From the UHGV virus genome UHGV-0175150: 21,403 nt of DNA; one strand, given 5' to 3'. The notes beneath the pieces were generated by a model. That model saw only the letters and a list, made by a program, of their open reading frames with translations, made no database searches and had not been told where the DNA came from. Positions 1 to 21,403 of the stretch are shown piece by piece (the first letter of the stretch is position 1; every line of letters begins with the position of its first letter). The position numbers and the translations under genes were made by a program. Source of the DNA: a virus.

Positions 1-740
1 AGATCAGCATCAAGCGGCATTTCGCCATTGTTTTTCATAAACGTCAGGCTGGTAACGCCAACATTGTCCAGAAAAGCGTCCTTATCTGGAATATCGCCAC
101 CGTTCTGGTCTTTCTGCAGACGTTTCTCAGCATTGTCATAGGCTGCTTTTACTGCCTTTGGCGTTGCAGCCTGCTTTTCACTGGTGCTGTTTGTTGCACT
201 GCTTAACTGAGTAAAACCTTTTTCTGTCAGCGTGGCGTCAGGATGGCGGCGGGACTGCTCATGCTCTGCGATTTTGTCATCGACATAATCCTGCGTCGCC
301 ATCACCGTGCTGGCATCAATACTCAGTTCAACGGACGCCACGTTGCTGAGAATAATAACCATGCGACAGGTCTGCGCACGCCCGGAGCCTTCAGCCAGTT
401 CTGGCTTATAGCTTTCTGCCATGTTGGATACCGCAATCAGTGTTCCGGCATCGTCATACAGACCAAGCTCACGCATCCAGAAGCCGCCCACTTCGGGCGG
501 TACAACCAGTTCAGCCACGATATAGTTTTTATTCTTATTATCCACGCTGACTTTATTCAGAGCGTGACGCCAGACCTCATGCACCAGTTTCGTCTGACCG
601 GCATCCGGCACCGGCAATTTGCCATTACCGTCACCCACGGCCATTGCAGACAGGTTTACTTTTTTCCCGCCGGGGACAGTGGCGGCTGCCAGCTTTGCGG
701 CTCCGGCAGTAGTGATAACGGTTTTAAATTTCGTGCTCAT
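1..740 (-). CDS. H: Tail fiber protein gpH, N-terminal part (gene runs past the window start)
   Basis: ATG at 738..740 on the minus strand; translation begins MSTKFKTVITTAGAAKLAAA, matching the P2 gpH N-terminus from memory. Plus-strand ORFs 243..770 and 619..1248 in the track are antisense to this gene. Confidence 0.85.
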   Translation of the reverse strand, partial: MSTKFKTVITTAGAAKLAAATVPGGKKVNLSAMAVGDGNGKLPVPDAGQTKLVHEVWRHALNKVSVDNKNKNYIVAELVVPPEVGGFWMRELGLYDDAGTLIAVSNMAESYKPELAEGSGRAQTCRMVIILSNVASVELSIDASTVMATQDYVDDKIAEHEQSRRHPDATLTEKGFTQLSSATNSTSEKQAATPKAVKAAYDNAEKRLQKDQNGGDIPDKDAFLDNVGVTSLTFMKNNGEMPLDAD

Positions 741-750
741 TGTTTCTCAC

Positions 751-1278
751 TTATCCGGGATAAACAGTAATAACATCACCATCACAGACCACACCGCCTG
801 TATACAGATAGCCGGGAATGTCCTGGATAATGTTCAGGCCGATAAGGTGACGACTTGCGGGTTTGGCATCAGCAATCAGCCGTTCCATTTCCAGATACAT
901 CTCCTCCGTGATGCCGCTTTCCAGCACACCGATATCAAGGCGAAAGGTGCCGGGCGGGTCGTTTGTCTCCCACCATTCCTTTACGTTAATGAGATAGCCG
1001 AGCGGCTCCACCACACGCCGGATTGCGCCGACAGTGCCTTTATGACAGTGGATGAAATAGGCATCGCGGATAACGGCGCGTTTTGTCGCTTCCGGCCACT
1101 TTTCATCCCACCTGTCGACCGAAAACGCCCACGCCAGCCACGGCAGCAGATTTGCCGGACAGGTGTCCGGGTTCCACAGTTCACGAATACTGACCGGCGT
1201 TTTTTCAATTTCCGCACAGGCTTTTGCGGCAGCAATTTCAAGCGGTGATGAGCCGGTCGGCAGCAGGCGCTCACTCAT
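751..1278 (-). CDS. I: Baseplate protein gpI
   Basis: 175-aa ORF; MSERLLPTGSSPLEIAAA... is near-identical to the remembered P2 gpI; sits between J and H as in P2. Confidence 0.9.
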   Translation of the reverse strand: MSERLLPTGSSPLEIAAAKACAEIEKTPVSIRELWNPDTCPANLLPWLAWAFSVDRWDEKWPEATKRAVIRDAYFIHCHKGTVGAIRRVVEPLGYLINVKEWWETNDPPGTFRLDIGVLESGITEEMYLEMERLIADAKPASRHLIGLNIIQDIPGYLYTGGVVCDGDVITVYPG

Positions 1279-2179
1279 CCGAGCCTCCGGTCACGACGCG
1301 GTATTCGGTACAGAAAGACGCCTGCGTACTGTTGAGCACAATGTCGGCCAGCGGTGCAGCCAGTTCGACACGCTGCACGCCTTCCACATGCAAAGCGGCA
1401 TAAATGGCAGACAGACGGATGTCGCGCCCCAGCCGGTGCTGTGCCGTGATGTACGCTTCCAGTTTTTTCACGGCGGCAGCGCGGATGGGTTCGCTTTCGG
1501 GACCAGGGTAAAGGTAAAGCGTGGCGTTTATCTGGTATTCAACGATGGCGGCAGACTGTACGGTCACGCGGTCGGCCACCGGTCTGACGTCCTCGCCATT
1601 CAGGGCGTTACGCACCACAGCCAGCAGGTCTTCGGATGCGACACCGTTATTTTCACGTGACAGCACAGAGATGGTGACACAGGCCGGAGACGGACTGGTG
1701 ACAGAGATATCCGCAACACGCCCGTCAGCACTGCGTCCATGATACTGATAGGCACCCACCGACCCGGCGACGCTTAAGCCCTCAAACGCCTGCTGAATAC
1801 GCAGACGGTAATCGGTGTCAGACTCCATCACTTCCGGTGTCGGCGGGATGGTCGAATCATCTGCCGGGGTGATAGTCAGGCGCGTGGTGTTGTAATTGGC
1901 ACCAATCACATCAAGGTCATTACCGGCGGCACAGGCCAGCATCACCGCCCGTGCGGCCTCATTCACACGCTGACGCCAGATAAGCTCACGATAAGCATTC
2001 TCCTCCAGCAGTTTGACGAGAGGCTCAGATTCCAGCGTCAGGGTACGGGCGACCGCCTCCTGCTGGTCTTCCGGGTAAAGGGAAATCAGTGTCGCCTTGC
2101 GTTCGGCAAGAATGGTTTCAAAGTCCAGCTCCTCGACCACATCCGGTGCGGGTAGCTGGTTCAGGTCGATAATCGGCAT
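1271..2179 (-). CDS. J: Baseplate assembly protein gpJ
   Basis: 302-aa ORF, same length as P2 gpJ; synteny W-J-I; 8-nt overlap with the I start. Confidence 0.9.
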   Translation of the reverse strand: MPIIDLNQLPAPDVVEELDFETILAERKATLISLYPEDQQEAVARTLTLESEPLVKLLEENAYRELIWRQRVNEAARAVMLACAAGNDLDVIGANYNTTRLTITPADDSTIPPTPEVMESDTDYRLRIQQAFEGLSVAGSVGAYQYHGRSADGRVADISVTSPSPACVTISVLSRENNGVASEDLLAVVRNALNGEDVRPVADRVTVQSAAIVEYQINATLYLYPGPESEPIRAAAVKKLEAYITAQHRLGRDIRLSAIYAALHVEGVQRVELAAPLADIVLNSTQASFCTEYRVVTGGSDE

Positions 2180-2183
2180 GGTT

Positions 2184-2531
2184 TCAACTCACAGGGATGG
2201 TTAACGAAAGTGGCTGGCCGGTGTCGTTGTGCTGGCCGGTTAACGTAACTGTCATTCGCCCGTCAAAGCTGCGCGCCGTGGTGACGGATGACAGGGTGAC
2301 GCGGGGTTCCCATTTCAGCACCGCCATGTAACAGGCGACCTTAATCTGCAACTCAAGCGCCGGAGTCTGCGGCTGGTCAATCATTGACGCCAGCAACGAG
2401 CCGTAATCACGACGCATCACCCGCGAGCCGACCGGTGTGCGCAGGATATCGCCGATACTCTGGCTGATATGCTCAAGGTCAGTGACAGTCAGGCCATCAC
2501 TGCAATTCATTCCGAGATAACGCGCTGTCAT
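2184..2531 (-). CDS. W: Baseplate protein gpW
   Basis: 115-aa ORF, same length as P2 gpW; ATGA overlap with the V stop. Confidence 0.9.
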   Translation of the reverse strand: MTARYLGMNCSDGLTVTDLEHISQSIGDILRTPVGSRVMRRDYGSLLASMIDQPQTPALELQIKVACYMAVLKWEPRVTLSSVTTARSFDGRMTVTLTGQHNDTGQPLSLTIPVS

Positions 2532-3163
2532 AGAGGGCTCCCGGTTGTGCCGCCGCTGTCGCCGGGGTGTTTATGGGTATGCAGCACCTTACCGTTTGAT
2601 GAGAGTTCACCACCGGTGTGTTCAATGTTGCCGCGCATCGTCCCACCCTTCTGCACTTCCAGCGTGCCGGTAGTCAGTTTGTTAGTGCAGACCACCTCCG
2701 GTGTGTCCAGGGTGACGCGGGTTGATGCTTTCACCATGACCACCGGCACCGTGGCAGTAACAGAATCAGAAGCCGTCACGCTGGCCGTTTTAATTCCGCT
2801 TACCGTGAGTGCACTGGTTTCGGGTTCATACTCAATCACCGCCCCGTCAGGGAAACGGATATGCAGGGCATCCGCCGACGCAGACGGCGCGGGGTTATCG
2901 CCGGAATAAATCCCCGGCAGAACGAACGCCGTGTCGAGTTCACCGCCCACGGCCAGAATCAGCACCTGTTCCCCCACGGAAGGTGCCCACCATGTGCGCG
3001 AACGTCCGGCGCGATGGGTCAGCCACTGCAGCCAGTCGGTACACATGCCGCCGGTCTGCACACGGCAGCGACCGGCGTTAAGGTCGGTTTCGACGATAAC
3101 GCCGGTGCGAATCATGTTGCGCAGTGCGCGCGCGAGTTCCTGAATATTTGCGAGAGTGTTCAT
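2528..3163 (-). CDS. V: Baseplate spike/assembly protein gpV
   Basis: 211-aa ORF; MNTLANIQELARALRNMIRTG... matches the remembered P2 gpV in sequence and length. Confidence 0.9.
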   Translation of the reverse strand: MNTLANIQELARALRNMIRTGVIVETDLNAGRCRVQTGGMCTDWLQWLTHRAGRSRTWWAPSVGEQVLILAVGGELDTAFVLPGIYSGDNPAPSASADALHIRFPDGAVIEYEPETSALTVSGIKTASVTASDSVTATVPVVMVKASTRVTLDTPEVVCTNKLTTGTLEVQKGGTMRGNIEHTGGELSSNGKVLHTHKHPGDSGGTTGSPL

Positions 3164-3229
3164 AACGGGAAGGATGCCGCCGGGTCATACCGGCGGCAAT
3201 GTGACGATGAGGTGTCGGGAATGGCACAA

Positions 3230-3682
3230 CTAACGGTCGAGGTGAGCCAGGATAATCTCTTCAATCATCTGCACATCCTCACCGGTAAAGCCGAGCAGAG
3301 GACGCGCCGGATAATCAATTTTCTTACCGTCTTTCCGGTTTTCTTCCGACAGACCGAACTGATGCACGCTGGCGATTTTCGGTGACTTCCCGCCGTAAAA
3401 CTCCATTGATGCCTGTTCCGGGCTGGCGCGGATATGCAAAAAACGACTGGTGATAAGTTTCGCAAACATTTTTCGCTTAACACGACCGGTCTTTTTTCTG
3501 GCGCTCTGCTGCTGGCGTGGTGCGTAGGGTGTGCCGTCCGGGGCTTTCTGTGCCATCACCCGACGCTGCTGACTCTGACGCAGACGTTTCGCCAGTTCGG
3601 CACTCAGTCGCCGACGCCCTGACGGTGACAGCGATTCAATCAGTCCGGTCAGCCGGTCTTCAAAACGCTTAAACTCATTCAT
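3230..3682 (-). CDS. S: Tail completion protein gpS
   Basis: 150-aa ORF, same length as P2 gpS; position R-S-V. Confidence 0.88.
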   Translation of the reverse strand: MNEFKRFEDRLTGLIESLSPSGRRRLSAELAKRLRQSQQRRVMAQKAPDGTPYAPRQQQSARKKTGRVKRKMFAKLITSRFLHIRASPEQASMEFYGGKSPKIASVHQFGLSEENRKDGKKIDYPARPLLGFTGEDVQMIEEIILAHLDR

Positions 3683-4142
3683 CCCACTTGCTCACCAGTT
3701 CGCCATTGATATACAGCTCCATCGGGCGGGTGACCGGCTCCGGCGGCGGAGGTTCCGGGATATTCTTCACATGCAGCGCACCGTCAACCTCACTGACCAG
3801 CGTGCGCTCGGTCAGCATCAGGCTGATACTGATATCAAAGCTGCTGTCATTGTTGATGTCTGCATAAAACGTGAAGCCCTTTTTCTGGCCTTCGTCGGTG
3901 GTCATGATGTCGGGCTGATTTTCCCGCAGCCACGCCAGCACCGGCACGATGAGCAGGTCAAAATCACCGGTAAAGTCGGTCACAATGACATTGAGCGTGT
4001 AACGCTTTTCGAATGACAACGACGCCGCCAGTGTGGAGGCAATACTCCCGTTATCCACGAATATCCGCAGCATATCGGGGTTAGTTTTCAGCACCGTGAC
4101 GGCATCAGTCAGCGCCCTGCGCAGGCTGTCGGGTTTGAGCAT
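3675..4142 (-). CDS. R: Tail completion protein gpR
   Basis: 155-aa ORF, same length as P2 gpR; follows the lysis cassette as in P2. Confidence 0.88.
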   Translation of the reverse strand: MLKPDSLRRALTDAVTVLKTNPDMLRIFVDNGSIASTLAASLSFEKRYTLNVIVTDFTGDFDLLIVPVLAWLRENQPDIMTTDEGQKKGFTFYADINNDSSFDISISLMLTERTLVSEVDGALHVKNIPEPPPPEPVTRPMELYINGELVSKWDE

Positions 4143-4395
4143 CGTTTTCGTCCTGACAGTGTTTAATCATTTTTACCTGGCTGGCACAACGTGCCAGCGC
4201 GTTCTCAAGCTGCCGGATATCGGCACTTAAATCGCCGTTCGTCTCCGGGTCACTGCCCGGCATCGGGCAAAGGCTCACTTTCGGGCAGGCGTTGGCGACA
4301 ATCACTGGCGTCGGTGCAGGCGGGGCGCTGGTGCAACCGGCGCACAGCATCAGGCAGGTCAGCGCCATACCAGCGGCGAAAATCTTCGTTTTCAT
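4105..4395 (-). CDS. lysC: LysC, outer-membrane lipoprotein spanin (Rz1-like), embedded out of frame in the 3' end of lysB and running into the R start
   Basis: ATG at 4393..4395 gives a 96-aa product MKTKIFAAGMALTCLMLCAGCTSAPP... with a signal peptide and lipobox-like LCAGC; different frame from lysB; P2 LysC is also 96 aa. Confidence 0.7.
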   Translation of the reverse strand: MKTKIFAAGMALTCLMLCAGCTSAPPAPTPVIVANACPKVSLCPMPGSDPETNGDLSADIRQLENALARCASQVKMIKHCQDENDAQTRQPAQGAD

Positions 4396-4675
4396 TAAGT
4401 AACCTCGTGATGGTTTTCTCGCGCTGTGCTTCACGCTTCGCGGCGTTCTCCAGTTCCTGACGCAGTGCCACCTGCGCCAGCTCGTTTTTGTCTGCTCTGG
4501 TGAGGGCAACATGAAGCTGATTTTTCAGCATGGTGATGGTCACCTGCTGTTCACTGGCGACGTTGTTCACCCTGTCCAGCGAGGCGCGCAGGCTGGCGTT
4601 TTCATGCTTCGCCAGAAACAGCCCCGCCACCGCCAGTGATAACAACACAACCAGCACAATCATCAGTTTTGACAT
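4250..4675 (-). CDS. lysB: LysB, inner-membrane spanin (Rz-like)
   Basis: 141-aa ORF with an N-terminal TM segment (MSKLMIVLVVLLSLAVAGLFLA) and a coiled-coil-like remainder; length and position match P2 LysB. Confidence 0.85.
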   Translation of the reverse strand: MSKLMIVLVVLLSLAVAGLFLAKHENASLRASLDRVNNVASEQQVTITMLKNQLHVALTRADKNELAQVALRQELENAAKREAQREKTITRLLNENEDFRRWYGADLPDAVRRLHQRPACTDASDCRQRLPESEPLPDAGQ

Positions 4676-5088
4676 GGTTCCCGCCCCTCAAGACGCTGGC
4701 GGCAGGCCGTACGTATCAGCCGGAAAAACAGCGACGCCACAAGATAAATCAGCGCGGTAAAAATCCACCCGGCAGCAACCAGCGAGATAAATGTCGCCAC
4801 CATCACCACCAGAGCTACTGCCCGTCTGCGCCACGGCACCGGCTGCAAAAACAGCGACGTGACAATCTTCACGGCCAGCGATTCCGGCGGCAGCTCCCGT
4901 CCGTAGCGTTCCAGTACATACTCCGTGGCATACACCCCGACACCACCGGCAACCACACAGATAACCGTCGCCAGAATCGCCCAGGCAGCGACAAAATTGA
5001 CGGCCACGCTCTGCGGGTAAATCAGGGACAGTGCCAGCATCAGTGCCAGCGACACATTCAGCATCAGTGAAAGGGATAATTTCTTCAT
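4663..5088 (-). CDS. lysA: LysA, multi-TM lysis-timing membrane protein
   Basis: 141-aa hydrophobic ORF with several predicted TM helices, downstream of endolysin K as in P2. Confidence 0.8.
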   Translation of the reverse strand: MKKLSLSLMLNVSLALMLALSLIYPQSVAVNFVAAWAILATVICVVAGGVGVYATEYVLERYGRELPPESLAVKIVTSLFLQPVPWRRRAVALVVMVATFISLVAAGWIFTALIYLVASLFFRLIRTACRQRLEGREPCQN

Positions 5089-5102
5089 GGTGTTTACTCC
5101 GT

Positions 5103-5600
5103 TTAAGCCGGTACGCCGCCGGCGGTACGCCAGACGGTGACCAGTTTTTCCAGTGAATGCTCACGCTGACCGTAACCGGCACCCGGCAGGGACGCCCAGA
5201 TATTGCGACAGCGTGAAATGGCGCGCTCAATGCGTCCCGCCCGGATGTCATCCAGTGCACCGCGTTCGCGGATCAACTGAATGGCGAGCCTGTCCTGTGA
5301 CAACGGACTGAAATCCGGCAGGGCAAGCTGTTTGCGGTAATGCGGCCAGAACAGGTAAAGCTGCTGATAGCGACCGGAAGCCGTGGATTTTTCACCGCGA
5401 CGGTTAAACACCTTCGCCGGTCGGCCATGCGCGAACGGGTGGTCACTGTAGTCGGTGAATATTTCCGGCTTCCCGTCCAGTCCGGTGACTATCACGTCAT
5501 AGCCACGGTTTTTCGTCAGCGGATGATTCGCCGTCCCTTCGGATACCGCCAGCATGTCGAGAAAGGCGGCGATATTCTGATGCGTGTTAATTACCGGCAT
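5103..5600 (-). CDS. K: Endolysin gpK (lysozyme-like murein hydrolase)
   Basis: 165-aa ORF, same length as P2 gpK; start overlaps the Y stop by 1 nt. Confidence 0.9.
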   Translation of the reverse strand: MPVINTHQNIAAFLDMLAVSEGTANHPLTKNRGYDVIVTGLDGKPEIFTDYSDHPFAHGRPAKVFNRRGEKSTASGRYQQLYLFWPHYRKQLALPDFSPLSQDRLAIQLIRERGALDDIRAGRIERAISRCRNIWASLPGAGYGQREHSLEKLVTVWRTAGGVPA

Positions 5601-5881
5601 TACTGTTTCCCCCTGCCCTTAAAGCGACGCTGAATGGCAATCTCAATCACCTGATAACCGGCGATACCCAGCATGGAGCCGATGCCGCACACCGCAGGCA
5701 GTGACAGGTCAGGAAACTGCACCAGAACAACACCGGCAACCATCGAGACAAAACCACCGAGCAACATGCGTCCGATAAACAGACGCGGGGTGATGGGTTC
5801 ACCACCGGCAAGCACCTTGCCGACAACAATCAGCACCCCAATCATGAAAAGCGACAGGACGCTTTTTTCTTCTGCTGTCAT
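5600..5881 (-). CDS. Y: Holin gpY
   Basis: 93-aa ORF with hydrophobic TM segments; MTAEEKSVLSLFMIGVLIVVGK... matches the remembered P2 holin Y. Confidence 0.9.
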   Translation of the reverse strand: MTAEEKSVLSLFMIGVLIVVGKVLAGGEPITPRLFIGRMLLGGFVSMVAGVVLVQFPDLSLPAVCGIGSMLGIAGYQVIEIAIQRRFKGRGKQ

Positions 5882-5884
5882 GCG

Positions 5885-6088
5885 TTACTCCCACAGATTG
5901 ACAGTTTCAGCCACGGGCGCGGTCTGAACGTCGGGCAGTTCGACGGCGGTGCCGTGTGGCAGCACCGCACCCAGTTCAGCCAGTCCCGGATTTGCGGCGA
6001 GCACGGCTTCGACCACGCCCTCAGTGCGCCCGTAATACCGGACACAAATGGCGTCGAGCGTGTCGCCCTGTAGCGCAAAGGTCTTCAT
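5885..6088 (-). CDS. X: Tail protein gpX
   Basis: ATG at 6086..6088 gives 67 aa (MKTFALQGDTLDAICVRYYGRTEG...), matching P2 gpX; the longer ORF in the track (to 6157) is an upstream extension. ATGA overlap with the L stop. Confidence 0.85.
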   Translation of the reverse strand: MKTFALQGDTLDAICVRYYGRTEGVVEAVLAANPGLAELGAVLPHGTAVELPDVQTAPVAETVNLWE

Positions 6089-6597
6089 CAGATTTGACTC
6101 ACGATGCAGCGCGGCTTGTCCTGGATACGCGCCACCGCCCAGCGCATATCCCGCCACAGCTCATCAATGGTGCTGTCAATGCTGTCAGCCTTCTTGTCGC
6201 CTTTCGCACTGGCATCCACGCCGCGATAACGCTCATAAAGCGACGCGGTCGCCATCGCACACACGGCGCGCTCGTAGTAAAAAACTTTGATGCTTTCACC
6301 GTCGATATCGTCCGCCGGGACGTCCGCCAGACGCGTAAAACCGGCGGCAATTTTCTGTTCGCGGTACTCGTACAGCTCCGCATTCGTCTCCGCCATGCCT
6401 GACTTGATGGCCTCACGCAGACGGGCGGGGGCGACGGTCTGCTCAAGGCGCATACGTTCCCGGACGCGCTTCGGGTCGATATCGGGGAAAAAGAACGTGT
6501 TTTTAATCACCGGCTCGTCGCCTGCCGGTTGCGGGATGACCACCGTACCCTCACCGGACACGGGAGCCTCCTTTCGCGGAATAATCAGCGTCATCAT
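6088..6597 (-). CDS. L: Capsid completion protein gpL
   Basis: Start taken at ATG 6595..6597 (MMTLIIPRK...) giving 169 aa, the P2 gpL length; the track ORF extends 20 codons further upstream. Confidence 0.85.
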   Translation of the reverse strand: MMTLIIPRKEAPVSGEGTVVIPQPAGDEPVIKNTFFFPDIDPKRVRERMRLEQTVAPARLREAIKSGMAETNAELYEYREQKIAAGFTRLADVPADDIDGESIKVFYYERAVCAMATASLYERYRGVDASAKGDKKADSIDSTIDELWRDMRWAVARIQDKPRCIVSQI

Positions 6598-6696
6598 GAC
6601 TACCTCTGAAAAGTCGGGCGGTGGACGCCGGTGCAGTGTCAGGTGATTCACCCTCACAGACCGGCGTGCCGCCCTGGCGCGGGGCGCATTCGGTTG

Positions 6697-7440
6697 TTAA
6701 CTGGCTTTCTTTTTCGGGCGTCCACGTTTTGCCGGTGTCGCACTCCGGGTCTTACGCGTGGCACGGGTGGCCGCTTTGGGTTGCGGCTCCGGCTTCGGTT
6801 TCAGCTCCCGCTCCAGTCGTTCAATCTCTTTTTTGACGCCTGCCTGACAGTCGAGCTGTGTCGCACGTTGCAGGTGCGCCAGCGCCCCTGCGGCATCACC
6901 ACCGTCACGCAGAAACAGACCGGTGATTTTGTGCAGCTTTGCGCGCACTTCATCAGGCATGTCAGCCGTGGCGGTCAGTTCTAGGGTGTCCGTCAGCAGG
7001 CGGGTATCCACAGACTCACCGGCAGCGTGAGCGCGCATGGCCGCGAGTGCCACTTCCTCGGTGAACATGTACGGCGGGGTGCGGCGGTGTTTACCCGGCA
7101 TGGTCAGACCGTACTTCAGGGCATAACGGGCAATCTCCAGCGCACCGGCAATATCGCCGGTATCCAGACGCCACAGCATGACCGTCATCAGAATGTCATC
7201 CTGTGCGCCTTTGCCCTGCTCCAGCACGCCGTTCACCCACGGCAACCAGAACGGCAGCAGTTCGCGCTTTTTCGCGGCCTTCAGCTCTTTTGAATAAATC
7301 GCTTTCAGTGTGCGCTGGTCTGCGGCCAGCTTGACCAGCATCTGCTCATAGACAGTTGCATGTCGCAGCGGGGCGGCTTCCCGCTGCGCGGTCATCGCTG
7401 CCGAGACCCGCATCATGTGGCGCTGTGCGGGACTCGTCAT
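6697..7440 (-). CDS. M: Terminase small (endonuclease) subunit gpM
   Basis: 247-aa ORF, same length as P2 gpM; basic C-terminal tail; follows N. Confidence 0.9.
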   Translation of the reverse strand: MTSPAQRHMMRVSAAMTAQREAAPLRHATVYEQMLVKLAADQRTLKAIYSKELKAAKKRELLPFWLPWVNGVLEQGKGAQDDILMTVMLWRLDTGDIAGALEIARYALKYGLTMPGKHRRTPPYMFTEEVALAAMRAHAAGESVDTRLLTDTLELTATADMPDEVRAKLHKITGLFLRDGGDAAGALAHLQRATQLDCQAGVKKEIERLERELKPKPEPQPKAATRATRKTRSATPAKRGRPKKKAS

Positions 7441-7443
7441 CGG

Positions 7444-8517
7444 TTACGCTCCCGGCTCTGCGGTCGCCTTAGCCGATGTGGAGAAATCACCGACCTTAAT
7501 TTTTTCCACCAGACAACCGGCGGCGTAGTCTTCCACCACGTAATCAATGTTCATTGACTCGTAGTTCTCCACGCGGTCGAGTTTCGGGTTTTCCTCAATC
7601 ACGCGACGATGGCTGTCATCCATGTAGTAGATGGACAGGTTTTCCAGCTTCGTGATGAGCATCGCATCCGCCGGGAAGTACGGGACGCGTACCGCCGGCA
7701 GGTTACCGATGCGTTTCTGGCTGATGATGACGTCAGCGGCCAGCATTTCGCTGTTGTCCTGCTCCTTGTTAACGATGGGGAAATACTTGTCCGCCAGTAA
7801 CTGACGTCCCACTATCACCACAAGGTCAGGGTCTTCCTGATACCACGGCTCAATCAGGTTGTTGGTCGCATCCATCACCAGTGCATCAAGGCTGGCATAA
7901 TCACCGCCCTTACCCACGCGGATGACCTCAGAGGTCGTGTGACCTTCCTCGTCAGTGACCTTGCTCATCACGCGCGCCGGGGCTTCATTGCGGTATTTCT
8001 GCAGCCAGCCGACCGCCACATCCTGCAGCATCGGATTGCTGCTGCGGTCAGAGGTTTCGGCACGCTTCACGCCGTTAAAACCGGCCATGATGAAATCAAG
8101 GGACTGGCGTTTGATAATGGCGTTACGGATACGGAGCTGGAAATCCTGATAACGCGCCCACAGGTCCAGCGTTTTGTAGCGGATATAAAAATCGAAGTTA
8201 ATCTGGTCGCATTCGTACTTGTTTGACGCCAGCTTCGAGAAGTCCTTCGGCTGACGCTCGGTGCCACCGGCGGTGTCGGTGGTGCTGGCGATGGAGCCGG
8301 TGACACCAATACCAATTTTTTCCCCTTTCATTTCGCTGACCGGCACAATGTTGATGCGGGTCAGAAAATCAGAGGACTCCTGCATGGTGTTCATCAGGGT
8401 CTGGGTGACCGACGGTTCAACGGTGAATTTTTTCGACACATCACCGGCGTCGATGCCGTTCAGTTCGGCAACACGGGACAGATAGGCATTAAATTTAAAG
8501 CGGGTTTCCTGGCGCAT
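7444..8517 (-). CDS. N: Major capsid protein gpN
   Basis: 357-aa ORF, same length as the P2 major capsid precursor; synteny O-N-M. Confidence 0.92.
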   Translation of the reverse strand: MRQETRFKFNAYLSRVAELNGIDAGDVSKKFTVEPSVTQTLMNTMQESSDFLTRINIVPVSEMKGEKIGIGVTGSIASTTDTAGGTERQPKDFSKLASNKYECDQINFDFYIRYKTLDLWARYQDFQLRIRNAIIKRQSLDFIMAGFNGVKRAETSDRSSNPMLQDVAVGWLQKYRNEAPARVMSKVTDEEGHTTSEVIRVGKGGDYASLDALVMDATNNLIEPWYQEDPDLVVIVGRQLLADKYFPIVNKEQDNSEMLAADVIISQKRIGNLPAVRVPYFPADAMLITKLENLSIYYMDDSHRRVIEENPKLDRVENYESMNIDYVVEDYAAGCLVEKIKVGDFSTSAKATAEPGA

Positions 8518-8575
8518 AGTTTTTCCTGAAATTAAGGGTTAATCGTGAAGGTTTTCCCGGACTGACTGACGCCGG

Positions 8576-9430
8576 TCAGCAGTTCGTCTTCAGGGCGTCA
8601 CCGCCACCGCCGGTGGCCTTGCTGCGGCGCTGCTGGGTCAGACTTTCGGTGTGGTCGAGGCTTTTTTTCAGGCGGGTGAATGCCTGGCTGGTTTCATCCG
8701 CCCTGTCAGTCACCTCCTGCTTAAGTGCGGAAAAGGCGGTTTCCATCTCAGCGAGGCGCTGCTCAGTGGCGCTCAGTTTTTCCTGCACATGTTCAGCGAC
8801 AGCGGTCACCGCTTCATGCACGTCATTCAGACGGGCGTCATCGCTGGCCTGTTTGCGGCCAAAAATGGATTTCACCTTTTCGGTCAGGGCTGTGAACACG
8901 GTTTCAGGCAGGTCTTCAAATTCCAGCTCAACAGGCGTTGCCACTGAAATCAGGTTTTCAGGGCTTAATTTGAAGCGGTTCAGGGGGTTGTGTTTTGCCG
9001 TGCGGCAGAATTCCAGGTATTCCGTACCGAGGCTTGCCGGGTCATCGGTGACGGCCAGCCCCACCAGATAACATTTGCCGGTGTTGGCAAAGTTCGGCTG
9101 AATTTCCATTGAGGTGTAGACCTTCTGCGCGGCCTTGTTCATCGCGATAAGGTCATCGGTCGGGGTGATTTTCGCAAACAGCGCCCATTTGCCTTTCAGC
9201 GCCGAATCATCGTCAATCTTTTCGGCCTTCAGTTCGGCCACATCGCCATAACGTTTAAAAATGCCGTCAGGCAGGATGCCGCGCAGATGTTCCAGGTTAA
9301 TACGGCAACCATAGACTCGCGGGTCAAAGGTTTCGGCCATTTCCTGAATATCCTGCGCACTGATGACACGCCCGTCACAGGTGTCACCCTCAACGCCGAT
9401 ACGAAAGAATTTTGAGACTTTTTTTGCCAT
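8576..9430 (-). CDS. O: Capsid scaffolding protein gpO
   Basis: Start taken at ATG 9428..9430 (MAKKVSKFFRIGVEGD...) giving 284 aa, the P2 gpO length; the track ORF extends 22 codons upstream. Confidence 0.9.
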   Translation of the reverse strand: MAKKVSKFFRIGVEGDTCDGRVISAQDIQEMAETFDPRVYGCRINLEHLRGILPDGIFKRYGDVAELKAEKIDDDSALKGKWALFAKITPTDDLIAMNKAAQKVYTSMEIQPNFANTGKCYLVGLAVTDDPASLGTEYLEFCRTAKHNPLNRFKLSPENLISVATPVELEFEDLPETVFTALTEKVKSIFGRKQASDDARLNDVHEAVTAVAEHVQEKLSATEQRLAEMETAFSALKQEVTDRADETSQAFTRLKKSLDHTESLTQQRRSKATGGGGDALKTNC

Positions 9431-9603
9431 TGTCAGGAGTCCTGAATAGTGATTAGAGGAGTCACATGTCGGCATCAGTTTCCCGACGATGCGCATCCTC
9501 CGCCATCAGTCCCGGATGGCTTATCACTGACACAACAGCACCTTAGCGAATCGCGGGGCGCGACTCAGTAGCCTTGCCGTGTATTCATCACGGCGAGGTA
9601 TTC
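9431..9603. promoter_or_regulatory. Divergent intergenic region between O (leftward) and P (rightward), expected to hold the two Ogr-dependent late promoters
   Basis: 173-bp non-coding gap between divergent late operons; contains a partial dyad (TGTCGG ... CCGACG around 9467..9488). Exact promoter elements not resolved by eye. Confidence 0.4.
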
Positions 9604-11376
9604 ATGACCATCACCACAGACACCACTCTTTTACACGACCCGCGTCGTCAGGCGGCGCTGCTGTACTGGCAGGGGTTTTCCGTGCCGCAGATTGCCGCCA
9701 TGTTGCAGATGAAACGCCCGACGGTGCAGAGCTGGAAACAGCGCGACGGCTGGGACAGCGTTGCCCCCATCAGCCGTGTCGAAATGAGCCTGGAAGCGCG
9801 GCTGACCCAGCTCATCATCAAACCGCAGAAAACCGGCGGTGACTTCAAGGAAATTGACCTGCTGGGACGCCAGATTGAACGACTGGCACGGGTAAACCGC
9901 TACAGCCAGACCGGCAACGAGGCAGACCTTAATCCGAACGTCGCTAACCGCAACAAAGGCGGGCGTCGCAAACCGAAAAAGAATTTTTTCAGTGACGAAG
10001 CCATCGAAAAGCTGGAGCAGATTTTCTTTGAGCAGTCTTTCGACTATCAGTTGCACTGGTATCGCGCCGGGCTTGAGCACCGCATCCGCGATATCCTGAA
10101 ATCCCGCCAGATTGGCGCGACGTTTTATTTTTCCCGCGAGGCACTGCTGCGCGCCCTGAAAACCGGCCATAACCAGATTTTTCTGTCGGCCAGTAAAACG
10201 CAGGCGTATGTGTTCCGTGAATACATCATCGCCTTTGCCCGGCTGGTTGACGTTGACCTGACCGGTGACCCGATTGTCCTGGGCAATAACGGCGCAAAAC
10301 TGATTTTTCTCGGCACCAACTCCAACACCGCGCAGAGCCATAACGGCGACCTGTACGTCGATGAGATTTTCTGGATCCCGAATTTTCAGGTACTGCGTAA
10401 GGTGGCATCAGGTATGGCCTCACAGAGTCACCTGCGTTCGACCTATTTCTCCACCCCGTCCACGCTGGCGCACGACGCCTACCCGTTCTGGTCAGGTGAA
10501 CTGTTCAACCGGGGACGCGCCAGCGCCGCCGAACGCGTGGAAATCGACGTCAGTCATAACGCCCTTGCCGGTGGGCTTCTCTGTGCGGACGGCCAGTGGC
10601 GGCAGATTGTCACCATTGAGGACGCCCTGAAAGGTGGCTGCACGCTGTTCGACATTGAGCAGCTCAAACGTGAAAACAGCGCCGACGATTTTAAAAACCT
10701 GTTCATGTGTGAATTTGTTGACGACAAGGCATCGGTGTTCCCGTTCGAGGAGCTGCAACGCTGCATGGTCGACACGCTGGAAGAATGGGAAGACTATGCG
10801 CCGTTTGCCGCAAATCCGTTCGGCTCCCGCCCGGTATGGATTGGTTACGACCCGTCACACCGTGGCGACAGCGCCGGATGCGTGGTGCTGGCACCGCCGG
10901 TGGTGGCCGGTGGCAAATTCAGAATACTTGAGCGTCACCAGTGGAAAGGCATGGACTTTGCCACTCAGGCTGAATCCATCCGCAAACTCACCGAAAAATA
11001 CAACGTCGAATACATCGGTATTGATGCCACCGGCCTCGGTGTCGGCGTGTTCCAGCTCGTGCGCTCGTTCTATCCCGCCGCGCGCGACATCCGCTACACG
11101 CCGGAAATGAAAACCGCAATGGTGCTCAAGGCAAAAGACGTCATCCGCCGTGGCTGTCTGGAATATGACGTCAGCGCCACCGACATCACCAGCTCGTTTA
11201 TGGCTATCCGCAAGACCATGACCAGCAGCGGACGCAGCGCCACCTATGAGGCCAGCCGCAGCGAGGAAGCCAGCCACGCCGACCTCGCCTGGGCGACCAT
11301 GCACGCCCTGTTAAATGAGCCACTCACCGCCGGTATCAGCACCCCGCTGACATCCACCATTCTGGAGTTTTACTGA
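9604..11376 (+). CDS. P: Terminase large (ATPase) subunit gpP
   Basis: ATG at 9604 preceded by GAGG; 590 aa beginning MTITTDTTLLHDPRRQAALLYWQGF..., matching remembered P2 gpP in sequence and length. Confidence 0.92.
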   Translation: MTITTDTTLLHDPRRQAALLYWQGFSVPQIAAMLQMKRPTVQSWKQRDGWDSVAPISRVEMSLEARLTQLIIKPQKTGGDFKEIDLLGRQIERLARVNRYSQTGNEADLNPNVANRNKGGRRKPKKNFFSDEAIEKLEQIFFEQSFDYQLHWYRAGLEHRIRDILKSRQIGATFYFSREALLRALKTGHNQIFLSASKTQAYVFREYIIAFARLVDVDLTGDPIVLGNNGAKLIFLGTNSNTAQSHNGDLYVDEIFWIPNFQVLRKVASGMASQSHLRSTYFSTPSTLAHDAYPFWSGELFNRGRASAAERVEIDVSHNALAGGLLCADGQWRQIVTIEDALKGGCTLFDIEQLKRENSADDFKNLFMCEFVDDKASVFPFEELQRCMVDTLEEWEDYAPFAANPFGSRPVWIGYDPSHRGDSAGCVVLAPPVVAGGKFRILERHQWKGMDFATQAESIRKLTEKYNVEYIGIDATGLGVGVFQLVRSFYPAARDIRYTPEMKTAMVLKAKDVIRRGCLEYDVSATDITSSFMAIRKTMTSSGRSATYEASRSEEASHADLAWATMHALLNEPLTAGISTPLTSTILEFY

Positions 11377-12410
11377 TGAGCAAGAAAAAAGGGAAAACAC
11401 CGCAACCTGCGGCAAAAAAAATGACCGCCAGCGCCCCGAAAATGGAGGCATTCACCTTTGGTGAGCCGGTGCCGGTACTCGACCGCCGTGACATTCTGGA
11501 TTACGTCGAGTGCATCAGTAACGGCAGATGGTATGAGCCGCCGGTCAGCTTTACCGGTCTGGCGAAAAGCCTGCGTGCTGCCGTGCATCACAGCTCGCCG
11601 ATTTACGTCAAACGCAATATTCTGGCCTCGACATTTATCCCGCATCCGTGGCTTTCCCAGCAGGATTTCAGCCGCTTTGTGCTGGATTTTCTGGTGTTCG
11701 GTAATGCGTTTCTGGAAAAGCGTTACAGCACCACCGGTAAGGTCATCAGACTGGAAACCTCACCGGCAAAATATACCCGCCGTGGTGTGGAAGAGGATGT
11801 TTACTGGTGGGTGCCGTCCTTCAACGAACCGACAGCCTTCACGCCCGGTTCCGTGTTTCACCTGCTGGAGCCGGATATTAATCAGGAGCTGTACGGCCTG
11901 CCGGAATATCTCAGCGCCCTTAACTCTGCCTGGCTGAATGAGTCGGCCACGCTGTTCCGCCGCAAGTATTACGAAAACGGCGCACATGCCGGATACATCA
12001 TGTACGTTACCGATGCCGTGCAGGATCGCAACGATATCGAAATGCTTCGCGAAAACATGGTGAAGTCGAAAGGCCGCAACAACTTTAAAAACCTGTTTCT
12101 CTATGCCCCACAGGGGAAAGCCGACGGCATTAAAATTATCCCGCTCAGTGAAGTGGCGACGAAGGACGATTTTTTTAATATCAAAAAAGCCAGCGCCGCT
12201 GACCTGCTGGACGCACACCGCATCCCCTTTCAGTTGATGGGCGGCAAGCCGGAGAACGTCGGGTCGCTGGGTGATATTGAGAAAGTGGCAAAGGTCTTTG
12301 TCCGCAATGAGCTTATCCCGTTACAGGACAGGATTCGGGAAATAAACGGCTGGCTCGGTCAGGAGGTCATCCGCTTTAAAAACTACTCACTGGACACTGA
12401 CAACGGCTGA
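11376..12410 (+). CDS. Q: Portal protein gpQ
   Basis: 344-aa ORF, same length as P2 gpQ; start overlaps the P stop (TGATG). Confidence 0.92.
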   Translation: MSKKKGKTPQPAAKKMTASAPKMEAFTFGEPVPVLDRRDILDYVECISNGRWYEPPVSFTGLAKSLRAAVHHSSPIYVKRNILASTFIPHPWLSQQDFSRFVLDFLVFGNAFLEKRYSTTGKVIRLETSPAKYTRRGVEEDVYWWVPSFNEPTAFTPGSVFHLLEPDINQELYGLPEYLSALNSAWLNESATLFRRKYYENGAHAGYIMYVTDAVQDRNDIEMLRENMVKSKGRNNFKNLFLYAPQGKADGIKIIPLSEVATKDDFFNIKKASAADLLDAHRIPFQLMGGKPENVGSLGDIEKVAKVFVRNELIPLQDRIREINGWLGQEVIRFKNYSLDTDNG

Positions 12411-12415
12411 ACATC

Positions 12416-12437
12416 GCCGCCTGCGGGCGGCCTTTTT
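12416..12437 (+). terminator. Rho-independent terminator after Q
   Basis: GCCGCC-TGCG-GGCGGC perfect 6-bp stem with 4-nt loop, followed by CTTTTTA, 6 nt after the Q stop. Confidence 0.5.
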
Positions 12438-12578
12438 ACACTCTGTCATCACGCCCTCACACGCTCATCACCGCACAAAAAATCCCGCAGACACACCAAC
12501 CCCCAACGGGCAGACTAAACGCCGTCACGACGCGCTCAGACGCTGAAAAAATAAAATCAGCACCACCGCCAGCGCGCA

Positions 12579-12597
12579 GTGCTTTCCCCGCCTCGCC
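12579..12597. other. cos site (19-nt cohesive end of P2-like phages)
   Basis: GTGCTTTCCCCGCCTCGCC is the reverse complement of GGCGAGGCGGGGAAAGCAC, which I recall as the P2 cohesive end; it lies immediately beyond Q, where cos sits in P2. Confidence 0.55.
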
Positions 12598-12720
12598 CGC
12601 CCGCTTCATGGGGCGGTTTTAATGCAGTTGCACGAACACGCCAGAGGCACACCATCACTGGCAGCGATCAAACACAACAGGGGAGGGATGCGCATGCAAT
12701 TTGATGCTTGTTAATGCGTT

Positions 12721-13383
12721 TTAAAAGTCCATCTCTTTACCATGCATTTCCTTATAATTCTTCCGTATTTCCATTTGCTTTTTATAGCTAATTTTCATAA
12801 TTTCCAAAAGCTCTTTAGGCATCCTTAATTTGTATTGTTTCATTGATGTTTTAACCACAAAGAAACCACTACGAAAACTTGGATTACCATTCTCACTTAA
12901 GCTTTTATAGAACCTCATATTTCCCAGCTTTGCAAAAGGATAGAAGGCAAACTCCCATTTCTCTCCTACTTGGTATAAAGAATACGGCATTTCCTTCCCA
13001 TTTGCTTTTAGTTTGTTTATGTTAAAATGATTATTTACCCCACTAACTTCTAAGCAAAACTCTTGTATATGTACCGGAACGTTCCGCAAATTTACAACCT
13101 CAATATTGGCACAATAATTTTCTTTGTCTACGCTAGGGTAAGGCTTATAGGTTAAACTTAATTTTTCAACATTATTTTGTGATGCTTGGTATGTCGCATA
13201 CAATGAAATAATCACTGCGACTGACGTTGCAATTCCTGAGACCCATCCTCCGATCATTGCTAAATAAGCAACAGCATCTTTATGCTCTGGTTTCGCCCAT
13301 TCAGCCTGAATAGAGCCTAACCATAAACCGAAAGCAAACATACAAATACCAACCAATAAAAAAGAAATTATTTTCCAAAGCAT
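12721..13383 (-). CDS. Hypothetical membrane-anchored protein (two N-terminal TM helices plus ~150-aa soluble domain); AT-rich cargo gene
   Basis: 220-aa ORF with ATG at 13381..13383 and GAGG 8 nt upstream; TM1 about residues 4-23, TM2 about 41-62; composition visibly more AT-rich than the flanking phage genes; no recognisable motif. Confidence 0.7.
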   Translation of the reverse strand: MLWKIISFLLVGICMFAFGLWLGSIQAEWAKPEHKDAVAYLAMIGGWVSGIATSVAVIISLYATYQASQNNVEKLSLTYKPYPSVDKENYCANIEVVNLRNVPVHIQEFCLEVSGVNNHFNINKLKANGKEMPYSLYQVGEKWEFAFYPFAKLGNMRFYKSLSENGNPSFRSGFFVVKTSMKQYKLRMPKELLEIMKISYKKQMEIRKNYKEMHGKEMDF

Positions 13384-13408
13384 TTTATCTGCCTCAAATG
13401 ATTTTAAT

Positions 13409-13477
13409 CTAACGCCTCACGATGCTCTTTGTTTAACCCCGCCAGCACTGAAAACAAGTTTCAGTACTGGCGGCGTT
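13409..13477. repeat. Copy A of a ~69-bp repeat containing an imperfect stem-loop (13435..13477)
   Basis: CTAACGCCTC...CGCCAGCACTGAAA-ACAAG-TTTCAGTACTGGCGGCGTT; about 85% identical to copy B at 14382..14450; lies between the two cargo genes. Confidence 0.7.
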
Positions 13478-13491
13478 TGTCACTATATTGT

Positions 13492-14223
13492 TTAATTGTC
13501 GAGTATCGAATCGACCTCACCCGTTCGCACGTTGACGCGCGCCGCTACGGTCTGCTTTACCACTCCACCATAAGCATTAGTGCCGCGAAACGTGGTTTTC
13601 ACAATAGCGTGCGGGTCTTTATTCAAAACCAAATGATATACCGTTGATACATGTTTATAAGATGAATCATCGTTCATATTCTCTTTAATTAGCTTTTCCA
13701 ATGGTCGATAAGAACCATCCCAACCACTAAAATTACTCTGAAATGTATCAAGGTTGATTTTATTGTTTAGTGATTTCGGATCTTTTTCATAATCATTAAA
13801 GCACCACCCAAGAACATCACCGAGTTTCAACTCATCATCTTTGGTAAAAGTATATTCACTCATGCAAGCATAAAATGCATCTGATGCGGTGACTGGCACT
13901 TCCTTAAAATCAATGTAACTATTCACAATATCGTGTCGAGTTTTCTTTGGCTCGTTCCGATATTCCTTGAGTGTTTTTTCACCATATTCGAATGTTTTTT
14001 GGACTTGGTGTTCTGCAACGGTTGATGTTTCAGTTTTAGCAACTGGCTGGCTTTTTTCTGTTGGATAGAGTATTGAACCAATTATGCTCAATACAAAACC
14101 TCCTCCGAGATAAACCGCACTTGCACGTTTGCGGCTTGGCATTCGCACCAGTGATGGTTTGATTAACCCGATGAAAAAAGCAACGAAAAAAGCGAGTGAT
14201 AGAAAAGCGATTACAGTATCCAT
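13492..14223 (-). CDS. Hypothetical membrane-anchored protein (two N-terminal TM helices plus ~190-aa soluble domain); AT-rich cargo gene
   Basis: Start taken at ATG 14221..14223 (MDTVIAFLSLAFFVAFFIGLI...) with AAGGA 5 nt upstream, giving 243 aa; the track ORF begins 8 codons earlier at a GTG. A strongly basic loop (KPSLVRMPSRKRAS) separates the two TM segments. Body is AT-rich but the last ~120 nt are GC-rich. Confidence 0.7.
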   Translation of the reverse strand: MDTVIAFLSLAFFVAFFIGLIKPSLVRMPSRKRASAVYLGGGFVLSIIGSILYPTEKSQPVAKTETSTVAEHQVQKTFEYGEKTLKEYRNEPKKTRHDIVNSYIDFKEVPVTASDAFYACMSEYTFTKDDELKLGDVLGWCFNDYEKDPKSLNNKINLDTFQSNFSGWDGSYRPLEKLIKENMNDDSSYKHVSTVYHLVLNKDPHAIVKTTFRGTNAYGGVVKQTVAARVNVRTGEVDSILDN

Positions 14224-14381
14224 AGCTATCCTTTTTGCATCATCCACATAAAAAATCGACCTTATGTTAGCAACAGGAAGCTTACTTTTGAATATTTGTA
14301 AGTTGTTAGCTTTAGCTCTCCGAGCTAACTCCTTTCAACCGTCAAAAAACAGCACCAACTCAGTAAAAATATGAATGTCAA

Positions 14382-14450
14382 CTAACGCCTCGCTTCGCTC
14401 GTTGTTCAACGCCGCCAGCCCTGAAAACAAGTTTCACGACTGGCGGCGTT
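14382..14450. repeat. Copy B of the ~69-bp stem-loop repeat
   Basis: CTAACGCCTC...AACGCCGCCAG (perfect 11-bp arm) ...ACAAG... CTGGCGGCGTT; ends 3 nt from the stop of the small ORF at 14453. Confidence 0.7.
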
Positions 14451-14452
14451 CT

Positions 14453-14659
14453 CTATCGTCTGCGTGGTGGTGACGTAACTCTGGATTGACCGATATGGTT
14501 AAACCGCCCGTAATTATCCCGGACTATTTCGGCACACCCGACCAGCTCATCGGGCGTCAGATTTTCGTTGACCATAATCCGCTGTAAACGCTGAACAATA
14601 GCCATCAGCTTGATATTTTTAGTTTTATGGTGCGGTATCTCGCCTGGTATTCTGTGCAT
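14453..14659 (-). CDS. Small hypothetical protein (68 aa), translationally coupled to the upstream ASCH/HExxH gene
   Basis: ATG at 14657..14659 shares 1 nt with the TAA stop of the upstream gene; product MHRIPGEIPHHKTKNIKLMAIVQRL...; no recognisable motif; could be a non-coding overlap. Confidence 0.4.
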   Translation of the reverse strand: MHRIPGEIPHHKTKNIKLMAIVQRLQRIMVNENLTPDELVGCAEIVRDNYGRFNHIGQSRVTSPPRRR

Positions 14660-15111
14660 TATCCAAGCCACCCGTTTTGCTGTGCACGCTCCATCTGTTC
14701 ATCTGAATAGTTCCATGCTCCATCCGTGGCAACCATTGCCCCGCCAGACATCCCCGTCTCTGGTTCATACATAACAGCAAGGCCGAGCTGATGCATAATT
14801 TCATGATTAATTCTGAATACCAGGCCACGCTCACTAAGTTCTTTCCAGTTCACAATCTCATATGCACCTGTATTAAACAGCTCAATACTTAGCAAGACAT
14901 AATCTTCCAGCCAGTCTGACAGGTCAGTAACATCTGTTATCCGGGCTTCAACCTTTCGCCCCGTATACACACCCTGCACCCATTCATGCAAAATCAACGT
15001 GTCCCCGCGCTCATAATTACGGTCATTTTTCCGAAACTCTGCGCGTTTTTTTCCTTCCAGAACAAGGTCAAAATATTTTGCGTGCAGCTTTACCTCGTGA
15101 ATTTTTGCCAT
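14659..15111 (-). CDS. ASCH/DUF3850-like domain protein with a C-terminal HExxH (HEIMH) motif; unknown function
   Basis: ATG at 15109..15111 shares 1 nt with the gpA stop; 150 aa. N-terminal MAKIHEVKLHAKYFDLVLEGKKRAEFRKNDRNYERGDTLILHEW has the signature pattern of DUF3850/ASCH-fold proteins (from memory). C-terminal part has FRINHEIMHQLGLAVMYEPE. Confidence 0.75.
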   Translation of the reverse strand: MAKIHEVKLHAKYFDLVLEGKKRAEFRKNDRNYERGDTLILHEWVQGVYTGRKVEARITDVTDLSDWLEDYVLLSIELFNTGAYEIVNWKELSERGLVFRINHEIMHQLGLAVMYEPETGMSGGAMVATDGAWNYSDEQMERAQQNGWLG

Positions 15112-17396
15112 TATGTCCACTCCATTACTGTTGAGAATCCCGGCCACTCATCAGCGACCGGATACGTGAAGTTTTTCCCGTCATAATTTACGGTTGCCCC
15201 ACGCGCCAGCGCCTCAAGCTCCCATCGCTGCGGCCTGATACCGTTCTGAGCAAGGTCAACGCGGATACGGGTAATTTGCATTCGTTCCGACCGGGTCATT
15301 CTGGCCGATGGCGCCATTTCATGCGGTTTTAACGGGCTTCCGGCTCTTTGCTGACGATTTGGTGTTCTCAGGCCGTGTTTTAATGCGCCCCTGAGCGCCC
15401 TCACGACATCCGGGTCATTCCATTCGATAACACCGTCATCAACCAGATTAAGCACTGCTGCGGCGTGCTCAGAAGGTGTGGGAGCCGGTAACGAAGTATC
15501 ACCACCGGTGAGCTTTCCACAGTTATTGACAGGACTCCGAGGCGCGGCGATGCCGCTTTTTAAAGTCAAAGGCTCAACGACAGGAACTTTCGGAACAATG
15601 CGCCAGTCCGTGGTTCTGGTGATATGAATATGACGCGCGCCGAGATGCGGCGCGTAAATGCCGACCACTCTCTCGACTTCTTCCTCATACTCGTTAACGT
15701 CATCCGACGGGCTACGGGCAACCCTGACAGTCTGACAATCGCGCGGGACATTTGCCCCACCCTGCGCGCTGATATACAACGCAAAATCACCACTGTCTGC
15801 GGCGGCGCGTGCAGCCTCGACGCGTTCGTCAAACTCATCAGCAATGCTGACGCCACGAGGCAATTTGCGTAGTTCACGGTAAGCCCCCATTGTCGGCAGA
15901 CCAACCGTTTTAAATTGCGGGATACGCCACGTTGACGCCCATGCGGTAACAGCCGCTGCAGTGTCTTTCAGCGGCCTGCCGGTATCGTTATCGAGCTGAT
16001 CATCCAGTGCATAGCCGTCGATGTTTTTTGAAATGTATTTCGCGATATATCCCGCTGCACCGCCCCGGTTAAGGTGTTTTGCCTGAAAACGGTTTCGCGC
16101 GGCTCCTCTTTCGTCGCCATCCTCTTTGAGCGCATAGCGACGCATGATTTCGATAATCTGGTTACGCTGGCGTGGATTACAAAAAAGCATCATATGCCAG
16201 TGCGGCGTTCCGTCGTGGTGTGGCTCAACAACACGCAAACCATAAGCCTGTAAATCATTATCCTTGAATGCCGTGCGCATCAGGCTCCAGATACGGCAGA
16301 GATAACGCTGCGCATCCTTTGGATTAAATGCCTCATCATTCCAGCCGTGATTAAGCTTGACGGTTTTACTTTCGCCTTTTCCGACCTGACGTGTCGGGTG
16401 ATACTTTGACGGCGCGGTCAGCGTGATAAACATCCCCACATCACCCTCTGCGGCGGCGTAACGCTCAATTCCGGCGATGGTGTTCATCAGCTCCATCCGG
16501 CGAATTTCAGGATTAGAAATACTGCCCATCACCTTACTGATAAGGTCGATGCGTTCGCCGGTTTCCCTGTTTTCAAGGTCACACGATTTAAGAAATTCCA
16601 GATTTGCCTGGCGGCGCGCACGCACATCACGAATGGCATGTTTACTGGCATAAGGAGAACGGTCTTTATTGACCTCCCCGACAGCAATCAGTAACGCCTC
16701 ATGCCAGCGCATACGCTGGCCTTTAAGCTGATGAGTCCACCACTCATCGTTAAACAGACGGGCAATGGCAGAATATGCCTGCCTCGTGGTCATCTGCCCT
16801 TTACGGTATTTTTTCCAGTAGAGCGGGGAAATATTGAAAGCACGTGCAGCGCCAGCAACATGACCATACAGGTGAGCCTGCGCCTCATCCGTAAACAGCG
16901 ATTCTTTCTCGCCATGCGCATCCACCCAGGCATCGCAGAGTTCCTCATACATCATGAAAAGCTGTGATGAGATACGGGCGGCAAACTTTTTCAGCTCCTT
17001 GTCATTCATCCCCGGCAGGCGCGCATACTGGTCGCGCTCTGCCAGAAACAGCAACGACGCGTCGGTGTTCATTTCATGGCGCTGATTCACACGCTCAATG
17101 CGCGGCCATAAACGACGCTGAAAAGTGGATGTGAGGAAATAAAACCCGTGCACCGGGCTTTTATTGCGCCGGATGTAGTCATAGCGTGAAGTAAACAGCG
17201 AGCGCAAAAAATAAGGCAGGCGGTTAATCGTGGATAAAACACCTTGCACCTGACGCATCTCGTCACGTGTAAGAGGTCTTTCGCGCCCGACAGCCTCGCG
17301 TGGCGCGTTCCATGCATAAGCACCGGTAAACGCCTTACCGGTGCCTGCGGTAAATGCTGACGGAGGGACAAAACGCCCGGAGGCTTTAACGGCCAT
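15111..17396 (-). CDS. A: Replication initiation protein gpA (rolling-circle nickase)
   Basis: Start taken at ATG 17394..17396 (MAVKASGRFVPPSAF...) giving 761 aa, the P2 gpA length; the track ORF begins 14 codons upstream at a TTG. Confidence 0.92.
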   Translation of the reverse strand: MAVKASGRFVPPSAFTAGTGKAFTGAYAWNAPREAVGRERPLTRDEMRQVQGVLSTINRLPYFLRSLFTSRYDYIRRNKSPVHGFYFLTSTFQRRLWPRIERVNQRHEMNTDASLLFLAERDQYARLPGMNDKELKKFAARISSQLFMMYEELCDAWVDAHGEKESLFTDEAQAHLYGHVAGAARAFNISPLYWKKYRKGQMTTRQAYSAIARLFNDEWWTHQLKGQRMRWHEALLIAVGEVNKDRSPYASKHAIRDVRARRQANLEFLKSCDLENRETGERIDLISKVMGSISNPEIRRMELMNTIAGIERYAAAEGDVGMFITLTAPSKYHPTRQVGKGESKTVKLNHGWNDEAFNPKDAQRYLCRIWSLMRTAFKDNDLQAYGLRVVEPHHDGTPHWHMMLFCNPRQRNQIIEIMRRYALKEDGDERGAARNRFQAKHLNRGGAAGYIAKYISKNIDGYALDDQLDNDTGRPLKDTAAAVTAWASTWRIPQFKTVGLPTMGAYRELRKLPRGVSIADEFDERVEAARAAADSGDFALYISAQGGANVPRDCQTVRVARSPSDDVNEYEEEVERVVGIYAPHLGARHIHITRTTDWRIVPKVPVVEPLTLKSGIAAPRSPVNNCGKLTGGDTSLPAPTPSEHAAAVLNLVDDGVIEWNDPDVVRALRGALKHGLRTPNRQQRAGSPLKPHEMAPSARMTRSERMQITRIRVDLAQNGIRPQRWELEALARGATVNYDGKNFTYPVADEWPGFSTVMEWT

Positions 17397-17661
17397 GTGA
17401 GCCAAAAGCCTCTGAACAACGCTTGCTGAGTTGCTCAACCTGCGCGTTTAAATCGGCAAAAGATTTTGCGCTTCCGGTCAGAATATCGTGATGCATCAGG
17501 CCGGAAACGAGCTGGCTTAATTTCGGGTAATAACCAACCACCGCCAGCCATTCCTGACCGGCGTTTTTACCGCTTTCCGCTCTCTTTTTCTCGTGGAGAA
17601 TAAACTGAAAGCTGTCACTGGTAACGACATAACGTTCGCCAATTTCAATACGAATGCTCAT
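17386..17661 (-). CDS. Small early protein (P2 orf83-like), hypothetical
   Basis: 91-aa ORF with ATG start, overlapping the A start by 11 nt; position matches the small ORFs between B and A in P2. Confidence 0.6.
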   Translation of the reverse strand: MSIRIEIGERYVVTSDSFQFILHEKKRAESGKNAGQEWLAVVGYYPKLSQLVSGLMHHDILTGSAKSFADLNAQVEQLSKRCSEAFGSHGR

Positions 17662-17882
17662 GCCATTCTCCGGTAATGTTTGTTTTTTGCTTCAAAGACT
17701 GACTGACAGGAAACACAACGCGTGGCTGACGGATAAGCCGCACGACGGGCAGCAGGTATTGGCGCATCACACTCTTCGCAAACCAGCGCAGAAACACCGC
17801 AATGTTTACCCCTTGCCGCGTTAATCTGGCGCTCCAGTAATTCAGCCTGTTGTTCCTGAATAAAATCTACGTTGTCCGGCAT
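17658..17882 (-). CDS. TraR/DksA-family C4 zinc-finger protein (P2 orf82-like)
   Basis: 74-aa ORF with CEEC-x17-CVSC zinc-finger spacing typical of TraR/DksA C4 fingers; ATGA overlap with the downstream gene. Confidence 0.7.
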   Translation of the reverse strand: MPDNVDFIQEQQAELLERQINAARGKHCGVSALVCEECDAPIPAARRAAYPSATRCVSCQSVFEAKNKHYRRMA

Positions 17883-17884
17883 TA

Positions 17885-18172
17885 TCAGTTCCTTTTGTCG
17901 TTCAGTTTCTTAAATTCATCAGCGCAATAGCTGGCAATTTCAGCCATTAATTTTGTCAGTTCATCCACGGAGGAAATTTGCTTGAGAAATACAGCGCGTT
18001 TCACAAGTAAATTGACCACATCAGACAGGAGGTTTAATTTATCCGCATAAATGGCTATAGTTGATTCCACCATATCCCCAGTATTTTTATCGCGTTTAAT
18101 ATCCGCTAGCGACAAATCACCGTTTTTCATAACTGAAATCTTCAGCCAGTTATTAAGCAATATATTTTTCAT
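17885..18172 (-). CDS. Hypothetical protein, AT-rich, no recognisable motif
   Basis: 95-aa ORF with ATG start; ATGA overlap with the upstream gene stop at 18169..18172; composition more AT-rich than neighbouring P2 core genes. Confidence 0.5.
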   Translation of the reverse strand: MKNILLNNWLKISVMKNGDLSLADIKRDKNTGDMVESTIAIYADKLNLLSDVVNLLVKRAVFLKQISSVDELTKLMAEIASYCADEFKKLNDKRN

Positions 18173-18414
18173 TCGCTGTATGCCCTCTCCGCAGAATCAA
18201 TCATTTCCCGGCCATTATTGGTAATACAGAAACCTTCTCTTGATTTGGTCACAAGTCCCCATTTCCCCATTGCTATAAATGCTTTTTCCACACGGCTAGG
18301 CCAGGAGCGGAAGACATCGCTTGAAGGGTGTAGTGGAGTCTTATCATCTAATTTTTTAAGTAATGAAAGTTGATAATCTGTTAAGCGTTTCCTTAACCAT
18401 TTTGTATTTGTCAT
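18169..18414 (-). CDS. Hypothetical protein, AT-rich, no recognisable motif
   Basis: Start taken at ATG 18412..18414 (MTNTKWLRKRL...) with AGGAAAG 6 nt upstream, giving 81 aa; the track ORF starts 2 codons earlier at a TTG. Confidence 0.5.
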   Translation of the reverse strand: MTNTKWLRKRLTDYQLSLLKKLDDKTPLHPSSDVFRSWPSRVEKAFIAMGKWGLVTKSREGFCITNNGREMIDSAERAYSE

Positions 18415-18428
18415 TTCCAACTTTCCTG

Positions 18429-18641
18429 TTATTTATTAAGTCCTAGATTATGGAATTTGGCTGACTCCTGACTGAGCAACTCGACTATCTCCACGCGGGA
18501 TAACTCCGCCTTTGTGATGTGGCGAATCATGGCATCAAGATGAGACGAAAAGCGCGTTGCTGCGTCAGCCTGTGCTTCGGTTCTGGCCTGTTGCAGCATT
18601 AATGCGTATTTACCGCACTGATTTTCAGAAACTGTATGCAT
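18429..18641 (-). CDS. Small hypothetical early protein
   Basis: 70-aa ORF with ATG start and GGAGAAAG upstream; lies between B and the A-proximal small genes. Confidence 0.5.
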
Positions 18642-18704
18642 GACTTTCTCCAGGAAAAAAGAAGCCCCGCACGATTAAGTGCGTTAAAAACTTTGGTTAA
18701 TTAC

Positions 18705-19205
18705 TTAATGCAGATATTGCTCTGGTTTTACCGACGTCAGAATTGTCGGCGCATACTCAAACAGGCTGAATAATTCACGTAATGCACGAAATAAAGCATC
18801 ACGCCAGTAACATGACTCTTCATTAATTCGCCAGTATGGCTGGTTGAATTCTTTTTCTGTCAGTCGTGCGTGCATAAATAAAGTGCGACGCTGACTGACT
18901 GTTAAAAAACTAATATATGCATACTCACTTGCGCCAACCTGACGGCGTTTTGAGAATGCCCCACGCAATTCATCAATTGCACAAACCAGCCGTTCACGTT
19001 CGACGTCGTTCATTTCTTCAAAACGCATCGTTGCGTGACGCTGTTTTAACTGCGCATGAAAGCAAACTGTTAGCCGTTCGCGCTCCATCATCTGATTATA
19101 ATAATCACATGTATCCTGCCAGCGAGGAACGGCAAGATGCTTACCAATTATCCGGCGCATAGTTGCTGGCTGTTTTTCAACGAGATTGAGCGTCATCACT
19201 GTCAT
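18705..19205 (-). CDS. B: Replication protein gpB
   Basis: Start taken at ATG 19203..19205 (MTVMTLNLVEKQPA...), with GGAGGG about 8 nt upstream, giving 166 aa, the P2 gpB length; the track ORF begins 2 codons earlier. Confidence 0.75.
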   Translation of the reverse strand: MTVMTLNLVEKQPATMRRIIGKHLAVPRWQDTCDYYNQMMERERLTVCFHAQLKQRHATMRFEEMNDVERERLVCAIDELRGAFSKRRQVGASEYAYISFLTVSQRRTLFMHARLTEKEFNQPYWRINEESCYWRDALFRALRELFSLFEYAPTILTSVKPEQYLH

Positions 19206-19438
19206 TTCCATACCCTCCGGCTTTTCAGAAAGGTCAGAGCCTTCTTTAATGGACTCTGTTTTTTGGTGCGGATAATGATTCCTTTGCGACCCTTCCCGTG
19301 GGTGATGGTGAAGTCAATCGCCCTGGGGCTTTCGTTACGCAATAACTGAGCAATACAACGCGGCTCATTCATCCTTTCCACCTTAAGCCGCACGGCCATG
19401 TCTTGATTTGCTGTAACTAATGCGATTTTTCCAGTCAT
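19202..19438 (-). CDS. Small hypothetical early protein (P2 orf78-like)
   Basis: 78-aa basic ORF with ATG start between cox and B; overlaps both neighbours. Confidence 0.5.
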   Translation of the reverse strand: MTGKIALVTANQDMAVRLKVERMNEPRCIAQLLRNESPRAIDFTITHGKGRKGIIIRTKKQSPLKKALTFLKSRRVWK

Positions 19439-19754
19439 GCCACTCGGTCGGAGCCTCTTCGACTAGTTGTGCCGCATACTTATCCCACTCACGACGATTT
19501 ACCCATAATTCAGCTTTCCCTCTTGGTTTTAATGGGTCTGTCATATAGAAGGCTGGCAGCTTTCCCGCTTTAGCCATTTCAGCCACCGCGCGTGGTGTCT
19601 TACCGATGTAAAGAGCAAACCCCTCTTTCGACAGCAAATCTGATGGGCGCTCTGAAATCTGAATGCTTTTGCGTTTGGCTTCGTTTTCGAAACTTGCCTC
19701 ATCGCTAGTTTGACAAGAAATTTCTACATTTGTCGTCACTTTGCTATCCTCCAT
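19383..19754 (-). CDS. cox: Cox-like excisionase/transcriptional regulator with an N-terminal extension
   Basis: Segment FALYIGKTPRAVAEMAKAGKLPAFYMTDP aligns with the remembered P2 Cox helix-turn-helix region (FAKLIGKSTGAVRRMIDKGKLPVIDMTDP); first gene of the early operon, divergent from C. ORF is 123 aa against 91 aa in P2; start codon uncertain. Confidence 0.65.
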   Translation of the reverse strand: MEDSKVTTNVEISCQTSDEASFENEAKRKSIQISERPSDLLSKEGFALYIGKTPRAVAEMAKAGKLPAFYMTDPLKPRGKAELWVNRREWDKYAAQLVEEAPTEWHDWKNRISYSKSRHGRAA

Positions 19755-19847
19755 AAGATTTGTAATTCACCAACTGGAGCCATCTAGAGCCTTTTTGAGT
19801 GCATCGCAAATTGCCAAGTAGCCATATAATTGGAGATTAGCAAAATT
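19755..19847. promoter_or_regulatory. Immunity switch region between cox and C with overlapping promoter elements
   Basis: Perfect TATAAT at 19825..19830 on the plus strand (candidate Pc -10). On the minus strand a perfect TTGACA (complement of 19850..19855, overlapping the C start codon) lies 17 nt upstream of AATTAT (candidate Pe). Imperfect direct repeats AGTAGCCAT and ATTAGCAAA flank the -10, about 20 bp apart. Confidence 0.45.
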
Positions 19848-20147
19848 ATGTCAAGTGAACAAAGCGAGAAATTAAAGCTCATCCGTGAATCCGAACGCCT
19901 TAAAACTAAGGAAATTGCTGAATTAATTGGAATTAATTACTACACATATCATGGATATGAATCAGGGAAATCAAAAATGCCTATGGAAGCAGGTATGAAG
20001 CTGTTTAAGCATCCACGCTTTCGCAAGTATCGTGACTGGTTCATGTTTGATGAAATAGATCCCGAAGCTGGACAAATAGCCCCAGCTCTCGCACACATTG
20101 GGCAAGACTCAACAACCTTGCACCACTCAGACCAAAAGACTGGCTGA
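19848..20147 (+). CDS. C: Immunity repressor C
   Basis: Start taken at ATG 19848 giving 99 aa, the P2 C length; C-terminal QIAPALAHIGQDSTTLHHSDQKTG matches the remembered P2 C terminus (QIAPALAHFGQ...SGQKTG); the track ORF starts at an upstream TTG. Confidence 0.85.
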   Translation: MSSEQSEKLKLIRESERLKTKEIAELIGINYYTYHGYESGKSKMPMEAGMKLFKHPRFRKYRDWFMFDEIDPEAGQIAPALAHIGQDSTTLHHSDQKTG

Positions 20148-20240
20148 CGATTTATTCAGCATATGTGTGCAGTAAATGTACGAAAGAAAATTGCATTAAT
20201 TTTCAAGTAGTAGAAGTAAACAGCGTCATCGGAGGGCTTT

Positions 20241-21236
20241 ATGTCTATTAAAAAGCTCGATGATGGTCGTTATGAAGTGGACGTCAGGCCGCAGGGTGCA
20301 GATGGAAAACGTATCAGGCGGAAATTTAAAACTAAAGGTGAAGCCCAGGCATTCGAGCGTCATGTCCTGGTTAACTACCACAACAAAGAGTGGTTGGAGA
20401 AGCCGGCCGACCGCCGAACTCTTACAGAGTTGTTAGGCAGATGGTGGATATATCACGGAAAATCACATGAGCGTGGAGATATTGAACGGGGGCGTTTGAC
20501 GACAATAATTGCCAAATTTGCTGAGATGGGAGTGTCCAGGGCGGATCAGCTAACAAAGAAAACGATAACTGATTATCGAGTTGTAATGATGAACGACGGT
20601 CTAAAACCAGCCAGCGTAAATCGGCATCTGGCAATAATGAGCGGGATGTTCACCAAGTTAATTGACGCCGGTGAATATCACTCTCACAACCCGTTCCGTG
20701 AGGTGAAGCGGTTACGTGAAGCTGTTACGGAAATGGCTTTTTTGTCCAGTGAAGAGATTACGCGGCTGTTATCCATGCTTGATGGTGATGAATTAAATGC
20801 GACTCTGGTCTGCCTTTCTACTGGTGGACGCTGGAGTGAAGTGTCTAATTTAAAAGCTGAACACATCATTAACCAGATGGTTACGTTTATGAAAACCAAA
20901 AACGGAAAGCGCAGGACAATTCCCGTTTCGCAGGACTTGATTAAACGGATCAAAACCAAAAATTCTGGCAGGCTTTTTAATGCCAGTTACTACAAAGTGC
21001 GCAACGCTCTCAGGGAAGTAAAACCCGATTTACCTGACGGACAGGCAGTGCATGTTTTGAGGCATACATTTGCCACACATTTTATAATGAATGGAGGTAA
21101 CATAATCACATTGCAGCGCATCCTGGGTCATTCTAACATTCAGCAAACTATGACCTACGCACACTTTGCACCGGATTTCTTACAAGATGCTGTGACTCTT
21201 AACCCGGTGTCAGGAATGTCCATAATGCGTCCATAA
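20241..21236 (+). CDS. int: Tyrosine-type site-specific integrase (P2 Int family)
   Basis: 331-aa ORF with GGAGGG upstream; C-terminal catalytic motifs HVLRHTFATH and LGHSNIQQTMTYAHF with the conserved Tyr; downstream of C as in P2. Confidence 0.9.
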   Translation: MSIKKLDDGRYEVDVRPQGADGKRIRRKFKTKGEAQAFERHVLVNYHNKEWLEKPADRRTLTELLGRWWIYHGKSHERGDIERGRLTTIIAKFAEMGVSRADQLTKKTITDYRVVMMNDGLKPASVNRHLAIMSGMFTKLIDAGEYHSHNPFREVKRLREAVTEMAFLSSEEITRLLSMLDGDELNATLVCLSTGGRWSEVSNLKAEHIINQMVTFMKTKNGKRRTIPVSQDLIKRIKTKNSGRLFNASYYKVRNALREVKPDLPDGQAVHVLRHTFATHFIMNGGNIITLQRILGHSNIQQTMTYAHFAPDFLQDAVTLNPVSGMSIMRP

Positions 21237-21267
21237 ACCAGAGTTAACTAGAGCCAATTGAAGCGAT

Positions 21268-21403
21268 ATGAGTAATTTAACTAATTGTAATACAACAGAA
21301 AATACCGCTGCGGCGGGGGCTACCAAGTCAGTTATTGGTCGCATTCACTCCTTTGAATCCTGTGGAACCGTAGACGGCCCGGGTATTCGCTTTATCACCT
21401 TTT
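21268..21403 (+). CDS. pflA: 5' end of pyruvate formate-lyase activating enzyme gene (partial, runs past the window end); start codon uncertain
   Basis: Frame from 21328 translates [25 protein letters not shown], which I recall as the E. coli PflA N-terminus ([30 protein letters not shown]). The codon where E. coli has Met is AAG here; an in-frame ATG lies 20 codons upstream at 21268. Confidence 0.55.

Follow-up and report, generated by a model that had tools for sequence, protein, structure and literature searches.

A small membrane protein in the cos-proximal hotspot of P2-like prophages: a swappable single-gene cassette with a possible role in phage-phage conflict

What does a small membrane protein do that a P2-like prophage encodes directly beside its cos site, and does it act alone or together with the second membrane protein that is encoded next to it? 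The question is raised by one gene, here called the target, in a stretch of 21,403 nucleotides from the virus genome UHGV-0175150, which as a whole is referred to as the window. A 2.1-kb query over the target locus is 100% identical to a P2-like prophage adjoining pflA in E. coli SCAID URN1-2021 (NZ_CP082824), where the same CDS is annotated in RefSeq as the hypothetical protein WP_175091281.1. Rightward, the window carries the genes of the large terminase (9604-11376) and the portal (11376-12410), and leftward the order after cos is the target, an Orf97-like gene, the gene of a DUF3850/ASCH protein, and that of the replication protein gpA. The elements that frame the target are the following.

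12721..13383, minus strand: target CDS, 220 aa, stop included (ORF list and RefSeq CDS, phrog_16957, dN/dS, GC content)
13492..14223, minus strand: Orf97-like neighbour, homologue of phage 186 Orf97, 243 aa, two transmembrane (TM) segments and a probably periplasmic domain (homology)
12579..12597, no strand: cos cohesive-end sequence, reverse complement of GGCGAGGCGGGGAAAGCAC (sequence)
12560..12575, minus strand: hairpin resembling a terminator, its T-run on the gene strand, within the conserved backbone near cos (consensus scan)

The string at 12579..12597, which we take to be the 19-nt cos end of P2, lies 124 nt from the stop codon of the target, and the cos-proximal clones that Rousset 2022 gives for P2 and P4 contain GGCGAGGCGGGGAAAGCAC as well. 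The interval between gpA and cos is the site of old and tin in P2 and a hotspot of anti-phage and other accessory genes; several cassettes of this hotspot have been validated as defences, and it carries non-defence cargo as well, namely partition systems and the cytolethal distending toxin (Rousset 2022, PMC9122126). A sequence-only reading of the window had assigned the target to the position of P2 old, and this assignment is correct, as the slot between portal/cos and gpA is the old/tin site. The GC content of the target is 34.5%, as compared to 53-57% in the backbone genes (terminase, portal, gpA). The terminator-like hairpin sequence is kept downstream of all cassette types and likely forms the 3' end of the target transcript. 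All P2-type loci that were examined have an annotation for a hypothetical ORF of 68 aa, which in the window is at 14453-14659 (minus strand), with the DUF3850 gene on one side and the upstream repeat copy on the other. In E. coli NZ_CP182374, one of the four genomes with a close copy of the target (81% DNA identity), an IS3-family transposase is annotated within the locus.

The borders of the target cassette are marked by a repeat, and the short intergenic region upstream of the gene holds further candidate signals.

13392..13395, minus strand: ribosome-binding site GAGG, 8 nt upstream of the ATG (sequence; conserved in the closest homologous loci)
13398..13477, minus strand: repeat copy A, an element of 80 nt that contains a hairpin of 17 bp, between the Orf97-like stop and the target start, at the left edge of the variable slot (repeat search)
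14371..14450, minus strand: repeat copy B, a second copy of this element, in front of the Orf97-like gene (repeat search)
13482..13509, minus strand: weak site of sigma-70 type (TCGATA-16-TATAGT) that overlaps with the end of the Orf97-like gene (consensus scan, 9/12)

The target was thus rightly said to have a ribosome-binding site of its own and to be preceded by repeat copy A. Copies A and B are 83% identical over their 80 nt, and the 22-nt core of the repeat was found in none of 100 shuffles. Of the 22 loci that were searched, 20 have the element at junctions between cassettes. In all P2-type loci there is a copy in front of Orf97; another stands behind Orf97 in phage 186 and in most of the loci that have a family member, and a third stands behind an unrelated cassette in a single locus (L016). 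Compensatory changes affect 5 of the 17 pairs of the hairpin among 15 distinct copies. The hairpin has no T-run, and a search of the region 12300-14800 gave no Rfam match; its identification with the terminator t95b of phage 186 was rejected, as in 186 the element precedes t95b and has no T-run. The target cassette starts right after the 3' end of the element (GAGGCGTTAG) and ends before the conserved cos-backbone motif TGCATG...TTTGCATGC. It may be speculated that the element is a recombination handle for cassette swapping, or else a stabilizing stem-loop at the 5' end of an mRNA. The sigma-70-like site scored not above shuffle expectation; loci that have a family gene downstream share its TATAGT, which phage 186 lacks. 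The site could be a dedicated promoter of the target, with a transcript that would start at the hairpin. A search for LexA boxes gave only matches at chance level and none near the genes, and thus no indication of an SOS control like that of phage 186.

Counted from the first in-frame start codon, the protein has 220 residues, as had been proposed and as the RefSeq CDS agrees, and the two N-terminal TM helices that had been recognized in the sequence are recovered by hydropathy (mean Kyte-Doolittle values of 2.30 and 1.75 for the two segments) as well as in an AlphaFold (AF2) model. This model, calculated with 22 homologues, has a mean pLDDT of 81 and shows helices at residues 2-28 and 32-70, the strands of a beta-sandwich between residues 75 and 187 together with one short helix, and a C-terminal helix at residues 190-214. 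It suggests the following division of the gene.

13174..13383, minus strand: two-helix membrane hairpin, codons 1-70 (AF2 helices, conservation, dN/dS, charge distribution)
12820..13173, minus strand: predicted Ig-like beta-sandwich domain, codons 71-188, variable across the family (AF2 model)
12721..12819, minus strand: predicted lysine-rich amphipathic C-terminal helix, codons 189-220 and stop (AF2 helix 190-214, hydrophobic moment 0.95, dN/dS)

The description of the soluble part as lysine-rich was accurate (19 K and 5 R in residues 71-220, pI 9.4) but incomplete, as this part is predicted to fold as a beta-sandwich followed by a C-terminal helix. Over 57 family members, the N-terminal tails contain 80 K/R and 13 D/E, whereas the Trp-rich loops between the two helices contain 77 K/R and 130 D/E. 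By the positive-inside rule, this charge bias indicates that both termini are cytoplasmic and that the loop is periplasmic, so that an N-in/C-in topology with a cytoplasmic beta-sandwich and an acidic periplasmic loop appears probable. There is no conserved cysteine in the soluble domain across the aligned family members. Ig-like sandwiches are more often extracytoplasmic, and for this reason the cytoplasmic placement of the domain could be wrong. Taken together, the target is a real inner-membrane protein, and it is predicted to be built from a membrane hairpin, a beta-sandwich of Ig-like type and, at its C-terminus, a helix rich in lysine.

The target matches PHROG 16957, a family of unknown function, with an E-value of 1.4e-70 over residues 1-207 of 220. 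A word-index search yielded 22 relatives, and 48 family members were obtained when 1.84 billion cluster representatives were searched exhaustively with HMMER, 18 of them below 1e-30, nearly all of which have 190-230 aa and align end to end. A scan of GTDB representative genomes gave only one relative, and the genomic context was therefore studied in E. coli genomes, in contigs of viruses and by looking up exact proteins. Full-length homologues are found in many contigs; at the DNA level, the target is found in 4 of 5426 complete E. coli genomes. A relative in phage S164 is 31% identical (E 9e-23; tblastn to the S164/P24A7b variants E 9e-23 to 3e-35) and is the same variant as system 30 of Rousset 2022, the sequences being near-identical, not identical. 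The system-30 sequence in Table S5B of that study carries the TM2 motif of the target type, and the table lists system 30 with 119 loci and the sole annotation '2 TM'; the relative is not in the tables of cloned systems of the same study. The family has thus been catalogued before, as a hotspot gene with two TMs and no name, and the target allele is a rare, divergent branch of the system 30 family. Neither Pfam, NCBIfam nor PADLOC searches gave a significant match for the target, a sequence-profile search of the PDB gave chance matches only, the PLSDB plasmids contained no match to the family, and the family motif was not found in the text-form supplements of DefensePredictor and of a 2026 preprint on P2/P4 hotspots. 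The homology searches that the sequence-only reading had suggested thus brought up no homologue of known function, with relatives limited to the PHROG 16957/system 30 family.

Identity in the soluble domain goes down to 16-25% within the family while the architecture persists. In 41 diverse members, only G45, W47 and A56 are invariant, all of them in helix 2 of the hairpin, and F16, G19, G23, M43, V57 and L61 of the hairpin are near-invariant, as are E73 and G140. The motifs of the hairpin are G19xxxG23 in helix 1 and M43-x-G45-x-W47...A56-V57...L61 in helix 2, with a face of small residues. As these positions cluster in the hairpin, the conserved core of the family is the membrane hairpin. 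Selection was assessed by pairwise Nei-Gojobori dN/dS with eight full-length homologues of 220 codons, using pairs with dS>=0.04. The whole gene gave values of 0.24-0.47, about 0.3, the hairpin 0.03-0.25, the beta domain about 0.2-0.3, and the C-terminal helix, which is the least constrained part of the protein, 0.35-0.9. The idea of diversifying or positive selection on the soluble domain found no support in dN/dS. The gene is under purifying selection and functional, and it had been considered earlier that it might be a pseudogene fragment in related prophages, which is contradicted by dN/dS and by homologues that are full-length from start to stop.

How such a gene is exchanged can be seen at the locus. 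Alleles that are only 72-76% identical (dS 0.5-1.5) reside in backbones in which gpA and portal are 98-99% identical, and this indicates allele replacement by recombination rather than fast local evolution. Between the target and the alleles of L011 and L022, dS is 0.38 in the 5' third that codes for the hairpin and 1.34 in the part that codes for the beta domain; the uneven distribution suggests a recombination breakpoint within the gene, with the conserved 5' end as a shared flank. The family is restricted to prophages, where its sites also include prophage ends, the head module of a siphovirus and P2-like hotspots that lack Orf97, and none of its members is on plasmids. The target is a swappable single-gene accessory ('moron') cassette in the P2-like cos-proximal hotspot. 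In three loci, family members adjoin AbiL, ApeA-HEPN and NsnA/PD-T4-2-like genes. The earlier idea of a defence function is plausible in view of the hotspot context, the adjoining defence genes, and a GenBank note on Orf97, according to which Orf97 of phage 186 blocks 186 infection when expressed from a plasmid.

Several observations concern other occupants of the slot. In the viral contig L007 (5865-7542), two extra genes lie between a 95%-identical copy of the target and cos, one for a nucleotidyltransferase-like protein and one for a GmrSD_N protein that matches PADLOC NsnA (E 3e-40) and PD-T4-2_A, which indicates that the slot can stack cassettes. Other E. coli prophages can have unrelated proteins of 198-429 aa between Orf97 and cos (L016 3315-3911, L018 3392-4066, L019 3345-4634, L020 3344-4126, L021 3263-3994), and these five further hotspot cassettes had no significant Pfam or PADLOC match. 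The Pfam, NCBIfam and PADLOC searches covered, besides the target, eight other variable-slot proteins in all, and gave nothing significant. Three distant family members (P0048 in L023, P0055 in L025/L026, P0046 in L032) have umuC/umuD-like or imuB-like genes of translesion polymerases only a few genes away, and this neighbourhood may be shared mobile-element cargo.

The Orf97-like neighbour is the most obvious candidate for a partner. The mechanical ORF of this gene starts with GTG at 14247 (251 aa); RefSeq, phage 186 and all homologues start with the ATG at 14223 (243 aa). That the target is not obviously related to the neighbouring membrane protein, as had been stated before, is confirmed by BLASTP (E 0.18) and hhalign (probability 1.2%), and sequence and profile comparisons with the Orf97 family (PHROG 3403) showed no similarity. 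Orf97 has a strongly positive loop (KPSLVRMPSRKRAS), invariant Cys120 and Cys141, and an HdeA-like helical subdomain, and the soluble domain of Orf97 would be periplasmic, in a topology opposite to that of the target. A search for Orf97-like genes gave 158 matches, the gene being far more conserved and widespread than the target family. Among 5426 complete E. coli genomes, 88 have it, and at least 46 of these also have a member of the target family, as counted with four family variants (4 + 29 + 7 + 6 genomes). Of the first 14 loci that carry a family member, 13 have an Orf97-like gene about 110 nt upstream and in the same orientation, and all E. coli and phage loci that were checked place the family member immediately behind Orf97 and in its orientation.

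In the co-occurrence analysis that had been proposed as a check, the two genes nevertheless proved not to be obligate partners. Phage 186 has Orf97 without a family member, with only a terminator after orf97, and five E. coli loci have Orf97 followed by unrelated proteins in place of the target family. Conversely, the family occurs without Orf97 in seven loci, which are Enterobacteriaceae bacterium G50, a Kosakonia 186-like prophage in which the family member adjoins an ApeA-HEPN gene, a P2-like hotspot in which it is the sole called gene between conserved early genes and the portal side, two P2-like prophage ends, a marine chromosomal site, and the head module of a siphovirus-like prophage. 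Orf97 is 77-97% identical between loci while the downstream family member is 25-95% identical, so that there is no co-variation. Rousset 2022 lists the Orf97-like and the target-type genes as separate systems, 12 and 30. The target is independent of any fixed partner gene, and the favoured reading is an independent cassette in the variable slot between Orf97 and cos. Of the two options that had been offered for the two genes, independently acquired cassettes stand, and a two-component system does not agree with Orf97 alone in 186 and the family without Orf97 in seven loci. A looser functional link between the two may still exist.

On the basis of its anatomy, the hotspot context and the analogy to the S-2TMbeta proteins described below, the target can tentatively be proposed to be a stand-alone membrane protein, encoded by a cos-proximal hotspot cassette, whose most likely field of action is phage-phage conflict, by exclusion or abortive infection, although our confidence in this proposal stays clearly below an even chance. 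The conserved two-helix hairpin with its packing faces of small residues would self-associate and perturb the membrane, the cytoplasmic, allele-variable Ig-like beta-sandwich would recognize a cue from the infecting phage and control the association of the hairpins, and the infected cell would be arrested or killed, as in abortive infection. Both the oligomerization of the hairpin and the entire anti-phage role are presumed in this scheme. Two-TM effectors normally need a partner sensor or signal synthase, and no such gene is conserved beside the target family, which counts against the proposal, as do the lack of diversifying selection on the soluble domain by dN/dS, the non-defence cargo of the hotspot, the absence of the system 30 relative from the systems cloned by Rousset 2022, and the absence of the family from PADLOC and from the text-form supplements of DefensePredictor. 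A bolder version, which we consider unlikely, would be a single-polypeptide device in which the Ig-like domain recognizes a phage protein and the glycine-zipper hairpin forms a lethal pore, with no need for a nucleotide or a partner, and in which the allelic variants of the beta-sandwich set the phage specificity. As a further variation, such a device might cooperate with the periplasm-facing Orf97 as a two-sided gate at the inner membrane.

Instead of killing the cell, the protein could act at the entry step, as a superinfection exclusion factor without cell death whose hairpin and short periplasmic loop would block the passage of phage DNA through the inner membrane. Interference with entry at the inner membrane is known from T4 Imm, P22 SieA and HK97 gp15, and SieA-type exclusion by prophage inner-membrane proteins has been documented (PMC10883804). 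The target is likewise a prophage-borne small inner-membrane protein whose most conserved parts are the hairpin and the Trp-rich acidic loop, and it directly follows Orf97, the 186 homologue of which blocks 186 infection. However, about 150 of its 220 residues form the predicted cytoplasmic domain that is not obviously needed for an entry block, and there is no sequence match to exclusion families in Pfam or PHROGs, including those of T4 Imm, P22 SieA/SieB and HK97 gp15. Entry exclusion is judged to be rather improbable.

It is also rather unlikely that the target is an accessory membrane protein outside of defence, with a role in host envelope physiology, virulence or the timing of prophage lysis. 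Non-defence cargo is known in the hotspot, three distant family members adjoin umuDC-like genes and not defence genes, and the two TMs in an N-in/C-in arrangement with glycine motifs recall class II holins. A lysis function does not fit well with the prophage having its own lysis cassette and with the target being twice the typical size of holins, and the limitation of the family to prophages, with none on plasmids, and its co-residence with defence genes speak against a non-defence role in general.

The target and Orf97 acting together in exclusion, as a membrane module of a cytoplasm-facing and a periplasm-facing component, must be regarded as quite improbable. Such a module would agree with the adjacent, same-strand arrangement at a distance of about 110 nt that was seen also in the E. 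coli cross-checks and with the complementary predicted topologies, in which the Orf97 loop KPSLVRMPSRKRAS is positive and the target loop acidic. The loci with only one of the two genes, the missing co-variation and the separate counting of systems 12 and 30 in Rousset 2022 argue for independent genes. That inserted AT-rich DNA simply holds an ORF that is decaying or without function can, finally, practically be dismissed, as the AT-richness, the lack of an annotated function and the rarity in complete E. coli genomes stand against a gene that is full-length in all relatives with a dN/dS of about 0.3 and near-absolute TM conservation, against a confident AF2 model, and against a family that reaches about 20% identity with the same architecture.

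The family is of relevance beyond this prophage. The Orf97-like genes (system 12) and the two-TM family (system 30) are two of the thirty most common cassettes of a hotspot from which several validated defences are known. If the family is a defence, it would be among the smallest self-sufficient membrane effectors, combining a conserved killing or blocking module with an exchangeable recognition domain, and this layout would be easy to dissect in a single gene of about 660 bp. Should it have no part in defence, the family would serve as a useful counter-example to annotation by 'guilt by hotspot'.

[quoted passage not shown] They have no sequence similarity to the target, and Old and Tin are soluble proteins, whereas 70 of the 220 residues of the target are in the membrane hairpin. 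As had been noted from the sequence, the target has none of the ATPase or nuclease motifs of Old: no such family was detected in Pfam, NCBIfam or PADLOC, an ABC-type ATPase domain being absent even at E<=1, and there is no C-terminal TOPRIM domain, with a predicted beta-sandwich in the soluble part. Orf97 of phage 186 is similar in its size, its two TMs, its AT-richness and its hotspot, and its homologue adjoins the target on the same strand, but it is not homologous to the target. Small two-TM proteins that are thought to be cell-killing effectors are found in P2/P4 hotspots also in the AC1 2TM+1TM+TIR system, in P4 Gop and in type IV retrons; these effectors have a partner sensor gene and no beta-sandwich, whereas the target family has no conserved partner. 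An identification of the target pair with AC1 2TM+1TM+TIR was rejected, as the proteins of that system have 125 and 185 aa without a beta-sandwich and need the TIR gene.

Class II holins and pinholins have two TMs, an N-in/C-in topology and glycine-zipper packing motifs. The target has two TMs and the conserved G19xxxG23 and G45/W47, and from its charge bias an N-in/C-in topology would be expected. Size and location differ, as holins have about 70-110 aa and the holin, endolysin and spanin cassette of the prophage is found at 5103-5881, some 7 kb away. True homologues are those of phrog_16957/system 30, catalogue entries without assigned function that match over the full length and share the position between gpA and cos. 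The closest likeness in build, beyond these, is to the S-2TMbeta proteins Cap15 and OptE, in which a two-pass TM element is joined to a beta-rich domain and which kill by disrupting membranes on oligomerization (PMC12657218). The soluble domain of the target has no homology to the Pfam S_2TMBeta nucleotide-binding beta-barrel, and there is no cyclic-nucleotide-making partner (CD-NTase or mCpol) in the window or in the fetched relative loci. The target does have the N-terminal two-pass TM element of the S-2TMbeta type, as seen in the AF2 helices and in hydropathy, and it shares with Cap15 and OptE the size of about 200 aa and a predicted beta-rich domain that begins at about residue 73.

Follow-up and report, generated by a model that had tools for sequence, protein, structure and literature searches.

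A stem-loop and leader element bordering the variable cargo of P2/186-like phages, a candidate intercistronic RNA module

Known intercistronic elements include the processing hairpins for RNase III in the early region of phage T7 and the sib-type retroregulators of lambda, and hairpins or short sequences at gene ends are also found as the module linkers of lambdoid phages and the REP/BIME repeats of the host, where they can serve as mRNA stabilisers and recombination anchors. T4-type phages carry the PeSL (promoter-early stem-loop), a motif that borders variable genes in hyperplastic regions and is a point of homologous exchange for sequences that are elsewhere unrelated (PMC2839356, PMC4122927), and Cluster K mycobacteriophages carry start-associated sequences (SAS) and an extended form (ESAS), in which the SAS is joined by a 17-bp inverted repeat and for which the function beyond translation is unknown (PMC3203893). 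In P2-like prophages, the principal hotspot for anti-phage defence genes lies between gpA and the portal gene (PMC9122126), and the latest large survey leaves the mechanism by which this cargo is swapped open (PMC13586616). The element described here is mentioned in neither of the 2022 and 2026 papers on the P2 hotspot (PMC9122126, PMC13586616), and it is undescribed in Rfam, in the GenBank annotation of 186 and PSP3 and in the literature consulted; the 2004 paper by Nilsson et al. is reported to deal with inverted repeats at Z/fun, the other variable locus (PMC8987985). An older description of the element is possible.

We analysed a stretch of 21,403 nucleotides (the window) from UHGV virus genome UHGV-0175150, a P2-like prophage; its repeats are in the tin/old-type variable region that separates replication gene A from cos. 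By far the longest direct repeat of the window (D1, 13398-13477 and 14371-14450; 80 nt, 83%) was trimmed by profile to exactly 69 nt, at 13409-13477 and 14382-14450, and the trimmed copies are identical at 59 of 69 positions (39/43 in the hairpin, 20/26 in the tail). The original prediction of two copies of about 69 bp with about 85% identity is thus borne out at the same coordinates, as is the shared start and long stem that it described: both copies open with CTAACGCCTC on the plus strand and form a 19-bp stem closed by a 5-nt loop. Copy A (14382..14450, minus strand), which is proximal to the early operon and reads AAC...GUUAG in RNA sense, is matched by the family profile over its whole length (nhmmer 1-69/69, E 1.7e-19; covariance model 89.5 bits). 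It consists of a hairpin at 14408..14450 (minus strand; 19-bp stem, 5-nt loop; −38.8 kcal/mol, z −4.89) and a single-stranded tail at 14382..14407 (minus strand; GAACAACGAGC-GAA-GCGAGGCGUUAG), which is an exact match to the family consensus and contains an SD-like GAGG, seen on the plus strand as CCTC at 14388-14391. Copy B (13409..13477, minus strand; nhmmer E 5.7e-19, covariance model 83.4 bits) has its hairpin at 13435..13477 (minus strand; −32.4 kcal/mol, z −4.80; inverted-repeat arm I1), and its tail departs from the consensus at three positions (GUUAAACAAAGAGC, GUGAGG). Searched against Rfam 15, the whole window gave no match at the gathering score, and 12400-14800 at E≤10 gave only chance-level matches elsewhere.

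The genes described here lie on the minus strand. A small conserved gene (orf72-like, phrog_11386; 14453..14671, RefSeq CDS 14453-14659) ends in a TAG 2 nt before copy A, and an Orf97-like cargo gene (phrog_3403; 13492..14223), with 79% amino acid identity to 186 Orf97 by tblastn, lies between the two copies. A gap of 14 nt, in which an in-frame TAG and TGA occur, separates copy B from the TAA of the Orf97-like gene; the position of each copy shortly after an upstream stop codon had been predicted. The last cargo gene (220 aa, phrog_16957; 12721..13383) has an SD of its own and starts 25 nt beyond copy B; it is not followed by an element. The cos cohesive-end sequence (12579..12597), an exact reverse complement of the annotated P2 cosR 19-mer, lies near the opposite, conserved edge of the variable region. 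An inverted repeat at 12633-12662, between the last cargo gene and cos, had been put forward as a possible decayed third copy, but it folds no better than shuffled sequences (z −1.05, −0.55) and is matched neither by nhmmer (--max, E≤100) nor by the covariance model (filters off, E≤10), and we conclude that it is not a copy of the element. It lies in or at the edge of a cos-flanking segment common to other P2-like phages and 186 (12599-12699 of the window, similar to 186 2-102).

Folding and covariation analysis, the check that had been suggested for the hairpin, returned a strong structure. None of 200 shuffles was as stable as the minus-strand RNA of either copy. Across the family, 90.2% of cells are paired, as compared to at most 46% in slid controls, and compensatory changes are found in 14 of the 19 pairs, a result equalled by 0 of 500 shuffles; RNAalifold independently recovers the same hairpin and leaves the tail unpaired. 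The stem has a fixed length of 19 bp with a conserved mismatch, and its base is an invariant AAC/GUU, beside which an unpaired G.G is present in 60 of 103 sequences; the shape of the hairpin is kept while its sequence drifts. Wobble pairs favour the gene-sense strand by about 5.6:1 (188 sense-strand G.U pairs vs 34 A.C cells), and the minus strand is the more stable one in 50 of 52 unique sequences. This bias toward the gene-sense strand points to RNA, although it is no strict proof because G.T wobble is found in single-stranded DNA too. Two extensions of the structure were rejected. A three-way junction with a second helix between columns 45-50 and 59-66 is paired no better than expected (70.8%, vs 69.1% in shuffles), and a switch in which an AACGCC:GGCGUU helix masks the SD until a terminating ribosome opens it has a mean ensemble probability of 0.04, with SD accessibility of 0.48 when free and 0.47 with a simulated ribosome (p = 0.92); this helix is beyond the reach of the covariation test because the tail is invariant.

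The tail is 26 nt long, single-stranded and almost invariant; its columns carry 1.6-1.8 bits as compared to 0.1 bits in the flanks, and at its end the information falls from 2.0 to 0.1 bits. On the other side of the hairpin, the gap from the upstream stop codon to the stem is exactly 2 nt in 154 of 210 instances, behind genes as unrelated as the DinI/Tum-like and orf72-like ones; the orf72-like family is the upstream gene in 34 instances, with a gap of 2 nt in 29 of them. Downstream, 40 of 258 instances have an ORF (at least 40 aa) whose start is at +2/+3 after GUUAG, and 49 have one that starts within 0-12 nt. These ORFs belong to six families, three of which abut it at +1 to +3, among them a 219-aa family and the 85-aa phrog_2100 family, which appears UmuD-like on reading of its N-terminus and has no Pfam match. 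In the abutting genes the GAGG of the tail stands 8 nt before the ATG, i.e., at Shine-Dalgarno distance, and its predicted accessibility is only about 0.5. A gene abuts the tail in about 15-19% of instances, in 1 of 37 in an unbiased sample, and not in the window. Where no gene abuts, the tail still averages only about 2.2 mismatches in 26, and use as an SD therefore cannot account for its invariance. Covariation, strand asymmetry and the geometry of stop codon, SD and start support the structured intercistronic RNA site that had been proposed.

We found the element in 248 fetched P2/186-like loci, always at the same position and in the same orientation: wherever both markers fall inside the locus, it lies between gpA and the portal gene, in one orientation relative to them. 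P2/186-type markers are present in all fetched loci whose flanks are long enough, neighbouring genes are ordinary P2/186 genes, and two plasmid occurrences proved on inspection to be plasmid-borne P2-like prophages. Scanning with only the tail led back to the full element in 115 of 120 metagenome loci, with P2 markers in 63 of the 66 that were testable. In complete E. coli genomes the element is present in 507 of 5426 (∼9%), in a median of one and a maximum of two places. A common host repeat of the REP type, which had been named as a possible trivial explanation, can be dismissed, as the element occurs at no more than two places per E. coli genome and only in P2-like prophages. Among complete intervals, 37 of 151 contain it; three quarters of P2-like phages, including P2 itself, are without it, and it is thus dispensable. 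Its spread is patchy among near-identical phages, yet it is conserved between distant ones. Occurrence once per genome or at random positions had been stated to count against a role at cassette boundaries; a single copy is indeed the rule (235 of 248 loci, against two copies in 13, or 5%, and never more than two), but the position is always fixed.

This fixed position coincides with an edge of the variable cargo. Between related phages, homology breaks off precisely where the tail ends, and in the window it stops, against the relatives L005 and L125, at 14381/14380, beside the tail end of copy A, with a second break against relatives at 13494. At least seven upstream gene families are joined at the element to 47 types (clusters) of downstream flank. 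The original prediction of a boundary element is therefore upheld to the extent that the element marks the edge of variable cargo, and the suggested check of whether it bounds different cargo genes turned up the 47 flanks; the notion of one element per cassette boundary, however, does not survive the predominance of single-copy loci and the many P2-like phages that have none. As for the two copies of the window, the segment 13409..14273 (minus strand) is a block homologous to [orf97 + element] of 186 (blastn 77.6% over 869 nt), and beyond this block, the cos flank and the elements themselves nothing further in 12300-14800 aligns with 186. The block is likely an imported unit that brought copy B with it; two copies would thus be present here because a 186-type [orf97 + element] became joined behind the resident [small gene + element].

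Taken with the observed conservation, structure, strand, geometry and homology breakpoints, the reading that we favour, with somewhat better than even confidence, is that the element is an intercistronic RNA module of P2/186-like phages that acts in cis on the gene-sense transcript and is also a recombination joint. It would punctuate a polycistronic mRNA: about 2 nt after its stop codon, the final gene of the rightward early or SOS operon is followed by the 19-bp stem-loop and then by the near-invariant 26-nt leader with its Shine-Dalgarno GAGG. Transcription would run through the element. The hairpin may cap or process the upstream message, either as a barrier to 3' exonucleases or as an RNase III-type site; between cistrons, the 19-bp stem provides about two turns of irregular double-stranded RNA, as such a site calls for. 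The leader could offer a ready translation-initiation region to whichever gene comes next. Because its sequence hardly changes from one divergent phage to another and it marks the edge of the cargo, the element could further be the joint at which homologous recombination exchanges the downstream accessory genes, mostly of defence type, and the breakpoints suggest that such recombination takes place within the element itself. We infer these roles, in message stability or processing, in translation and in recombination, from the sequence comparisons given above.

The element is not a system of boundaries for individual cassettes, nor is it a terminator. A long GC-rich hairpin just behind the last gene of an operon could suggest that a leaky or bidirectional transcription terminator ends the early or SOS operon, and on the plus strand GTTTGT or GTTCTC comes after the stem. 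On the sense strand, however, there is no U-tract, the hairpin being followed by GUUGAACAACG, and A.C mismatches weaken folding of the plus strand. As originally predicted, neither copy has a T-run, and a terminator scan of 12300-15200 flags four other sites and neither copy. Genes without a predicted promoter start 2-25 nt downstream (in the window, a scan finds no promoter-like site between copy A and the Orf97-like gene), and the annotation of 186 places a real terminator, t95b, 23 nt beyond the element, so a terminator is quite improbable. Still less credible is the loading of the host antiterminator RfaH (ops/JUMPStart-like), or of another elongation factor, ahead of AT-rich cargo. On the non-template strand the tail closes with GGCGTTAG, which matches the ops core GGCGGTAG at 7 of 8 positions, and two variants of 103 sequences (L013, L053) carry exactly GGCGGTAG; but the consensus has T at ops G5, and the change G5A abolishes RfaH recruitment, while T11-G12 of ops induces pausing (PMC5995543). 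The pause-inducing T11-G12 is absent, as the three columns after GTTAG (ops 9-11) hold 0.0-0.1 bits and the downstream flanks listed show no conserved TG at ops positions 11-12. We likewise give very little credence to a single-stranded-DNA signal for rolling-circle replication, be it lagging-strand priming or a secondary gpA site, which would suit a strand-specific structure 1-2 kb from the gpA nick site and the 7-mer CGCCTCG common to the element and the P2 ori: this 7-mer is on the opposite strand and the 186 ori lacks it, variation in the tail does not follow ori type, and 75% of P2-like phages, including P2, do without the element. Other known signals were rejected as well. A sigma-70 promoter in the tail (TTGAAC-17-GTTAGN) has no usable −10 and is not reported by the scan; by eye, sigma-54, sigma-E, Chi-like GCTGGCGG, boxA and Tus-Ter sites have the wrong spacing or fall in a non-conserved part, and a LexA site (CTG-N11-CAG) is one base too long.

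Alternatively, one could envision a minimal cassette system of phages, with a recombination site that captures promoterless genes at the end of the early or SOS operon, or a trans-acting RNA with a 26-nt seed; either would account for the invariance of the tail where no gene abuts and for the patchy yet conserved spread, and we regard the pair together as unlikely. In the former case a recombinase would act on a folded single strand, at a structure-specific site like the attC of integrons or another such site, and would move [gene + element] units. The hairpin shape that persists as the sequence drifts, with the invariant AAC/GUU base and the conserved unpaired G.G adjoining it, would suit such an enzyme, and so would the position right after stop codons in one orientation only, the free combination of upstream and downstream partners, and the single genes with a copy on either side, as seen in PSP3 and in some ten of the fetched two-copy loci. 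The integron core consensus is GTTRRRY, which GUUGAAC fits. Arrays are lacking, however, with one copy in 235 of 248 loci and more than two in none; homology and information persist through the 26-nt tail and drop after GTTAG rather than at the G|TT of the stem base; attC has no counterpart of this invariant tail, and its L boxes are not recognisable in the element by inspection. No dedicated recombinase or integron integrase was noticed in a non-systematic look at the neighbouring genes, and the tail doubles as a ribosome-binding site for abutting genes, which fits an RNA function. This makes an attC-like site rather doubtful, and we judge with similar reserve a trans-acting small RNA derived from a 3'UTR, with a 5' hairpin, an invariant seed and a terminator, whose target would be a conserved transcript of the host or of a competitor. 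The seed would explain a tail that is invariant also where no gene abuts, and in 186-type and other lineages an unrelated canonical terminator, or a hairpin with a T-run, lies 22-24 nt past the tail (ACCGG..CCGGTTTTTTT; AAGACTGTATA..TACAGTCTTTTTTT). The gene tum, moreover, is the most abundant transcript of prophage BTP5, for which post-transcriptional control was suspected by the authors (PMC7067206), and it is an upstream gene of the element family. Against this, shuffled tails pair just as well as either tail block with 186, P4 and the rest of the window, and the shuffled best is exceeded only where block 1 meets the element's own antisense strand; a gene rather than a terminator follows in this window and many others; and Rfam holds no such family.

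Whichever role it plays, the element is a new, well-supported RNA motif with strong covariation, carried by ∼9% of complete E. coli genomes, and a precise landmark for delimiting the cargo region. Situated at one edge of the hotspot in a quarter of P2-like phages, it is a candidate anchor for homologous exchange, although the phage can do without it and regulatory linker motifs that mediate modular shuffling are, as a general idea, already known. Like the PeSL, it is a short conserved intergenic stem-loop at the border of variable genes and a point of exchange; a PeSL, however, combines a terminator with an early promoter and is present many times per genome (PMC2839356, PMC4122927), whereas the element has neither sigma-70 promoter nor T-run, is found at one fixed locus in a single copy, seldom in two, and has a leader with an SD. 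SAS/ESAS join an inverted repeat to a conserved RBS-containing sequence directly upstream of start codons, an arrangement that the element shows in a minority of instances, but they are placed at many genes per genome, while the element occupies one locus, has no abutting start in most instances, and shows RNA-type covariation of its stem and an upstream stop codon at a fixed distance. An imperfect hairpin that folds on an AAC/GTT base directly after an ORF, in one orientation, recalls attC, from which the element differs in forming no arrays, in lacking the R''/L''-L'/R' box architecture, in the position of its breakpoints and in its invariant tail. REP/BIME repeats are scattered by the hundred over each host genome, in contrast to the at most two places of the element, which is confined to P2-like prophages. 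With the processing hairpins of T7 and the retroregulators of lambda it has no sequence similarity, its 26-nt tail has no counterpart there, and its cleavage is our proposal; the arrangement is nonetheless theirs, in that stop codon, long irregular hairpin, SD leader and next gene follow one another, with the length of the stem strictly conserved.

The 69-nt unit that the original prediction had recognized in the window is also delimited, at the same coordinates, by a profile built from relatives. Its two copies, at 14382-14450 (copy A) and 13409-13477 (copy B), both on the minus strand, are identical at 59 of 69 positions and make up most of the window's standout repeat (13398-13477 / 14371-14450). 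Each forms a hairpin (19-bp stem, 5-nt loop), the minus-strand RNAs reaching -38.8 kcal/mol for copy A and -32.4 kcal/mol for copy B (z ~ -4.8; no shuffle was as stable). The pair is real. The decayed third copy suspected near cos, at 12633-12662, is not: this stretch folds like its shuffles, is matched neither by nhmmer (E<=100) nor by the unfiltered covariance model (E<=10), and lies inside or bordering a cos-flanking segment common to other P2-like phages and 186.

The window is a P2-like prophage that runs opposite to the P2 map and is matched at 100% by E. coli SCAID URN1-2021. Terminase and portal genes (9574-12410, +) are followed by the P2 cohesive-end 19-mer (cos, 12579-12597) and then, on the minus strand, by a 220-aa gene (12721-13383), a gene with 79% identity to 186 Orf97 (13492-14223), a small gene (14453-14671), a DUF3850/ASCH gene and replication gene A. 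This layout around cos and gene A places the repeats within the tin/old ("TO") region, the hotspot of anti-phage genes between gpA, the gene A protein, and portal (PMC9122126; PMC13586616). The cos 19-mer lies between terminator-like hairpins with T-runs, one on each strand (12560-12575, -; 12597-12616, +), and minus-strand cargo transcripts would traverse cos before meeting one. A common Klebsiella/Salmonella-type relative (L167, 7997-10032) carries a retron-type reverse transcriptase and its 303-aa partner between portal and cos, across cos from the element.

Aligned in the gene sense, 103 non-redundant copies give a consensus that runs from a stop codon through NN, AAC, g, 15 variable stem pairs, the loop CUNGY, the returning stem, g and GUU into a tail, GAACAACGAGC-NNN-GCGAGGCGUUAG. 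Stem length is constant while stem sequence drifts: 90.2% of cells are paired, compensatory double changes occur in 14 of 19 pairs, none of 500 shuffles matches this, and slid controls pair at 46% at most. RNAalifold independently returned the same hairpin; it left the tail unpaired, and compensation covered 12 of the 13 core pairs. The folding and covariation proposed as a check bear out a stable hairpin in both copies and in their relatives. The fourth pair from the stem base is a conserved G.G mismatch (60 of 103 sequences). Gene-sense G.U wobbles number 188 cells, against 34 A.C cells, which the opposite strand would read as wobbles, and for 50 of the 52 unique sequences the sense strand is the more stable (means of -30.6 vs -21.8 kcal/mol). 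Selection therefore acts on the structure in the transcript or, with lower probability, in the equivalent single DNA strand. The 26-nt tail is nearly invariant (1.6-1.8 bits per position), and the drop to ~0.1 bits in both outer flanks, as in the 3-nt tail spacer, gives the element sharp edges. About 10% of copies have the perfect small palindrome AACTCGC-NNN-GCGAGG in place of AACGAGC-NNN-GCGAGG (alignment columns 57-71), which looks like quasi-palindrome correction through template switching.

ORFs that end at the element come from at least seven unrelated families: DinI/Tum-like (158), the orf72-like small gene (34), Orf97-like (10) and four more, gpA itself among them. Of 210 cases, 154 have precisely 2 nt between the stop codon and AAC, a spacing that holds in both large upstream families. 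On the other side, ORFs start 2-3 nt past GUUAG in 40 instances and within 0-12 nt in 49. ORFs near the tail belong to six families, three of which abut it at +1 to +3: an 85-aa phrog_2100 protein, a putatively UmuD-like gene (judged by its N-terminus; no Pfam match) and a 219-aa protein. At these abutting starts the tail's GAGG precedes the ATG by 8 nt, the Shine-Dalgarno (SD) distance. In other lineages the 85-aa gene is preceded by a LexA box and an SD of its own, the box starting ~24-27 nt past the element. At that spacing one locus (L268) has a perfect LexA-box-type palindrome, CTGTATATATATACAG, and four others (L258, L260, L351 and L016) have near variants; in most of the five the palindrome is also a hairpin with a T-run, and the order in these loci is element, palindrome, SD, 85-aa gene.

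The 186-type phages have a canonical terminator ~23 nt past the element, annotated as t95b in 186. The 186 record (L374) also remarks, at tR1 (24384-24412), that several early lytic operon terminators are anti-terminated in early lytic growth, naming no factor or site. In the window, the 220-aa gene has an SD of its own and begins 25 nt past copy B; the distance from copy A to the start of the Orf97-like gene is 158 nt, and a scan found no promoter-like site in that stretch. Because downstream genes lie close by, some without such a site, transcription must usually read through the element; as it has no U-tract and a terminator scan gave no call there, the element is not a terminator, in agreement with what had been said of both copies from their sequence. 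A sigma-70-like site, TCGATA-16-TATAGT, lies at 13482-13509 (-) inside the 3' end of the Orf97-like gene; transcripts from it would begin at about the first base of copy B, and its -10 is absent from 186.

Blastn found the unit in 64 phage records, mostly in single copy, among P2-type, 186, Wphi, PSP3, Yersinia, Klebsiella, Salmonella and Erwinia phages. Of 5426 complete E. coli genomes, 507 carry it, with two at most in any genome, and it occurs in 18 plasmids, of which the two inspected contain P2-like prophages. Among 160 P2-like loci fetched via portal protein, a sample blind to the element, it occurs in 37 of the 151 with a complete portal-to-gpA interval (17 of 77 from diverse genera, 20 of 74 E. 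coli-like); the covariance model finds it absent from the remaining portal-sampled loci, the P2 reference included. Wherever a locus spans these markers the element lies between gpA and portal, in constant orientation relative to them. When a metagenome scan used only the tail, 115 of its 120 loci proved to hold the full element, and P2 markers were present in 63 of the 66 having enough flank; one marker-less locus examined is a decayed prophage remnant. This distribution rules out both a host repeat and a random hairpin, and it shows the element to be dispensable; copy number in E. coli and the gpA-portal position dispose of the REP-type repeat that had been raised as an alternative.

An IncC plasmid (L372, NZ_CP104682.1), whose record begins at the gpA gene, carries a P2-like prophage with the element truncated inside the hairpin and adjoining a convergent reverse-transcriptase gene; ~14 similar plasmids (67-216 kb) give an identical partial match, located in five records, as in L372, at 2637-2691 from the record start. 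In another locus (L456, 4600-7000), the element, cargo genes and an integrase fragment sit between aroF-tyrA and pheA, which looks like a decayed P2-like remnant retaining element and cargo.

In L005 and L125, two relatives, 97-98% identity to the window extends from gene A to 14381 and 14380, respectively, and gives way there to unrelated sequence, a break at the left edge of copy A. Three others share the small gene, copy A and the Orf97-like gene with the window and lack copy B and the 220-aa gene, homology ending at 13494, the end of the Orf97-like gene, in L148 and at 13535 in L122 and L162. Positions 13409-14273 align with orf97 and the element of 186 as a single block (77.6%), and 12300-14800 has no other alignment to 186 beyond the cos flank and the elements. 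Downstream flanks form 47 clusters (21, 13 and 6 for the three largest upstream families), several of them each joined to differing upstream families. In the suggested comparison across P2-like prophages, the unit stands beside varied downstream flanks, mostly once per locus.

Pattern scans added ~330 further loci. Among all those fetched before the last of these scans, 248 loci have the element, 235 in single copy and 13 in two. The two-copy loci are of three types: a small orf72-like gene between copies ~405 nt apart (~10 fetched loci), the window arrangement, and a single inverted pair. PSP3 (L376), of the first type, has unannotated copies at 609-677 and 1014-1078, in the order tumB-element-orf37-element-orf38. 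The inverted pair (L320; 3860-3928, +, and 6239-6307, -), 2.3 kb apart and each followed by the 85-aa gene, may reflect a chimeric assembly or copies lying tail to tail. The overall boundary pattern is what would be expected of a conserved joint for module recombination and is unlike that of a repeat bounding every cassette. The original prediction, which likened the copies to cassette-boundary elements or structured intercistronic RNA sites, was thus right about a structured RNA at the cargo edge, but the 235 single-copy loci contradict a per-cassette repeat.

We lean toward regarding the element, whose structure, strand, geometry and breakpoints are established, as an intercistronic RNA module. 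For the upstream message, the hairpin abutting the stop codon would serve either as a 3' cap or for RNase III-type processing; the tail would be a leader supplying an SD to the following gene, and the near-invariant sequence may double as a homologous-recombination anchor at the gpA-proximal hotspot edge. In the element-blind sample, a gene abuts only one of 37 distinct elements, and among the remaining 36 the tail is perfect in 14, with a mean of ~2.2 mismatches per 26 positions; because the tail is kept where no gene abuts, SD use alone cannot account for the constraint on it. Two structures that might have accounted for this failed: a second helix producing a three-way junction paired no better than shuffles, and an SD-masking helix freed by a terminating ribosome had an ensemble probability of 0.04 and left predicted SD accessibility unchanged.

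Tail invariance, like the 186-type layout, would also fit a 3'UTR-derived sRNA with an invariant seed, but within 186, P4 and the window the sole target found is the element's own antisense strand, and we consider it unlikely. Equally doubtful is an attC-like or other site-specific recombination site, which would share a hairpin conserved in shape, an AAC/GUU base, the post-stop position and a single orientation; arrays are absent, the breakpoints fall at the wrong position, the element has a tail, and no recombinase is known for it. Termination is less probable again, given the read-through and missing U-tract. An RfaH ops site is highly improbable: the tail's GGCGTTAG agrees with the ops core at 7 of 8 positions, but the essential G5 is replaced by T and T11-G12 is missing (PMC5995543). 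A replication signal is just as hard to credit, as most P2-like phages do without the element and the 7-mer that it has in common with the ori lies on the wrong strand.

The feature is genuine and has good support. Rfam gives no match, the detailed 186 annotation and that of PSP3 leave the element unmarked, and the hotspot papers of 2022 and 2026, which left the exchange mechanism open, do not mention it (PMC9122126; PMC13586616), although an older account of the element is possible. One review places the "inverted repeats enabling site-specific recombination" of Nilsson et al. 2004 at the other variable locus, Z/fun (PMC8987985). The closest described systems are the T4-type PeSL motifs (PMC2839356, PMC4122927) and the ESAS/SAS of Cluster K mycobacteriophages (PMC3203893); the element lacks the defining features of either, but in its working it resembles both in part.

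What the first reader, a model, noticed from the sequence alone, without database searches (positions are those of the whole stretch)
13492..14223. AT-rich 2-TM protein with predicted periplasmic domain and a compositionally distinct GC-rich 3' end
The basic loop KPSLVRMPSRKRAS between the two TM helices predicts, by the positive-inside rule, that the ~190-aa C-terminal domain faces the periplasm, where phage DNA injection could be blocked. The body of the gene (about 13620..14220) is AT-rich, but the last ~40 codons (13492..13610) are GC-rich. This suggests a chimeric gene whose 3' end derives from resident phage sequence, or a recombination junction inside the ORF.
Basis: partly seen in the sequence, partly recalled or inferred. 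Interest (0 to 1): 0.6.

Follow-up and report, generated by a model that had tools for sequence, protein, structure and literature searches.

The report
Mosaic phage 186 Orf97-like exclusion gene
This is a P2-type prophage's copy of the long-known phage 186 gene orf97, which encodes a membrane-anchored periplasmic protein that blocks 186 infection when expressed from a plasmid, and its GC-rich end is an ordinary recombination scar where the last 33 codons came from a 186-type copy of the same gene.

Summary
The ORF 13492-14223 (-), 243 aa, has two TM helices, a +5 basic loop and a roughly 190-aa C-terminal region. Its last 40 codons have GC 0.55 and GC3 0.57, against 0.35 and 0.29 in the body.

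The gene is a full-length homologue (80.7% aa) of phage 186 Orf97, whose GenBank note reads "expression from plasmid blocks 186 infection". It sits in the known variable cargo hotspot of a P2-like prophage, between gpA and the portal gene next to cos. Rousset et al. 2022 list the family as "2 TM" system 12.

The GC-rich tail is not a foreign fusion. The gene body is the AT-rich P2-type allele, 94-100% identical to other P2-like phages. From gene nt 630-642 (window 13582-13594), through the stop codon and an adjacent conserved hairpin to about 13400, the sequence is 186-type. In 14 sampled loci the tail co-segregates with the downstream cargo gene, so the hotspot's variable zone starts inside the ORF.

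The C-terminal residues are conserved across the family. Distant homologues carry the same domain behind lipoprotein signals or a Zn-ribbon plus one TM, which supports a periplasmic location.

The exclusion mechanism is untested. I rate this a known family and ordinary phage mosaicism, of modest interest.

The parts
13492..14223 (-). orf97-like CDS (243 aa), homologue of phage 186 Orf97; first cargo gene of the P2-type hotspot
   Evidence: ORF and RefSeq CDS. PHROG 3403 E = 3.6e-145. tblastn to 186 orf97 gives 80.7% identity over residues 1-243, E = 3e-123. 158 full-length homologues at 53-96% identity.
14161..14220 (-). TM helix 1 (residues 2-21)
   Evidence: AF2 helix 2-21; hydrophobic and conserved in alignment A1.
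14119..14160 (-). Basic loop KPSLVRMPSRKRAS (residues 22-35), predicted cytoplasmic
   Evidence: Five K/R. P23, V26, M28 and R31 are invariant in 40 homologues. The cytoplasmic assignment by the positive-inside rule is inference.
14068..14133 (-). TM helix 2 (residues 31-52)
   Evidence: AF2 helix 31-52.
13495..13992 (-). Folded C-terminal domain (residues 78-243): helical subdomain plus a 4-stranded sheet, predicted periplasmic. Invariant Cys120 (13864-13866) and Cys141 (13801-13803).
13582..13594 (-). Recombination breakpoint interval inside the ORF (gene nt 630-642, codons about 211-214)
   Evidence: Of the informative sites at or before gene nt 630, all but one (an upstream site) are P2-type; from nt 676 on, most sites (19 of 25) are 186-type. 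P2-type alleles begin to differ from the window at nt 633/642.
13400..13593 (-). 186-type (Eganvirus-type) patch: last 33 codons, stop codon and the D1 hairpin element. This is the GC-rich 3' end.
   Evidence: Tail identity is 93-96% to 186-type alleles and 73-78% to 9W, P24A7b and IHE3034. Body identity is the reverse, 73-75% against 94-98%. dS against P2-type alleles is 0.10-0.18 in the body and 0.9-1.8 in the tail for most of them (0.40 for strain 50579417; 0.04 for bR_120, which carries the same tail). Homology with 186-likes ends at GAGGCGTTAG, about 13404.
13398..13477 (-). D1 copy 1: conserved hairpin (13435-13477) plus about 35 nt ending GAGGCGTTAG, directly after the orf97 stop
   Evidence: Direct repeat, 83% identical to copy 2. 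RNA fold -32.4 kcal/mol, z = -4.85.
14371..14450 (-). D1 copy 2: the same element after orf92. Its 3' end marks the left border of the variable hotspot in P2-like phages.
   Evidence: Fold -38.8 kcal/mol, z = -5.54. Homology of P2, Wphi and YpM_50 to the window stops at 14380-14381. Across 105 viral contigs conservation is at least 90% up to GAGGCGTTAG and 30-50% from the next base.
12721..13383 (-). Downstream cargo gene (220 aa): TM hairpin, beta-sandwich and C-terminal helix. It travels with the orf97 tail.
14453..14659 (-). orf92-like small CDS of the conserved P2 backbone, upstream of D1 copy 2
   Evidence: RefSeq CDS. PHROG 11386. Annotated gp92 in Wphi.

Best explanation
The window is a P2-like (Peduovirus) prophage of E. 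coli. [quoted passage not shown] It encodes a homologue of phage 186 Orf97.

Predicted protein: an inner-membrane protein with an N-out / C-out two-helix anchor, a conserved basic cytoplasmic loop, a flexible linker, and a folded periplasmic domain of about 165 aa that probably carries a Cys120-Cys141 disulfide.

Predicted function: by homology with 186 Orf97 it most likely protects the cell against infection by related phages. It would act at the envelope, most plausibly on genome entry after adsorption.

Origin of the GC-rich 3' end: it is a homologous-recombination scar.
- The body of the gene is the AT-rich allele that circulates in P2-like phages.
- From codon about 211 onward, through the stop codon and the adjacent conserved hairpin element, the sequence is the GC-richer allele of 186-like (Eganvirus) prophages.
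- That 186-type segment arrived together with the downstream 220-aa gene.
- The crossover lies in the most conserved coding stretch, so the protein is unchanged; the tail residues are identical to those of 186 Orf97.

Status of each step.
- Shown: homology, genomic location, the mosaic and its breakpoint, co-segregation of tail and downstream gene, conservation of the C-terminus, and the extracytoplasmic architectures of distant homologues.
- Inferred: topology, disulfide, exclusion function and its step of action, and the direction of transfer.
For: Identity and context.
- P2-type backbone: portal, gpA and DUF3850 genes, with megablast hits to Peduovirus genomes.
- The window is 100% identical to the E. 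coli SCAID URN1-2021 chromosome.
Identity to it is 80.7% over the full length.
- Rousset et al. 2022 (PMC9122126), Table S5B, list a P2-type allele as system 12, '2 TM', 210 occurrences.

Mosaic.
- 60-nt identity profiles switch from P2-type to 186-type near the 3' end. Informative sites and the alignment place the switch at nt 630-642.
- Body identity among the P2-type alleles is 94-100%. Tail identity between alleles with different downstream genes is 71-89%, but 98-100% where the downstream gene is the same. The window's tail is 96% identical to that of 186-like prophages EC23-1020 and A15, which carry orf97-D1-220aa.
- dS jumps about tenfold at the junction against most P2-type alleles, with dN/dS about 0.05-0.1.
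- GC3 is uniform in the parental types (0.27-0.38 P2-type; 0.45-0.55 186-type) and stepped only in the window and bR_120.

Topology.
- Invariant loop and Cys residues.
- An Oxalobacter homologue has a lipobox; a Vibrio homologue has three TMs.
- Of 60 diverse representatives, 10 have a lipobox, 9 have a Zn-ribbon plus one TM, and 54 keep the Cys pair.
Against: Function and mechanism.
- No experiment on this allele exists. The only functional datum is a one-line GenBank note for 186 orf97; the primary paper (Brumby et al. 1996) could not be read here.
- The gene matches no model in PADLOC, Pfam or NCBIfam. It was not among the systems Rousset et al. tested.

Structure.
- Topology rests on rules and comparative architecture, not on a dedicated predictor or on fusions.

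Recombination history.
- No exact donor of the tail was found. The best match is 96%, and that donor's downstream gene is only 72% identical in protein.
- The history therefore involved more than one event, and the direction of transfer is inferred.

Expression.
- Expression in the lysogen is unknown.
- The promoter scan was not above background (11 found against 6.4 +/- 2.5 expected).
Confidence: 0.75

Rival explanations
1. The GC-rich tail reflects only amino-acid composition or chance. The last beta-strands are rich in Gly, Ala, Arg and Val, whose codons are GC-rich, and no recombination is involved.
For: GC1 and GC2 are also higher in the tail (0.625 and 0.45, against 0.46 and 0.30). Re-coding the tail's amino acids with AT-rich codon usage still raises GC from 0.35 to 0.44. 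All alleles, including the uniform ones, have a somewhat GC-richer tail.
Against: GC3 doubles (0.29 to 0.57, Fisher p = 0.0017). None of 5,000 re-codings reached the observed 0.55. Sister alleles that encode nearly the same residues have tail GC3 of 0.27-0.38. Nucleotide identity and dS switch partners at the same point.
Confidence: 0.05
2. The gene is a true chimera. A non-homologous piece of resident phage DNA replaced the original 3' end and gave the protein a new C-terminus.
For: The tail's GC (0.55) resembles the phage backbone (0.52-0.60). A junction does exist inside the ORF.
Against: The last 40 residues are conserved in homologues down to 53% identity. Down to about 42-43% identity, the Vibrio and Oxalobacter homologues keep them too. 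The residues are identical to those of 186 Orf97. In the AF2 model they form the last strands of the domain's beta-sheet with high confidence.
Confidence: 0.02
3. The GC-rich segment is kept by selection for an embedded element, such as a promoter or leader for the downstream gene or an extension of the D1 RNA structure, rather than reflecting its ancestry.
For: A promoter-like site (TCGATA-16-TATAGT) lies at 13509-13482 on the gene strand. A strongly folding conserved hairpin starts 15 nt after the stop.
Against: Alleles with AT-rich tails and entirely different downstream hairpins exist in otherwise near-identical genes (9W, P24A7b, IHE3034, STEC2017). The promoter scan is not above background. 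The TATAGT box is deleted in 186 itself. No Rfam family matches.
Confidence: 0.08
4. The protein is not an entry blocker. Alternatives: it acts as an abortive-infection membrane effector or toxin; it serves the phage's own cycle (lysis timing, or release or induction as part of the 186 SOS operon); or it works only together with the 220-aa neighbour.
For: In 186 the gene is co-transcribed with the antirepressor tum from the LexA-controlled p95 promoter. Transmembrane proteins in known defence systems are often suicide effectors (Rousset et al.). In the phage collection the 220-aa family is found only beside orf97.
Against: Orf97 alone blocks 186 infection from a plasmid, according to the GenBank note. 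Many phages carry orf97 without the partner (186, Yersinia Eganviruses, EtG, VHML). The bulk of the protein is a folded extracytoplasmic domain that also occurs as a lipoprotein, which suits binding at the envelope better than pore formation.
Confidence: 0.25

Closest known systems
Phage 186 Orf97 (AAC34191.1; U32222 29604-30335)
   Same: Full-length homologue: 80.7% aa identity, 243 aa. Same two-TM anchor, loop and C-terminal domain. The last 33 residues are identical. It lies between the replication gene and cos and is followed by the same D1 hairpin element.
   Different: In 186 it is the distal gene of the LexA-controlled tum (p95) operon, between terminators t95a and t95b. Here there is no tum, and the gene follows orf91/orf92 and a D1 copy in a P2-type backbone. 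The first 210 codons are a distinct AT-rich allele (about 74% nt identity, GC3 0.29 against 0.47). A 220-aa membrane protein gene follows, where 186 has cos.
P2-hotspot 'system 12, 2 TM' of Rousset et al. 2022 (PMC9122126, Table S5B)
   Same: Same protein family and the same locus between gpA and gpQ in E. coli P2-like prophages. It is listed with 210 occurrences and flagged '2 TM'.
   Different: The listed representative has yet another tail variant (…GGMVKQTVAARVDVRTGEIDSILDN). It was catalogued but not among the systems tested.
P2 tin/old and other validated cargo of the same hotspot
   Same: Same AT-rich, cos-proximal variable locus in which P2-like phages carry anti-phage genes.
   Different: Unrelated proteins. 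No PADLOC model matches. From my own knowledge, Old and Tin are cytoplasmic, whereas this protein is an envelope protein.
Envelope superinfection-exclusion proteins (T4 Imm and Sp, HK97 gp15, P22 SieA, T5 Llp, Cor lipoproteins); named from my own knowledge, not tested here
   Same: Small prophage- or phage-encoded inner-membrane or lipoprotein factors exposed to the periplasm that stop incoming phage genomes or mask receptors. Orf97's predicted topology and the lipoprotein versions of its domain fit that pattern.
   Different: No sequence or significant fold similarity was found to any characterised exclusion protein. The target and the step blocked are unknown.
HdeA/HdeB periplasmic chaperone fold

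Membership tests
Phage 186 Orf97 family (PHROG 3403) | Significant full-length sequence similarity to 186 Orf97 | tested here: met
   PHROG 3403 E = 3.6e-145 over the whole profile. tblastn to U32222 orf97 gives 80.7% identity over residues 1-243, E = 3e-123.
Phage 186 Orf97 family (PHROG 3403) | Architecture: N-terminal TM hairpin with the conserved KPxxVxMPxR loop, then a C-terminal domain with two invariant Cys and the WDGSYRPLE and TFRGTNAYGG motifs | tested here: met
   Alignment of 40 homologues; the invariant columns include P23, V26, M28, R31, C120, C141, W168, Y172, R173, P174, G214 and N216.
Phage 186 Orf97 family (PHROG 3403) | Expression blocks infection by phage 186 | not testable with these tools
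   Known only from the GenBank note on 186 orf97. No data exist for this allele.
Cargo of the P2-like cos-proximal hotspot (tin/old locus; Rousset et al. 2022) | Located between replication gene A (with orf91/92) and portal gene Q, next to cos | tested here: met
   gpA 15111-17438, DUF3850 14659-15111, orf92 14453-14659, the target gene, the 220-aa gene, and portal 11376-12410.
Cargo of the P2-like cos-proximal hotspot (tin/old locus; Rousset et al. 2022) | Content varies between otherwise near-identical phages, and composition differs from the backbone | tested here: met
   P2, Wphi and YpM_50 lose homology at 14380-14381. GC is 0.34-0.40 across 12751-14250, against 0.52-0.62 in the structural genes. 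Seven different downstream genes were seen in 11 loci.
Known anti-phage defence systems (PADLOC-DB v2) | Match to a model of a described defence protein | tested here: not met
   No family at E <= 1 for the target. The neighbour has only a non-significant KwaA hit, E = 0.097.
Envelope superinfection-exclusion proteins (functional class) | Inner-membrane or periplasmic location of the active domain | tested here: inconclusive
   Predicted, not measured: the +5 loop, the Cys pair, and lipoprotein or Zn-ribbon-plus-one-TM versions of the domain in distant homologues. No topology predictor or fusion data were available.
Envelope superinfection-exclusion proteins (functional class) | Adsorption is normal but the phage genome does not reach the cytoplasm; no cell death | not testable with these tools
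   Requires adsorption, DNA-entry and survival assays.
Integron-like cassette array (attC-type hairpins between cassettes); considered for the D1 repeats | A hairpin recombination site recurs after each cassette | tested here: not met
   D1 is single-copy in 118 of 120 viral contigs. Only L073 (the same arrangement as the window) and L105 have two copies.

The most novel reading that the evidence does not exclude
Orf97 and the hypervariable 2-TM / beta-sandwich protein encoded just downstream form a two-protein envelope exclusion system. In this reading the last roughly 30 residues of Orf97 are matched to the partner. The intragenic junction would then be a functional module boundary, used together with the conserved D1 hairpin to swap specificity modules between P2-like and 186-like phages, rather than a neutral scar.
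Probability: 0.12. Interest if true: 0.55.

Novelty: new member of a known kind. Interest (0 to 1): 0.3.

Why it matters
The gene family has been known since the 186 genome was annotated, and it is the twelfth most common cargo of the E. coli P2 hotspot. Its mechanism has never been worked out and it is absent from Pfam, NCBIfam and PADLOC.

This analysis gives three concrete handles.

1. A well-supported periplasmic topology with a probable disulfide. The domain occurs in at least 2,841 sequence clusters, often as a lipoprotein.
2. A nucleotide-level example of how cargo is exchanged between Peduovirus and Eganvirus lineages: crossover inside a shared cargo gene on one side.
3. A conserved hairpin element whose 3' end marks the hotspot border to the base.

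None of this is surprising to a phage geneticist. It explains the compositional oddity fully and lowers its priority.

Tried and rejected
Searches that returned nothing useful for the target:
- Pfam, NCBIfam and PADLOC gave no hit.
- A PDB sequence profile search gave nothing significant.
- Foldseek against PDB gave nothing below E = 0.1.
- Rfam gave nothing in 12300-15300.

Ideas considered and rejected:
- The promoter and terminator scan was not above shuffled background, and the D1 hairpin lacks a U-tract, so it is not a canonical intrinsic terminator. In 186 the mapped terminator t95b lies about 100 nt further downstream.
- D1 as an integron attC-like cassette separator. It is single-copy in almost all contigs, and no integron integrase is present.
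- Tail GC explained by amino-acid composition alone.
- A domain-fusion chimera.
- KwaA (Kiwa) membership of the neighbour gene; the hit is E = 0.097 and not significant.
- A second stem in D1 (AACG…CGTT). The predicted stem has almost no covariation, and its 3' half, GCGAGGCGTTAG, is nearly invariant, so sequence rather than structure may be what is conserved.

Literature:
- Brumby et al. 1996 and Odegrip et al. 2006 are not held in the library.
- The only text found that mentions orf97 is Owen et al. 2017 (PMC5322425), which merely notes the homologue in Salmonella prophage BTP5. The BTP5 transcriptome paper says nothing about orf97.

No exact donor of the tail was found; the best match is 96%.
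Full report
**1. What is at the coordinates**

The minus strand of 13492-14223 carries a 243-codon ORF with an ATG start preceded by AAGGA. A longer GTG start at 14247 exists but is not used by relatives. PHROG 3403 aligns to residues 9-251 of the long form, nearly all of the homologues begin at MDT, and RefSeq annotates 13492-14223.

The protein has two hydrophobic helices (residues 2-21 and 31-52) separated by KPSLVRMPSRKRAS. A linker that AlphaFold2 cannot place covers residues 56-74. A confidently folded domain covers residues 78-243, made of a helical bundle followed by a four-stranded sheet (model pLDDT 83.5).

**2. The compositional step is real**

- In 120-nt windows, GC is about 0.50 over 13440-13640 and 0.30-0.40 further into the gene.
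- The last 40 codons have GC 0.55 and GC3 0.575. Codons 59-203 have GC 0.35 and GC3 0.29.
- GC3 in the tail against the rest gives Fisher p = 0.0017. A change-point scan puts the best split after codon 222, with permutation p of about 0.007.
- Re-coding the tail's own amino acids with the codon usage of the AT-rich body and neighbour gives GC 0.444 +/- 0.024. None of 5,000 re-codings reached 0.55.

About half of the rise is therefore due to a Gly/Ala/Arg/Val-rich sequence, and half lies at synonymous sites.

**3. Genomic setting**

The window is a P2-like prophage. The order is portal Q (11376-12410, +), a cos-proximal spacer, two AT-rich genes on the minus strand (12721-13383 and the target), a small orf92-like gene, a DUF3850/ASCH orf91-like gene, and replication gene A (15111-17438). 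It is 100% identical to the chromosome of E. coli SCAID URN1-2021.

The interval between gpA and gpQ is the described hotspot of variable, often antiviral, cargo in P2-like phages; it is the tin/old locus of P2 itself (Rousset et al. 2022, PMC9122126). P2, Wphi and Yersinia phage YpM_50 are collinear with the window down to 14380-14381 and unrelated beyond.

**4. Identity of the gene**

The best-annotated relative is orf97 of coliphage 186. Identity is 80.7% over all 243 residues, E = 3e-123. The GenBank record (U32222) notes "expression from plasmid blocks 186 infection". It places the gene after the antirepressor tum in the LexA-controlled p95 operon, between terminators t95a and t95b. Yersinia Eganvirus records repeat that note.

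The family has 158 close members across Enterobacterales, nearly all about 243 aa. It is present in 88 of 5,426 complete E. coli genomes. It appears in Table S5B of Rousset et al. as system 12, "2 TM", with 210 occurrences, and was not among the systems they tested. It has no Pfam, NCBIfam or PADLOC model.

**5. The tail is homologous, not foreign**

In an alignment of 40 homologues (53-96% identity), the last 40 residues (DPHAIVKTTFRGTNAYGGVVKQTVAARVxVRTGEV…) are well conserved. In the model they form the last strands of the sheet. The window's last 33 residues are identical to those of 186 Orf97. This rules out a fusion to unrelated sequence.

**6. The gene is a mosaic of two alleles**

Two allele types exist.
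- A P2-type allele, found in Peduovirus 9W, P24A7b, S164, P22H4 and most E. coli prophages. GC3 is about 0.29-0.32 in the body and mostly 0.27-0.38 in the tail.
- A 186-type allele, found in 186, Yersinia and Salmonella Eganviruses, and Kluyvera, Citrobacter and Erwinia prophages. GC3 is about 0.41-0.55 throughout.

The window matches the P2-type allele over the body and the 186-type allele over the tail.
- Nt 1-630: 95-98% identical to P2-type alleles, 73-75% to 186-type.
- Nt 631-729: 73-78% identical to 9W, P24A7b and IHE3034, 93-96% to 186-type.
- Of 209 sites that discriminate the two types, all but one of those at or before gene nt 630 are P2-type. From nt 676 on, most sites (19 of 25) are 186-type.
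- The alignment shows P2-type alleles starting to differ at nt 633/642. The crossover therefore lies in gene nt 630-642, window 13582-13594.
- Synonymous divergence tells the same story. Against most P2-type alleles, dS is 0.10-0.18 in the body and 0.9-1.8 in the tail (dN/dS about 0.05-0.1); it is 0.40 against strain 50579417. Against 186-type alleles the body is saturated and the tail has dS 0.17-0.33 with dN = 0.

The 186-type stretch continues past the stop codon, through a hairpin element, to GAGGCGTTAG at about 13404. Immediately after that come the ribosome-binding site and start of the 220-aa gene.

**7. The tail travels with the downstream gene**

I compared 14 loci (phages plus sampled E. 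coli prophages).
- P2-type alleles have almost identical bodies. 9W and IHE3034 are 100% identical over the body.
- Tails are as divergent as 71-89% whenever the downstream gene differs. They are 98-100% identical when it is the same (window and bR_120; P24A7b and Esc30).
- The window's tail is 96% identical to that of two 186-like prophages, E. coli EC23-1020 and A15. Their order is A, tum/DinI, orf97, hairpin, 220-aa gene, cos, portal.
- High similarity to those prophages spans 13181-13600 (90-97%) and then decays inside the 220-aa gene to 50-78%.

The simplest reading is this. P2-like and 186-like phages that both carry orf97 exchange the cos-proximal cargo by homologous recombination, with the left crossover inside the conserved 3' part of orf97. 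In these phages the variable zone of the hotspot therefore begins about 100 nt before the stop codon.

The GC step in the window exists because the incoming segment came from the GC-richer 186-type lineage. No exact donor was found, and the downstream gene is itself mosaic, so more than one event is involved.

**8. Topology**

- The loop between the helices carries five K/R residues and is strongly conserved (invariant P23, V26, M28, R31). The N-terminus is only two residues long, and one of them is Asp.
- Two Cys residues are invariant (C120, C141). They sit 7 residues from either side of the turn between two consecutive helices of the model (111-127 and 134-147), a geometry suited to a disulfide. 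This is inferred from secondary structure only.
- A profile search of 1.84 billion cluster representatives finds 2,841 clusters at E <= 1e-3 and 1,285 at E <= 1e-10.
- Of 60 diverse representatives inspected:
  - 10 have a lipoprotein-type signal with a lipobox.
  - 9 have a cytoplasmic Zn-ribbon followed by one TM.
  - 23 have a single TM.
  - 14 have the two-TM hairpin.
  - 2 have three TMs.
  - 54 keep the Cys pair.
- Pfam recognises the Zn-ribbon and bacterial PH N-terminal domains of some of these proteins, but not the shared C-terminal domain.
- Specific examples are an Oxalobacter lipoprotein version (L022 3938-4522) and a Vibrio three-TM version next to an S24 repressor gene (L023 3731-4498).

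Lipoprotein and Zn-ribbon-plus-one-TM architectures place the domain outside the cytoplasm.

**9. Likely mechanism**

Shown: a homologue blocks 186 infection when expressed alone, according to the GenBank note.

Inferred: an inner-membrane-tethered periplasmic domain acts on the incoming phage at the envelope. The most plausible step is genome entry after adsorption, as in other envelope exclusion proteins (my own knowledge; not tested).

Alternatives are an abortive-infection effector, a role in the phage's own induction or lysis programme, or dependence on the neighbour. None can be excluded without experiments.

**10. The hairpin element (D1)**

An 80-nt direct repeat flanks the gene, at 13398-13477 and 14371-14450 (83% identity). 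Each copy has a 16-19-bp stem, with fold energies of -32 and -39 kcal/mol and z-scores of -4.9 and -5.5. The stem is followed by about 35 nt ending in GAGGCGTTAG.

- In P2-like phages the element follows orf92. In 186-like phages it follows orf97. The window has both because of the recombination described above.
- The element occurs in at least 120 viral contigs and is single-copy in all but two, so it is not an attC-like cassette separator.
- Across 105 copies, conservation is at least 90% up to GAGGCGTTAG and falls to 30-50% at the very next base. There are 36 different downstream sequences against 16 upstream ones.
- Variation in the left arm keeps pairing mostly through G·U wobble in the gene-sense orientation, which suggests an RNA-level hairpin. 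The caveat is that the right arm was fixed by the search pattern.
- It lacks a U-tract, has no Rfam family, and is not the mapped 186 terminator t95b.
- Why the border is sharp to the nucleotide is not explained.

**11. The neighbour gene**

**12. Verdict**

The gene is a known family in a known hotspot. The GC-rich end is a homologous-recombination junction between two alleles of the same gene. The protein is intact and conserved. The periplasmic prediction is supported, and the exclusion mechanism remains untested.

Novelty: a new (mosaic) member of a known kind. Interest: modest.

Noticed in passing
[not shown]
   Followed up: partly
window 13398-13477 and 14371-14450: An 80-nt direct repeat (hairpin plus about 35 nt ending GAGGCGTTAG) flanks orf97. 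The element is conserved in at least 120 viral contigs. Its 3' end is a nucleotide-sharp border: at least 90% conservation up to GAGGCGTTAG, then 30-50%. There are 36 different downstream sequences. Left-arm changes keep pairing through G·U wobble, which suggests an RNA hairpin in the gene-sense strand. It has no Rfam family and no U-tract.
   Followed up: partly
L073 (IMGVR_UViG_3300010259_000013) 6752-7743; L105 3275-3689: These are the only two of 120 viral contigs with two D1 copies. L073 has the same 973-nt spacing as the window, so presumably the same orf97-flanked arrangement. L105 has a 405-nt spacing that I did not examine.
   Followed up: no
proteins P0143-P0291; L022 3938-4522; L023 3731-4498; VHML ORF47 (L033 2947-3675): The Orf97 C-terminal domain is widespread, with 2,841 clusters at 50% identity. 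It sits behind lipoprotein signals, Zn-ribbon plus one TM, bacterial PH plus one TM, or one to three TM anchors, yet has no Pfam model. The Vibrio copy lies beside an S24 repressor gene and the VHML copy beside an antirepressor gene.
   Followed up: partly
window 12760-13600 compared with L025 and L006: The neighbour gene is itself mosaic. Its first roughly 200 nt, together with D1 and the orf97 tail (13181-13600), are 90-97% identical to the 186-like prophage of E. coli EC23-1020. The part encoding its C-terminal domain is only 50-78% identical to any relative found.
   Followed up: partly
L006 5116-6344 (E. coli bR_120_Kylling): An IS3-family element is inserted between orf92/D1 and orf97 in the one other genome that carries the same mosaic tail.
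   Followed up: no
window 13429-13647 (+): A 72-codon antisense ORF spans D1 and the GC-rich tail. It is probably a by-product of the GC-rich patch and was not checked for conservation.
   Followed up: no
window 17500-18500 and 19500-20250: Two further stretches have lower GC (0.39-0.41) inside the early and regulatory part of the prophage. I did not examine them.
   Followed up: no
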